64,000 nt of DNA from an uncultured Haloferula sp. (GTDB lineage: Bacteria > Verrucomicrobiota > Verrucomicrobiia > Verrucomicrobiales > Akkermansiaceae). Location of the stretch: NCBI GenBank assembly GCA_965652295.1, contig CBFGTS010000007.1, positions 1 through 64,000 of the forward strand, written 5' to 3'. The position numbers were made by a program, and so were the translations under genes. Every line of letters begins with the position of its first letter. Within the stretch, counting starts at the first letter, position 1. Shown here in pieces: positions 1 to 64,000 of this stretch. The notes under the pieces were generated by a model, which worked only from the letters and a program-made list of their open reading frames with translations, was not told the DNA's origin and searched no databases.

Positions 1-94
1 CGTCCTGCCGGCGTTCCCGGGTTCGAGCTGCAAGGGAGCATTCGCACTCCCGCGGCTGGCCCCTCTGGTCCGAGGCGGGCGGAACATACAAGGG

Positions 95-178
95 ACGGAG
101 AGTTACGGAGATCACGGAGAAAGGCAGGATGAAGGGTTTCACGGCTCTGTGGCCTCTGTCTTCCTCAGTGCCTCCGTG
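95..178. repeat. Imperfect inverted repeat built from ~9-nt (C)ACGGAG/ACAGAG units
   Basis: ACGGAGA x3 at 95-120, then complementary CTCTGT/CTCAGTG/CTCCGTG units at 145-178; related copy at 33642-33677. Confidence 0.55.
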
Positions 179-380
179 CCCACTTTTTCCTTTTTCCCGT
201 CACTTCCCACTCCTGCCGGGCGCCCGCCCAACCCTTTCCCTTGCTTGATCGCCCTGGGTGGAGAAGTCATCTCGACATGAAGCCGTCCCCGGCGGGGTGT
301 CGCACCTTCACTCTCCACGACGATGGAGATCGCGGAGGCCGGAGCCATCGCGTGGACTCCCCCGAGGTGCGGCCGGTGGG

Positions 381-1034
381 TCAACGGGAGCGGCGGGCCC
401 CGATCAACATGGCCAGCAGACCGAGAAACATCGATGCCGAGGTAGGCTCCGGAACTGTGGTAACCTGGCCGAAAGTAAGCGCCCCAATGGTATTGTAGGT
501 CTCCGATACCGAGGGTGCTCCCATGACCAGCGAGACAATCGTCTCGCCTTCGGGTGCGACAAACCCGGCAAAGGTCGGGCTGGCGACCGTGGTCGAAAAG
601 AGATCCGACGAGCTGTCACTGTAGTTGACCGTGAGGGAGATGTCGCCCGTCACCAGCGCTTCCGGAGTGTTCGTGATGAAAAACATACCCGAAAGGGCAT
701 TCGCGCCGCCCGTGATGTTGGTGAGCGAGAGCGTGTGCGTCTGGCCGGTCGAAACGGCTTTTCCCTGGCTCGAGTATGTCGCATCGTCAATGATCCAGAT
801 GCTCGTCGCCCCCGTCTCGATGATAAACGAGTAGCTTGTTCCATCGGTGGAAATGGGCGGAGTTTTGGAACCCAGTGTCTCACTTTCAAAATCGAACACC
901 TCAGAGCTTTCGATGACTCCGTTGAAGGTGGGTTCACTGAGATACACGGTCGCTTGGGCGACCATCGCAGGTCCGAGAACCAAGGCACCCGAAATCCATC
1001 GGGAAACGAAATGGATAATTGCTGGGTTTTTCAT
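381..1034 (-). CDS. PEP-CTERM sorting domain surface protein
   Basis: Signal peptide-like N-terminus (MKNPAII...AQA); C-terminal VPEP, hydrophobic helix, RRSR. Confidence 0.85.
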   Translation of the reverse strand: MKNPAIIHFVSRWISGALVLGPAMVAQATVYLSEPTFNGVIESSEVFDFESETLGSKTPPISTDGTSYSFIIETGATSIWIIDDATYSSQGKAVSTGQTHTLSLTNITGGANALSGMFFITNTPEALVTGDISLTVNYSDSSSDLFSTTVASPTFAGFVAPEGETIVSLVMGAPSVSETYNTIGALTFGQVTTVPEPTSASMFLGLLAMLIGARRSR

Positions 1035-1170
1035 ATGTGTTGAAACAACAGAGGCGTTGACCACTAGGAAAGCTAGACCTTCGGACCGGTTTGTCCAGAT
1101 CGTTTCTAACAACCAATGGGACCGCGTGCTGGGTTCCCATCCCCGACGGGACCACCCGGTTTTTCCAGTC

Positions 1171-3003
1171 CTACGGGCGGCCTGAAACGGCAGAGCCCTC
1201 AAGCTCAAGCACGCCCTTGGCCTTCGGCCAGGCCCTGAGGGCCTCGACGATGATCCAAGCTTCGAGGCCGAGAGTGGCAAGGCCGAACGCGACGAGGAGG
1301 TAGTTGGGGCTTTCCCCGGTGAGCCAGGCGGTGGGACCGGAGAAGAGCTGGAAAAGGAGAGCCGTGGCGGGGAGCACAAGCATGAAGACGGCGGGGACGG
1401 CGACGAACCACAGCGGCAGGTTGCGGCGCGCCATCCAGAAGAGGATGACGAGAAAGGCGAGGCCGCCGAGAAGTTGGTTGGTCGCGCCGAAGAGCGGCCA
1501 GAGGATCACGCCGCCCTTGCCGAGGTTGGCGATCTCCCACGCGGTGCCGGGCACGGGCATGGCGGCGATGAGGCCGGCGAGCGCGATGGCGACCAGCGTG
1601 GCGGCGTGCTTGTTGGTCAGGGTGCGCAGGCCGAGGGTCGCGGCGAGTTCCTGGGTGACGTAGCGCTGGAGCCGGCAGGCGGAGTCGAGTGTGGTGGCGG
1701 CGAAGGAGGCGACGAATACCCCCATCAGCGCGGTGGCGAAGGCCGCGGGCAGGTGCAGGGCACGGAGGAAATTCCCCGAGCCATCGACGAACGCGCCGAC
1801 CGTCGCGGGCAGGCCGCCGGAGGCTTTCCACGAGGCGTAGCGGTTGTGATAGGCATCGGTGCCGGTGAGCAGGGTGTCGGTCGCCTTGCCATCAATGATC
1901 TCCGGTGCGCCGAGGCCGAGACCGGCGACGCAGGCAAGGATCACCAGCACGGCCAGGAAACCCTCGGTGAGCATCGAGCCGAAGCCGACGAACTGGGCGT
2001 CGGTTTCCCGCTGGAGCTGCTTCGACGAGGTGCCGGAGGAAACCAGGCAGTGGAAACCGGAGATGGCTCCGCAGGCGATGGTGATGAAGAGGAACGGAAA
2101 CATCGGCGGTGCGCCCTCGGGCGCGTCGGCACCCATGCGGACCGGCTCGGCGACGATCTCCAGCGCCCGCTTTTCCTCCCCGAACCCGAACACCGCGGCC
2201 ACCACCAGGCCGATCACCACGAGGCCGAGCGAGGTGAGGAGCTGGAGCGAGTTGATGTAGTCGCGCGGCTGGAGGAGCACCCACACCGGCAGCACCGAGG
2301 CGATGTACGAGTAGAGTAGTAACAGCCCGACCCAGGCGATGACCGGGAGGTCGGCGAGGGTGGTGTTGAAGGTATGGAGCAGCCCGCTATCGCCGGACCA
2401 GACCGTGAAATACATCACCGCCAGGGCGATGAGCGAGGGGATGAGCAGGGCGATGCCCTTGCGGTGGAGCCAGATGCCGATGGCGACGGCGATGGGGATC
2501 TGGATCAGGCAGGGGAAGATCGAGGCCGGGAACATCCGGAACACGTTCGCGATGACCAGGCCGAAGATGGCGAGCACGATGGTCAGGGCGAGGAACAGGA
2601 TCGAGAGGAAGAGGACGCGGGTGCGTGGGCTGAGGACGCGGCCGGAGATGTCGCCGACGGTCTGGCCGCGGTTGCGCATGGAAACGACCAGCGAGCCGAA
2701 GTCATGGACCGCGCCGATGAGGATCGAGCCGAACAGCACCCACAGCAGCGCCGGCAGCCAGCCGTAGATTACGGCGAGGGCGGGACCGACGATCGGCCCG
2801 GTGCCGGCGATCGAGGTGAAGTGGTGGCCGAACACCACGCCCTTCGAGGTGGGGACGTAGTCGTTTCCATCCTCCAGTTCGATCGAAGGCGGGGTGCGCT
2901 CGGGATCGAGCCGGAAAACCTTCCGGGCCAGCCAGCGGCCGTAGGTGTGGTAGGCGACCAGGTAGAGAACCAGCGAGCCGAGCGCGATGAGGAGAGTGGG
3001 CAT
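1171..3003 (-). CDS. cstA: Carbon starvation protein A family peptide/pyruvate transporter
   Basis: DYVPT, FGHHFTSIAGTGPIVGP, IACGAISGFH, LWPLFGATNQL motifs; many TM helices. Confidence 0.92.
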   Translation of the reverse strand: MPTLLIALGSLVLYLVAYHTYGRWLARKVFRLDPERTPPSIELEDGNDYVPTSKGVVFGHHFTSIAGTGPIVGPALAVIYGWLPALLWVLFGSILIGAVHDFGSLVVSMRNRGQTVGDISGRVLSPRTRVLFLSILFLALTIVLAIFGLVIANVFRMFPASIFPCLIQIPIAVAIGIWLHRKGIALLIPSLIALAVMYFTVWSGDSGLLHTFNTTLADLPVIAWVGLLLLYSYIASVLPVWVLLQPRDYINSLQLLTSLGLVVIGLVVAAVFGFGEEKRALEIVAEPVRMGADAPEGAPPMFPFLFITIACGAISGFHCLVSSGTSSKQLQRETDAQFVGFGSMLTEGFLAVLVILACVAGLGLGAPEIIDGKATDTLLTGTDAYHNRYASWKASGGLPATVGAFVDGSGNFLRALHLPAAFATALMGVFVASFAATTLDSACRLQRYVTQELAATLGLRTLTNKHAATLVAIALAGLIAAMPVPGTAWEIANLGKGGVILWPLFGATNQLLGGLAFLVILFWMARRNLPLWFVAVPAVFMLVLPATALLFQLFSGPTAWLTGESPNYLLVAFGLATLGLEAWIIVEALRAWPKAKGVLELEGSAVSGRP

Positions 3004-3104
3004 GGAGCTGTTCCCCAATAGCCAACATTCAGTAAGGAATGATCAATCATGAAGTGCGGGCAGCTTGGGGAGCAGCGGCACCGACTCGCGGGTTGAAATT
3101 CCGG

Positions 3105-4265
3105 CTAGATGCTGGGGATGACCTCGACGGTGAAGCCTTTGAGATAGCTGGTCTCGGGAAGGGCGGGGAGAACGGGGTGATCGCCCCGCTGGCGGTGCTC
3201 GGCGAGGAGGCGGAGGGATTTTTTCGCATCGACGGAGGCGGCGACGAGGTTGTCGAGGAAAGCCTCGCGGCTGGCGTGGTGGGAACAGCAGTAGGTGGAA
3301 AGCAGGCCGCCCTTTTCCAGCAACTTGAGCGAGCGGAGATGGATCTCCTTGTAGCCGCGCATGGCGTCGTTGAGCGACTTCTTGTTCCGCGTGAAGCTGG
3401 GCGGATCGAGGATGATGAGGTCGTATTCAGCTTTGGCGTGTTTGAGGAAATCGAAGACGTTGTGCTCGATCACTTCGATCTCCAGGCCGTTGCGCTGCGC
3501 GTTGCGGCGGGTGGCCTCGCAGGCGGGGGCGGAGATGTCGACGGCGGTGACCTTGGCGGCACCGGCCTTGGCGCAGGCGAGGGCGAAGCCGCCCTGATTG
3601 GTGAAGCAATCCAGCACGCGCAGACCCTTGGCCATGGCAGCGATCTCGGTGTGGGAGCCGAGTTGATCGAGGTAGAGGCCGGTCTTTTGGCCGTCGAGCA
3701 GGTCGACTTCGAAGACAATGCCGTTGGCGGAGATTTCGAAACTGCCGGGAGCCGCGCCGTGGAGCGGCCGGATTTCCGGTTCGATGCCTTCGGCCTTCAG
3801 CACGGGCGAATCGTTGCGGAGAATGATGGAGGCGGGGGAAAGCAGTTCGACGAGGGCGGCGGCGATGAGATCGAGCCGCTGGTGCATGCCGAGGGTGAGC
3901 GCCTGGACGACGAGGTGGTCGCCATAGCGATCGACGATCAGGCCGGGCAGCCCGTCGGATTCGCTCCACACCAGTCGGCAGAGCGTTTCATCGAGGGCGA
4001 GTCGGCGACGGTATTCGATGGCGCGGCCGATGCGGCGGAGGAAAAAGTCGGCGTCGAGGTCCTGGCGGCGGCGGGAGAAGCGGCGGGCGACGATGAGTGA
4101 GGCGGGATTGTAGATGGCGGAGCCGAGCGGTCGGTCACGGTAATCCTTGAGGCTGATGACGTCGCCGGGCTGGGGCTCGCCGAAGGTTTTGCGGATTTCC
4201 CCGGCGTAGACCCATTCGTGGCCATGGAAGAGACGGGCGCGGGGAGCGATGACGAGACCGGACAT
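3105..4265 (-). CDS. rlmI: RlmI-like class I SAM-dependent rRNA m5C methyltransferase
   Basis: PUA-like GHEWVY, ESDGLPGLIVDRY, GQKTGLYLDQ, LDPPSF, ETSYLK. Confidence 0.85.
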   Translation of the reverse strand: MSGLVIAPRARLFHGHEWVYAGEIRKTFGEPQPGDVISLKDYRDRPLGSAIYNPASLIVARRFSRRRQDLDADFFLRRIGRAIEYRRRLALDETLCRLVWSESDGLPGLIVDRYGDHLVVQALTLGMHQRLDLIAAALVELLSPASIILRNDSPVLKAEGIEPEIRPLHGAAPGSFEISANGIVFEVDLLDGQKTGLYLDQLGSHTEIAAMAKGLRVLDCFTNQGGFALACAKAGAAKVTAVDISAPACEATRRNAQRNGLEIEVIEHNVFDFLKHAKAEYDLIILDPPSFTRNKKSLNDAMRGYKEIHLRSLKLLEKGGLLSTYCCSHHASREAFLDNLVAASVDAKKSLRLLAEHRQRGDHPVLPALPETSYLKGFTVEVIPSI

Positions 4266-4418
4266 GGGTGGGAGTGTAGGAGCCGGCGGCCGGTAGCAAA
4301 GAGCGAAGAGGCAGAAGGTGAAGCTTCCGTCACCATCGATCGGGGACCCGCCCCGGCGTCCGGCGAGATTCCCCTTGCTAGAAGGTCAGGCCCCGATTTA
4401 AACCGCTCTTCACCAACC

Positions 4419-4667
4419 ATGGGACAGCAGCACAGAAAAGTCATCAAGCGGACCCGCCGAAAGAACTACGTGAAGCGGAAGAAGGAGCAGGCGAAGCTCA
4501 GCGGCGTCGTGAAGAAGCGTCCGGCCGCGAAGAAGGCTGCCAAGGAAGCCAGCGCGAAAAAGGCCGCGAAGAAGGCCACCGCCAAGAAAGCGGCGAAGAA
4601 GGCACCGGCCAAGAAGGCCGCCAAAAAAGCTCCTGCCAAGCCGGAGTCGGACGACTCGGAGGAGTGA
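4419..4667 (+). CDS. Small basic protein with Lys/Ala-rich histone-H1-like tail
   Basis: MGQQHRKVIKRTRRKNYVKRKK followed by AKKAAKK repeats; terminator downstream. Confidence 0.75.
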   Translation: MGQQHRKVIKRTRRKNYVKRKKEQAKLSGVVKKRPAAKKAAKEASAKKAAKKATAKKAAKKAPAKKAAKKAPAKPESDDSEE

Positions 4668-4693
4668 TCCTCTGAACTGAAGAACTTTTACCA

Positions 4694-4726
4694 GGGCCGG
4701 TTGCGAAAAGCAGCCGGCCCCTTTTT
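4694..4726 (+). terminator. Intrinsic terminator
   Basis: GGGCCGGTTGC/GCAGCCGGCCC stem followed by TTTTT. Confidence 0.7.
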
Positions 4727-4735
4727 GTTGGGCGC

Positions 4736-5143
4736 ATGGAACGGCTGCTGGTGGTGGACGGGCACAGCGCGATCTTCGCGCTCGACGAGCTGCGGGAGCT
4801 GCACCAGGGGCCGGCGAGGCACCGGGCGCGGATCGAGCTGGTGCGGCGTTTGCGTGATCTGGGGGACCGCTCGGGCTGGGCGGTGGTGGTGGTGTTCGAC
4901 GGACGGCGCACCGAACGGAACTTCGAGGGCGGAAAGGAGGACGGCATCATGGTGGTGTATTCGAAGGGCACTGAGACGGCCGACACGGTCGTGGAGCGGA
5001 TCGCGGCCCGGTTTTCGATGAAAGGCGACGAGGTGCGGGTGGCGAGCAACGACCGGATGGTGCTGACCACGGCGTTGGCCTTCGGCGCAACGGGGATCCG
5101 GATCGCGGATCTGGAGGATTGGATGGTGCGTGAGCGCGGCTGA
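4736..5143 (+). CDS. NYN (YacP-like) PIN-fold RNase domain protein
   Basis: LVVDGH, VVFDG, ETADTVVER, VASND motifs. Confidence 0.8.
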   Translation: MERLLVVDGHSAIFALDELRELHQGPARHRARIELVRRLRDLGDRSGWAVVVVFDGRRTERNFEGGKEDGIMVVYSKGTETADTVVERIAARFSMKGDEVRVASNDRMVLTTALAFGATGIRIADLEDWMVRERG

Positions 5144-5194
5144 CGCGGGTTTGCCGTTGCCCGGTGGCGCGGCGGCGGCCAGCATCCGTGCCGG

Positions 5195-6205
5195 ATGGCA
5201 TTCACGGAAGATCGCGCGTTCGAACTCATCGAGGCGGCCCACCAGCGGGGCCGGCTGGCCCATGCATTCCTGATCAGCGGGTCGCGGGAATCAGGCAAGG
5301 AATCCCTGGCGGCACGGGTGATCCAGATGCTGCAAGGGGAAGCGACGGGAGGAGGGATGGATCTCTTCGGCGCGCCGGTGAAGGTGGAGGTGCCGCCGCT
5401 CGACGAACTGGCGGGAGAGTGGGTGAGGATCGTGAGGCCGCAGTCGAAATCCCGGCGGATCACGGTGGATTCGATTCGCGAGCTGGAGAAATCCCTGCAC
5501 GTGGTGGCGGGCGGGAGCCGGTGGAAGGTCGGGGTGATCTGTGATGCGGACCGGATGATCCCGGCGTCCGAAAATGCTTTCCTGAAGACGCTTGAAGAGC
5601 CGCCGCCGCGCACCTTGCTGCTGCTGCTCACGGAGAACCCGGGCGGCTTGTTGCCGACGGTGCTTTCGCGCTGCGTCCGGCTGCCGCTGATGGGGGGCGT
5701 CCGCGAGCCGGACGAAGTGGGAAAGGTGGTGCTGACGGTGCTCGACGGGGTGCGGGAAACCGGTTTCGGGTCGCCCGAGGTCGCTCTCGGTCTCAAGGCG
5801 TGCTTCAGCGAGGTGCTCGCGGAGATGAAGACGCGGGCGGAGGATGCGGCGAAGGAGTTGCTGAAGGAGGAGGAAAAGGCGCTGAAACAAGCCGTGGAGG
5901 GCGATTGGCTGAAGCGGCGCGAGGACGCGCTCAAGGCAGTGGCGGAATCCGACTATTTGAGCGACCGGGCCCGGCTTTTCGACCTGTTGCAATCGTGGAT
6001 GGCGGATGTGGTCCGGGCCAAAGTGGGAGCGGGGGGCATCGAGCTGCCGGAGTGCCGCGAGGTCACCGAGGCGGTGGCGGGACGGGAGGAGCTGGGGCGG
6101 CTCGTCGGGCGGATCGATGCCCTGAGGGAGCTGAGGGGCACGCTGGATACCAACGCGCAGGAGCAGCTCGCGTTGGAGGTGGGCTTTCTCAAGGCCTTCG
6201 CGTGA
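5195..6205 (+). CDS. holB: DNA polymerase III delta-prime subunit
   Basis: RLAHAFLISG, NAFLKTLEEPP, LLPTVLSRC. Confidence 0.88.
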   Translation: MAFTEDRAFELIEAAHQRGRLAHAFLISGSRESGKESLAARVIQMLQGEATGGGMDLFGAPVKVEVPPLDELAGEWVRIVRPQSKSRRITVDSIRELEKSLHVVAGGSRWKVGVICDADRMIPASENAFLKTLEEPPPRTLLLLLTENPGGLLPTVLSRCVRLPLMGGVREPDEVGKVVLTVLDGVRETGFGSPEVALGLKACFSEVLAEMKTRAEDAAKELLKEEEKALKQAVEGDWLKRREDALKAVAESDYLSDRARLFDLLQSWMADVVRAKVGAGGIELPECREVTEAVAGREELGRLVGRIDALRELRGTLDTNAQEQLALEVGFLKAFA

Positions 6206-6208
6206 TCT

Positions 6209-6796
6209 TCAGAAGCCGCCTCCGGGCCGGTGCTCGGCCCGGCTGACGATGCCGAAGGCGTCTTCCAGGCTGCGGGCGATGCCCTTTAGGCGGAGCTCCA
6301 GCTCATCGGCCAGAGCCCGCAACCCTTCCTGCCAGGAGCCGGCCTGCCAGAGCTTGCGGGGCTTTTCCAACAGCTCGTCGAGCGAGGGGCCGCCGAGGAA
6401 GGGCTCGAGGCCGTAGCCGGCGGTCAACGCGGCGCGCTGCGCCTCGGGATCGAGGACCAGCAGGATCAGGCGGTTGTGGCCGGCTTTTTCCGCCGCCCCG
6501 CAGAATTGGCCGCTGTTGAAGAGCCAGAAGGTGTGGAGGGAAAGAGGGTGCTCGACACCGAAGTGGCCGATGACGAAACGGACGCGGATTTGCGGGAAGA
6601 GATGCTCGATTTTTTCGATGCGATCGGCGAGCTGCCGTTTCCCGCGGGGTGACAGCACGGCGGCGCGGTCGCCCACCGGTTGTTCGAAGACCGGCACCGG
6701 TCCGAGCAGGGCCGAAACGCCGTCCGCGGTGAGCCCGCAGCCCGGACAGGCAGCGGTTCCCCCAGCGAGGGCGGTCCGGCAGTAGGGGCATTCCAT
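6209..6796 (-). CDS. TPM domain protein with N-terminal zinc ribbon
   Basis: CPYC...CPGC, D-x-A-x-VLS and GYGLEP motifs. Confidence 0.7.
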   Translation of the reverse strand: MECPYCRTALAGGTAACPGCGLTADGVSALLGPVPVFEQPVGDRAAVLSPRGKRQLADRIEKIEHLFPQIRVRFVIGHFGVEHPLSLHTFWLFNSGQFCGAAEKAGHNRLILLVLDPEAQRAALTAGYGLEPFLGGPSLDELLEKPRKLWQAGSWQEGLRALADELELRLKGIARSLEDAFGIVSRAEHRPGGGF

Positions 6797-6799
6797 GGG

Positions 6800-9724
6800 T
6801 CAGGAAACGGGGGCGATGGAGACGGTGATGGCGTTGTCTTCGGCGAGGTAACGCGCCGCGAGGTCGTTGATTTCCTCAAGGGTGATGGAGCGGACGTCCT
6901 CGATGCGCGAGCGGGCGAGATCGAGACGGCCGGGGTCGGCGGTGCTGCCGTTGAGGACGCTGTTGAGCCAGTAGCTGTTGTCGCGGAGCGATTTCTCCAG
7001 TTCGGAGAGCAGCGGACTGCGGGCGCGATTCAGTTCGTCCTCGGTCGCGCCTTCGGCGGCCAGCTCGCGGGCGATGCGGCGGCTGGCCTCGGCGAGGGCG
7101 TCGACATCGCCGGGCTTGCCGGTGCTCAGCGCGAGCATGAAGCCGTAGTCCTCCAGCGCCCGCGAGCCGCCGGCCATCGATGCCGGACTGTAGGAAGCGC
7201 CGAGTTTTTCCCGGACCTCCTCGCGCAGGCGGTCGGCGAGAATGTCGGCCAGCAGGTTGAAACGCCGGAACTGTTCCTCGTTGCCCCGTGGTCCGGGAAT
7301 CTTCCAAACCACGAGCGCCTGGGCGCGCTCGATCCGGCTCTCGTAGGTGAACTCCTTTTCCTGCGGGGATTTCGGGAAATCGACCGTCCGCAGGGAACTA
7401 TCCACAGGTTCGCCTTGCGGTCGTTCCGGCAGCGCGCCGAAGGTCGCGAGGATGAGGGGCACCACCGCATCCACCTCGAAGTCGCCCACCAAGTTCAGTT
7501 CGACGGGCGCAGGGGTGAAATCGCGGGCCAGCCAGGCTTCGAGATCCGCCGCGGTGTAGCCGAGCAGCACCTCGGGATCCTCGGGGAAGTCGAAGCGCGG
7601 ATCGCCGTCGTGGAGCCAGGCGAACATCCTCTGCATCGCGCCCTCGGAGTTGTGGCGGAGTTGCTGGAACATCATCGGCACCGAGCGGCGGAACTGGTCG
7701 ATCGCCTCCTGCCGCGTACCGGGATGCAGGATCTGCGCGGCCATCAGCTGGAGTTGCAGTTCGAGGTCTCCCGGCGTGGTCGTGCCGGCGAGGGCAAAAT
7801 GTCCGTCCTCGACGCCGAAGCCGGTGCCCACGTTGCGGCCGGCGAGGATGCGACGGAGCTCCTCCGCGGAGTGCTCGCCGATGCCGCCTTCGTTGACCAC
7901 GGCGGTGGCGAACTCGGCGAGACCGACTTTCGCAGGGTCCATCTTCAGGCGTCCGTGACCGATCCGTGCCATGAGTGAAATACGGTTCTTATCGTAGTCA
8001 GTAGGCTTGAGGTTGACCGTGACACCGTTGGAAAGCGCGAGCCGGGTGATGCCGAGGTCCTCGACGTCCTCCCGTTCCGTGATTTCGCCGGCGGTGCCGA
8101 AATCGGTGTAGGCGAAGTCCTCGAGTTCCTGCTCAACGGGCGGGGCGACGGTCATCGCCGCGGCTTCCGCGTAGCGCGCGAGAAGAGTGGAGGCGGCATC
8201 ATCAGGGGCCTCCTTGGCGGTCATCACCAGTTTCGGATCGGTCTCTTCCCAGAATCCGAGAAACGCGGCGTGGCAGTCTTTCGGGGTGATGTCCTTCAGA
8301 ATGGCACGAGCCACTTCGAGGTCGGTTTCCGGCGAGCTGAGGACGCTGCGATCGTTGAGGGTCCTGGCGATGAGAGTGGCGAGGGTGTCCGAGCGGCGGC
8401 TTTCGCGGTTGGCCACCTGTTGCTCGTGGAAGTTGAGGAGGTTGGCCTTGGCCTCGGCGAGCTCGGCGACGGTGAAGCCGTGCTCGAGGGCGCGGCGGAA
8501 CTCGTTCTCCAGCACGACCACGGCGTCATCCAGCCTGCCGTCGGTGACGGTGACATCGACGCTGCCGATGGTCATGTAGCGGAAAAGATCCTGCACGGAG
8601 GCCGAGCCCTGCAGAATGGACGAGTCGGACGCTTTGGAAATGCGATCGAACCGTCGTCCGAGCATCGAGTGCGCCAGAGCGAGGCGCATGAGGTCGGCGC
8701 GGTTCTCCTGGTTGTCGATGCGGTCTTGAAACGGTTTGATCCAGATAAGGCTCAGTTCGGTGCCGGGGAGTTCCTTGTCGGTCAGGACCAGGGGTTCGGC
8801 GGAGCGGGTGGTTTCAATCTCGCCGAGTTCGGGGTCGGCACCCGGCGACTCCGGTGCGGCGAAGGTGCTGAAGGCGTCGCGGATCCGCTGTTCGGCCGCT
8901 TCCGGCTTGATGGCACCGACGACCACGAAGGTCATTCTCGAGGGAACATAGTAGTTCTTGTAGAACTCGACGAACCGCTCCCTCGGCGCGTTGCGAATCA
9001 CTTCCTCTTCGCCGATGGGAAAACGCCGGGTGACGAGCGAGCCGGGGAGCAGCGCCTCGAACTGCTTTTTCATGATCCGGTAGCCGATCGAGTCGCGGCT
9101 GGTCATTTCTGAAAGAATCACGCCGCGTTCGTTGTCGATCTCCTCCTCGGCGAGCAGCGCGCCATCGGCGAAGTCCCGCATCACGGTGAAGGCGAGATCG
9201 AGCGTCGGATCGCTGAGATCCGGCAGGTCCAGCATGTAGACCGTTTCGTCGAACGAGGTGTAGGCGTTGGCGTGGGCACCGAAGGCGATGCCCAGGCGTT
9301 GCATGCGGGGGATCAGCTCGGCAGGGGTGAAGTGTTTGGTGCCGTTGAAGACCATGTGTTCGAGGAAATGGGCGATGCCCTGCTGGTCGTCGTTTTCCAT
9401 CAGTGAGCCAGCGGCGATGTGGAGGCGGACGCTGACGCGCTCCGGCGGCTCGGAATTCGGCAGGATCACGTAGCGCATGCCGTTGGCAAGGGAGCCGAAG
9501 ACCAGCTCAGGATCCGCCGGGATATCACTGACCTCGTGCGGCCACGGCGAGCGTGCGGTTTCGGCTTCTGAAGACGAGGGCTGATTGCTGGTGGTGGATG
9601 CGTTCTCCGCAGCGGGTGAGGAAGCGCCGGCGTCAGCCGGTGGTGGGTCCGGCTGGCGGACGATGAGAATCAGGGCTGCGGCCGCGAGCGAAAGGGAAAG
9701 AATCAAGGGGGCCGGATTGCGCAT
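6800..9724 (-). CDS. M16 family zinc protease (PqqL-like), exported
   Basis: Inverted zinc motif HFLEH, GSLMEND, NAYTSFDETVY; N-terminal hydrophobic anchor. Confidence 0.9.
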   Translation of the reverse strand: MRNPAPLILSLSLAAAALILIVRQPDPPPADAGASSPAAENASTTSNQPSSSEAETARSPWPHEVSDIPADPELVFGSLANGMRYVILPNSEPPERVSVRLHIAAGSLMENDDQQGIAHFLEHMVFNGTKHFTPAELIPRMQRLGIAFGAHANAYTSFDETVYMLDLPDLSDPTLDLAFTVMRDFADGALLAEEEIDNERGVILSEMTSRDSIGYRIMKKQFEALLPGSLVTRRFPIGEEEVIRNAPRERFVEFYKNYYVPSRMTFVVVGAIKPEAAEQRIRDAFSTFAAPESPGADPELGEIETTRSAEPLVLTDKELPGTELSLIWIKPFQDRIDNQENRADLMRLALAHSMLGRRFDRISKASDSSILQGSASVQDLFRYMTIGSVDVTVTDGRLDDAVVVLENEFRRALEHGFTVAELAEAKANLLNFHEQQVANRESRRSDTLATLIARTLNDRSVLSSPETDLEVARAILKDITPKDCHAAFLGFWEETDPKLVMTAKEAPDDAASTLLARYAEAAAMTVAPPVEQELEDFAYTDFGTAGEITEREDVEDLGITRLALSNGVTVNLKPTDYDKNRISLMARIGHGRLKMDPAKVGLAEFATAVVNEGGIGEHSAEELRRILAGRNVGTGFGVEDGHFALAGTTTPGDLELQLQLMAAQILHPGTRQEAIDQFRRSVPMMFQQLRHNSEGAMQRMFAWLHDGDPRFDFPEDPEVLLGYTAADLEAWLARDFTPAPVELNLVGDFEVDAVVPLILATFGALPERPQGEPVDSSLRTVDFPKSPQEKEFTYESRIERAQALVVWKIPGPRGNEEQFRRFNLLADILADRLREEVREKLGASYSPASMAGGSRALEDYGFMLALSTGKPGDVDALAEASRRIARELAAEGATEDELNRARSPLLSELEKSLRDNSYWLNSVLNGSTADPGRLDLARSRIEDVRSITLEEINDLAARYLAEDNAITVSIAPVS

Positions 9725-9864
9725 GGGGGTAAGGTGTTGCGGGGGTTGAGGGCTTGCAACGGTGAAACGAACGCAGGGGGACGCGAATTTCTCGTGAGGA
9801 GATGGAATTCGTGTTGCCAAAGGTCCGGGTGCGTGCTCATTTCGCCGCCCGTTTCTACCGAAGT

Positions 9865-9951
9865 GCGCACGTGGCGGAATTGGTAGACGCGCTAGATTCA
9901 GGTTCTAGTGGGGGCAACCCCGTGGAGGTTCGAGTCCTCTCGTGCGCACCA
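9865..9951 (+). tRNA. tRNA-Leu(CAG)
   Basis: GCGCACG/CGTGCGC acceptor stem, CTAGA-TTCAGGT-TCTAG anticodon arm, long variable arm, GGTTCGAG T-loop, CCA. Confidence 0.97.
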
Positions 9952-10079
9952 ATTTTTTTCCGTAACCCCGGCCCCCCGGGGGCGGGCCCGAAATGCAGCC
10001 GGGTTTTTGCCATTGATCGCATCCTGCGATTGGCAGACGCTGCCGCGCCGGCCGGAAACCGGCCGCATAACCATCATAC

Positions 10080-10403
10080 ATGAGCAACGGCAATCGAAGA
10101 AGACCTGGCGGCAGAAGAGGCGGTGGCGGCCGCGGAAGACGTGGCGACAGCCGTGGACGCGGACGCAAGACCGCTGTGGACGAAAACAGCGAGGAAAAGG
10201 CCGTTGAAGTCGAAGGTGTGATCACCTCCGTGCTGGCGGGAACCCAATTCCGCGTTCAGCTGCCGAGCGGACATGAGGTCCTGGCTCATATTTCCGGAAA
10301 GATGCGCAAGCGTTTCATCCGTCTGGTCATCGGTGACCGGGTGAAGATGGAGATGTCGCCCTACGATGTGACCAAGGCTCGCATCACTTTCCGCCTGGGT
10401 TGA
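10080..10403 (+). CDS. infA: Translation initiation factor IF-1 with Arg/Gly-rich N-terminal extension
   Basis: VEVEG, LAHISGKMRKRFIR, GDRVKMEMSPYD...RITFR. Confidence 0.95.
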   Translation: MSNGNRRRPGGRRGGGGRGRRGDSRGRGRKTAVDENSEEKAVEVEGVITSVLAGTQFRVQLPSGHEVLAHISGKMRKRFIRLVIGDRVKMEMSPYDVTKARITFRLG

Positions 10404-10415
10404 CCTCCGCCAAAT

Positions 10416-10441
10416 CCCGCGGGCCATTGAAGGTCCGCGGG
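10416..10441. terminator. Hairpin between convergent infA and scpA
   Basis: CCCGCGGGCC/GGTCCGCGGG stem; no U-tract. Confidence 0.45.
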
Positions 10442-10445
10442 CGGT

Positions 10446-11219
10446 TCAAGCATCACCCTCGACGGTGATCTCATAATCGACCGGATGGGCCGCATGGCTG
10501 CGGCGTTCGATTTCGATCTCTCCGAAGACGCCCGTTTGGCGCAGGACGAACTGGTTCATCTTCATCAGTTCCAGCACGGCCAGGAAGGTGACGATCACCT
10601 CGGCCTTGGTGGCGGCATCGGCGAAAAGCGCATCGAAACGCTCCGACTGACCAGAGCCAAAACGGGTCAGAAGCATCTCGATCTTGTCCGCGACAGTGTA
10701 GCGGTCGTCGACGATGTCGCCGAGATCATGGCTTTCCTCGAAGCGCTTGAGGACGTTCTGGAATGCCCGGATGAGGTCGAAAATCGAGACCTCAGCGAGA
10801 GGCGGCGGTTCGGGATCGACTTCGGGTTTCTCCGGCTGGAGGGCGAAGCGGCCTTCCTGCTCGACCTCGCGGACACTGAGGAAAGAGGCGGCGTCCTTGA
10901 ATTTCTTGTACTCGATCAGCTGGCGGATCAGGTCCCAGCGCGGATCGTCCTCCTCGACGTCTTCCTCCGGCGGCTGTTCCTGACGCGGCAGGAGGGTCCG
11001 GCTTTTGAGATACATCAGGTTGGCGGCCATCACGATGAACTCGGCCGCCAGGTCGATGTTCAACAGACGGAAGGTCTCGATGTACTTCAGGTATTGGCTG
11101 GTGATCCGGGCGAGGGAAATATCCTGGATGTCCACCTCGTCCTTTTTGATGAGGTAAAGCAGCAGGTCGAGGGGCCCTTCAAAGATCTCGAGCCGCACCT
11201 TGTAGTCATCGCCGTCCAC
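10446..11219 (-). CDS. scpA: Segregation and condensation protein A
   Basis: FEGPLDLLLYLI, EFIVMAA, KSRTLLP, TFLAVLEL; GTG start chosen. Confidence 0.92.
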   Translation of the reverse strand: MDGDDYKVRLEIFEGPLDLLLYLIKKDEVDIQDISLARITSQYLKYIETFRLLNIDLAAEFIVMAANLMYLKSRTLLPRQEQPPEEDVEEDDPRWDLIRQLIEYKKFKDAASFLSVREVEQEGRFALQPEKPEVDPEPPPLAEVSIFDLIRAFQNVLKRFEESHDLGDIVDDRYTVADKIEMLLTRFGSGQSERFDALFADAATKAEVIVTFLAVLELMKMNQFVLRQTGVFGEIEIERRSHAAHPVDYEITVEGDA

Positions 11220-11330
11220 GCGCGCTTGCGTAGGGAATGGAACCGCGGCGCGCGAGGGAAATTTGGCCTCGCCTGATGTGGTCGGGAGGGGGTGTAATCC
11301 GCGCGGCCTCCCAAAGGGCCTGTATTTTCC

Positions 11331-12953
11331 ATGGACGCCGACCACGCCAACGCATTCCAGCAACGCCTCAATCAATGGATCGCCAGCCAGGGGTTCTGGT
11401 TCCAGCTACGCCATTCGCTTTCAGGCGGGGGAAATTGGTCGAGCATCTTTTTCCACCTCCTGGGTCTGGGTGCCCGGGTCGGAATCGGTCTCATCCTGCT
11501 GCTTCTGGTGGTGGGCGTGGTGCTGGTGAAGCGGGTGGATTCGACGACTTTCGTTGACAATCTCGAGGAGAAACTGGGCGTGTTCTTCCACACCGAGGAA
11601 ACGGAAATTTCCGGCTTCACCCGGACCGGCAGCGAGGCATCGATCCACCGTCTCGGGGCGGTGGGTGGTGGTGCCAGCTTCTTCCGCTCGCTGGAGGCCC
11701 GGAACGTCCGCTTCCGCATGGGTATGCTGGATGGCTTGGTCGGCACGTGGGACCTCGAGATGCTGGATGCCAACAGCATCGACGTCGAAATCCGCTCCGG
11801 GCTCTCGTCGACGGAGGACGTGGAGGCAGTGGTGGGTCAGATTTTCGAAATGCCTGCGGGTGTGGAGCTTCAGGGAATCCGCGTAGCCCAAGCCCGGTTG
11901 ACCTGGGGCTACTATGAACGCGCCTTTGGCGGGATCGAGGGAAGCCAGCTGACGATGATCCGCAACGGCGTGAACTGGCGCTGCACGTTCAAGGGGGGAA
12001 CGTTTTCGCAGAACTGGCTGCGCGGACTTGAGATCGAAGAACTGGTGGTGATGGTCACCCCGCAGGGGGTCAAGATCGAGCGCGGCAAGCTGCTTGCGGG
12101 AGAAGGGTCGGCGGAATTCCGCGACGTGGAGATCACGGGGGCGGAGCTCCCGCGCCCGACGGGGAGTCTGGTGCTCACCCGCTTTCCGCTCGCACGGCTG
12201 ATGCCGGCCAACGCGGCCTCGATGATGGAAGGAAGGGTCTCGGGAGAATTGGAGCTCGGGGGATCCACCAACTCGTCCGACGGCATCACCCTCCAGGGCC
12301 AGCTGAACCTCGATGGCTCCGACTATCTGGTTTTGCGCGACGACTTCCGGGTTCTGGAGGCTTTGTCGGTGGTGGACTACTACCGGTCCTACAAGCGGGT
12401 CGAATTCGATACGGGAACCTTCCGCCTCAAGACCGGTGGCGGGACGCTGGAGATCTCCGACATCGACCTGAGCTCCAAGGAGCTGATGACCGTGGAGGGT
12501 GATTTGACCGTCCGGCGTCCAACGGACGAGGAGATCGCGAAAATGATCGGCCCGGCGGGGCAGGCCATGGCGGTCGGAGTGAATCCGATGGGCGACGATT
12601 TTTCCGCTGCGACCAATGTTTCCCTGAAGAATGCGGCCAAGGCTGCCAATTCGGATGAGGAGGATCGGGCGGAGAAGGGGGTCGCGGACGAGAACATCGC
12701 GTTCTACGAGGAGCTGGATCAGGAACGGAGGCTGCGCCGTGAGGCGATGGACCGGGCCCGCGGGTTGTATTTCTTCTCGGGGAAAGTCCGCTTGGGCATT
12801 CCCGGCGACGCGTTTGAACGGTCCGAGGCGCTCAGCAAGCGTTTCCCTGTGGATCCGGCGACGCAGCGCATCCCGCTGGATATCCCGCTCGAAGGGGGCT
12901 TGAACGATCTGGGCACCGAGGTTGCCGGCGAGCTGCTGGACGCGCTGCGGTAA
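11331..12953 (+). CDS. Membrane-anchored beta-rich protein (AsmA-like)
   Basis: 540-aa ORF with host-like codon usage, one N-terminal TM helix, beta-strand-rich body. Confidence 0.6.
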   Translation: MDADHANAFQQRLNQWIASQGFWFQLRHSLSGGGNWSSIFFHLLGLGARVGIGLILLLLVVGVVLVKRVDSTTFVDNLEEKLGVFFHTEETEISGFTRTGSEASIHRLGAVGGGASFFRSLEARNVRFRMGMLDGLVGTWDLEMLDANSIDVEIRSGLSSTEDVEAVVGQIFEMPAGVELQGIRVAQARLTWGYYERAFGGIEGSQLTMIRNGVNWRCTFKGGTFSQNWLRGLEIEELVVMVTPQGVKIERGKLLAGEGSAEFRDVEITGAELPRPTGSLVLTRFPLARLMPANAASMMEGRVSGELELGGSTNSSDGITLQGQLNLDGSDYLVLRDDFRVLEALSVVDYYRSYKRVEFDTGTFRLKTGGGTLEISDIDLSSKELMTVEGDLTVRRPTDEEIAKMIGPAGQAMAVGVNPMGDDFSAATNVSLKNAAKAANSDEEDRAEKGVADENIAFYEELDQERRLRREAMDRARGLYFFSGKVRLGIPGDAFERSEALSKRFPVDPATQRIPLDIPLEGGLNDLGTEVAGELLDALR

Positions 12954-12962
12954 AGTCTGTCG

Positions 12963-13877
12963 TCAGGCCAGCTTGCGAACCGGGCCGAGGCCGAGGCTGG
13001 CGTAGATTTCGCGCGTCGCGGCGCTCTTGTTGAGCGTGTAGAAGTGGATTCCATCCACCTGGTGGTCGAGCAGCTCGGCGCACTGCTGCGCGGCGTAGTG
13101 GACGCCGACCCTTTCGACGGCGACGGGGTCGTTGCCCGCCCGTTCCAAAGCGCGCAGGAGCTTCGCGGGAAAACGGGCACCGGCGGCGAGTTCGGCCATT
13201 CGTTTCATGCTGCCGAGCGTCGTCACCGGCATGATGCCGGCGAGGATGGGCACCTCGATCCCGGCCAGGCGGCAGCGTTCGCGGAAGTCGAAGAAGTCGT
13301 GGTTGTCGAAGAAGAGCTGGGTACAGATGTAGTCCGCGCCGGCGTCGATCTTCGCCTTGAGGTGATCGAGTTCCATCAGCCGGTTCGGGGTCGCGGGATG
13401 TCCTTCGGGGAAACCAGCCACGCCGATCCCGAAGCCGCGGGGGTCGGGATGGCGTCCGCTTTCATTGAAACGCTGGATGAAGCGCACCAGATCGGACGCG
13501 TAGGCAAAGGAGGAATCCCGCCAGTCGTAGTCCGGCCAGTCCCGCGGCGGATCACCGCGCAGGGCGAGAATGTTGGAGACGCCCGCCTCGGCGTAGCGCT
13601 GGAGAATGGCATCGACCTCGGCTTCGTCGTGGCCCACGCAAGTCAGGTGGGGGATGGGTGGGATGCCGGTGGTTTCCTTGATCCTGAGGACCAGCTCGTG
13701 GGTCGCTTCGCGGGTGGTGCCCCCCGCTCCGTAGGTGACGGAGACGAAGGAGGGGTCGTAAGGCTCCAGCTCGACGATGGTGCGATAGAGCTCCTCCCAG
13801 GCGGCGTCGGATTTCGGCGGGAAAAATTCGAAGGAGAGCGACGGGCGACGCTTTTGGAGGATGTCCTGGATATGCAT
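12963..13877 (-). CDS. metF: 5,10-methylenetetrahydrofolate reductase
   Basis: SFEFFPPK, SVTYGAGG, HLTC, ALRGD, TQLFFD, HFYTLN. Confidence 0.96.
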   Translation of the reverse strand: MHIQDILQKRRPSLSFEFFPPKSDAAWEELYRTIVELEPYDPSFVSVTYGAGGTTREATHELVLRIKETTGIPPIPHLTCVGHDEAEVDAILQRYAEAGVSNILALRGDPPRDWPDYDWRDSSFAYASDLVRFIQRFNESGRHPDPRGFGIGVAGFPEGHPATPNRLMELDHLKAKIDAGADYICTQLFFDNHDFFDFRERCRLAGIEVPILAGIMPVTTLGSMKRMAELAAGARFPAKLLRALERAGNDPVAVERVGVHYAAQQCAELLDHQVDGIHFYTLNKSAATREIYASLGLGPVRKLA

Positions 13878-13924
13878 GGCGGAGCGGGGAAGAGTCTTTC
13901 AGCCGCCGCGCGCTCGACGCCAAC

Positions 13925-13958
13925 AAAAAAGCCCGGAGGCGGTCCGCAACCCCCGGGC
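13925..13958 (-). terminator. Terminator-like hairpin upstream of metF
   Basis: Minus strand GCCCGGGGG/CCTCCGGGC stem followed by TTTTTT. Confidence 0.5.
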
Positions 13959-14017
13959 GGGCGCGGGGTTTTTCCCGACGTCCCTCCCTCCCTCGGTTAC
14001 AAGAGGCGGAATCCACC

Positions 14018-14764
14018 ATGAAGATGCGATACACTTTCGGGCTGGCGCTGCTTTGCGTGGCTCCCTTGCTCGGTGAGGATGAAGGTCGGCCGGGGCCGCC
14101 TCCTGAGGATGGTCGCGGCGGTCACGGTCGCAGGCCGATGGGCGACTTCATCCGGAAGGCCGACGCCAATGGCGACGGCAAGGTCTCGCGGGAAGAGTTC
14201 GACCGGCTCGACCGCCTCTCCGAGTTGCCGGAAGAGAAGCGGACGAAGCTCTTCAGCCGTCTGGACCGGAATGACAACGGCTCGATCGAAGGCGACGAAT
14301 TGAAGCTTCCGCCGCATGGTTTCCGGGGCCCCGGTCCGCTACCCGACCTGCGTGAACTGGATGAAAACAAGGACGGTGCGATCAGTTTCGAAGAGTTCGT
14401 CAAAGGTCGCTTCGTGGCCAAGCTGCCGGCGGAGAAGCAGCGGAAGTTCTTTGACCGTCTCGATACCGACAAGGACGGCCGGTTGACTCCGAAGGATCAT
14501 CGCCCGCGCGGAGGACCTGGCCGGATGTTCCGTCGCCTCGATGACGACGATAATGGCGCGTTGACCTTCGAGGAGTTCGTCAAGGCTCCGTGGATTTCCA
14601 AGCTGGGTGAAGACGCTCGGAAGGAGCGCTTTGAGAAGCTCGATGCGAACGGGGACGAGAAGATCCGGTGCGACGAATGGGAGCGCGGGAATGATACCAG
14701 AAAAGGGCCGCCCCCGCCTCCTCCCGGCGATGGGCCGCCACCGATGGGCGAAGAGAGGGAGTGA
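14018..14764 (+). CDS. Secreted multi-EF-hand protein
   Basis: Signal peptide; six DxxxDG/NG-type loops such as DANGDGKVSREEF and DENKDGAISFEEF. Confidence 0.85.
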   Translation: MKMRYTFGLALLCVAPLLGEDEGRPGPPPEDGRGGHGRRPMGDFIRKADANGDGKVSREEFDRLDRLSELPEEKRTKLFSRLDRNDNGSIEGDELKLPPHGFRGPGPLPDLRELDENKDGAISFEEFVKGRFVAKLPAEKQRKFFDRLDTDKDGRLTPKDHRPRGGPGRMFRRLDDDDNGALTFEEFVKAPWISKLGEDARKERFEKLDANGDEKIRCDEWERGNDTRKGPPPPPPGDGPPPMGEERE

Positions 14765-14798
14765 GTCCCGCTTTCGACCTGCCGGAAAGAGGGATGGC

Positions 14799-16775
14799 TT
14801 ACTTGTAGGAGCGGACCGAGGGCTGGACCGTTTCCCACTGCAGCACTTCCTTGTGATGCACCGGGGTTTCCCCCACGCCCTTGAATTCCCAGGCGGAGAC
14901 GTGGCAGAAGTCGTCGTCGTGGCGCTTCGCCTCGCCAGGTGAAAGGTAGCCGGACTGCACCTCGGGATCGGCCTCGGTGTACTGATGCTCCTCCCGGAAG
15001 TGGCCGCCGCAGGACTCTTCGCGCTCGCGCGCATCGAGACACATCATCTCGCCGAATTCGAGGAAATCGGCCACCCGGCCGGCTTTCTCGAGTTCCATGT
15101 TGAGGGCGTTGCCGGTGCCGGTGACGCGCACGTTCTGCCAGAACTCCTCGCGGATCTGCGGGATCTTCTCGAGGGCTTCGGTGAGGCCTTCGCGGTTGCG
15201 GGCCATGCCGCACTTGTCCCACATCGTGAGCCCCAGCTCGCGGTGGAAGGAGTCGACGGTGCGCTTGCCGTTGATGGAAAGCAGCGTCTTGGTCCGCTCG
15301 GTGACGTCCTCGACCGCTTTCTTGAACTCCGGATGCTCGGTGGTGATCGAGCCGGGTTTCTGCGTGGCGAGGTAGACGGCCACTGTCGAGGGGATCACGA
15401 AATAGCCATCGGCGAGCCCTTGCATGAGGGCGGAGGCACCGAGGCGGTTTGCACCGTGGTCGGAGAAATTCGCCTCTCCCAGCACGTGCAGGCCGGGGAG
15501 GTTGGACATCAGGTTGTAGTCCACCCACAGGCCACCCATGGTGTAGTGGACGGCGGGATAGATCTGCATCGGCAGCTTGTAGGGATTGGTGCCGGCGATC
15601 TTCTCATACATGGTGAAAAGGTTGCCGTAGCTGGAGCGGATCTTGTCCTCGCCGAGGCGCTTGATGGAGTCCCGGAAATCGAGGAACACGCCGAGCCCGG
15701 TCGGAGCCACGCCGCGGCCTTCGTCGCAGACTTCTTTCGCGGAGCGGGAGGAGATGTCGCGCGGCGAGAGGTTGCCGAAGGACGGGTACTTCCGCTCGAG
15801 GTAGTAGTCGCGCTGGTCATCCGGAACGCTGTTCGGATCGAGCTGGCCGGTACGGATCTTCTCCGCGGTTTCCTGCGACTTCGGTACCCAGATGCGCCCG
15901 TCATTGCGGAGCGATTCGGACATCAGGGTGAGCTTCGACTGGTAGTCGCCGCTGACCGGAATGCATGTCGGGTGGATCTGGGTGTAGCAGGGGTTGGCGA
16001 AAAACGCGCCCTTCTTGGCGGCGCGCCAGGCGGCGGTGACGTTGCAGCCCATCGCGTTGGTCGAGAGGAAGAACACGTTGCCGTAGCCGCCGGTGGCGAG
16101 CAGGACGGTATCGCCCGCGTGCGAGGAAATCTCGCCGGTGACCATGTCGCGGACGACGATGCCCTTGGCGTGGCCGTCGACCGTGACGAGGTCGAGCATC
16201 TCGGTGCGCGGGTACATTTCCACGCCGCCGTTGGCGATTTCCTTGTTGAGCGCCTGATAGCAGCCGATCAGGAGCTGCTGACCGGTCTGGCCGGCGGAGT
16301 AGAACGTGCGCTTCACCTGCGCCCCACCGAACGAGCGGTTGTCGAGCAGACCACCGTACTCACGGGCGAAAGGCACGCCCTGCGCGACGCATTGGTCGAT
16401 GATGTTGTTGGAGACCTCGGCGAGGCGGTAGACGTTCGCCTCACGCGAACGGAAGTCGCCGCCCTTGATGGTGTCGTAAAACAGCCGGTAAACCGAGTCG
16501 CCGTCGTTCTGGTAGTTCTTGGCGGCGTTGATCCCGCCCTGGGCGGCGATCGAGTGGGCGCGGCGGGCGCTGTCCTGATAGCAGAAGCACTTCACCTTGT
16601 AGCCCAGCTCCGAGAGCGTGGCGGCGGCGGCACCGCCGGCGAGGCCGGAGCCGACGACGAGAATCGTGTATTTCCGCTTGTTGGCCGGGTTGATGAGCTT
16701 CGAGTCCTGCTTGTGCTTCGACCATTTCTGATCGAGCGGACCGGACGGGGTCTTGCTGTCGAGGATGCTGGACAT
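14799..16775 (-). CDS. sdhA: Succinate dehydrogenase/fumarate reductase flavoprotein subunit
   Basis: [45 protein letters not shown]. Confidence 0.96.
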
Positions 16776-16781
16776 GGCGTT

Positions 16782-17489
16782 TTAGCGGCCGAAGCCGAAG
16801 ACGAGGATGGAGAGGGGAATCGAGATGAAGCCGAGGAAGATCACGACGGCGTAGCCGATGCTGAGCACACGCAGCATCGGAGCGCTTTTCTGCGAGCGGA
16901 ACCCGAGGGTCTGGAACATCGACTGCACACCGTGGCTGATGTGGGAGCAGAGGAGCCCCATGGCGATCACGTAGAAGAGAACCGTCAGAGGGTTGGTGAA
17001 ACCTTTGATGACCATCCCCCAGGCATCGAAACGCTCGGGGTTGAGCGGGTCCTGGAAATCGGCCTCCGGGTAGCTGACGCGCACGGTGAAGTGCAGCAGG
17101 TGGAAGATGATGAAGGCGAGGATCGTGAGACCGGTCCAGATCATGATCAGCGACGACTTCGAGGCCTGGATGGTGGCTTTGTGCTCATATGCCTCACGGG
17201 CGGCGCGGTTCTGGCGTGCCAGCGAAATGGTGGCCGCCACGTGGATGACCAAGCAGGTCAGCAGGACGAGCCGGGCGATCCAGACGCCGGCACCGTGGAG
17301 CATGTGATGGAGGAACTCGGCGTAGTCGTTGAACGCCTCGCGCCCGACGAAGACCAGCAGGTTGCCGGCGAGGTGGCCGGCGAGGAAGAGGGTCAGGACC
17401 ACGCCGGTCAGGGCGACGAGGAATTTCCTCCCGATGGTCGAGGACCAGATGCGGCTGACGATGGGGAAACCGGAGGCTGAGCTGCTCAT
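16782..17489 (-). CDS. sdhC: Succinate dehydrogenase cytochrome b subunit (b558 type)
   Basis: SSTIGRK..ALTG, five TM helices with His ligands, SMFQTLG; directly upstream of sdhA. Confidence 0.92.
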   Translation of the reverse strand: MSSSASGFPIVSRIWSSTIGRKFLVALTGVVLTLFLAGHLAGNLLVFVGREAFNDYAEFLHHMLHGAGVWIARLVLLTCLVIHVAATISLARQNRAAREAYEHKATIQASKSSLIMIWTGLTILAFIIFHLLHFTVRVSYPEADFQDPLNPERFDAWGMVIKGFTNPLTVLFYVIAMGLLCSHISHGVQSMFQTLGFRSQKSAPMLRVLSIGYAVVIFLGFISIPLSILVFGFGR

Positions 17490-17609
17490 GTTCTAAAAAT
17501 CCGGGGTCGGACTTCGGGTTGCTGGACGATTAGAAAGTGGGAAGGGGTGGCGCAAGGGGAGAGTCCGGACGTAGCGGAAATTGCGGTGCTTCCGGCAAAT
17601 GGGGCGGAT

Positions 17610-17933
17610 TCAGAAGGGTTTCGCGAGGCCCAGCCAGGCGGCACCGAGGCCGCAGGCGAGCACGATCAGGAGGACGATCGACTTCGGAAGCCGCTTGGTC
17701 AGGGCCGGGGCGGCACCGAGCACCAGCCAGAGCCCCAGTTTCACCATCCACCAGTACTGGCCCATCGGCGGCTTCTTCAGCATCGCGAAGCCGACCAGGA
17801 GGACGAGGACCAGCGAGATCCCATGGAGGATCGCGGCCGGCTTCTTCTGGCCACCGAGGCAGACCGCGCCGAGGGCGGTGAAAACCCCGAAGGCGGCGGC
17901 GATGTGGAGCGACTTGAGGAGGAAAGGATCCAT
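17610..17933 (-). CDS. Small four-helix membrane protein
   Basis: LKSLH, LHG, WWMVKLGLW, KPF end; -10-like box 7 nt upstream of the ATG. Confidence 0.7.
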   Translation of the reverse strand: MDPFLLKSLHIAAAFGVFTALGAVCLGGQKKPAAILHGISLVLVLLVGFAMLKKPPMGQYWWMVKLGLWLVLGAAPALTKRLPKSIVLLIVLACGLGAAWLGLAKPF

Positions 17934-18126
17934 GGCCGCGAATCTGTCAGCCGAGCCGGTTGCGGCAAGCCAAACCGCCCGCTCGTTCGCTGCTCGGGAA
18001 GCTGGCTTGACATCCCGCGGGGTGCGCGTAGATGGCAGCGTAACGATCTGGATTCCGAAGGGCCGTGAAGGGAGGTTGGGTAAACCTCTGGTCGCCGAGG
18101 AGTCGGATCGGGCACGACCGCCCCAC

Positions 18127-18741
18127 ATGATTCATCCAGCGACGGAGCTCCGGCTCGTCAACCCGCAGGTCGGCTACGGCGTTTTCGCCAGCCGCTTCAT
18201 TCCCATGGGATCTCTCGTTTACGTGAAGGACCCGTTGGAAATCCACCTCAGCCCCGAGCGCTACGCCTCACTCGACGAGGAAAGCCGCAAGGTGGCCGAA
18301 AAATACTCGTTCATCGAGCCGGGCGGAAATCGCGTCCTCAGCTGGGACTCGGCGAAGTATGTCAATCACTCCTGCCGCCCGAACACGATGAGCACCGCGT
18401 GGGGCTTCGAGATCGCCGTGCGCGACATCGAGGCGGGGGAGGAGATCACCGACGAATACGGGCTCTTCAACCTCGAGTGGGAGATGGACTGCTGCTGTGG
18501 TCATTCCGGCTGCCGCGGCATCATTCGCGCGAGTGATGTCCATCGCTTCGTTCGGAACTGGGACAAGCGGGTGAGGGACGCGTTACGCCGTCTCGGAGAG
18601 GTCGATCAACCCTTGCTGGCTTTCGTGGATCCGGACACGCGGCGTGCCATCGACGGGCTCGTGGCGGGTCGCCTCCGCTATCGTTCCGTGCGTCGTTTGA
18701 TTCTGCCCGGCGTCGCGCTGGAAGCCCCGGCGGTGGCTTGA
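18127..18741 (+). CDS. SET domain protein (putative lysine methyltransferase)
   Basis: GYGVFA, YVNHSCRPN, RDIEAGEEITDEY, post-SET CCCGHSGCRG. Confidence 0.9.
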   Translation: MIHPATELRLVNPQVGYGVFASRFIPMGSLVYVKDPLEIHLSPERYASLDEESRKVAEKYSFIEPGGNRVLSWDSAKYVNHSCRPNTMSTAWGFEIAVRDIEAGEEITDEYGLFNLEWEMDCCCGHSGCRGIIRASDVHRFVRNWDKRVRDALRRLGEVDQPLLAFVDPDTRRAIDGLVAGRLRYRSVRRLILPGVALEAPAVA

Positions 18742-18794
18742 TTGCGGGGTTTTCGGGCTGAGGCAGAGGCCGTTAAAAATTCTTCAAATAGATG

Positions 18795-18823
18795 TTGCGT
18801 CCTCAGGATCGGCCTCCTAGCGT
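18795..18823 (+). promoter_or_regulatory. Sigma70-type promoter of tRNA-Asp
   Basis: TTGCGT-17 nt-TAGCGT with AT-rich upstream sequence. Confidence 0.6.
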
Positions 18824-18853
18824 CCGCGCACGCCGCAAGGCGACCGACCTAGT

Positions 18854-18930
18854 GGAGCGGTAGTTCAGTTGGTTAGAACGCTGCCCTGTCACGGCAGAGG
18901 TCGCGGGTTCGAGTCCCGTCCGCTCCGCCA
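18854..18930 (+). tRNA. tRNA-Asp(GTC)
   Basis: GGAGCGG/CCGCTCC acceptor stem, CTGCC-CTGTCAC-GGCAG anticodon arm, GGTTCGAG, CCA. Confidence 0.97.
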
Positions 18931-19189
18931 CTTTCTTAGAAAAAAGCCGCCTGCAAAGGCGGCTTTTTCGTGTCCGGGTTGGCGTGGTCCCTGGACGAGA
19001 CGAGAACCCCGCCGAGGCCGCGCGGAGCGTGGCACGAGGCGACCGGGTTCGAATGCTCCCTGCCGACCACCGGGAGGCCCTTGTCGGATCCGCGCGCAGC
19101 GCGGCCGACCGGCATGGCCGGAGGCAATTCCGTCCGCTCCGCCACTTTTTTAGAAAAAAGCCGCCTGCAAAGGCGGCTTTTTCGTGTCC
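18916..19189 (+). repeat. Direct repeat of tRNA-Asp 3' end plus terminator around a structured spacer (RtT/tRNA-linked-repeat-like)
   Basis: 18916-18975 and 19130-19189 match at 59/60 nt; period 214 bp. Confidence 0.9.
18940..18968 (+). terminator. Intrinsic terminator of tRNA-Asp (second copy at 19154-19182)
   Basis: AAAAAGCCGCCT-GCAA-AGGCGGCTTTTT. Confidence 0.85.
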
Positions 19190-19391
19190 CGTCGCTTCGT
19201 GGTCTCCGCAGTGCTTTTGCCGGCGGGAGAGCAGCCGGGCCCCGCACGACCTCCTGCCGCCTCCTCAAGTCGCCGCGCTGCTCCCCTCCGTCACGGCGGT
19301 CGATGCCCGCCGCTCCTTTGGAGAATGGAGCACTTTTGAAGGATCACATAGAAGGGTTGGCGGTTCGGGCCTGTTGCGTACCATGCGCCGC

Positions 19392-21932
19392 ATGAACGCC
19401 CCGCACCTCGATGCCTTTGGCGAACGAGAACTGCTGGAGTCCGGTCCTTGCGGAGCGGTCTTCCGGGCGGTGCGTGCCGACGGCGAAGTGACGGCCGTGA
19501 AGCTGCTCGACGGCATGGCGATCAACAGGGCGCTGCTCGAAACCGCCTGCGCCCGCCTTGAGCGCGGGGGCTGGCCGGACGGGGTTCTCCGGGTGCTTGA
19601 GGCCGACTTCCGCACCCGTCCGGCAGTGAGGGTGACGCCCTGTCTCGCCGACCGCGAGGCGGACGGTTCATGGCGGCCGCGCAGCCTTCAACATCGGCTC
19701 GCCGATTTTCCAGGCCCTCGTTCCTGGGAAACCATCCAGCAGCTGATTGCCGCGGTGGCCTCGCTTCACGACCGGCAGGTGGCCCACGGGAATCTGAAAC
19801 CGGGCAACGTGTTCTTCGATGAAGACGAGCGGCTGCTGCTGGTCGATTGGGCGCTCGGCAACATGCCGGGGATCGCCAACCACCAGTTCACCGACGCGAT
19901 CCTCTATCAACCGCCCGAGCAGCTCCGTGCTCCCGAGGGATTCGAGGACGAACAGGGCTATCGCTGGGATGTCCATGCCCTCGGGGTGCTGGCCTACCGC
20001 TTGGCGACGGGCTGCTTCCCGCGTTGCCATTCGACCTTTTCTCAAGTGGCACCGGCGCCGGGGACCACGCACCGCGACAGCATCGCGGCCGATCTGCCCA
20101 AGATCGCCCTCACCCTCGAGGCCCACCCGGAAGTCACCTGGCCGCAGCCGCCCGCCAACGAGCTGGAAGCGCGTTACCGGTCGATCATCGACCGCTGCCT
20201 GTCCCTCGATCCGTTCCAGCGGCCGGCGAACGCGCTGGAGCTGAACCGGCTCTTTGTCCAGGCCGAGCGGGAGATCGAGGAGGAGGAAAGTCGCCAGGGT
20301 CTGATGGACCAGCGCCGTCATGCCCAACATTCAGCCTTCCGTTCGATGGTCGCTGCGGGGGGGCTGCTGGCGGCCCTGGCCATCGCCGTCGTGCTTTGGC
20401 AAGTGGCTGTTTCCGGCGCACGCCGTGCCGAGGAACAATCCACGAAAGAGACGAACGCCCTCTCCAGCGAACTTGCCGTGGTACGGGAGGAACGGGATCA
20501 CGCGCTCAAGGCCGCCAGCGACGCCCGGCAGGCGCTGCAAGCCAGCGATACCACCTGGCTCGCCCGTCTGGAGGCCTCGCGCGAAATGGGTGACCGGCTT
20601 TTCAGTTGGGCGGTCGAGGAGGGCAATGACCGCCTGCCGCCCCTCGACAGCCGCACGTTGCGGCTTTCCCGGCTGGAAAACTACTACCTCAATTTCATCG
20701 AACGCACCGCCGAGATCGCCGGGCTCGAAGAGGAACGCGCCCGCGCCCTCCTGCAGCTCGCGGAAATCTCGCTTGCGAAGGGCGAGCCCGATCTCGCCAG
20801 CGAGCGGTTCCAGACGGCGCTCGGCCATGCGGCGGACCTGACGGCCGGGGCGACGCTCGACCTCCGCCTCGCGACCGACCGACTTGCCCTCGCGTTCCTG
20901 CTCCAGGAAAAGGGAGACTCCCGGACGCCGGAGGCCTTTTCCGCCGCGCGGGCCGCACTGAACGAGGTGCCGCAGGCGGAAGTCGATGCCGATCGTGTGG
21001 CCTATCTCCTCGCCACCCTCAATCTGAAGGAATCCGAATGGTTGGCCAACCACGGCGACGAGGCGGCGGCGCTCGCCCATCTGCTCCGTGCCACCGAGGA
21101 GCTCAACCGCCTCGCCGACCAGCGGCCGGAGGCATCGATTCTCGGCTCCGAGCTGGTCGCCTGCTACCTGGCCTCCGCCAACATCCTCGATGGCATGGGC
21201 GAGCTGGGCGACGCCCGCGACCTCCGGGAACTGGCCGCCTCGAAGCTGCTCCGGCTCATCGAGGCGCGGCCGGACGATTTCAACCTGCGGCTCGAACTCG
21301 CCGGGTGCTACGGCGCCGTCGCCGAATCCTCCCTGATCGCCGGCGATCTCAAGCGCGCCGAATCGATGGCGCTCGGCGCGGCGAAGTTGTTGACTGATAT
21401 CCTCCCGCAGCGTCCCGGTAGCGCCATCGCCAAGACCCGGCTGGCCGCCCAGCACGGATTGCTGGCGGGCATCCTTCGCGATCGGGGCAAGGCGGACGAG
21501 GCCCTCACCCGCTACAACGAGGGCCTGCGCCTGATCGAGGGCCTGACGGTGGGGGAGAACGCCGAACCCGGAGCGGTTTTCCGTTATGCGCTCCTCACCT
21601 GGGGAAAGGGCCGCATGCTGGGGTACACCGGCGATCGCGCTAAGGAGATCCAGCACGGCAAAAAGGCGCTGGCCATGCTGGAAAATCTACTGGATACGCC
21701 GTACGGGGTGACCCGTAGCGAGCAGATCCAGCGTTCGCGCGGCTACATGCTGGGCGACCTCGGCCACGCGGCCGAGATGAGTGGTGACAGGACCCTTTCA
21801 GCCGAGGCTTTCACCGAGGCGGTGAAAGTGTGGGAGCAGCTCCACCGCGAGCGGCCCGCGAGCGAGGAATACGAGGAGGCCCTCGCCTGGAACCGGCAGC
21901 GGCTGGCCGAGTTCCGTTCCTCCGGACCATGA
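19392..21932 (+). CDS. Ser/Thr kinase-like (probable pseudokinase)-TM-TPR-like protein
   Basis: SGPCGAVF, AVK, HGNLKPGN, DWA, YQPPEQ, WDVHALG; one TM helix; helical repeat C-terminus. Confidence 0.85.
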   Translation: MNAPHLDAFGERELLESGPCGAVFRAVRADGEVTAVKLLDGMAINRALLETACARLERGGWPDGVLRVLEADFRTRPAVRVTPCLADREADGSWRPRSLQHRLADFPGPRSWETIQQLIAAVASLHDRQVAHGNLKPGNVFFDEDERLLLVDWALGNMPGIANHQFTDAILYQPPEQLRAPEGFEDEQGYRWDVHALGVLAYRLATGCFPRCHSTFSQVAPAPGTTHRDSIAADLPKIALTLEAHPEVTWPQPPANELEARYRSIIDRCLSLDPFQRPANALELNRLFVQAEREIEEEESRQGLMDQRRHAQHSAFRSMVAAGGLLAALAIAVVLWQVAVSGARRAEEQSTKETNALSSELAVVREERDHALKAASDARQALQASDTTWLARLEASREMGDRLFSWAVEEGNDRLPPLDSRTLRLSRLENYYLNFIERTAEIAGLEEERARALLQLAEISLAKGEPDLASERFQTALGHAADLTAGATLDLRLATDRLALAFLLQEKGDSRTPEAFSAARAALNEVPQAEVDADRVAYLLATLNLKESEWLANHGDEAAALAHLLRATEELNRLADQRPEASILGSELVACYLASANILDGMGELGDARDLRELAASKLLRLIEARPDDFNLRLELAGCYGAVAESSLIAGDLKRAESMALGAAKLLTDILPQRPGSAIAKTRLAAQHGLLAGILRDRGKADEALTRYNEGLRLIEGLTVGENAEPGAVFRYALLTWGKGRMLGYTGDRAKEIQHGKKALAMLENLLDTPYGVTRSEQIQRSRGYMLGDLGHAAEMSGDRTLSAEAFTEAVKVWEQLHRERPASEEYEEALAWNRQRLAEFRSSGP

Positions 21933-22825
21933 ATCGAGATCTTTCCCGACTGCGTCGCGAGGTTTCACGGTCCTTCGACCTCTCGATGGCCATGCTGCCG
22001 CGTCCGATGAGGGAGCCGGTCAGCGTGGCCTACTTGCTTGCCCGTGCCAGCGACACGCTGGCGGATGCTCCGGGGTTGCCGGTCGAGCGCCGTCTCGTCG
22101 AATTGGACCGGTTTTCCCACTGCTTGGAATCCGGCGGCGGCATGGGGGACATGCAGGAGGTCATCGGGGCGATCGATCACGCCGGAGAAAAGCGGCTCCT
22201 TGCCCAGCTCGACCCATGTCTTGCTTTATTCCGCGCCATGTCGCCGGGCCCGCGCGAATTGGTGACGGAAACCTTGAGCGTCATCATTTCCGGTCAAAGG
22301 CTCGATCTCGAACGCATGAGCGAGAGCACCATGCAGGCGCTTTCGGCGGAAGAGCTCGATGACTACTGCTGGCGTGTCGCCGGTTGTGTCGGCCGCTTCT
22401 GGACGCGGATCGGGTTCGCCACGCTCGGTCCGGGTTTCGCGAACGCCCCGGCGGGTGAGCTGGAAGCTCTCGGCATCCGCTACGGCAAGGGCCTCCAACT
22501 CGTGAACATTCTCCGCGACACGCCTCGTGATGTGGCAAACGGACGTTGCTACCTCCCCGTGGACGACCCGCACGATCCGGATGCCCTGCGCGCGGCGGCG
22601 GTGCATTGGGGAGGCGTGGCCGCCGGGTGGCTGGGCGATGGCGAGCGCTACGCCACCGCCCTGCGCTCCCGCCGGCTCAGGACGGCTTCCGTGTTGCCGG
22701 CGCTCATCGGTCGGGAAACCCTGGCGCTGCTGAGTCGCAGTGACACGGTTGCCTGGACGCGCGGCGTCAAGGTCGGGCGACGAGTAGTCCGAAGATGCCT
22801 GTGGCGAGCCGCTCTGGGACGGTAG
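21929..22825 (+). CDS. Squalene/phytoene synthase family protein
   Basis: VSRSF, YLLARASDTLAD, DDYCWRVAGCVG, LQLVNILRD...GRCYLP; ATGA overlap with the upstream gene. Confidence 0.88.
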   Translation: MNRDLSRLRREVSRSFDLSMAMLPRPMREPVSVAYLLARASDTLADAPGLPVERRLVELDRFSHCLESGGGMGDMQEVIGAIDHAGEKRLLAQLDPCLALFRAMSPGPRELVTETLSVIISGQRLDLERMSESTMQALSAEELDDYCWRVAGCVGRFWTRIGFATLGPGFANAPAGELEALGIRYGKGLQLVNILRDTPRDVANGRCYLPVDDPHDPDALRAAAVHWGGVAAGWLGDGERYATALRSRRLRTASVLPALIGRETLALLSRSDTVAWTRGVKVGRRVVRRCLWRAALGR

Positions 22826-22872
22826 GGCCGGATTCTCTCGACTTCGATTTCCCTCCATCCACCCTGTTCAGG

Positions 22873-23538
22873 ATGCTCAGCAGCACGGTCGAAAACTATC
22901 TGAAGGCGATCTACCGTCTCTCCGAGGAAGGCCCGCCGAACGCTCCGGTGGCTGCGGGAAAGATCGCCGAAGCCTTGGGGGTGACGCCCGGGACCATCAC
23001 GACCATGATGAAGCAGTTGGAGCGCGACGGTTTGATCGACTACCTGCCGCGCAAGGGGGCCCGCCTCACCGATCTCGGGCGCCGCTCGGCGCTTCAGGTC
23101 CTGCGCCGCCACCGGCTGACCGAACTTTTTCTGGTGGAAGTGCTGCATCTCGATTGGGCCCATGTCCACGAGGAGGCCGAAGTGCTGGAGCACGTTCTTT
23201 CCGATCGCCTTGTCGAGCGCTTCGACGAGATGCTCGGCAGGCCGGCGGTGGATCCGCACGGCGATCCGATCCCGGATGCCGAGGGCCGGATTCGCCAGGA
23301 CACCGCGCGTCGCCTTGATGAGTGCCAGCCCGGGGACTATGAGTTGAGACGCGTCGGTCGGGACGACGCGGAGTTTCTTCACTGGCTGCACCGCGCCGGG
23401 CTGAAGCCGGGTGCGCGGCTCCGCCTCATTGCCCGCGAACCAGTGGCGGGGGTGGTCGAATTGGAGGTCGCCGGGGAACCCCTGAGAGTCGGCGAAATGG
23501 CCAGCGCCGTTCTTTGGGTGGAGCCCGTGAGCCTTTAG
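22873..23538 (+). CDS. DtxR/MntR family metal-dependent regulator
   Basis: ENYLKAIY, RRHRLTELFL, HEEAEVLEH, DPHGDPIP, FeoA-like C-terminus. Confidence 0.92.
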   Translation: MLSSTVENYLKAIYRLSEEGPPNAPVAAGKIAEALGVTPGTITTMMKQLERDGLIDYLPRKGARLTDLGRRSALQVLRRHRLTELFLVEVLHLDWAHVHEEAEVLEHVLSDRLVERFDEMLGRPAVDPHGDPIPDAEGRIRQDTARRLDECQPGDYELRRVGRDDAEFLHWLHRAGLKPGARLRLIAREPVAGVVELEVAGEPLRVGEMASAVLWVEPVSL

Positions 23539-23607
23539 ACCCGCTCCGGCCCGAAACCCGAGGGGTTCGGGATTGGCAAGGCCGGGGCAGGGGTTAGTTT
23601 CCCCGCC

Positions 23608-24465
23608 GTGAACGAAGATGCCCTGCGGTTGATTGAGGCGGCCCTTGCTGAAGACATCGGCGGAGGTGACGTGACCTCCGAATACTTCGTGCCGGCCGGG
23701 CGGCAGGTGCGGGGGTTTGTGATCGCCCGCGAGGAGGGGGTGCTGGCCGGAGTGGAAATGGCGCTGGAGGTGTTCCGTCGGGTGGACGAGGCGATCGATG
23801 CCCGGGCGATGCTCGGCGATGGCGCGCGGGTCACCCAGGGAGCGCACGTATTGGAGGTGCGGGGGCCGGCCCGGTCGGTGCTCACGGCCGAGCGCACCGC
23901 GCTGAATTTCCTGCAGCGACTTTCCGGCGTGGCCACGGCCACGGCCCGCTACGTGAGGGCGGCGGATGGCACCCGGGCCCGGATTCTCGACACGCGCAAA
24001 ACCACTCCCGGCTGGCGAAAACTGGAAAAGGCCGCGGTCGTGGCCGGCGGTGGCACGAACCATCGGATGGGTCTCTACGACCGCGTGATGGTGAAGGACA
24101 ACCACCTGGTGGCGGAGCATGATCTCGATTCGCTGCAGGCGGCGATCCGGAAGGTTAAATCGGAGAAGCCGGGAGTTGAGGTCGAGCTGGAAGCCGACAG
24201 CCTGGAGCAGGTCGAAGGGTTTCTTTCGCTGGAAGGAGTCGATTACATTCTGCTCGACAACATGAGCAGCGCCGAGCTGCTGAAGGCGGTCGAGCTGCGT
24301 GGCGAGCGTCCGTTTCCGAAGCTTGAGGCGAGTGGCGGCGTGAACCTCGAAACGGTGGCCGCGATCGCCGAAACCGGTGTGGATTTCATCTCGGTGGGTG
24401 CCATCACGCATTCCGTCAAAGCTCTGGACCTGGGTCTCGATTTCGTTCCGCTTGAGGAAGGATGA
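23608..24465 (+). CDS. nadC: Quinolinate phosphoribosyltransferase
   Basis: ERTALNFLQ, DTRKTTPG, NHRMGL, KDNH, LLDN, EASGG. Confidence 0.95.
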   Translation: MNEDALRLIEAALAEDIGGGDVTSEYFVPAGRQVRGFVIAREEGVLAGVEMALEVFRRVDEAIDARAMLGDGARVTQGAHVLEVRGPARSVLTAERTALNFLQRLSGVATATARYVRAADGTRARILDTRKTTPGWRKLEKAAVVAGGGTNHRMGLYDRVMVKDNHLVAEHDLDSLQAAIRKVKSEKPGVEVELEADSLEQVEGFLSLEGVDYILLDNMSSAELLKAVELRGERPFPKLEASGGVNLETVAAIAETGVDFISVGAITHSVKALDLGLDFVPLEEG

Positions 24466-25190
24466 ACCCGGATGGCGAGTGGCGCGCGCCTGCGGGTTGG
24501 CGGGTCGAGGTGGTCGATGAGATCGATTCGACCAGCGAGGAGCTGAAGCGGCGCCAGCCGGAAGACGGGCGGGTGCTGGTGGCCCGGTGTCAATCGGCTG
24601 GGCGGGGCCGCCGTGGTGCTCCCTGGCTGAGCGAGCCGGGGACGGGGCTGACGTTTTCCGTGGCGCTGCGGCCGGGGGTGCCGAAGGGACTTTGGCCGAG
24701 ATTGGCGCTGGCGACCGGGTTGGCGGTTGCCGAGGCGGTGGGCCGGCTGGGGGTCGAAGCGGAGGTGAAATGGCCGAACGACCTGCTGATCGAGGGGAAA
24801 AAGGTCTGCGGAATCCTCGTGGAAGCGGTTGGGGACGTGGCGGTGATCGGGGTGGGCCTGAACGTCAATGCGACGGATTTTCCTCCCGAGTTGGAGGCGA
24901 CCTCGCTGCGGGTGGCGTCCGGGCGTGGGTTTGATCTGCCGGCGGTGTTGGGTCTGGTTCTGGAGTCGCTGAAGCACCGCGCGGCGGGCATCGGTACGGG
25001 CTTCCCGGAAATCGTGGCGCTGTTGCGGCAGCGGTGTTTTCTCAGTGGAAAACGGGTCACGTTGAAAAGTGCCGCCGGCCCGCTGGAAGGCGTGGTGCGG
25101 CAGATCGGTGACGGCGGCGAGCTGGTGCTGGAAACTCCGGATGGAGTCCAAAAGCTGCTTCAAGCCGACGAGGTGCGGGTGGCGGAATGA
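24462..25190 (+). CDS. birA: Biotin-protein ligase (no HTH domain)
   Basis: DSTS, QSAGRGRRG..W, KWPND, KVCGILVE, GVGLN. Confidence 0.93.
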   Translation: MNPDGEWRAPAGWRVEVVDEIDSTSEELKRRQPEDGRVLVARCQSAGRGRRGAPWLSEPGTGLTFSVALRPGVPKGLWPRLALATGLAVAEAVGRLGVEAEVKWPNDLLIEGKKVCGILVEAVGDVAVIGVGLNVNATDFPPELEATSLRVASGRGFDLPAVLGLVLESLKHRAAGIGTGFPEIVALLRQRCFLSGKRVTLKSAAGPLEGVVRQIGDGGELVLETPDGVQKLLQADEVRVAE

Positions 25191-25215
25191 TCCTTCCCAC
25201 CGCTCTCCTGATCCG

Positions 25216-26097
25216 TCAGCGCATGCCGGCGAAGCGTTTGCGGAGGAGATCCTTGTCGGAAAGGTCGGGGCTGTTGGCCTTGGAGTCCTCGATCCACTGC
25301 CACTCCCGTTCGTTCTTGGTGGGTCTACGGGTTTCATAGTAGACGCCGAACTTGCCGGGGAAATCCTCCTCGGCGAGGGCCATGGCGGTGGCGGTCGATT
25401 CCATGTCGCGCGCGCCTTCATCGACGAGGTCGAAGACACCGCCGCGGCGGGGGTTCCCGGCATCGAAGGAGCCGGGGTAGAACATCGTGCACTCGGAGAG
25501 GGTTTCGACCACGGCGAAGCCGGGGTGGAGGATGGCGCGCTCGAACATCTCGTTCATGTGCTTCACCTGCGTGGCGTGGGTGCGGGCGATGAAGGTGGCA
25601 CCGCTGGAGATGAGCTGCGCCATGGGATTGATCGGCCGGTCGACCGATCCGCGGGGGTCGGTCTTCGACTTGCGGCCGAGCGGTGAGGTCGGCGAGGTTT
25701 GGTTTTTCGTCAGGCCGTAGACGAAGTTGTCCATGATGACATAGGACAGGTTCACGTTCTTGCGGGCGGCGTGGGTGAGGTGGTTTCCGCCGATCGAGTA
25801 GCCATCGCCATCGCCGCCGAAGACGAACACGTGAAGGTCCGGGCGGGAGAGGGAAATGCCGGTGGCCAGCGGCAGGGCGCGGCCGTGGATGAAGTGGATG
25901 CCGTGGGCGTTGACGAAGTAGGGGAAGCGCGACGAGCAGCCGATGCCGGCGACGCAGACGATCTTCTCGTGCGGGATCTGGAGTTTCTCGACGACGTTGA
26001 AAAACGACGCGAGGACGGCGAAGTCGCCACAGCCGGGGCACCACGTCGGGTGGTCGGCCTTGAGCTGCTTCTTGGTGAGTTTTTCGGTGGTGGACAT
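25216..26097 (-). CDS. 2-oxoacid:ferredoxin oxidoreductase beta subunit
   Basis: WCPGCGD, GIGCSS, HGRA, GGDGD, DNFVYGLTKNQTSPT. Confidence 0.92.
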   Translation of the reverse strand: MSTTEKLTKKQLKADHPTWCPGCGDFAVLASFFNVVEKLQIPHEKIVCVAGIGCSSRFPYFVNAHGIHFIHGRALPLATGISLSRPDLHVFVFGGDGDGYSIGGNHLTHAARKNVNLSYVIMDNFVYGLTKNQTSPTSPLGRKSKTDPRGSVDRPINPMAQLISSGATFIARTHATQVKHMNEMFERAILHPGFAVVETLSECTMFYPGSFDAGNPRRGGVFDLVDEGARDMESTATAMALAEEDFPGKFGVYYETRRPTKNEREWQWIEDSKANSPDLSDKDLLRKRFAGMR

Positions 26098-26129
26098 GGT
26101 CGCGAAGGGGAAAGGGGCGAGTGAAAGGA

Positions 26130-27890
26130 TCAGGCGAGGAGATCGAGGGCGGCTTGGTGGATTTCTTTCACGCGGAAGGTGAGGCCCTGGACTTTGTTGA
26201 GGGACCGGATGTTGGGGTTGCAGGTGACGGCACGGAGCAGGGTGGCGAGCTGGCCGAAGCCGTAGATGCCCTGGTCGTTCATCTCGGGAACGAGGACGTG
26301 GGTGTAACGGCGGAAGATATCGCCGAGGCCGTTGCGCAGCGGATGGATGTGGCGGAGGTGGAGCGAGCCGACCCGGTGGCCGTCGGCGCGGAGCTTTTCG
26401 GCGGCTTCCTTGATCGGGCCATAGGTGGAGCCCCAACCGACGAAGAGAAGGTCGCCTTGTTCATCGCCGAAGAAGTCCGGGGCGGGCAGCGAGTTGGCGA
26501 GCTGGATGAGTTTCTCGCGGCGCTTGGCGGTCATCTTTTCGTGCATCACCGGGTTGGCGGACGGGTGGCCCCACTCGTCGTGCTCGAGGCCGGTGACGAC
26601 CGGGTATTTCCCCTCCGGCGATGGACAGCCGGGCGGCGCGTGGCGGGTGATGCGGTCGAGCGGGTAGGGTTTGCAATCGGCCGGGCAGGCGGAGAGATCG
26701 AGCAGTGGTTCGATCCAGTGCTGGTCGAGATCCGGCTCGGGAAAGGCCTCGATGCGGGTGGCGATGGCTTGGTCGGAAAGGATGACGACGGGCGTCGAGT
26801 AGTCGCGGGCGATGCGGCAGGCCTCGATGGCGGTGTAGAAGCAGTCTTCGACGTCGCGCGGCGCGAGCACGACGCGCGGCGAGTCGCCGTGCGAACCGTA
26901 GATGGCCTGCATCAGATCGGACTGTTCGACGGAGGTCGGCATGCCGGTGGAGGGCCCGCCGCGCTGGATGTTGACGACGATCAACGGCAGCTCGGCCATG
27001 GTCGCGTAGCCGATGGCCTCCGACTTGAGCGAGAGGCCGGGACCGGACGAGCCGGTGATGGCGAGGTGGCCGGAATAGGAGGCACCGATGGCCATGGCGA
27101 TGGCGGCGAGTTCGTCCTCGCACTGGATGAACATGCCGCCGTATTTCGGCAGTTCCGAGCGGAGCATTTCCATGATACTGGACCACGGGGTGATGGGATA
27201 GCCGGCCCCGAAGCGGCAGCCGCCGGCGATCAGGCCGAGCGCGAGCATCGTATTGCCGTCTGTGGAAATCCGGTTGGCTTCCTCGTTTTCCCCCGGCGCG
27301 AAGGGCATGTGGGAAATGTCGTGGACGGGATAGGCGTAGCCGGCGTCGAAGGCGAGCATGGCATTGCGCAGGACGTCCTCGGATTTGCGACCGAACTTGC
27401 GGCTGATGAGGTCGGAAAGGCGTTCGCGGTCGAGCTTGTACACGGCGCACAACACGCCGAGCACGAAGAGGTTCTTGCCGCGGTCCTTGGCCGAACCGCC
27501 GATGGCTTCGATGGCGGCGGAGGTGAAGGGGATGCCGATGTGGATGATGTCGCGCTCTTCCCGCAGTTCGGTGACCTGGTCGCTGTCGTAGAAGCAGATC
27601 CCGCCATCGCGCAGCGCCGAGAGGTGGTTGATGTAGGAGTCCTGATAAAAGGCGACCAGCGTGTCCGCCTCGTCGCCGGGATGGAGGACCTCGCCGGAGC
27701 CGAGGTGGACCTGGAAAATACTAGGCCCACCGGAGATGGTGCTGGGGATCGTCATGTAGGTCATGACGTCCTGGGCGGTGGAGCCGGCGAGCTGGGCGAG
27801 GAAACCGCCGATCGACTGGATTCCGTCCTGGGAATAGCCGGCGAGACGGATCACGGCGTTGCGAAGCGCGGGAGCGGATGCTGGAGACAT
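26130..27890 (-). CDS. 2-oxoacid:acceptor oxidoreductase alpha subunit (gamma-alpha fusion)
   Basis: YPITP, QCEDE, SSGPGLSL, QRGGPSTGMPT, GWGSTYG. Confidence 0.92.
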   Translation of the reverse strand: MSPASAPALRNAVIRLAGYSQDGIQSIGGFLAQLAGSTAQDVMTYMTIPSTISGGPSIFQVHLGSGEVLHPGDEADTLVAFYQDSYINHLSALRDGGICFYDSDQVTELREERDIIHIGIPFTSAAIEAIGGSAKDRGKNLFVLGVLCAVYKLDRERLSDLISRKFGRKSEDVLRNAMLAFDAGYAYPVHDISHMPFAPGENEEANRISTDGNTMLALGLIAGGCRFGAGYPITPWSSIMEMLRSELPKYGGMFIQCEDELAAIAMAIGASYSGHLAITGSSGPGLSLKSEAIGYATMAELPLIVVNIQRGGPSTGMPTSVEQSDLMQAIYGSHGDSPRVVLAPRDVEDCFYTAIEACRIARDYSTPVVILSDQAIATRIEAFPEPDLDQHWIEPLLDLSACPADCKPYPLDRITRHAPPGCPSPEGKYPVVTGLEHDEWGHPSANPVMHEKMTAKRREKLIQLANSLPAPDFFGDEQGDLLFVGWGSTYGPIKEAAEKLRADGHRVGSLHLRHIHPLRNGLGDIFRRYTHVLVPEMNDQGIYGFGQLATLLRAVTCNPNIRSLNKVQGLTFRVKEIHQAALDLLA

Positions 27891-28260
27891 CGGGTTTTAT
27901 CGGATAATTAGCTAGGCTTCCTAAAGGGATTTGGCGGAGGCCGGAAGGAAAAAGGTGGCCGCGTGGCGAGGCATGACAGAAGTCGTGCGCAGGGATCAGG
28001 CGAACCGACATTTCTTCGGAAGGTCAGCCGCAAGTTGCGGCGACGGATCCCGTCTATCCCTGGCCGAGGATACTCGGGTGGACGTAGTACTTCCGGCAGG
28101 TGGATGCGGGCCTGCGCGGCGTGCTGCTGCTTTCCGCCCGATCAGGCAACGGGCGGGGTGCGAAATGCGCGATGAGGAGGGCGATGAAGGCGTGCGCGGT
28201 TTGATGAATGGGCATTTCGCGGCTTGGCACTCCGCGGGCTGGGAGGCTGGAAGCTGATTT

Positions 28261-30066
28261 ATGAAATCCACCCCGTCTGTCGAAGCGCCCACGGAGAAGC
28301 GGGACGTCCTGCCGCGGGCGGAGGGAAGGGGGTTCGGAGCGACTGCACGGGAGGCTGGCGTCGATTTCCGGGTGTGGGCACCGAATGCCGAGCGGGTGTG
28401 GGTCACGGGCGACTTCTGCGGGTGGGCTGATCCCGGCCTGGAGCTGGCCGATGAGGAGGGCGGGAATTGGTCCGGCTGGGTGGAGGATGCCGGGCCGGGC
28501 AGCGCCTATAAATTCCGGATCAAGAATGGTGACCGGTTTCTCCTGAAGAACGACCCGCGGGCGAGGGTGATGGACCCGGCGACTGGAAACGGGATCGTTT
28601 ATCGCGATGAGTTCGATTGGGAAGGCGTCGGGTTCGAGGCTCCGCCGCTCAACGAGCTGGTGCTTTATGAACTCCATCCGGGAACCTTCGGCGAGACCTT
28701 TGAAGGCATTATCGGCAAGCTCGACTACCTCATTGATCTGGGCGTGAATGCGATCGAACTGATGCCACCGACCGAGTTTTCGGGCGTTTCGTCGTGGGGC
28801 TACAACGTGAATCATCCGTTCGCGGTCGAGGCGGCCTACGGCGGGCCGGACGCGCTGAAGTGGTTGATCCGGGAGGCACATCGGAAGGGTGTGGCCGTGG
28901 TTCTGGACGTCGTTTACAACCATTTCGGACCCGGCGAGCTGGACCTGTGGCAGTTCGATGGCTGGAGCGAGAACGGTTTGGGCGGAATCTATTTTTACAA
29001 CAACTGGAAAGCGAAGACGCCGTGGGGGGAAACGCGGCCGGACTATGGCAGGGAAGAGGTGCGTCAGTATCTTCGCGACAATGCGATGATGTGGGTCGAG
29101 GAGTTCCAGTGCGACGGGTTGCGGCTCGATGCGGTGGCGTATATCCGGACGGTGGATGCGGACGTGCCGGAGCCGGAGGAGATCCCGGAAGGCTGGAGGT
29201 TGATGCAGTGGATCAACAAGGACATGAAGCGCCATTCAGCGAAGGTGTATTCGTTCGCCGAAGACATCGGCGACAACCGGGCGTTGACGACGTGGATCGA
29301 TGAAGGGGGCGGTGGTTTCGATTCACAATGGGACTGGGCTTTCGTGTTCCCGATGAAGGCGATGATCGAGTGTCCGGATGACGCGGGGCGGAAGCCGGAC
29401 GAAGTCGCGGAAGTGATCGGAAACGTGCCGGAGGGCGATGTCTTCCGCAGGGTGATCTACCTGGAGAGTCACGATATGGTGGCGTCCGGACGGACCCGGA
29501 CGACCACGGGTATCGATGGCGATAATCCCGCCGGCGAGTGGGCGCAGCGTCGGGTGCTGCTGGGGGCGGCGATCGTGATGACCACGCCCGGCGTGCCGAT
29601 GATCTTCCAAGGGCAGGAGTTTCTGGAGGATGGCATTTTTGATGATGCGGAGGCGTTGGATTGGGAAAAGGCGGAACGCTTCCGTGGGATCCGAACAGCC
29701 TTCCGGGATCTGGTGAGGCTGCGCCGGAATTGGGACAACCGGACTCGCGGCCTATGCGGTCAGCACACGGCGTTCGCGACGGTGGATGAGCAGGCGAAAG
29801 TGCTGGCATGGCATCGGTGGGACGCCGGCGGGCCGGGGGACAGCACGGTGGTGGTGGCGAATCTCAGTGCGACGTCGCACTCTTTCTATGGGGTTCCGTT
29901 TCCCGCACCCGGCGTCTGGAAGGTAAGGTTCAACGCCGACTGGAAGGGCTACAGTTCGGAATTCAGCGACGTCGGCGAGGCGGCGATCGAAGTAGGTGAT
30001 GATGGGCTGGGCGGGTTGCCGCTTCCCGCCTACGGAGTCGTGATCCTCAGCCAGGAACGGGAGTGA
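28261..30066 (+). CDS. GH13 alpha-amylase family enzyme with CBM48 (TreZ/branching-enzyme-like)
   Basis: FRVWAPNA, LYELH, SWGYN, DVVYNH, LRLDAV, AED, ESHD, PMIFQGQE. Confidence 0.88.
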   Translation: MKSTPSVEAPTEKRDVLPRAEGRGFGATAREAGVDFRVWAPNAERVWVTGDFCGWADPGLELADEEGGNWSGWVEDAGPGSAYKFRIKNGDRFLLKNDPRARVMDPATGNGIVYRDEFDWEGVGFEAPPLNELVLYELHPGTFGETFEGIIGKLDYLIDLGVNAIELMPPTEFSGVSSWGYNVNHPFAVEAAYGGPDALKWLIREAHRKGVAVVLDVVYNHFGPGELDLWQFDGWSENGLGGIYFYNNWKAKTPWGETRPDYGREEVRQYLRDNAMMWVEEFQCDGLRLDAVAYIRTVDADVPEPEEIPEGWRLMQWINKDMKRHSAKVYSFAEDIGDNRALTTWIDEGGGGFDSQWDWAFVFPMKAMIECPDDAGRKPDEVAEVIGNVPEGDVFRRVIYLESHDMVASGRTRTTTGIDGDNPAGEWAQRRVLLGAAIVMTTPGVPMIFQGQEFLEDGIFDDAEALDWEKAERFRGIRTAFRDLVRLRRNWDNRTRGLCGQHTAFATVDEQAKVLAWHRWDAGGPGDSTVVVANLSATSHSFYGVPFPAPGVWKVRFNADWKGYSSEFSDVGEAAIEVGDDGLGGLPLPAYGVVILSQERE

Positions 30067-30455
30067 GGCCCGATGGTGCGGATTGCGAGCGGGATGGGCG
30101 ATTTCTGCACTGTGGGCAGGGCGAACCTCTGCGGGGAACAAGCCGGTGAATATCTTGGAGGAAAACCCGCAGACGATTGGGAATCCGGGAGTTGGGCAGG
30201 TTAAATCGATGCTGGCAGAATGCCCAGGGATCTTGCCTGCGGGGGGGATGGAATGTGAACAACCACGGGAAAACTCTTGGAAGAACTCTCCGGGGCTGCA
30301 TTTCACGGGGGTGCGCACGGGCTGTTCAGGCCGCGTGCCAGACAGGAAGGTGTTAGATCTTCCATAAATGAAGTGCCGGGGCGGGGTTGGCACGGCAAGA
30401 CCCACTGCGAAAACATTGAGCACGGTGGCGAACTGTGGAAGAATCCCGCACGAGC

Positions 30456-31040
30456 ATGCGACGAGGGCGTCCGCGGGAATATGATGAGGAAGAGGTTCTC
30501 GAGAGGGCCATGGATTACTTCTGGGCTCACGGCTATCGCAATGCCGGGGTAACGGACCTGCTCAAGCATCTCGGACTGGGTCGGCAGAGTCTTTACGATG
30601 CCTTCGGTAGCAAGCGCGGACTCTACCTCCGGGCGATCGCTCACTATCGATCCCACCGTCTTGCCGGGGTGCTTGCCATTCTCGAGCGGGAGGGGCCGCC
30701 CCTGAAGAACGTGCGGGAGGCGGTGAATTTCTTCAAGAAGCTGGCGCTCGACAAGGACATGCGGGGCTGCTTCGTCGCGAATGCGCTGCTTGAAGCCGGA
30801 AGTGATGATGAGGAGCTGAGCAGCTTTCTTCAGGAGACTCTTGGCCTTCTGGAGGCTGGCTATCGCAAAGCCCTCACCGAAGCCAAACGCCGGGGCGAGC
30901 TCAACGAGGACAAGTCACCCCGAGCGATCGCCCGCGCACTGACGAACGCCTCGATCGGGCTGGCGGTGACGGGAAGGCTGGGGCAGGGAAAGGCTGCGGT
31001 GTCCGATATCTACGAGGGCACGCTTTCGATGCTGAAGTAG
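30456..31040 (+). CDS. TetR/AcrR family regulator
   Basis: GRPREYD, FWAHGY, SLYDAFGSKRGLY, GCFVAN. Confidence 0.92.
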   Translation: MRRGRPREYDEEEVLERAMDYFWAHGYRNAGVTDLLKHLGLGRQSLYDAFGSKRGLYLRAIAHYRSHRLAGVLAILEREGPPLKNVREAVNFFKKLALDKDMRGCFVANALLEAGSDDEELSSFLQETLGLLEAGYRKALTEAKRRGELNEDKSPRAIARALTNASIGLAVTGRLGQGKAAVSDIYEGTLSMLK

Positions 31041-31093
31041 CCTTAGCTTCACGCGCCGCGCATGGCCGGGAAAGAGCCTTCAAGCTTCCATGG

Positions 31094-31119
31094 TTGACGT
31101 TATTGGACTGTTCGTTCAA
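31094..31119 (+). promoter_or_regulatory. -35 box and putative TetR operator
   Basis: TTGACG followed by the imperfect palindrome TTGGAC-TGTTC-GTTCAA. Confidence 0.5.
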
Positions 31120-31157
31120 GAACTTGGGTGATGGTTGAAGTTCCAGCCTGATACGTC

Positions 31158-33581
31158 ATGAAGATGATTCCCGCCATTCGCATTGCCTCCACTCTGGCAC
31201 TTCTAAGCCTGCCGGCCTCGGCACGGTTTCCGAAACTCGAGCTCCAAGCCGTGAGCGAGGGGGAGTTGCTGGCTCCTGTCGGGATTGTCCACGCGGGTGA
31301 CGGCAGCGGGCGTCTCTTCGTGATCGAGCAGCGTGGACAGATCCGGATTCTTGATGGCGAGAGTCTTTTTGGAACGCCCTTTCTCGACATTTCGGACCGG
31401 CTGGTGCCGGAACGTCCGGGATTTGATGAGCGGGGGCTGCTGGGGCTGGCATTTCATCCGGAGTATGCGACGCCGGATGCTGCGGGGGAGGGGCGGTTTT
31501 ATGTTTACTACAGCGCGCCATCGCCGGATGCACCGGGGACGACGGAAGAGCCGGTGGATCATCGGAGTGTGGTATCGGAATTCCAGGTGTCTTCCGCGGA
31601 TCCCGACGTGGCGGACCCGGCTTCCGAGCGGGTGCTCTTCACGGTGAATCAGCCCCAGTTCAATCACGATGCCGGGCAGCTCGCCTTCGGTCCGGACGGG
31701 CTGCTTTACATCGCGTTGGGTGACGGAGGCAGCTCGGACGACAACAACGCGGGCCACACGGGCGGGGATGACAGCAAGCCATCGGGAGTGTTGGGCAATT
31801 CCCAAGACCTCACCCGGCTGCTGGGCAAGATCCTGCGCATCGATCCGCTCGGCACCACCGGTCCCGGCGGGGCCTATGGCATTCCCGCCGACAATCCGTT
31901 CGTGGGACAGGGCGGAGGGGTGAGGGAGGAGATCTATGCGTACGGATTGAGAAACCCGTGGCGGTTTTCTTTCGATGACGGGGCGGGGGGGAGCGGACGG
32001 CTGTTCTGCGCGGATGTGGGGCAGGGGAACGTCGAGGAGGTGAACCTGATCGAAAAGGGCGGGAACTACGGCTGGCGCAACAAGGAGGGGGTCTTTGATT
32101 TCGATTCGTCGGCACCGGGAACGGGGCCGTTTGTCGATCCGGTGGCGCAGTATGCCCATCCGAACTCGGACAACGGCCTGCCGAGGATCGGGCTTTCGGT
32201 GACGGGCGGGTATGTCTATCGCGGGACCGCGATTCCGGATCTGGCCGGGCACTATGTCTTCGCCGACTGGAGCAGCAGCTTTGGTTCACCGAGTGGAACC
32301 TTGCTGGGGCTCGAAGAAATTTCGCCGGGCGAGTTCTCGTTGGTGATTCCCGAGGTCGTCGGCGGGAACCCCATCGTTGGCTACATCGCGGCGCTGGGTG
32401 TCGACGAGACCGGTGAACTGTATGTGGCCACCAAGACCACGCTCGCGCCGTCGGCGACCGATCCCGGCACCGGCCTGCCCACGGGGGCGATCTGGCGGAT
32501 CGTATCCGGCGAGGAACCGGGGGAAACGGTGACGCGGGAACTCACTGCGGCCAAAGACAACACGATCTTTTCGGAGAACGTCACACGAAGCAATGGTGCC
32601 GGGCCGGGGCTGTTTGCCGGAGTGACGATTCAGGGGGACACCCGCAGGGCCCTGGTGGAATTCGATCTGGCCGATGAGTTCCCACCCGGGACCGTGGTGC
32701 ATGCGGTGACTTTCAAACTCCAGGTGGACAAGGTCCCCAGTGGGGCACCGAACGCCAACATGACCCTTCATCGTGTGGTCAAGGAGTGGGGTGAGGCTGG
32801 TTCGAACGCGGGCACGTTTGGAGATGGTGCCGGTGCTCCGGCCCAGACGGGCGATGCGACCTGGCTGGCGAACCGCTTCGGCGAGGACACCTGGGCGGTG
32901 CCGGGCGGAGACTTCGAGTCCGCATCCTCGGCATCGACCGCAGTGGGAGGCCTGGGTGCCTATGAATGGACCGGCATGGGATTGGTGTCGGATGTGCAGA
33001 CCTTTGTCGATTCGCCGGAGCTGAACGCCGGCTGGCTCCTTCACGACGGTGGGAGCACGACAGGTTCGGCGAAACGGTTTCTGGCGCGGGAGAGCGGGAG
33101 TCTTGGGCCTCGGCTCGAGGTGGAGGCGACCCTCCCTCCGCCCACCAACCGGGAGGCTTGGATCGCCCGGTTTTTCGATCCGGAAGACGTGGTCGATCTG
33201 ACGGAGGACGCCGATGGCGACCGACTCGAGGGAATCCTTGAGTATGGTGCCGGGCTCGATCCCTTCACCCGCAATCCGGTTTCCGATGCCTACTCGATCG
33301 ACTTTGAAGAGGAGGAAGGACGATTGACGATCCGGTTCCGTCGCGATCCGCGGGCCACCGATCTCATTTATCGGGTCGATGCGGGGAACGATCTGACTTT
33401 CGGCGAGACGCTTGCCGTGAGCGAGGACGGCGCGCTGGCGGCGGGATCGGGCGTGGTCTCGGATCATCCGATTCCCGGAGCCCCGCCTTTCCGGGAGGTG
33501 ACAGTCCGGGATGGGGCGACGCCTTCCGAGTCCCCGAGGCGCTTCGTCCGGTTCGTCGTCATCAGTTCCGTTTCTGAGTAG
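31158..33581 (+). CDS. Secreted PQQ-dependent glucose/sorbosone dehydrogenase family protein with DNRLRE-like and C-terminal domains
   Basis: Signal peptide; ERGLLGLAFHP, NHDAG, FGPDG.LY...GDGG, GKILRID, YGLRNPWR. Confidence 0.85.
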   Translation: MKMIPAIRIASTLALLSLPASARFPKLELQAVSEGELLAPVGIVHAGDGSGRLFVIEQRGQIRILDGESLFGTPFLDISDRLVPERPGFDERGLLGLAFHPEYATPDAAGEGRFYVYYSAPSPDAPGTTEEPVDHRSVVSEFQVSSADPDVADPASERVLFTVNQPQFNHDAGQLAFGPDGLLYIALGDGGSSDDNNAGHTGGDDSKPSGVLGNSQDLTRLLGKILRIDPLGTTGPGGAYGIPADNPFVGQGGGVREEIYAYGLRNPWRFSFDDGAGGSGRLFCADVGQGNVEEVNLIEKGGNYGWRNKEGVFDFDSSAPGTGPFVDPVAQYAHPNSDNGLPRIGLSVTGGYVYRGTAIPDLAGHYVFADWSSSFGSPSGTLLGLEEISPGEFSLVIPEVVGGNPIVGYIAALGVDETGELYVATKTTLAPSATDPGTGLPTGAIWRIVSGEEPGETVTRELTAAKDNTIFSENVTRSNGAGPGLFAGVTIQGDTRRALVEFDLADEFPPGTVVHAVTFKLQVDKVPSGAPNANMTLHRVVKEWGEAGSNAGTFGDGAGAPAQTGDATWLANRFGEDTWAVPGGDFESASSASTAVGGLGAYEWTGMGLVSDVQTFVDSPELNAGWLLHDGGSTTGSAKRFLARESGSLGPRLEVEATLPPPTNREAWIARFFDPEDVVDLTEDADGDRLEGILEYGAGLDPFTRNPVSDAYSIDFEEEEGRLTIRFRRDPRATDLIYRVDAGNDLTFGETLAVSEDGALAAGSGVVSDHPIPGAPPFREVTVRDGATPSESPRRFVRFVVISSVSE

Positions 33582-33641
33582 TCGGTCTTGCTTCAGGGAT
33601 CTGGTTGGGGCCGTCGCGCGTGAGGCGGGCCTTCTTTCCGA

Positions 33642-33677
33642 CACGGAGGGACGAAGAAAACGGAGGCCACGGAGCCG
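33642..33677. repeat. Dispersed CACGGAG-unit repeat
   Basis: Aligns with the reverse complement of 142-178. Confidence 0.5.
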
Positions 33678-33764
33678 AAATCAGGTGTGGTTGTCCGTTC
33701 GTTCTCAAGAAGCCTCGAGGTGGGAAGCGCTTCGCAACTTGGGAGCTACGGAGAGCTGAGCGCC

Positions 33765-33797
33765 AAAAAAAGCCGCCCCGGAATTCCGGGGCGGCTT
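33765..33797 (-). terminator. Intrinsic terminator of ppdK
   Basis: Perfect palindrome AAGCCGCCCCGGAATTCCGGGGCGGCTT with a T-tract on the minus strand. Confidence 0.85.
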
Positions 33798-33836
33798 GAA
33801 TGGATCGGGTGGCGCGGATGAATCCGCGATCACGAA

Positions 33837-36677
<2,841 letters not shown>

Positions 36678-36828
36678 CGTTAGTCTCGGTGATGAGGTTT
36701 GCGTCGTTGAGGCACCTGGAAAACGCGCTCTTCGGTTGTAGCGCGTCCCGGCGCGGACGCGCGGAGCTTAGGAATCGCGAACCCTGTGTCAATGAACGAG
36801 TTCCAGCGCTTGACAACGAATCGACAAG

Positions 36829-36862
36829 AAAAACCCGGGCACCCCATGCGGGGCGTCCGGGT
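36829..36862 (-). terminator. Intrinsic terminator of the PEP-CTERM gene
   Basis: Minus strand ACCCGGACGCCCC/GGGGTGCCCGGGT stem followed by a T-tract. Confidence 0.7.
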
Positions 36863-36888
36863 AAAGGAAGGCTGAACGACGTTCGGGT

Positions 36889-37530
36889 TCAGCGGCGGCG
36901 GCGCAGCAAGCCGAGCAGCCCGAGGCCGCCGAGGAGCGCGGAGGCGGGCTCGGGGGCCGTGTAGGTTCCGATCGGGAAGACGCTCGAAGCGGTCGCATTG
37001 GTCGTCTCATCGTCCGTGGCGTTGGTTCCGCTGAAGGTCCAGTCGTCGGCTTCGAAGGTGGTGCTGGGCCCCGTGCCGTCTTTCCGATAAGCCCACCCGT
37101 CGAGGTAGTCCCACACGGTTCCGGAGCCTGAAACGTCAACCTGTCCGAAGACGTCGATGACTGTTCCGTTGTGAAAGATTTCTATAGCGTCGTCGCCATT
37201 GATTGACACGGAGGAGGTGGTGTAGTCTGGAGCAAAGCCGAAATAGGCGCTGAAGTCTGTCGTCTCGGAGGCAAGGTAAATGTAGCTCCCCGCGCTTGCG
37301 GTGGTGATAGGGAAGGTGAACTCTTCGCCATCTGTTCCGCCTCCGTTGTTGGCGGAACCCAAGCCGTAAATGCTCAGGTCGGGAATATCGGCCGAGACGT
37401 ATAATTCCACTGCTTTGGGCGTTCCGCCGGTTAACGGGCCATCAAAAACACCGGTGATGATAAGGGCTGCTTGGGACGAAATCGCGCCTGCGGCGAGAAA
37501 CACGGAAATAATCAGGGGATTTGCTTTCAT
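36889..37530 (-). CDS. PEP-CTERM protein with lamin-tail-like domain
   Basis: Signal peptide; IITGVFDGPLTGGTPKAVELY, NGDDAIE; C-terminal APEP, TM helix, RRRR. Confidence 0.85.
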   Translation of the reverse strand: MKANPLIISVFLAAGAISSQAALIITGVFDGPLTGGTPKAVELYVSADIPDLSIYGLGSANNGGGTDGEEFTFPITTASAGSYIYLASETTDFSAYFGFAPDYTTSSVSINGDDAIEIFHNGTVIDVFGQVDVSGSGTVWDYLDGWAYRKDGTGPSTTFEADDWTFSGTNATDDETTNATASSVFPIGTYTAPEPASALLGGLGLLGLLRRRR

Positions 37531-37670
37531 GTTCGGAGGGTAGGTTGATGCGAGGAAAGGGGGTTCCTCGACCGGGGAAAAGACGCATCCTGTCACGGAA
37601 TTGTCAGTCTTTCCCCTAGCCTCGTGACTGCTGAAAGCAACCGTCGCGCCAGAAGGCGACACTTTTTTCC

Positions 37671-38207
37671 TTACGTGGCTCCCTCGCCGCGAGCCATGAC
37701 GACCTTGCCGGTGCGGACGGTTTCGATGATCTCGAATTGCGAGAACATGCTGACGGCTGCATCGACCTTCTGGGATTCCCCGGTGATCATCACGATCATG
37801 GATGTCGGGGTGAGATCGACGGTCTTTCCGGAGAAGTGCTCGGTGATCTGAAGTGCATGAGAACGCTCGGCGGGCGAGCATTTGAGTTTCACCAAGCACA
37901 ACTCGCGGGTGACGGCATCCGCCGAGTGGTGCTCGGAGCAATGGATGACGTCGATGAGCTTGTTGACCTGTTTGATGATCTGCTCGAGGCCCTGGGGATC
38001 ACCGGAGATGCCGATGGTCATCCGCGAGAAGCGGGCGGAGCGGCCTTGGGAAACGACGAGCGAGTCGATGTTGAAACCGCGTCGGGCGAAGACCTGACAG
38101 ATGCGCATGAGGACGCCGGCCTTGTTGTTGACGAAGACCGAGAGCGTGTGGCTGCCCTGGCCGTTGGTTTCGGCCACGGGGGTGTCGGTGGTGACGATGG
38201 TGCTCAT
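37671..38207 (-). CDS. ilvN: Acetolactate synthase small subunit
   Basis: HTLSVFVNNKAGVL, FARRGFNIDSL, KQVNKLIDV, RTG. Confidence 0.95.
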   Translation of the reverse strand: MSTIVTTDTPVAETNGQGSHTLSVFVNNKAGVLMRICQVFARRGFNIDSLVVSQGRSARFSRMTIGISGDPQGLEQIIKQVNKLIDVIHCSEHHSADAVTRELCLVKLKCSPAERSHALQITEHFSGKTVDLTPTSMIVMITGESQKVDAAVSMFSQFEIIETVRTGKVVMARGEGAT

Positions 38208-38214
38208 GGTAGAA

Positions 38215-38244
38215 GCTGAAATGCTGAAATCTGAAATGCTGAAA
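38215..38244. repeat. Short tandem repeat (G)CTGAAAT x4
   Basis: GCTGAAAT GCTGAAAT CTGAAAT GCTGAAA between ilvB and ilvN. Confidence 0.8.
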
Positions 38245-38259
38245 CGGGAGGCTGCGGGA

Positions 38260-39987
38260 TCACGTGGAGCCCGTGGGCTTGGCCATCTTGTGTTTGGGCG
38301 GCTCGGTGAGCATGTCCTCGAGGGCGGCACCTGCGGGGATCATGGGGAAGACGTTGTCGGTTTTGACGCATTCAGCGTGGATCAGGATGGGGCCATCGTT
38401 GTAGGCGAGGGCCTTCTTGATCATGCGGGTGACGTCGGCCGGGCGCTTGATGTTGACGCTGGGAATGCCGTAGGCGGCGGCCAGCTTGCAGAAATCGGGG
38501 TTGCCGTGAAGGTCCACGCCGGACTCGCGGTTTTCAAAGAACAGCTCCTGCCACTGGCGGACCATGCCGAGGTAGTGGTTGTTGAGGACCACGATTTTCA
38601 CCGGCAATTTGTGGATGGCGGCGGTGGCGAGTTCGAACAGGGTCATCTGGAAACCGCCGTCGCCGGAGATGGAGATGACGGTCTTGTCCGGGCAGGCGAG
38701 CTGGGCGCCGATGGCGGCGGGGAAGCCGAAGCCCATGGTGCCGGCACCGCCGGAGGAGAGCCACTCGTAGGGGCGGTCGTTGAGGAAGAACTGGGCGGCC
38801 CACATCTGGTGTTGGCCGACGTCGGTGGAGACGATGGCTTTGCCCTGGGTCTGTTTGTAAAGCTCCTGGATGACCTGCTGCATGCGCAGTCCGCCCTGCT
38901 TGCGGTAGGCGAGCGGGTACTTCTTCTTGTAGGCGTCGAGGTTGGCGAGCCACGGGGCGGTATCGAGCTTCGACACGGACTTGTTGAGTGCGCCGAGGGC
39001 GGCATTGGCATCGCCGATGATCTGGACGTGTGGGACGATCATCTTGGACATCTCTGAGGCGTCGATGTCGATGTGGATGATCTTGGCGTTGCGCCCGAAC
39101 TTGTCGGCTTGGCCGATGATGCGGTCGTCGAAACGAGAGCCGACGTTGAGGATGAGGTCGGCCTCGACCATGGCCTTGTTGGCGTAGGCGGTGCCGTGCA
39201 TGCCGAGCATGCCGAGGGAGAGCTTGTGGGTTTCCGGGAACACTCCCTTGCCGAGCAGGGTGGTGGTCACGGGACACTGGAGGGTTTCCGCGAGCTTCAT
39301 CAACTCCTCGCCGGCGCGGGCGATCATGGCTCCCTGGCCGGCCAGGATCACCGGACGGCGGGAGTGGGCGATCATGTCGAGGGCGGTGGCGACGGCGTCG
39401 GCATCGATCTCGAAGGCCTTCTCCGGGTGATAGCCGGGGAGGTCGAGTTCGGGGTTGAGGTCGCCGTTGAAGGGGCCCTGGGAAACGTTCTTGGGGATAT
39501 CGATCAGCACCGGGCCGGGACGGCCGGTGGTGGCGATATGATAGGCCTCGCGGGCGATCTTGGGCAGGTCGTCGGTTTCCTTGACCAGATAGTTGTGTTT
39601 CACCACGGGCATGGTGATGCCGAAAATGTCGGCTTCCTGGAACGCGTCCTTGCCGAGCATCCAGGTGACCTGCTGGCCGCAGAGCACGATCATGGGCACG
39701 GAGTCCATCTGGGCGGTCATCAGGCCGGTGACCGTGTTGCCGGCACCGGGGCCGGAGGTGACGAGCACGGCGGCGGGTTTGCCGGTGGCGCGGGCATAGC
39801 CATCGGCCATGTGGACGGCACCCTGCTCGTGGCGGACGAGAATGAATTTCATCTTCGTCTTCACCGTTTCGAGCGCGTCGAAGATGGGGATCGCGGCTCC
39901 GCCCGAGTATCCGAAAATGTACTCGATGCCGAGTTCGTCGAGAGTCTTGATCAGCGCTTGGGCACCATCGAGTTGTTCCTTGCTCAT
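38260..39987 (-). CDS. ilvB: Acetolactate synthase large subunit
   Basis: RHEQGA..MADGYAR, TSGPG, DAFQE, RFDDR, DVGQHQM, GDGGFQM. Confidence 0.96.
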
Positions 39988-40134
39988 GAGAAAATTGCGG
40001 TTCGCGCTCCAAGTCGGGTAATTTTTCCCGATGTGCAATTCAAAAATCGTTGAAATCGGGTCAAACTCACCCTGAGTTTCCCGGGTTGTTTTCCAAAGTT
40101 GACCGGTTTTCAGGCAAGTGTGCCTCTGGTGGGG

Positions 40135-41058
40135 CTATCGTTTCGGGAAAAGATGCTTCCATGCGGCAAAGGCCTCGCGGATCTCCTCGGCCTTGCGGGT
40201 GGGTGAGAGTTCCCAGGTGAGGGGGCAACCGGCGGGGAAGAAGGGCAGGAGTTGATGGTAGTCGAGTTCGCCGGTGAAGGGCACCCGGTGGTCGCGGGCA
40301 GGCCACTGGACGTCATGGACGTGGCCGCCGATGAGGTAGGGCTGCATTTTCTCCAGCCACTCGACGTGGTCGAGCAGGCCGAGGTTGTGCTTGAGCTGGA
40401 CGTGTCCGAAGTCGTGCCAATAGCCGACGTTCGGGTGGTCCTTGAAATGCTCTTGGAGGGCGACCATTTCGCGCTCGGTGGGAGTGTCCTCGAAGCGGGA
40501 TCGTGACTCGACGGCGAGCAGCAGCCCGAGCTCCTTCGCCTGCTCGGCGATTTGTTCGAGAGCGGCGATGGCGCGCTGATAGTAGAGGGGGCCGAGCTTC
40601 TCGCGCTTTTTGATGAAGGCGATGCGCTCTTTGGCGAATGCCGGGGTGTCACGTTGGCCCTCGGCGACCATCGCGGTGAGGCGTTTGGTCCACTTCTTGG
40701 TGCTGAGAGGCGCGGATCCCATGTGCAGGACGACGTAGCGGGCCTTGAACTCGGCGGCGAGTTCGAGGGTGCGCCGGGTCATGTCCATTGCCCGCTGGCG
40801 GTCGAAGGGGCGGTGGGAGGTGTATTCGTAGGCGTCGGGCGCATCGATCATCACCTCGACCGGGGAGGGGAAGTAGTTGTGCACGCCGAGGCAGGTGAAG
40901 CGGCCGTCCTCGAAGGCTTTCCTGATGCCCGGCAGCTTGGTCACGGTCATGCCGTGGGAGAGTTCGAGCTCGGAAAAACCGAGTTCGAGGATCTCGTCGA
41001 TCATGGCCTCGCCATCGGTGTGACGCGAGTTGTTCCAGCAGGTCGAGAAGGCGGGCAT
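40135..41058 (-). CDS. Sugar phosphate isomerase/epimerase (AP-endonuclease-2 TIM barrel)
   Basis: ELSH, VHN, VVLHMG, AVE, HDFGH, HVHD...DH motifs. Confidence 0.8.
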   Translation of the reverse strand: MPAFSTCWNNSRHTDGEAMIDEILELGFSELELSHGMTVTKLPGIRKAFEDGRFTCLGVHNYFPSPVEVMIDAPDAYEYTSHRPFDRQRAMDMTRRTLELAAEFKARYVVLHMGSAPLSTKKWTKRLTAMVAEGQRDTPAFAKERIAFIKKREKLGPLYYQRAIAALEQIAEQAKELGLLLAVESRSRFEDTPTEREMVALQEHFKDHPNVGYWHDFGHVQLKHNLGLLDHVEWLEKMQPYLIGGHVHDVQWPARDHRVPFTGELDYHQLLPFFPAGCPLTWELSPTRKAEEIREAFAAWKHLFPKR

Positions 41059-41094
41059 GGGAAAGCAGGGCTTATGGGCCTAGAGGCGAGCCGG

Positions 41095-41760
41095 TCACGA
41101 GCCCGCTACAAGGAAGACGATCTCGCCCTTGGGAGGGTGGATCTGGAAGTGGGCGAAAAGTTCGGCGGCGGTGCCGCGGTGGTAGGTCTCGAACTTCTTG
41201 GTCAGCTCGCGGGCGACGCAACAACGGGCTTCCGGATGGCTGCCGGCGAGAAGTTCCAGGGTCGAGACGAGCCGGTGGGGCGACTCGAAGAAAAGCGTGG
41301 TGCCGTCCGTTTCCAGCGCGGTCTCCATGGCGGCGAGGCGCTTGCCTTTTTTCACCGAGAGGAAGCCGAGGAAATGGAAGGCATGGCAGGGAAATCCGGA
41401 GCCGATGAGCGCGGTGAGCACGGCGGAGGGGCCTGGTAGAACTTGGTAGGCGAGGTCCTCGGCGAGGCAGGCCTGGATCAGGCGGTAGCCGGGGTCGGAC
41501 ACGCCGGGCATGCCGGCATCGGAAATCACGGCGACGTTTTCCCCGGCCCGTGCGGCACTGACGATCTCGGGGATCCGTCGAGCTTCGTTGTGCTCGTGGA
41601 GGGAGACGAGCGGCTTACCGGTGATGCCGAGGTGGGCGAGGAGCGGGGCGGAGTGGCGGGTGTCCTCGCAGGCGATGCGGTCGGCGTTTTTCAGGACCTC
41701 GATGGCGCGCAGGGTGATATCATCGCGATTGCCGATCGGGGTGGGAACAAAGGAGATCAT
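41095..41760 (-). CDS. rsmI: 16S rRNA C1402 2'-O-methyltransferase
   Basis: TPIGN..DIT.RA, CEDTR, SDAGMPGVSDPG, FESPHR, RELTKKFE. Confidence 0.95.
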   Translation of the reverse strand: MISFVPTPIGNRDDITLRAIEVLKNADRIACEDTRHSAPLLAHLGITGKPLVSLHEHNEARRIPEIVSAARAGENVAVISDAGMPGVSDPGYRLIQACLAEDLAYQVLPGPSAVLTALIGSGFPCHAFHFLGFLSVKKGKRLAAMETALETDGTTLFFESPHRLVSTLELLAGSHPEARCCVARELTKKFETYHRGTAAELFAHFQIHPPKGEIVFLVAGS

Positions 41761-41799
41761 GAGATGCCCGGGCGGAGGCGGGTTTCGGCCCCGCACTTC

Positions 41800-42306
41800 T
41801 TAGTAGCCGTTGGCGAGGCGGGAGACCATGCCGTCGCTGGCGCGCTTGAGGGCGTCGGGCAGCGAGTTGTTGCGGGCGGTCTGGAGGTTGGAATCGACGA
41901 ACATCTTCGAGGAGCCCATCGAGGTCCCTGAGGCGAGGGTTTTGTTGGGATCCCCGGCATCGCGCAGGATCCAGGAGAGGGTGACTGTATTCTGGAGCTC
42001 CAGAGGGCGCAGTGTGTCGAGGCGGGCGGAGCGGATCTGGGTGTAGTCGATCTTGGAAATGGTGGCTTCCAGCACGGCATCGGCCGCGTCGCGGGTGGCG
42101 ATCCGGTAGGTGCCATCGAGAATGAAGGACTCGGTGGCGGCGGAGGTGGCGAGGGCCTCGGCGCGGGGATGAAGAGTGTCGTTGCGGAACATGGGCACCG
42201 CGATGGTGTGCACGTCCGCGAGCGCGGCAGGCTTGGTGCCGTCGATGCGGTAGCCGGCGCAGGCGGCGAGCGCGAGGGTCAGGAGCGGGGCGAGGAGGCG
42301 GATCAT
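41800..42306 (-). CDS. lptE: LPS assembly lipoprotein LptE-like
   Basis: Lipobox LAAC-AGY, IAVPMF.N.T; downstream of bamD. Confidence 0.7.
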   Translation of the reverse strand: MIRLLAPLLTLALAACAGYRIDGTKPAALADVHTIAVPMFRNDTLHPRAEALATSAATESFILDGTYRIATRDAADAVLEATISKIDYTQIRSARLDTLRPLELQNTVTLSWILRDAGDPNKTLASGTSMGSSKMFVDSNLQTARNNSLPDALKRASDGMVSRLANGY

Positions 42307-42315
42307 GAGAGGCGA

Positions 42316-43242
42316 TCAGTTTCCGCCAAGAGCGGCGAGACGGGCCTGGGCCTGGTCGTGCAGTTGCCCGGACTTGGCGCGGCGGATGACTTCCTGATAG
42401 TAGAATTTGGCCGAGTTGGTATCGCCTTTCTTTTCATAGAAGCGGGCGATGTCGAAGGTGTTCTGGAGGTCGCGTCCGCCGATGTTCGAGAGCAGCTGGC
42501 GGGCTTCGTCATTGCGTTTGTGCCCGGGGAACTGGCTCAGGTAATCGCGCAGCGCTTCCTCGGCGCGGTCGAGGTTCGCCTGGTCCTGGTTGCCTTCCTT
42601 CGCCTGCTTCAGCAGCACCTCGCCGATGCGGAACTGGGCCTCGGGGGCCTCCGGGTAGGCGGGGTATTCGAGCACGACCTTTCGGTAGGCGCTGACGGCC
42701 TCGCCGACCTTGTCGTCGCCGGCGTAGAGTTCTCCGATCTTGAAGGCGGCCTTGGCGGCGGTCGCGGAGCGCGGTGCGTTGCCGGCGACCTTTTGAAGCA
42801 TCTCGATGACCTTGTTGGTCGCCAGTCTCGACTTGAGGCCGAGGAAGCTGGATTTGATTTCGCCATCGGCGGCGGCGAAGGCCATCTCGGTCTGGCGCTT
42901 GAACGCCTCGCGATAAAGGCCGCTGCCCTGATAGCGGGAAATGAGGTCCTGATAGGCGTCGAAGGCATCGAGCGTTTCGCCGCTTTCATCGAGAAGCTTG
43001 GCCTGGCGGAAACGCGCGTCCGGCGCTTTGTCGGCGAGGGCGATCTTGTCGGCGATCTCGTCGTAGAGCTTGATCGCCTTCTTCGTTTTGCCGGCGTTTT
43101 CTGCAGCCTGGGCTTCGGCAAACAAGGCTTCGGCGCGTTCGTTGTTTCCGGAACCCGCACTCACCAGCGGCGGGAGGTCGGAATCGTTTCCGCAGGATGC
43201 CAGCAGAGCGGCGATGGAGAGAAGGGCAAGCCTCGGGCGCAT
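42316..43242 (-). CDS. bamD: Outer membrane assembly lipoprotein BamD-like (TPR)
   Basis: Lipobox LASC; TPR repeats; IARFYEK...SA..YY C-terminal motif. Confidence 0.78.
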   Translation of the reverse strand: MRPRLALLSIAALLASCGNDSDLPPLVSAGSGNNERAEALFAEAQAAENAGKTKKAIKLYDEIADKIALADKAPDARFRQAKLLDESGETLDAFDAYQDLISRYQGSGLYREAFKRQTEMAFAAADGEIKSSFLGLKSRLATNKVIEMLQKVAGNAPRSATAAKAAFKIGELYAGDDKVGEAVSAYRKVVLEYPAYPEAPEAQFRIGEVLLKQAKEGNQDQANLDRAEEALRDYLSQFPGHKRNDEARQLLSNIGGRDLQNTFDIARFYEKKGDTNSAKFYYQEVIRRAKSGQLHDQAQARLAALGGN

Positions 43243-43285
43243 GCCGGGACGCTATAGAGACGAAGCGGGGGGCGGGAAGCGAAAA

Positions 43286-44086
43286 TCAGCCCCTTCCGAG
43301 CTCGCGGGAGCGTTCGGTGGCGGCGGTGACGGCCTCGATCAGGGCAGATCGCAGTCCGCCGGCTTCGAGTGCGGCAAGGCCGGCGATGGTGGTGCCGCCG
43401 GGCGAGGTGACCTGGTCCTTGAGCTGCCCGGGGTGGAGGCCGGTTTCCAGCACCATGGTGGCCGCACCGCGCAGGGTGCGGGCGGCGAGTTCCATCGCGA
43501 CATCCCGCGGCAGGCCGGCGCGCACGCCGCCGTCGGCGAGGGCCTCGATCATGAGGAAAACGAAGGCCGGACCGCTGCCGGAGAGGCCGGTCACTGCATC
43601 GAGCAGGGGTTCGGGAAGGAGATGGGTGCTGCCGACCGCGCCGAGCAGGGACTCGGTCCTTTCCCGGTCGGTGGCGCTGACGTTGGCCGAGCAGGCGAAG
43701 CCGGCGGCACCTTCGCCCACCAGCGCGGGGGTGTTCGGCATGCAGCGGACGAGCCGCCAGTTGGCCGGAGCGTGGGTGGCCAGCCATTCGAGCGTGAGCC
43801 CGGCTGCCACGGAAATCAGGAGTGCTTCGGGCGGGGCGGCTTGCGTGAGCGCGGCGAGCGCGGCGGCGGCTTGCTGGGGCTTGGTGCAGAGGAGTACGAC
43901 ATCGCAGCCCGCCAAGTCGTTGATCGAGTCCACGGCCTTTCCTCCGGTGGCTTCGGCGAAAGCATCGCGGGCTGCGGGGTAGGGATCGTATCCGAGCAGC
44001 GCGTCCGCCTTGACCGCCCTGGCGCGGATCGCTCCCGCGACGAGGGCCGTGCCCATTTTTCCACAGCCGATGACTCCAAGCTTCAT
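43286..44086 (-). CDS. proC: Pyrroline-5-carboxylate reductase
   Basis: GCGKMG, KPQ, RCMPNTP, LSGSGPAF, VTSPGGTT. Confidence 0.96.
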   Translation of the reverse strand: MKLGVIGCGKMGTALVAGAIRARAVKADALLGYDPYPAARDAFAEATGGKAVDSINDLAGCDVVLLCTKPQQAAAALAALTQAAPPEALLISVAAGLTLEWLATHAPANWRLVRCMPNTPALVGEGAAGFACSANVSATDRERTESLLGAVGSTHLLPEPLLDAVTGLSGSGPAFVFLMIEALADGGVRAGLPRDVAMELAARTLRGAATMVLETGLHPGQLKDQVTSPGGTTIAGLAALEAGGLRSALIEAVTAATERSRELGRG

Positions 44087-44172
44087 GCGCCGGAGGTTAG
44101 AGCGGGTCCGCCGCGCGGGGCGAGTGTTCATTTTGCTTGGAGGGGCGGGCGGCTGCCAGCATCGTCCCGCGC

Positions 44173-45855
44173 ATGCGATATGGATGGATGGCATTGCTGG
44201 CGGCGGGAGCCGTGATGGCCGAGGAAGTTCCACCGGTGGACCGGCCGGTACCGCCCATGCCGGCGGTGAAGGAGCTGATCGCCGCGAAGATCGAGGCTCT
44301 CCCGGCACCCTCGCCGCCGCCGGTGAAGGGCGGAGTGGGAATGGCGATCACGGCCGCCACCGACGAGGTCCAGCAATCCGTGCGCGACGGATTGACCTGT
44401 CTGCACGCGGGCTGGGATTTCGAGGCCTACCGGCACTTCGTGCAGGCGCTGAAGGGGGACGCCGACTGCCTGATGGCGAACTGGGGCGTCGGGCTGGCGC
44501 TGCTTCACGGCAGCGACGATCTGGCGAAGGAGCGCGAAGCGGCGCTGAACCGCATGCTGGGCTTGGTCGACCGCGGCGTCGGCACCGATCTGGAACACCG
44601 CTACGTGTTCGGCCTGGCGACGCTGATCCAGGAAGGACCGCAGGCGGCGGCCGGCGTTTTCGCCCAGGCGGCGGAAGAGTATCCGAACGATCCACAGCTC
44701 GTCCTGTTGGAGTCGCTGCTCGGCCGCGGTGGATTCGACATGATGGGCAATCCCACGCCTGATCAGGAGCGCGCGGAGAAACGGATGCGCGAACTCATCG
44801 CCAAGCACCCCGGGCTTTCCTATCTGAAATACGCCTTGCTGGCGATGCGGGCGGAGGCTCCGGACCTTGCGGGCGATCAGGAAATGGTTCGCGAGTTGGC
44901 GGGTGAGGCCCCGGGCTTCGCACCGTATTTCCACCTGCTGGGGCATTACGAGTGGCGGCTGGGAAATCCGGGCGCGGCCCAGGCGGCTTTCGGCTGGGCC
45001 GGCGACGCCTATGGCGCATGGATGCGTGAAGCAGGCTTGGAGCCGCTCGATTGTCCGGGCTGGACGAAGGCGGAGGCCTACCGGGCCGTGGCACTGGCCA
45101 GCAAGGGGGACTACGAAAGCGCGCTCGCCGCGGCACAAGCCGTGGCGGCGATCGAGGTTCCGCCGGCGAAGGCATCGTCCGATGGCGCGCGGATGCTGTT
45201 GTGGGAGGCCAAAACCCTCCCGGCCCGGATCTACCTCCGCCGCAATGGCGCGGGTGATCTGACGGCGGCGAAAAACAGCCTTCCTTCGGCCGAGGATGCG
45301 AAAGGTCTCAGCGAGGAGACGTTGGCGGTGTGGTCATTCCAGGCGCATTCGACGACGGTCGGCACGCGGCTGGCGATCGAGGCCGGTGAGTCGGAGGCCG
45401 CGCGGCTTTTGATCGAAGACCTCGCCCGGCTTGGCTCGAATTTCGTGAAAACCCGCGGGGTCGCCGCCGCGCAGGGAGAGCAATCCCACTGGCTGCGGTG
45501 TTTCCAAGCTCTCGAGGTGATGACCAGCGAGCTGAACGGCCTGCTGGCGATGCACGGTCCGGAAGGCGGACGTGGCTCAGCCTACAATTGGTTTCTTTCC
45601 GCCCGCGACCGGCAGCGCCGCGCTTCGTTGATGATGCCGCCGTCGGTGCTGCTTCCAATGGGCACGCGCCTCGCCGACTACCTCGCTGCGGAAGGCGAAT
45701 GGGACAAGGCGCTCGACGCGCTGGAAACGGACCTCAAGAGCTATCCGAACGACTACGAACTGCTGCGCCGCCTCGAAACCGTCGCCGCCAAAGCCGGGAA
45801 AAAGGACCGGGCGGAGGAGGCGACCGCCGCGCTCGAGCAGCTCAAATCCGAATAA
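44173..45855 (+). CDS. Exported TPR-like helical repeat protein
   Basis: Signal peptide; G...LH.GW.FEA.R.F...D.DCLMA.WG motif. Confidence 0.7.
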   Translation: MRYGWMALLAAGAVMAEEVPPVDRPVPPMPAVKELIAAKIEALPAPSPPPVKGGVGMAITAATDEVQQSVRDGLTCLHAGWDFEAYRHFVQALKGDADCLMANWGVGLALLHGSDDLAKEREAALNRMLGLVDRGVGTDLEHRYVFGLATLIQEGPQAAAGVFAQAAEEYPNDPQLVLLESLLGRGGFDMMGNPTPDQERAEKRMRELIAKHPGLSYLKYALLAMRAEAPDLAGDQEMVRELAGEAPGFAPYFHLLGHYEWRLGNPGAAQAAFGWAGDAYGAWMREAGLEPLDCPGWTKAEAYRAVALASKGDYESALAAAQAVAAIEVPPAKASSDGARMLLWEAKTLPARIYLRRNGAGDLTAAKNSLPSAEDAKGLSEETLAVWSFQAHSTTVGTRLAIEAGESEAARLLIEDLARLGSNFVKTRGVAAAQGEQSHWLRCFQALEVMTSELNGLLAMHGPEGGRGSAYNWFLSARDRQRRASLMMPPSVLLPMGTRLADYLAAEGEWDKALDALETDLKSYPNDYELLRRLETVAAKAGKKDRAEEATAALEQLKSE

Positions 45856-47085
45856 TCACGCCGCGCGTACCGTGGCCTCATCCACCCCGCGCAAGGCGAA
45901 GATTTTGAGGATGGTGTCCTCGATCAGGTTGTTCGGACACGAGGCACCGGCGGTGATGCCGACGGTGACCGGTCCCTCGCCAAGAATGGCCGCCGGGTAG
46001 GAACTCGCGACCTCGGACTTCCGGTGGAGGTCGAAATGGACGACCTCCTCGAGGTCCTTCAGGCACGAGGCGTTCCGGATGAAGAAGGTGGGCAGCTCCT
46101 GCTCAGCGATCTCGACAAGGTGGGTGGTGTTCGAGCTGTTGTAGCCGCCGACGACGAGCATCAGGTCCATCGGCTGCTCAAGCATTTCGAACAGCGCGTC
46201 CTGACGCTCCTGGGTGGCGCCGCAGATGGTGTCGAAAACGATGAAGTTGGCGTCATCGCCATCGCGGGCGACCACCGCCTTTTGCACCCGGCGCTGGATT
46301 TCCTCGGTCTCGCTCTTGAGCATGGTGGTCTGGTTGGCCACGCCGACGCGGCGGAGGTGCTTGTCCGGATCGAATCCCGGCGAGAGCGCCTGTCCGAAGC
46401 GTGCGAAAAACGCATCCCGGTCGCCGCCCTCGCGGATGTAGCCGCAGAGAAAATCGGTGTCGTCCAGGGTCAGGACCATCACGTAATGGCCGGTGCCGTC
46501 GTCTCCGAGCGCCCGCGATGCCGTGGCCTGGGTTTCCTCATGGTCGGCCTTGCCGTGGATGATCGAAGTCAAGCCCTCCTTGGCATAGGTGCGGACACGC
46601 CGCCAGACCTTCATCACGTCGCCGCAGGTGGTATCGACCACGTAGCAGCCGCGTTCGGCGAGCTTTTCCATGAAATGGGTCGGGGCACCGAAGGCCGGGA
46701 CGATCACCACGTCCTCGTCGCTCAGCTCATCATAGTCCGCGCTGAGTTGTTTCCACGGCAGGGAAACGATGTTCATGTCGGAGAGCTGGCGGTTCACCTC
46801 GGGGTTGTGGATGATCTCACCGATGAGGAAAATCCGCTGGTCCGCAAACACCTTGCGGGCGGCGTAGGCGAGATCGATCGCCCGCTCGACGCCGTAGCAG
46901 AAGCCGAATTGCTGGGCGAGGCGGACGGTCGTGTTACCGAGGGTGAGCGAGCCGCCGTGGGTGCGGATTTTTTCGACAATCGACGAACGGTAGTGGGCTT
47001 CCACTTCCTCGGTGACGATCTTCATCACGTCCGGTCGGCGGACGTTGACTCGCTTGCGTTTCTCGTTTCCGGCGGGCTGGGGCAC
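45856..47085 (-). CDS. ispH: 4-hydroxy-3-methylbut-2-enyl diphosphate reductase
   Basis: FGFCYGVERAI, IIHNP, DTTC, TICGATQERQ, SSNT, TAGAS. Confidence 0.95.
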   Translation of the reverse strand: MPQPAGNEKRKRVNVRRPDVMKIVTEEVEAHYRSSIVEKIRTHGGSLTLGNTTVRLAQQFGFCYGVERAIDLAYAARKVFADQRIFLIGEIIHNPEVNRQLSDMNIVSLPWKQLSADYDELSDEDVVIVPAFGAPTHFMEKLAERGCYVVDTTCGDVMKVWRRVRTYAKEGLTSIIHGKADHEETQATASRALGDDGTGHYVMVLTLDDTDFLCGYIREGGDRDAFFARFGQALSPGFDPDKHLRRVGVANQTTMLKSETEEIQRRVQKAVVARDGDDANFIVFDTICGATQERQDALFEMLEQPMDLMLVVGGYNSSNTTHLVEIAEQELPTFFIRNASCLKDLEEVVHFDLHRKSEVASSYPAAILGEGPVTVGITAGASCPNNLIEDTILKIFALRGVDEATVRAA

Positions 47086-47145
47086 GGGGGGACTTTTAGG
47101 TAGCAGGCAGCCGGTAGCAAGTAGCGAGGGCGGGGGGGCTCGGAT

Positions 47146-47835
47146 TCAGGCCCGGCACCGCACCGGCTGAGCCAGCAGCGCGAACAGGAGGAGGGCGATG
47201 ATTTCCAGCCAAAGGATGTAGAGGGGGTGCGGGCCGAGGTGGTCGAGCAGGGATGGGGTGAGGGGCTTGGCCGCGAGGAAGCCGAAGTTCGTGCCTAGGA
47301 GCGTATTGGCGGTGATGGCGAGGACGACGTAGAGGTTCAGCCACGCGAAGGCGATCAGCGGCCCGCGCCACCACGGAGCCGGGAGTCGCCAGCCATCCGC
47401 GGCGGGGAAATAAATCGCGGCGGCGATCACGGAAAAATGCTGGAGGAAAAACGCGAGCGCGATCGGGTGCGGCGGCGCGAAGTCGAGCGCCGGCGTCACG
47501 ATCCCCTGCATGGTGCCGGCGAGACCCCAGAAATACGTCAGCAGGATCAGCGTGGGGTGGCGGGTGATCAGTGCGAAGCCGGCCATGAACGAGGCCAGAT
47601 CGCACAGGTGCAGCGGGACAATGTTGTCCAGCGCCATGGGGGAGCCCGGGCGCGACCACGCCCACTGGGAAACGGCGTAGCTGACGAGATTGGCCATCAC
47701 GAGAATCGCGCGGGCGAGGTTGTCCGTCGCCCCGCCGCGGCGACCCATGGCCACCAATCCGGCGATCAAGGCGAAGCCGACCGCGGCCACCAGTCCGTGC
47801 TGGGCGGAAAAGGGAACAAAGGCGGCATCGGTCAC
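47146..47835 (-). CDS. YwaF/TIGR02206-type integral membrane protein
   Basis: PLHLC, YFWG..G..Q..TP, FF.QH, N...GTNFGFL..KP...SLLD.LGP. Confidence 0.8.
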
Positions 47836-47922
47836 GCAGCCGAGAAAAGCAGCTCGGAGCGTTCCGCCAATCTCCAATCTCCCTCCTTGCGGGGGGAGCC
47901 CGGGACTTTCCATGCTGCGGCC

Positions 47923-48498
47923 GTGAGACCGAAACGTCAGGGGCGGGAAGCCCGCGAAAACCGGCACGTGAAGCCAGCCGTCGAGACCGTCGTGCCCTCG
48001 ATGGACGAGGAGGAGCTGATGCGCATCGTTTCGGAAACGGAAGCCCCGTTCCTGCTGGTGCTCGACTGCGTGCAGGACCCGCACAATCTCGGCGCCATCC
48101 TGCGCACGGCGGATGGCGCGGGGGTGCACGCGGTGATCGCTCCGAAGGACAAGCAGGTGGCCATCACCGAGACCGTGCGGCGCGTGTCCGTCGGCGCGGC
48201 CGACCACGTGCCTTTCGTCCAGGTGACGAATCTGGCGCGCACCATGGAGCGGCTCAAGGACGCCGGCGTGTGGTTCGTAGGCACCTCCGACCGCGCCGAG
48301 AAGTCGCTCTACGAGCTCGACCTGAAAGGCCCGCTCGCGTTGGTGATGGGGGCCGAGGAAAAAGGCATGCGCCGGCTCACCGAGGAGAACTGCGATTTCC
48401 TCGCCCGTCTGCCGATGGCCGGCCGCGTGGAGTGCCTGAACGTGTCCGTGTCGGCGGGAGTGTGCCTCTACGAAGCGGTCCGGCAGCGGATGGCATGA
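47923..48498 (+). CDS. rlmB: SpoU/TrmH family 2'-O-methyltransferase (RlmB-like, short)
   Basis: [36 protein letters not shown]; start may instead be ATG 48001. Confidence 0.8.
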
Positions 48499-49301
48499 AC
48501 GAGCCCGTTCGCATCCTGTCCGACCTCCATCTGGGGCACCCCGCGTCGAGGATTTCCTCCGTCGAGCAGCTGCGGCCGTTGCTGGAAGGGGTCGGCACGG
48601 TGGTGTTCAATGGCGACACCTGGCAGGAGCTGGCGACCGCCTTCCGGCCGAGGGCGGAGGGTTTGCTCTCCGAGTTGAAGCAGCTCTGCGCTTCGCTCGG
48701 CGTCGAGCCGGTGTTCCTTTCTGGAAACCACGATCCCGGCGGGCCGGGGAAGGGGTGGGTCGAGCTGGCCGGCGGCCGTATCGTCGTCACCCACGGCGAC
48801 GCCGTCATGTGGGGCAGTTCTCCCTGGAGCCGCGAGGCCTTCGCCAGGCTGGAGCAGATCAAGGCCCTGTGGGCGGAGCACCGGGCGGCGGCGGAGAGCG
48901 ACCCCGGCGAACGCCTGCAGTTGGCCCGGGAAATGGCGCTGCTGCTCAGGGCTCCGGGGATTCCCAAAGGCCGCTCGATTTTCCGTCGCGCCCTTGATGC
49001 CGCCAACCCGCCGAAGCGCGCCTTCGAGATCCTGCGCGTCTGGGCGCAGCAGGCTGATGACGCCGCCGCCTTCGCCGGGCACTACTTTCCGAAGGCGGAG
49101 GTCGTCGTGATCGGCCATTTCCACCACCACGGCATCTGGCGGAAGCGCGGCAGACTCATCATCAACACCGGTGCCTACGTCCATCCCCACCGCGCCCGCT
49201 GGGTCGAGTGGGGCGAAGGCTTCCTCCGTTGCGGCCTCGTCCGCACCGACGACTCCCGCTTCATCCCCGCCGCTCCCGACCAGACCTGGCATCTCGCCTG
49301 A
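48495..49301 (+). CDS. Calcineurin-like metallophosphoesterase
   Basis: SDLHLG, NGD, GNHD, HGD, GHFH, NTG; ATGA overlap with the upstream gene. Confidence 0.85.
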
Positions 49302-49308
49302 CCCCCAT

Positions 49309-49331
49309 GGAGCGCCGGTTTTCAAACCGGC
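49309..49331 (+). repeat. REP-like palindrome
   Basis: GGAG-C then GCCGGTT-TTCA-AACCGGC hairpin. Confidence 0.4.
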
Positions 49332-49525
49332 ACGCCTTCTCTCCCCAAGCTCCCTTTCCTGGAAGGTTGACAGCGCCTCGTCCCGCCACTTCTGCTTCAG
49401 CAGGCCTCGTCGGCCCTCCGCCTCCCTCCATGCTCCAGCCGATGCTCACTGGAAGAATGGTCTCGTGGTTTTGCGGGGCCGCCTTTTTGGCTTGGAGAGA
49501 TTTGTGGACGAACAGAACAGATTCC

Positions 49526-49792
49526 TCAATCGTCACCGGATGCTTGGATTAATACGTCTGCGAGTCGCAGATCCAGAGCCCGACACCAGCGCAACAAAAC
49601 CACTAAGCCCGGCTGCGACAGTCCGCGCTCCGCACGAGACAGGTAGGAATAGGCGATGCCCATCTTCCCGTTGAGGTCCCGTAGCGTTAGGCCTCTCTCG
49701 CGGCGTTTCTCCCGAAGAATCGAAACGATCCCAAGCAAAACGTCCATATCCGGATCACCAGATGGATTAGCATCATGCTTGAGCGAAGACAT
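49526..49792 (-). CDS. XRE-family HTH regulator
   Basis: LREKRRERGLTLRDL...YLSRAERG...P. Confidence 0.8.
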   Translation of the reverse strand: MSSLKHDANPSGDPDMDVLLGIVSILREKRRERGLTLRDLNGKMGIAYSYLSRAERGLSQPGLVVLLRWCRALDLRLADVLIQASGDD

Positions 49793-50022
49793 CCCTTCAT
49801 CCTGAAGGGGACGGGAGCGGGATGTAGGAATTTTACTCTTGTTCCCTATGTCGCACAGCCTAGGCTTTCAGCCATACCTGCTGCCGTGATCATGATTCTC
49901 TCTCGCTTTCCTTCCGGGATCGCTCCCCCCCCTGAGGGTGCACCCGCTCGATCCCCAGAGCGGTCGGCGTGCGCCCTCTCCTTCTGTCCTTGGTCGATTT
50001 TCGTCTGGATTGGGATCAGCGG

Positions 50023-50277
50023 CTACTTCCGCTCCAAGACGAAGGCCAATTCTTCCAAAAACTGCTGGGGCGTCACCTTGCACGCTTTGCAGAAGCAGAT
50101 CCACTCGATCAGATCAATCCGCCGCTGCCCGCGTAAAATGTCGCTCACGGTGGATTGGCTCACGTCCATCTTCTTGGCGAGCTGCTGCTGGGTCAGCCCC
50201 GCATCCGCCCGCACCCGGGCCATCACTTTCAACACGGATTCCTGATCGGCGGAATAGATCGACTTTGCTGCCACCAT
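50023..50277 (-). CDS. XRE-family HTH regulator
   Basis: SIYS, RADAGLTQQQLA...QSTVS...GQRRIDLIE. Confidence 0.85.
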   Translation of the reverse strand: MVAAKSIYSADQESVLKVMARVRADAGLTQQQLAKKMDVSQSTVSDILRGQRRIDLIEWICFCKACKVTPQQFLEELAFVLERK

Positions 50278-50478
50278 CGAAAACTGCCAAACTTGGTGAA
50301 TTATCGAAAATTCTGGCAAATTATTGGAATTATCGTTATTCGTTCTGACGTCTCCGTATCTTCACAAGAATTTCTTCATAGATGATCGATACCCGACGCA
50401 ACCTCTCAAAACTCCGCTTTGTCATGAAGAGCCTCCTTTCGCTCTCGTCCTGCTTGCGGGGCTTTCCCCTCCTTCCCT

Positions 50479-51315
50479 ATGAGATTCCCATTCCTCCCTA
50501 CCTCCGCCTTCTTGCTGGCGCTGGCCTTGCTCCCCTCCCGCGCTGCTGAACCCATCCCCGCTGCCGGTCCGCTCCAAGTGGCCGATGGCGTCCCGGATCC
50601 CTCTCTCATCCACTTCACTCCTCCGGCTCCTCCTCCGCCCGCTCCGGACATCGAGGTCGAGGCCCGCAGCGTCCTCCAAGCCGGCTCCCACCGCTTGGAC
50701 CTCCTCCGCGGTGCCCCCTCCGAGCTCCCCGACCTGCCCGAGCCGGTTGCTGCCGAGGCCCGCATCGGGCTCCCGTCACTCTCCGAGCATCCTACCACCG
50801 CGACCGTCACCCTCGGCCTCTCGGTGGTCATCTACGATCACCAACTCTCCCACCTCCGTTGGCGCGACCCGCGCAATGGCGAAGTCTTCGAGGCATGGTG
50901 CGCCTGGGACTGGGAACTTGTCTCGCCCATCGGCCAACTCACCGGCGACCGATTCGATTGCATCATCCTCTCCACCCCTGAGATCGTCATCACCACCCAC
51001 CCGGGGCGGCCGCAGGCTGCCATTCCTTCCCATCCACAACTCGCTCCCGGCACCTTCCAGCTGGTGTCCGGTTCCGCCGATTCTCCCCTTGGAGCGGCTT
51101 TCCTCGAAGCCTACCGGCGTCACCTTTCCGCGAACCGTCCGCAGCTCGAAGCCGTGCTGGCTGCCCGCCGCCAAGCCGCGGCCGATGCCGCCGCCTGGCG
51201 CGAGGCCAACCCCGGAACCGTGCGCGATTCGACCGTCTGGCTGCGCCCCCACCGCGGCAGCCGCTACCTCAAGGCAGCGGGAACCACCGGCGAAAGAAAG
51301 GAGGCCGGGAAATGA
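50479..51315 (+). CDS. Secreted hypothetical protein, partner of the downstream large protein
   Basis: Signal peptide, Pro-rich linker, IYDH..SHLRW...EAW core; ATGA overlap with the next gene. Confidence 0.75.
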   Translation: MRFPFLPTSAFLLALALLPSRAAEPIPAAGPLQVADGVPDPSLIHFTPPAPPPPAPDIEVEARSVLQAGSHRLDLLRGAPSELPDLPEPVAAEARIGLPSLSEHPTTATVTLGLSVVIYDHQLSHLRWRDPRNGEVFEAWCAWDWELVSPIGQLTGDRFDCIILSTPEIVITTHPGRPQAAIPSHPQLAPGTFQLVSGSADSPLGAAFLEAYRRHLSANRPQLEAVLAARRQAAADAAAWREANPGTVRDSTVWLRPHRGSRYLKAAGTTGERKEAGK

Positions 51316-53774
51316 AAACCCTGCTCTTTTGCCTGATCTTCGTTCTGGGCACATTTTTTCCTGCCGTCGGGCAGGATGCCGGTCAAAACTCCGAGATCCT
51401 CGTGGTTTCCCAAGACAAATTCCTGCGCTTCCACGGCCACGCCGGGCGCACCTACTTCATCCAGGCTTCCGATCCACTAAGCCACCTCCGGCAGTGGTTG
51501 TGGATGCCCGTGATCGAGACCGGCAACGATTCGGACATCAGCTACGAAGTCGGCGGGACCGACCCCAAGGGATTTTTCCGCCTCGTTTACAGCGACGTCC
51601 CGAAGCCCGCCGGCGTGAGCCTTGAGGATTGGGATCTCGACGGCGACGGGCTGAGCAACTGGGACGAAATCACCCTTCACGGCACCTATCCCGACAAGCC
51701 GGACACCGACGGCGACGGCATGACCGACGGTTGGGAGGTGACTCACGACCTCGATCCTCAAAATCCCAACGACGCCTTCGACGATCCCGACGGCGACGGA
51801 ACGGATAATCGGGAGGAACACGATCAGCAAACCGATCCCGGAAACCAAGCGGACTTTCCAACTCAAATCTGGTCGGTGACCGCCGCGGCTAGCGGGAGTT
51901 CTTCGGTGTGGACTTCTGAGATTAAAAAGCACACCCGCAAGCGCAATTGGAACGAATCGACTTATAGTGAACCTCAAGAGGGTTCCGGGCATCTTGCGGT
52001 GGCGGAGCTCAAAGCCCTTGTTGAAGGTCTGACACTTCCAGAGACGCTAGCGGAAGCGAAGGCCGAGCCCGATTACATTCATTACAACGAAAGCGGAGCT
52101 TCGGCACATGGACATTTTCACCAATCCGCGAGCTCTTCCGAAGCCAGACAGGGAAACCACACAGTTACTCGTGTCTGGGTGCGCATGCCTGCGAAAGCTG
52201 AGCAGCAAACGCGCCAATTCATCAAGGTGACATCCCGGAACCATCCGGACGCCGACACTGTGGTGGAGTCGGGAACCGTCACCGTGACCGTTCCTGCCAA
52301 CCAAACGGAATCAGAGTACGTCGATTTGACGTGCGACAACATCATGGTGTCCGGGAAGGACGTGATTACTGACGTTGAGCTCCTGCCGGTGGAGTTATAC
52401 AGCGACTTGAACAACGACGGACAGTTGACGAGTGCCGACAGCGGGCTTGTCGGTAAAGCCTATGCCAGCGGTGTTAGCGAGGACGAGAAGGACAAGGGGA
52501 CCGAATTCATGTTCGCCAATGACCAGCTCTCGAATGGTGCATGGGATAAGGAAGACAGCACTACACCAGGTAAGCCCGCAGGCACCGACGATGACGATGC
52601 CGAGGAACTGCACATCAATCCCGGTATCACCGAAGGCGAGGTGTGGCTCGACCATCCGGCGATTACCGGGTTGAAGTTCTATCGGGACAAAAAATGCACA
52701 CAGCAAATCAATATTTCGACGAGTAGTCATTTTGACCTCACTCCTGACAACCCGTTTCCCGATAAAGTGTTCATGCGAGCGGAGAGCGTAAACTTCACCG
52801 ATACCAGTAACCCTCAGGTTGAGGGCGACCTGAAGCTAATAATTAAACCTGATGGCGGTGATGCCAACGGCATCGAAGCCACCAAGATGAGGCTCACTGT
52901 CATTAAGGATTTGGGATCCCAAAAATACTTCCACGGCGTTCGAGATTATATTTTTGAGAATAATACGAAGACTTTCACGCATCACAAAAATTACGGAACT
53001 TCAACCCGGTATCGAATTGTGGCAATGCGCGAAGAATCCACAGAAATGTTTGGGTTGGATACCTACGACCATGTGTCTGATGAACCTCGTCTCAAGGGTA
53101 TCAATGCTGTAAAAGATAATTATTTTTCCGACGTAATTATTAACGGCAACCAGTGTTTCTTTAGTGGTGCTTACTTTTTTGGGAGTATGACAGATCGCTG
53201 CGATGGGCGGCTGTGTGTCGGCAGGCAGATACTTCGCCCTCCTTCTGATGACACGCACAATCCGAACTTGGGAGGCCCAGGAGCGCGCTACGTCGGAAAT
53301 TCTATGGGAGAGCCTGAGATAGTGGACGGGGTATTAGCCATCCCGAGTCATTTCACCTTTGCGACCGGTCAGGTTCCTGAGGGCGTGCCGGCGACTTCAG
53401 ATCACGGCATCGGAGGCTTGGCTGCGAAATATGACCGCGCTGAATTGCAACAAAGTGAGAACCAGGCGATCGGCCGGGCGTTTGTCACGGATCCCGGAAA
53501 AGGAGTGGTGTTTACTGCGACAACATATGTTGGAAACCCAGGGAAGGCTATTTCTCTCGCGGCGGACGCGCACAGATCCGGCGTTCAACCTTTGAGTGGT
53601 GGGGCTGCGGGTACCTGGGAGCTGTTATTTCTGGATGGTTCGTCCTCAGTTGGCTTAGTGCTTGCCAGTCCGAACGGGGATCAACAGATCGTGATCAAGG
53701 GGAGTAAGCACGACGGGAATTTTTACTACATAAATACTTATCTTCTATTTGAGTGTAAGCGGCCGAGAAATTAG
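51312..53774 (+). CDS. Large secreted protein with TSP3-like DxDGDG repeats and a lower-GC C-terminal domain (putative polymorphic effector)
   Basis: Signal peptide; GGAGG upstream; DLDGDGLSN, DTDGDGMTD, DPDGDGTDN; C-terminal INGN and LDGSSS motifs. Confidence 0.8.
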   Translation: MKTLLFCLIFVLGTFFPAVGQDAGQNSEILVVSQDKFLRFHGHAGRTYFIQASDPLSHLRQWLWMPVIETGNDSDISYEVGGTDPKGFFRLVYSDVPKPAGVSLEDWDLDGDGLSNWDEITLHGTYPDKPDTDGDGMTDGWEVTHDLDPQNPNDAFDDPDGDGTDNREEHDQQTDPGNQADFPTQIWSVTAAASGSSSVWTSEIKKHTRKRNWNESTYSEPQEGSGHLAVAELKALVEGLTLPETLAEAKAEPDYIHYNESGASAHGHFHQSASSSEARQGNHTVTRVWVRMPAKAEQQTRQFIKVTSRNHPDADTVVESGTVTVTVPANQTESEYVDLTCDNIMVSGKDVITDVELLPVELYSDLNNDGQLTSADSGLVGKAYASGVSEDEKDKGTEFMFANDQLSNGAWDKEDSTTPGKPAGTDDDDAEELHINPGITEGEVWLDHPAITGLKFYRDKKCTQQINISTSSHFDLTPDNPFPDKVFMRAESVNFTDTSNPQVEGDLKLIIKPDGGDANGIEATKMRLTVIKDLGSQKYFHGVRDYIFENNTKTFTHHKNYGTSTRYRIVAMREESTEMFGLDTYDHVSDEPRLKGINAVKDNYFSDVIINGNQCFFSGAYFFGSMTDRCDGRLCVGRQILRPPSDDTHNPNLGGPGARYVGNSMGEPEIVDGVLAIPSHFTFATGQVPEGVPATSDHGIGGLAAKYDRAELQQSENQAIGRAFVTDPGKGVVFTATTYVGNPGKAISLAADAHRSGVQPLSGGAAGTWELLFLDGSSSVGLVLASPNGDQQIVIKGSKHDGNFYYINTYLLFECKRPRN

Positions 53775-53786
53775 GTTTTAATATAC

Positions 53787-54773
53787 ATGAAAATTCATAT
53801 TCGAGTTTTGTTGGGTTTCGCAATTGGTGCAGTGCTTCTGACGGGATGTGATCAAAAAAAAGCATCCCCAGGCGCAGAGAAAAAAAGCGACGTTCCTATT
53901 TCATCAGAGGCACTCCCTGACTTACTCGTGTTGGACGACAAGAAATTGGATCGCGACCGTGAAGGGGCTGAAGTGAGGGGTCCTAAGCAGAAACATTCGG
54001 AAATTATTTCTTCTCCAAATCAGTCGAACCCAATTGGGGATCGGCTAAGGAGTCACCTGGAAGGCCTCCGTCCAGATGAATCAGAGTATGATTATGTTAT
54101 AAATCAACTTTGGAACAAGAGTCTTTCTCAAATGTCAAATGAAGTGCTCGAAAGTTCGCATGAAGAAGATGTATACAAGGGTGTGATGCTGCCTAAGGAA
54201 TTAAAAGGAATGGAGCCTTCAAATAGATGGGTAGACACTCCCGAAGCCATGCTAGGTGGTGTAGCATTTATGGCTGTCGCTGCGAATGATGGTCTGCTGC
54301 TTAGCCTTGCCCAGCAAGCTTCGGATACGTTGCCTCCCACAAAGGCGGACTTGGCTATTTTTGAGGCTTTAAACGATGCGATAAAAGAGCTTGGATCCAC
54401 TAGAACGATTGCGTCGTTTGAAAATTGGAAACCTTTAGCGAGAGCTCGCAATCCATTGTATCGGCTGCTTGCTCTAAGAGCTGCAATACGTTCGACCTCG
54501 CAGGCTGCCTCCGACCTGTCGTCAGAGGACCCGAGCTACAACCGTGTCGATGGGTCTGCCAAGCTCGACTTCTACCTAGGCTTCCTTGACGAAAAAGATC
54601 CACTCATATTGGGCGAGGCAATTTCTGCCGTTGCAACCGTACCAACCCCCGAAGCCCGGCAAGCAATCGAGAAGTTCAAGGCGACGCAGCAACAACGTGG
54701 AAATGCCTCGCTCGTGGAGGCTGCGACAGTAGCTCTTCGCACCCAGGAATTGATCTCCAAAAGCTCGCGTTGA
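53787..54773 (+). CDS. Low-GC lipoprotein with HEAT-like C-terminus (putative immunity protein)
   Basis: Lipobox LTGC (Cys21); starts 12 nt after the upstream stop; helical C-terminus. Confidence 0.75.
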   Translation: MKIHIRVLLGFAIGAVLLTGCDQKKASPGAEKKSDVPISSEALPDLLVLDDKKLDRDREGAEVRGPKQKHSEIISSPNQSNPIGDRLRSHLEGLRPDESEYDYVINQLWNKSLSQMSNEVLESSHEEDVYKGVMLPKELKGMEPSNRWVDTPEAMLGGVAFMAVAANDGLLLSLAQQASDTLPPTKADLAIFEALNDAIKELGSTRTIASFENWKPLARARNPLYRLLALRAAIRSTSQAASDLSSEDPSYNRVDGSAKLDFYLGFLDEKDPLILGEAISAVATVPTPEARQAIEKFKATQQQRGNASLVEAATVALRTQELISKSSR

Positions 54774-55004
54774 TTTAGAGGGTCATGGAGATACTCAACA
54801 AGATCGACGTGGTCACACGGCAAGTGAATACGCCATCAGGATGTAGCTCGAGCGGGCGGATGGTTCAATTTGACCAGTCACTGCTCAGGATGGAGGTTTT
54901 GCCCACCTAGCCAAGGCCCCATTCAATGGTGCCCGAACCCTCATTTAAATTCGCTGCTGATCCCCGGTTCGGCTCAATTTAGTAACTCAAGCCCCATAGA
55001 CATC

Positions 55005-55451
55005 ATGACGGTCAAGCGTATGGACAACGTCGGCATCGTGGTCGAAGACCTCGATGCCGCCATTGAGTTTTTCGCCGCGCTGGGGCTTGAACTCGAGGGG
55101 CGAGCTCCAATCGAGGGGGACTGGGCTGACGGCGTCACAGGGCTTCGTGACATGTGCGTCGAAATCGCCATGATGCGGACTCCGGACGGCCACGGTAGGA
55201 TTGAGATTTCCCGATTCATCGCCCCGCCGGTGATCTCCGATCACCGCGCTGCCCCGGTGAACGCTCTCGGCTACCTGCGGGTCATGTTCAATGTCGAGGA
55301 TATGGACGATACGCTCGACCGCCTCGGGAAGTACGGCGTGGAGATCGTTGGCAGGGTGGTCCGGTATGAAGATGCCTATAAGATTTGCTACATCCGAGGG
55401 CCTGAGGGAATCCTGATTGGACTCGCGCAAGATCTCGGACAGGAAAGTTGA
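55005..55451 (+). CDS. VOC/glyoxalase family protein
   Basis: MDNVGIVVEDLDAAIEFF..LGL, CYIRGPEGILI. Confidence 0.9.
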   Translation: MTVKRMDNVGIVVEDLDAAIEFFAALGLELEGRAPIEGDWADGVTGLRDMCVEIAMMRTPDGHGRIEISRFIAPPVISDHRAAPVNALGYLRVMFNVEDMDDTLDRLGKYGVEIVGRVVRYEDAYKICYIRGPEGILIGLAQDLGQES

Positions 55452-55510
55452 GTCGCACCGCGAGGACGGGCCCGAACGGTGCCAACTTGAGCCCGTGGTC
55501 GAAAGAACTC

Positions 55511-58237
55511 TTATGCCGGCCGGACGGTCTCGGCCATGGCGGAGAGGTGAGGCTGCTTCCCCCCGAGGAAGGCGGCGACGCGGGCTGCGGTGACATCAGG
55601 CGCGGCGCAGGTGGCGGCGTAGTCGATTTCCAGGGTGGGCAGGCGGTGGCGCTTGAGGAAAGCGTGGGCGGAGAGCAGTTGGTCGTGGAACGCCCGGCTC
55701 AGGGCGAGAGTGTCCGGGTCGCGCCCTCCGAGCATGCGGCGTTGCGAATCGATCACTTGATCGACGGGGCGGCGCATGAGGATGACGCGGTAGTGGATGG
55801 GTTCGCCGTGGGCGTCGCGCACGGGAAGGAAGGGCAGGAGGGGGGCGACGATTTTGACCGCATGCCCGCGGGCTTCGGGTAGCCAGCGGTTGTCCTTCGA
55901 GAGATCGAGCGTGGCGCGGTGCTCAAGGTAGCCGTGCGGGTTGGAGGCGTCGGCGGCGCGGGCGTGGTCGGTGAAAACCGGGACACCGGCGGCGGCGAGC
56001 ATCTGCATCATCATGGAGGTGCCGGAGCGGGGAAGGCCGCTGACGACGGTGATGATCTGTTCGGGCGGAGCTTCGGTTTCGATGGGAAAATCGAAATTCG
56101 GAGTCGAGGGAAGCGGTGCCGGCGCGGCGGGTTCGACCCGTTGTTTTTCGAGGGAGCGGAGCTTCTGCCGGGCGGCGTGGGCGAGGGAGGAGAAGGAGGC
56201 GGAAAGGCCGCTGTCGCCGCGATGGCGGAGCTGGATTTCCGAGAGCATCCGGTAGGCCGGGGCGTGCGAGGAGTTCATCCGGATGGTGACCAGAAAGGCC
56301 TGTTCGGCGCGGTCGATGTGGCTGGCGCGGTAGCAGGCCATGCCGAGGAGGAAGTGCACCAGAGGTTGCTCGAAAACGAGGCGGAGCGACTCCGTGGCGG
56401 CCTCGATGGCGGCCTCGAAATCGCGACGTCCGAGGCGGGCGCGTGCGATGCCTTTCCATGCCGAAGGGTTGTCGGGGTCGATTTCGAGGACCTCTCGGAA
56501 GATGGCTTCCGCTTCATTCCATTCGCGGAGGCGGAGCAGCATATCGGCCTCGGTGTTCCGGGCATCGGGCCGCGAGCGGTAGGCGGGGGAGGTGGCACGC
56601 AGCCGGGCGAGGGCGCGGCGGTAGTCGCCAGCGGAGAAGTCACCGAAGGCCATGAAGTGGCGCAGGGCGTCGCGGTCGACATAGGCGCGGGTTTCGCGGC
56701 GTGCCGGATTTTGCGGATCCGGCTCTCTTCGGACGCGTCGCGCGTCGCGCAGGCGGTCGCGGACCAGTTCGCGGACGAGACGTTTCACCTCGGCGGGGTG
56801 GCCGATGGCGTGGTGGCAGGCGGCGAGGCGGACACCGAAGCGGGGCTCGCCGGGCCACTCTTGGCGCAGGCGTTCCAGCAGCGGCCGGGCGTCGGCATAG
56901 CGCCCGCAGTCCATGTAGCTCTGGGCGAGGTTGTAGGAGAGTTCGCGGGTGGTTTTTTCCGCCTCGGCACTGGCATCGGCGTCGGGCGGGGAAATGTAGC
57001 CGAGGGCGACGAGTTGCTCGATCGCCGCCCGCGTGTCGGTGGGGCTGGCGGTGGTGCCGACGGGGTGGCTGCCGTCCTCGCCTTCGAGGGCTTCCCAGCT
57101 CGGGATCGAGCGGACGGGTGGCGCGGCTTCGGCGAGTTCCGGGATGATTTTTCCATCCATGTCCTGTCCGACGGGAAGTCCGAAGAGGGCGAGGATGCTC
57201 GGGCAAATGTCGAGGATGCCGGCTCCCATGACCTTGCGGCCTGCCGGGATGCCCGGGCCGCGTGCGGCGAAAATCCCGAAGCGGCGGTGTTCGCTCGCCG
57301 GCCCGGCGGGTTCGATGGGGAGAGCGGTCGGCAACTGCGAGCCGGACTGGAAGCCGTGGTCGGACACGAGCAGTACGGTGGCGTCCTCGCCAGCGAGCTG
57401 GAGCAACGTGCCGAGCATCATGTCGTGGTAGCGGTAGGCTGCCTCGACGACGCCGTGATAGAGTTCGAAGTCGCGTTCCGGGACGTCCGCGCGGTGGGGC
57501 GGGTGGAACTTCATGAAGCCGTGGCAGAAGTGGTCGATCGCATCGAGGTAAACGGCCGCGAAGTCCCATTCCTCGTTTTGCATGAGCCCGGTGGTCACGC
57601 CGTGGAGCGTGGTGCACTCGGCCAGGATGCGGGCGATGGCTTGCAGGCGGATGTCCGACGCTTGATCGATCTCCGCCGCCCGGGGAACAAAGGGTAGCAG
57701 GTGCGAGGCGTCGAGCTGGTGCGGGTGGATGCGGAGGTTGGCGAGCGTGTTGGCGAGGTGGGGCGGATGCACTGCGCCGGGCGGCACGGGCCAGTCCTGA
57801 TCGACCGCTGCGGTGGTGAGCTGGAACTGGTTGGAGACCATGCAGCCATCGATCGGCTCGGCGGGATGGCTCGGCCACCAGCCGACGACGAGCGAACGCA
57901 GCCCGTGGAGCTGGAGCATGTTCCAGAGGGCGCGGCAGCGGCGCGAAAGTGAGGTCACCGGGCGCACGCCGCCGCTCAGCGGGTCGAGTTCCGTGAAGCC
58001 GTGGATGCCATGTTTGAAAGGACGCTTCCCCGTGGCGATGCTTGTCCAGAGCATCGGCGAAAGCGCCGGCTGGATGGTAGCCAAGCTGCCGGAGACGCCT
58101 TCCTGGAGAAAGCGGGCGAGGTGGGGCATTTTCCCCGTCGCGACCAGCGGGTGGATGATCTGCCAGTCGGCGGCATCCCAGCCGATCAGGAGCACTTTCC
58201 GTCGGCCGGGGGTGGCGCCCTGCGGCTCAGGCGGCAT
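55511..58237 (-). CDS. Alkaline-phosphatase/NPP superfamily - TPR - sulfotransferase fusion
   Basis: GWDAADW, LSPMLWTSIATG, SDHGF, LVALGYI; TPRs; SGLPRSGTS PAPS-binding loop, NPHGYLE. Confidence 0.85.
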   Translation of the reverse strand: MPPEPQGATPGRRKVLLIGWDAADWQIIHPLVATGKMPHLARFLQEGVSGSLATIQPALSPMLWTSIATGKRPFKHGIHGFTELDPLSGGVRPVTSLSRRCRALWNMLQLHGLRSLVVGWWPSHPAEPIDGCMVSNQFQLTTAAVDQDWPVPPGAVHPPHLANTLANLRIHPHQLDASHLLPFVPRAAEIDQASDIRLQAIARILAECTTLHGVTTGLMQNEEWDFAAVYLDAIDHFCHGFMKFHPPHRADVPERDFELYHGVVEAAYRYHDMMLGTLLQLAGEDATVLLVSDHGFQSGSQLPTALPIEPAGPASEHRRFGIFAARGPGIPAGRKVMGAGILDICPSILALFGLPVGQDMDGKIIPELAEAAPPVRSIPSWEALEGEDGSHPVGTTASPTDTRAAIEQLVALGYISPPDADASAEAEKTTRELSYNLAQSYMDCGRYADARPLLERLRQEWPGEPRFGVRLAACHHAIGHPAEVKRLVRELVRDRLRDARRVRREPDPQNPARRETRAYVDRDALRHFMAFGDFSAGDYRRALARLRATSPAYRSRPDARNTEADMLLRLREWNEAEAIFREVLEIDPDNPSAWKGIARARLGRRDFEAAIEAATESLRLVFEQPLVHFLLGMACYRASHIDRAEQAFLVTIRMNSSHAPAYRMLSEIQLRHRGDSGLSASFSSLAHAARQKLRSLEKQRVEPAAPAPLPSTPNFDFPIETEAPPEQIITVVSGLPRSGTSMMMQMLAAAGVPVFTDHARAADASNPHGYLEHRATLDLSKDNRWLPEARGHAVKIVAPLLPFLPVRDAHGEPIHYRVILMRRPVDQVIDSQRRMLGGRDPDTLALSRAFHDQLLSAHAFLKRHRLPTLEIDYAATCAAPDVTAARVAAFLGGKQPHLSAMAETVRPA

Positions 58238-58856
58238 CGCGGTGGCGACGGCGGTGGAAGGTCGAAATGCCGGCGGCACCGAGGGCCAGCAGGGCCAGTC
58301 CGGAAGGTTCGGGGACGGCACCGACTTCGAGCGTCGCGCCGCTGTCGTCGTAAGCCCATTCGAGGATGCGGGCGTCGGCGAGCACCGTGTTGGAGACGGA
58401 AATACGAGCCCAGCCGTAGACCGGATTACCTCCGTTCACATCGTCGGAGGTGAAGGTGAAGGCGAACAGGTTGTCGCTGGAAAACTGGGCGTTGTTGGCG
58501 AGGAAGACGGAGCCTGACTGGTATCCGAAGATGCGGTCCGAACCGGAGAATGCACCGGGCGTGTCGCCGATTTTGACTGTTGGCGCGCTGCTTTCACGAA
58601 AGAAGCCGAAGAGATCGCCGGAGGCCATGGAGAGCGGTCCGATGCCGCGGACGAAGCCGTAGGCGCTGGAGGCGAACTCGGTGCCGATGGTCAGCCCGAC
58701 TTCCTGGTTTCCGGCCGGGGTGATGTCACCGGTGCTGGTGACGCTCAGCCCGTCCATGTGAATGATCGCGCCGTGGGCGGAGGGGGCGAGGGTTCCGGCG
58801 GCGAGGAGGAGTTTTGCGGTCCGGTCGTAGAAGGAGGAACGAGGCTGGGTAGGCAT
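58227..58856 (-). CDS. PEP-CTERM surface protein
   Basis: Signal peptide; YGWARI; C-terminal VPEPSGLALLALGAAG...RRR. Confidence 0.88.
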   Translation of the reverse strand: MPTQPRSSFYDRTAKLLLAAGTLAPSAHGAIIHMDGLSVTSTGDITPAGNQEVGLTIGTEFASSAYGFVRGIGPLSMASGDLFGFFRESSAPTVKIGDTPGAFSGSDRIFGYQSGSVFLANNAQFSSDNLFAFTFTSDDVNGGNPVYGWARISVSNTVLADARILEWAYDDSGATLEVGAVPEPSGLALLALGAAGISTFHRRRHRDAA

Positions 58857-58987
58857 GCGCTCAGTGATTGAGTTTCGAGGCTCTCAGATAACGGAAAGTC
58901 TTCTGTGGCGACAAGACTTAACTTTCCGGGATGACGTAGGAGTTGCTCCGGGTGGAGGTCATGGATTCGCGAGCACCGGCTCCCGGA

Positions 58988-59902
58988 TCATGCGGCTTTG
59001 CGACGCCGGCTGGTGAGAAGCAGGGCGGCGGCACCAGCGAAGGCAAACGAACCGGGTTCCGGCACGGTGCTGAAGGTGACGCCGATCGAGGAGAAGTAGC
59101 CTCCGGCGACCAAGGTGGACGGATCGATGAAGCCGATGCGGTCGTTCCCTCCGTCGGCCAGGGCACCGGTTTGCATGCCGAGATAGAGCATGTCGGTGGA
59201 AGGGCGGCCGGCGATGACGGAGTAGGGGACAAGGATGGCGACATCCACCTCGTTGGAGCCGAGCGTGCTGAGTCCCGCCGAGTAGACGCGATGGGGATCG
59301 GAGCCGTAGGGCAGAGTGTCGCCCGAAGCGAAGAGCTGGGGCGAGGTGTGCTGCTGATAGATGAGGTTGATGCCCAGCGGATCGTTTGCGGCGGTGTTGG
59401 ACTGCATTTGAAGCATGCTTTCCCATTTGCTGATCTGCTGGGCTTTGACGGAGCCGGGCCAAGCGAGAGCGGCCATGTTGGGATCAATCGTGGTGGCGAC
59501 CGAGAGGGTGTCGGCGCTGGCGGGCCCGGCCCAAAGCATGAAGTTGATGACGTCGAAATCCGGTGTTCCTCCGGTTTCGTTGAAGTCGATTCCGAAGGCG
59601 AGGTAGCGGGTGCCTTGGAAGGTCAAAGTCGGCACCTGCCCCAGGGTGATGGGTTCCATGTCGGCTTGGGTGAAGCCGGACAGGTTGTCCTTCGACCAGT
59701 TGGCCTTTCCGTCGTCGACCTTGAAGGCGGGATTGATGTTGATCCCCGGCCGCATGATGTAGATCGAGTCGCCGTAGTCGGTCGGGACGCGCGCCTCGGA
59801 GCCGGCGGTGGAGCTCTCAAAGAAGACGGAGGTGGCGGACGCCGGAACAATGAGACTGGCGAGGGAAAGGGCGGCGAAAGGGGCTCGGCCAAATCGGGGC
59901 AT
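58988..59902 (-). CDS. PEP-CTERM surface protein
   Basis: Signal peptide (ASA); C-terminal VPEPGS, TM helix, RRRK. Confidence 0.85.
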   Translation of the reverse strand: MPRFGRAPFAALSLASLIVPASATSVFFESSTAGSEARVPTDYGDSIYIMRPGININPAFKVDDGKANWSKDNLSGFTQADMEPITLGQVPTLTFQGTRYLAFGIDFNETGGTPDFDVINFMLWAGPASADTLSVATTIDPNMAALAWPGSVKAQQISKWESMLQMQSNTAANDPLGINLIYQQHTSPQLFASGDTLPYGSDPHRVYSAGLSTLGSNEVDVAILVPYSVIAGRPSTDMLYLGMQTGALADGGNDRIGFIDPSTLVAGGYFSSIGVTFSTVPEPGSFAFAGAAALLLTSRRRKAA

Positions 59903-60092
59903 CAGGGTACGGTACGCGAGCATGCGTGGGGGTAGGGGTGGGGTGTGGGCGGAAGACGGGTGGGGGTGGACCCTTAAGGAATCTGAAATGCTTATGGACA
60001 CGAAGCACCTCTCCTGCAAGCTACGAAATTGCGTAGAAGTAGCGGCTCCGGACTTCGTTTTCCCCGGCCCCGGCAGGGGACGGAGGAGTAAC

Positions 60093-61238
60093 TCACTGGG
60101 CGAGAAGCCAGGAGATGTGGGGCGTGTAGAGGTCCGGCTCGAGGAGGAAAGAGTCGTGACCTTTGTCCGAGTGGACGGTGATGTGCATCACCTCGGTGCC
60201 GGCGTCGTGGAGGTGGCCGACGAGTTCGGCCTGCTCTTCGGGGTAGAAGCAGAAGTCGGAGTCGATGGAAAACACGAGCCACTTCTGCCCGTTCTCGGTG
60301 CATCGGGAAAAGAGATCGGCCGGCGTTTCGGCGTCGCCCTCGCGGGCACCGTCGAATTTCGACCAAAGGTCGATGATCCGCAGGTAGGTGTTGGCGTCGA
60401 AGCGCTTGGTGAACTTTTTCCCCTGATGGAGCATGTAGCTCTGGAACTGGTCGCGGACGCGATACCAGGCGAGCGACTCGGTGTCGTGGACGACATCACG
60501 GCGGGCGCGCCGCTCGAATGTATCGAGGTGGACGAAGGTCTTATGCGAGATCATCCGCGCCAGGGCGAGACCGTAGGCCGGGTGGCCGTTGTCGTAGTAG
60601 TCGCCGCCGTTGAAAAACGGGTCGTTCTCGATGGCGAGGATCTGCTCGAAGAGGATCAGGCGGTTGAGGACGGTGGTCTTGTAGCCGGCGGCGATCGAGA
60701 TCACGCGCGGCGTGCGTTCCGGATAGCGGGTGGCGAAGGTGAGGGCGACCAGCCCACCGACGGAGGGGCCGACAATGGCGTGCAGCTTCCCGATGCCGAG
60801 GTCGTCAAGCAAACGGGCCTGGACCTCGACCTGGTCGGCGGCGGTGAGGTGGGGAAAGGTGGACCCGTAGGGTTTTCCGGTGCGCGGGTCGATGGAGGCG
60901 GGACCGGTGGAGCCGTAGCAGCCGCCGAGGTAGTTGACGCAGATGACGAAGAATTTGTCGGTGTCGAGCGCCTTGCCGGGGCCGATGATGCCCTCCCACC
61001 AGCCATCGTGCATTTCCGGCTGCCAGCGGTCGTCGATGCCGGGGATCGAGGGATTGTGCCCTGCGGCGTGATGGCTGCCGGAAAGGGCGTGGAACAGCAG
61101 GATGGCGTTGGAGGCGTCGCCGTTCAGCTCGCCCCACGTTTCGTAGGCGAGGGTGACTTCGGGGAGTTCGCCGCCCTCGCGGAAGCGCAGCGGGGCGCGA
61201 TCGCGGAAGGTGGCGAACCGGGTGATGACGTCGGACAC
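60093..61238 (-). CDS. metX: Homoserine O-acyltransferase (MetX family)
   Basis: HALSG, GWW..IIGPGKALDT, GPSVGG nucleophile elbow, RFDAN, GHDSFL. Confidence 0.93.
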   Translation of the reverse strand: MSDVITRFATFRDRAPLRFREGGELPEVTLAYETWGELNGDASNAILLFHALSGSHHAAGHNPSIPGIDDRWQPEMHDGWWEGIIGPGKALDTDKFFVICVNYLGGCYGSTGPASIDPRTGKPYGSTFPHLTAADQVEVQARLLDDLGIGKLHAIVGPSVGGLVALTFATRYPERTPRVISIAAGYKTTVLNRLILFEQILAIENDPFFNGGDYYDNGHPAYGLALARMISHKTFVHLDTFERRARRDVVHDTESLAWYRVRDQFQSYMLHQGKKFTKRFDANTYLRIIDLWSKFDGAREGDAETPADLFSRCTENGQKWLVFSIDSDFCFYPEEQAELVGHLHDAGTEVMHITVHSDKGHDSFLLEPDLYTPHISWLLAQ

Positions 61239-61327
61239 GGGACGGGTTGTCTAGAGCCGGTGGTTGTCTGTGCCAAGCGTGGAGTGAAAAGCGGACGCGC
61301 CGGGGGGAACCGTCCAGCGCCCGTCCG

Positions 61328-63295
<1,968 letters not shown>

Positions 63296-63449
63296 GCGGC
63301 GGGCGGGAGCATGCATGCCCAGCCGGCGAGGTCCACTGCGGACTGGGAGAAGAGCCTGGAGTCCGGCCGGACGTTCAGACAGGGGGCTGTGCAAAGGCGC
63401 CCGAAGCGTCCGGCCGGTGTATCCAGGGGAATCTTTTACGACGCCGGCT

Positions 63450-63896
63450 TCAGCGAAGCGCGGCGGTTTGGGAAAGTGACTCGTCGGTCGCCGCGGCGAC
63501 CACGATGGGCGACTCGGAGTGTACGGCGACGATCATCCGGGCCTGGCGCTCGAAATAGCGGAGCCGACGTTGGTCGAGAGCGACCGCGCCTTCTGCCTGG
63601 CGCAGCGTGATGGCTTCGGCACCGAGCCACGATTGATTGCGGGCCACGAATTCTTTCCAGGACATCAGCGTGCCCAGGGGGCGGACGGCGATGTGCTCCT
63701 GAAGCTGGTCCGGCACGTGGAGCAGGGCTCCTTGAGGAACCATGGTCCAATTGGTGCCATCGTGGAGAATGATCGACTCGTAGGGAGACGTGGATGCCCT
63801 TTCGGTATCGGTCGGTTGGGCGGAATCGGGGGTGGGTCGTGCGCTGGCGGAACTGATGGCCAGCGCTAATCCGACAAGGATCAGTGCAGCTTTCAT
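63450..63896 (-). CDS. Exported hypothetical protein
   Basis: Signal peptide MKAALILVGLALA...ASA; globular W-containing domain. Confidence 0.65.
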   Translation of the reverse strand: MKAALILVGLALAISSASARPTPDSAQPTDTERASTSPYESIILHDGTNWTMVPQGALLHVPDQLQEHIAVRPLGTLMSWKEFVARNQSWLGAEAITLRQAEGAVALDQRRLRYFERQARMIVAVHSESPIVVAAATDESLSQTAALR

Positions 63897-64000
63897 GCGG
63901 GGGGGATGTTGGGGGTGGAAACGGGGGGGATTTGGGGACTCGGCCGGTCCGGGGAGGATCCGACGGGGGGGATGATGACCCGGGGGTGGGTCAGACAACG

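Follow-up and report, generated by a model that had tools for sequence, protein, structure and literature searches.

Gene content and composition of the locus

The window, that is the whole stretch of 64,000 nucleotides analysed, contains a three-gene unit encoding a secreted partner, a modular effector and a lipoprotein, and two XRE-type regulator genes that, as the first-pass annotation had stated, lie divergent from it (Table 1). For the second regulator, an alternative TTG start would extend the ORF to 50319. The ORFs of partner and effector overlap by ATGA, the effector carries DxDGDG repeats (TSP3_bac, E 4.4e-6), and the lipoprotein ORF begins 12 nt past the end of the effector ORF and encodes a lipobox (LLTG-C21), all in line with the initial reading. 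Export signals were assigned to all three proteins by visual inspection together with a rough hydropathy score. The AT-richness previously perceived in the 3' part of the effector gene and in the lipoprotein gene was recovered as a drop in GC3 from 0.77 (partner) and 0.75 (effector aa 1-190) to 0.50 (effector aa 541-820) and 0.45 (lipoprotein), the window around the cassette having approximately 0.65 GC.

Table 1. Features of the cassette and its surroundings (positions in the window)
Feature	Position	Strand	Basis or remark
XRE-family HTH regulator 1 (optional part)	49526..49792	-	HTH_3, E 1.9e-10
XRE-family HTH regulator 2, divergent from cassette (optional part)	50023..50277	-	HTH_3, E 7e-12; ATG at 50277
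Secreted partner/adaptor, 278 aa, no known family	50479..51315	+	
Modular exported effector, 820 aa	51312..53774	+	
N-terminal tag domain, aa ~26-95 of effector	51387..51596	+	hhalign homology to C-terminal domain of host proteins
TSP3-type DxDxDG repeats, aa ~108-181, presumed Ca2+-binding	51633..51854	+	PF18884; nucleotide repeat family D2
LLPVE junction between conserved scaffold and swappable module	52380..52394	+	identity breakpoints with paralog
Ig-like beta domain, start of swappable module	52395..52931	+	model and fold matches
Predicted NAGPA/DUF2233 phosphodiester-glycosidase-fold tip	52932..53771	+	structure comparison; D775 conserved
D775-GSSS loop of tip	53634..53648	+	K799/H800 nearby
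Cognate lipoprotein, 328 aa, predicted immunity protein/inhibitor of tip	53787..54773	+	linkage and complex prediction

The expected order of XRE gene, partner and TSP3 protein was only partly retained among homologous loci: the partner is followed by a TSP3 protein, but of 54 other loci only 9 have an XRE gene within 2.3 kb upstream of the partner (less than 1.5 kb of upstream sequence being available at 6 loci), and the regulator pair was thus ruled out as a core part of the cassette. Searches of Pfam and NCBIfam with the three cassette proteins gave no match to RHS, PAAR, VgrG, FHA or LXG families, and the effector (P0001) contains neither RHS/YD repeats nor an RHS core. The earlier statement that such motifs are missing here therefore holds for these three proteins; within the family, however, RHS proteins are encoded at 11 related loci, where mostly small genes follow. 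The locus represents an insert in 11 of the 24 congeners examined, and a search of 49-56 kb revealed no flanking repeats that would delimit an element. Contig cover was low or absent over 52572-54790 in runs X4 and X7, which was not used as evidence.

Judged by sequence, the partner (P0002) belongs to a large unnamed family comprising 1,382 clusters at 50% identity (E<=0.001). A Pfam scan of 144 members yielded a single weak match, and a scan of the genome contigs with the single partner sequence identified one locus only. The partner was modelled with long beta strands and a 38-residue helix (pLDDT 90); no clear structural match (best Z 3.8) and no Atlas match was obtained. Several TULIP-like proteins matched the fold at Z 2.5-3.8 with poor rmsd, which we regard as a lead only. 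In 50 of 55 loci the tag domain of about 70 aa is either encoded directly downstream of the partner or fused to the partner, and three clean fusions (P0121, L119, L121) lack a second signal peptide. Homology of the partner to an insert of about 125 aa in the second host family was not supported (no HMM match; hhalign 0.96% compared to a shuffled maximum of 0.81%).

The swappable module and its downstream gene

A second cassette in the same genome encodes an effector that shares 61% identity across aa 25-361, is unrelated thereafter, and is followed by a different downstream gene. Identity stops at aa 361 in the protein and at 52363 in the DNA, and many tip homologues begin to match at aa ~355-360. 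The trafficking region had originally been bounded at aa ~190; the swap point lies instead at aa ~357-361. At the level of sequence, tag domain, TSP3 repeats and beta linker were thereby shown to form a conserved scaffold, while everything past LLPVE is exchanged jointly with the next gene.

Among 31 non-RHS cassettes the tips fell into 23 clusters, and all four multi-member clusters of downstream genes coincided with tip clusters, the loci surveyed being derived from related and hence non-independent genomes. As anticipated, C-termini and downstream genes differ between loci and co-vary, with tip and lipoprotein moving as a pair. The downstream genes are nearly all exported, and a cognate exported partner is present in almost all complete cassettes. 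Some carry extra ones which resemble partners of the tips of other cassettes (L035_g3 and L037_g2, 88%; L046_g3 and L001_g2, 53%); these orphan immunity-like genes (L035_g3, L046_g3) occur at other loci and are absent from the window. Taken together, we consider it probable that the locus is a Verrucomicrobial polymorphic effector/immunity cassette aimed at other bacteria, and the effector/immunity interpretation of the first-pass annotation was largely supported.

One tip of the family is an Amidase_3 domain (E 1.5e-30). The remaining labels are mostly weak (CHAP, E 0.093; Tlde1, E 0.095) or motifs read by eye, such as HExxH, and a sequence search of the PDB with the single CHAP-like tip gave nothing significant. 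TSP3, Ig and LamG domains are present in the family. Seven loci end with a PEP-CTERM-type gene, at six of them behind choice-of-anchor L, Ig or C25 proteins, and for this reason these seven look like surface display rather than toxin/immunity.

Protease- and lipase-like tips were also seen, as might be expected of predation or anti-eukaryote effectors whose downstream gene guards only against incidental self-damage, and TSP3-rich giant proteins of PVC bacteria have been linked to predation (10.1101/2023.11.21.568195). Such effectors usually lack immunity genes, according to 10.1101/2025.01.14.632903, whereas cognate exported partners are the rule here, and we regard this explanation as highly improbable.

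The NAGPA-fold tip and its lipoprotein

The module starts with an Ig-like domain (model pLDDT 95.6; residues 1-185 of the model match Ig/pilin-like folds at Z 4.4-7.7). The model of the following tip matched 3ohg at Z 19.1 (rmsd 3.5, 230 residues aligned), and the NAGPA/DUF2233 fold was also matched by Foldseek (E 2.6e-8) and in the Atlas (0.94). The tip is thus predicted from its model to have the NAGPA/DUF2233 phosphodiester-glycosidase fold, with neither a match to PF09992 nor a significant hit of its profile in a sequence search of the PDB. D775 is conserved in all 66 tip homologues and S779 in 62 of them, while the loop glycines vary. The canonical DGGGS reads DGSSS in this tip and takes the general form D-[GS]-[GS]-x-S; DGGGS itself occurs in none of the 65 loop variants listed for the 66 homologues, compared to 24 of 30 canonical NAGPA proteins. 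G288A and G289A abolish the activity of human NAGPA, as reported in PMC13474241. The canonical hPRT motif is replaced, and a profile alignment of low confidence places K799 opposite the canonical Arg.

The degenerate DGGGS and the lost hPRT might point to a polymorphic surface structure for adhesion or kin recognition, in which the tip would be a dead enzyme domain that still binds sugar phosphates and the lipoprotein would be its receptor or anchor. The TSP3, Ig and LamG domains, the PEP-CTERM-linked versions and a match of the tag profile to about half of a CBM32/discoidin domain (E 2e-4) would fit as well. Invariance of D775 and near-invariance of S779 argue against a dead domain, as do the enzyme motifs retained by many other tips (Amidase_3; HExxH by eye), so that this structure appears improbable, if slightly less so than a predatory role.

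In the effector/immunity reading, the lipoprotein is the predicted inhibitor. The tip was accompanied by the lipoprotein at all of its 8 loci, 6 of which are distinct, and the lipoprotein by the tip at 10 of 12, in both cases on unrelated scaffolds. A complex of both proteins was predicted with a score of 0.81, compared to 0.00 for the best of three controls; among solved complexes, 116 of 157 attain the mark set for this score, against 2 of 215 mismatched pairs. The runs share at least 84% of contacts with a pLDDT of at least 87 for the binding partner, the lipoprotein being folded within the complex only; its profile gave nothing significant in a sequence search of the PDB. The predicted interface includes S777, S778, S798 and N803-Y805, which supports binding at the catalytic loop. 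The lipoprotein was shown by its linkage to be a constant companion of the tip and is predicted by the model to sit on that loop.

Candidate export tag, proposed function and comparison with known systems

In the host genome, 67 proteins carry at their very C-terminus a domain homologous to the tag of the effector (hhalign 98.4%, E 6e-15), and most of these proteins have signal-like N-termini. Cassette proteins therefore seem to bear, at their N-terminus, a tag for export or surface location that is used across the lineage. In the host genome (G000, 98% complete), neither PF05591 nor PF05954 of the T6SS was matched, nor was PorV found, while the respective controls matched; the SprA_N search matched nowhere, controls included, and is uninformative on a T9SS. 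A secretin/T2SS-like route was the only candidate found for export of tagged proteins, and no route across the outer membrane of a target was identified.

That the tag is common to 67 ordinary host proteins would also suit a modular enzyme displayed on the surface for foraging or envelope remodelling, whose tip would free sugars or phosphate from dead cells or from polymers in the environment, with the lipoprotein acting as holdase or inhibitor during transit. Canonical NAGPA is widespread in the phylum, with genes in 49 of 121 genomes, and the predicted complex would suit any inhibitor. Nevertheless, the host already possesses a canonical NAGPA gene (C4:9737-10231), and tip swaps at a fixed junction, low-GC pairs of tip and partner, orphan-like genes, RHS linkage and patchy distribution fit conflict better; we regard foraging as unlikely, though less so than the other two alternatives.

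For the favoured antibacterial cassette, we infer toxicity, substrate and delivery route as follows. The effector would be exported by Sec, and the partner would bind the N-terminal tag and chaperone or display the effector, which the tag may route to the surface via the pathway of the approximately 67 C-terminally tagged host proteins. The tip might cleave a sugar-1-phosphate bond in the envelope of a rival, possible substrates including a precursor bound to a lipid carrier or a polysaccharide with phosphodiester linkages, and the periplasmic lipoprotein would block the tip in producer and kin. Counting against this explanation are the missing DGGGS and hPRT, the seven PEP-CTERM-type loci, the mostly weak tip labels, the lack of an identified outer-membrane route and the non-independence of loci from related genomes.

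A more far-reaching proposal, which we put forward tentatively, is an undescribed Verrucomicrobial sorting pathway that reads the terminal tag of about 70 aa: C-terminal on housekeeping cargo, N-terminal on antibacterial effectors with the partner as dedicated adaptor, and supplied to RHS toxins by a small separate tag protein. The N-terminal position on effectors would follow from their need for a free, swappable C-terminus. The tip in the window would then possibly represent a new toxin chemistry, a phosphodiester glycosidase that acts on envelope sugar-phosphates and has a new lipoprotein as its inhibitor.

Verrucomicrobia abound in soil and water, while their protein export and their means of fighting rivals are poorly described. 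The large unnamed family offers clear markers (partner, tag and LLPVE junction) for the mining of enzyme tips and cognate inhibitors, and the tag is a candidate lineage-wide sorting signal open to direct testing. A NAGPA-fold enzyme as a proposed antibacterial tip would hint at bacterial substrates of DUF2233 proteins.

In genomes with a T9SS, dozens of signal-peptide proteins terminate in a short beta domain, the T9SS C-terminal domain. The tag resembles it as a short beta domain in the same position on many host signal-peptide proteins; it differs in that it also occurs N-terminally and matches no family, and PorV was not found in the host. In Neisseria, MafA/MafB/MafI are encoded in the order partner, signal-peptide toxin and immunity protein. 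The cassette has the same gene order, without a T5SS or T6SS marker, but its partner is not a lipoprotein and its downstream genes are nearly all exported; neither effector nor partner matched Maf families in Pfam or NCBIfam, and the resemblance is only an analogy.

With the NAGPA/DUF2233 glycosidases (3ohg, 6pku; PF09992) the tip shares the predicted fold, both catalytic loop residues (Asp and Ser) and, by the low-confidence alignment, a basic residue (K799). It differs in the altered DGGGS, the lost hPRT and the missing PF09992 match, and in being fused as a swappable tip with a dedicated lipoprotein partner. A search of mostly open-access literature returned no description of the cassette and no earlier case of a NAGPA fold as toxin tip; the supplements of the Lipocone preprint and of PMC3482391 could list such architectures. 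NAGPA has been proposed within a secreted conflict protein of Bacillota (TelC+NAGPA), and Cystatin-like polymorphic toxins combine tips that target the envelope with immunity proteins of the membrane or periplasm, as described in 10.1101/2025.01.14.632903, the main text of which mentions neither Verrucomicrobia nor TSP3. Our cassette would resemble both in these respects, while lineage and scaffold differ; in TelC+NAGPA, NAGPA belongs to a core of two enzymes within a large protein. Neither the partner nor the N-terminal tag matches a Pfam or NCBIfam family, which sets the cassette apart from the polymorphic toxin systems (Zhang et al. 2012, PMC3482391). It shares with them a conserved N-terminal trafficking region, a recombining C-terminal tip, an adjacent cognate gene, extra immunity-like genes and RHS-bearing members.

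The locus and the conserved partner-tag module

The first-pass annotation had described five genes, and all were recovered as described: two XRE regulator genes on the minus strand, followed by genes for a secreted partner (278 aa), a TSP3-repeat effector (820 aa) overlapping it by ATGA and, after a 12-nt gap, a lipoprotein (328 aa). The AT-richness noted for the 3' part of the effector gene and the lipoprotein gene was likewise confirmed, as GC3 was 0.75-0.77 in the partner and the first 190 aa of the effector, 0.50 over its C-terminal 280 aa and 0.45 for the lipoprotein gene. The metallophosphoesterase gene upstream directly adjoins the gene at ~60-61 kb at 11 of 24 congener loci examined (the gene is present in 32 genomes), indicating that 49.3-60 kb is a variable insert.

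Positions of the features in the window, the host genome (G000) and one fetched locus
Feature	Location	Strand	Remarks
XRE gene 1	window 49526..49792	-	
XRE gene 2	window 50023..50277	-	
Two imperfect 23-nt direct repeats	window 50284-50335		AT-rich stretch between XRE gene 2 and partner; possible operator sites
Partner	window 50479..51315	+	
Effector	window 51312..53774	+	
LLPVE junction	window 52380..52394		
Lipoprotein	window 53787..54773	+	
Rest of insert	window 55005-59920		glyoxalase/VOC gene, phosphodiesterase-TPR-sulfotransferase fusion, two PEP-CTERM genes
Canonical PF09992 NAGPA gene	G000:C4:9737-10231	-	separate from the cassette
Family 2 copy	G000:C1:461680-464772	-	L144-L147 set
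Family 2 copy	G000:C5:280824-283904	-	L144-L147 set
Family 2 copy	G000:C14:60669-63611	-	L144-L147 set
Family 2 copy	G000:C3:240149-243181	-	L144-L147 set
Family 2 member	L216:2062-6839	-	histidine-rich tip; next gene without signal peptide

Searching 61 relatives with the partner gave 36 matches, spread over 14 of them with at most 9 in any one genome; a phylum-wide survey of 301 genomes was positive in 19. The family forms 1,382 clusters at 50% identity; the few relatives that bear a name belong to Verrucomicrobiota. Pfam searches with 144 members yielded a single weak match, and structure comparison with the partner model (pLDDT 90), which shows long strands plus a helix of 38 residues, gave no clear relative (best Z 3.8). 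We fetched 55 partner loci, namely all 35 distinct loci from relatives and 20 of 34 phylum-wide matches. At 50 of these, a ~70-aa beta domain, the tag, was located in the next gene or in the same frame; the exceptions were one frameshifted partner, one truncated partner and three contig-end loci. Of the 54 other loci, 9 have an XRE gene in the 2.3 kb upstream. Thus, of the proposed XRE-partner-TSP3 order, partner followed by tag held, whereas the regulator is recurrent but optional. Overlaps between partner and next gene were mostly of the ATGA type, and three partner-tag fusions (P0121, L119, L121) lacked a second signal peptide. Loci with more similar partners also have more similar tags (Mantel rho 0.68, 24 loci, confounded by kinship). 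Six cassettes of relatives (L042, L045, L048, L053, L055, L106) were split, frameshifted or truncated, by decay or assembly error. In three different genomes (L035, L036, L057) the cassette comes after a gene of ~1,190 aa that is similar in all three; two of these loci also share downstream genes resembling a mobile element, which together suggests carriage on such an element.

The effector-domain profile also matched host proteins at their extreme end. A profile built from these ends alone and iterated on the genome recovered 76 ORFs, 67 with the domain within 12 aa of the stop, and reciprocally matched effector N-termini (hhalign 98.4%, E 6e-15). A crude signal-peptide test was passed by 52 of the 67, in which the domain often follows TSP3 repeats (examples L124-L143). 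It was absent from Pfam and NCBIfam (20 examples and the window copy searched); one half of a CBM32/discoidin domain is a weak match to it (E 2e-4). Because it sits at protein termini, we regard it as a candidate sorting or anchoring tag. The host genome (4.37 Mb, 98% complete, with the window as contig C7) contains four secretins; no PorV, VipA or VgrG-type family was found in it, with positive search controls.

Exchange of tips and downstream genes

C-termini and downstream genes had been expected to vary together, and they do. A second host cassette (contig C8) encodes an effector 61% identical to that of the window over aa 25-361 and unrelated beyond, with a different downstream gene; DNA identity stops at 52363, immediately before the LLPVE codons. 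Residues beyond 400 of the window's effector were shared by none of 35 other proteins compared. One low-depth sludge contig fits 52118-52394 and then has 117 unfitted letters right past LLPVE; as a single contig, it is a weak hint. Among 31 non-RHS cassettes, chosen for having a downstream gene, we obtained 23 tip clusters and 26 downstream-gene clusters, and all four multi-member downstream clusters coincide with tip clusters. The downstream products have a hydrophobic N-terminus (30/31) and often a C-terminal anchor (17/31). At two loci an extra gene matched the partner of another cassette's tip. One genome carries two cassettes ~13 kb apart (L051 and L058).

One tip is an Amidase_3 domain (E 1.5e-30); others gave weak alpha/beta-hydrolase, CHAP and Tlde1 matches or have HExxH motifs by eye, and some may, to judge by motifs, be lytic-transglycosylase or caspase-like. 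In counts listed by hand, RHS proteins occur at 11 loci, mostly after a small tag-TSP3 gene, and a PEP-CTERM-type gene closes seven. As PEP-CTERM-linked versions exist, the partner-tag module is not for toxins only. At L114, a second short Ig-tip and PEP-CTERM pair follows the first, resembling a spare tip module.

The host also carries a second cassette family (family 2). Here a signal peptide precedes a tag domain interrupted by ~125 inserted residues, then TSP3 repeats and an HExxH tip; one or two similar genes for exported proteins with a membrane anchor come next, and an XRE gene is divergent from two of the copies. Related genes occur in 27 of 81 genomes, many as weak matches. Tips of fetched relatives carry HExxH in 15 of 20 cases, the others being hydrolase-, CHAP- or nuclease-like. 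The L216 tip had no Pfam match and is presumably nuclease-like; the signal-less gene after it fits the expectation for cytoplasmic immunity.

The NAGPA-fold tip and its lipoprotein

Tip residues 395-820 had 73 homologues with many different N-termini, including Ig/RCC1 scaffolds of 1,921 and 3,004 aa. The model of aa 358-820 (pLDDT 95.6) comprises an Ig-like domain followed by a domain with the NAGPA/DUF2233 fold. The fold aligns with 3ohg over 230 residues (Z 19.1, rmsd 3.5), the best unrelated match after it having Z 7.7, and was also returned by Foldseek (E 2.6e-8) and Atlas (0.94). D775 is present in 66 of 66 homologues and S779 in 62 of 66, within a D-[GS]-[GS]-x-S loop, whereas 24 of 30 canonical proteins have DGGGS. 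A low-confidence alignment places K799 opposite the canonical Arg and indicates loss of the hPRT motif. In the part of PMC13474241 concerned, DGGGS is termed invariant and Asp and Arg essential in NAGPA. The altered loop, invariant D775 and lost hPRT indicate that the tip probably has related chemistry with a different substrate, or that the domain may be inactive.

A lipoprotein homologue is directly downstream of the tip at 8 of 8 metagenome loci (6 distinct; one linked only via a relative). Conversely, at 12 genome loci with lipoprotein E<1e-7 (7 weaker matches left out), the tip is directly upstream at 10, one of which has only the last 25 tip positions at a contig end; the remaining two comprise one locus without upstream DNA and one partial match. 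Identities co-vary (rho 0.54, 16 pairs, confounded by kinship). The predicted tip-lipoprotein complex scored 0.81 (best of three controls 0.00). Of 157 solved complexes, 116 reach the score mark, as do 2 of 215 mismatched pairs; these counts are rough, given self-made alignments. At least 84% of contacts recur between runs, and the partner chain has a pLDDT of 87 or more. Among the residues at the predicted interface are S777 and S778, from the DGSSS loop, as well as S798 and N803-Y805; these flank the presumed active site. The model supports binding of the tip by the lipoprotein; sequence searches for a comparable pair in a solved complex gave none.

Proposed function and known systems

Modular swapping, cognate pairing, tip fold and predicted binding are computed results. 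Most likely the cassette encodes a polymorphic effector that attacks the envelope of other bacteria, together with periplasmic immunity. Of the alternatives, a surface foraging enzyme with an inhibitor is rather unlikely, an adhesin or kin-recognition structure is improbable, and predation has the slightest probability. The antibacterial effector would be exported via Sec, with the partner as adaptor and the tag directing surface delivery; the tip would be toxic through an envelope substrate, and the periplasmic lipoprotein would confer immunity to it.

The gene order is similar to that of MafA/MafB. By membership tests the window cassette belongs to neither Rhs, T6SS cassettes nor Maf. Neither the partner nor the tag was the subject of any paper in our literature search, and none showed a NAGPA domain as a toxin tip paired with an immunity protein, although supplements may describe them; the passages concerned of PMC4960237 and 10.1101/2023.11.21.568195 do not describe the system. 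For Bacillota, the relevant part of 10.1101/2025.01.14.632903 proposes NAGPA domains as components of secreted conflict proteins, and the window cassette works like the polymorphic toxin systems as presented in the relevant part of PMC3482391.
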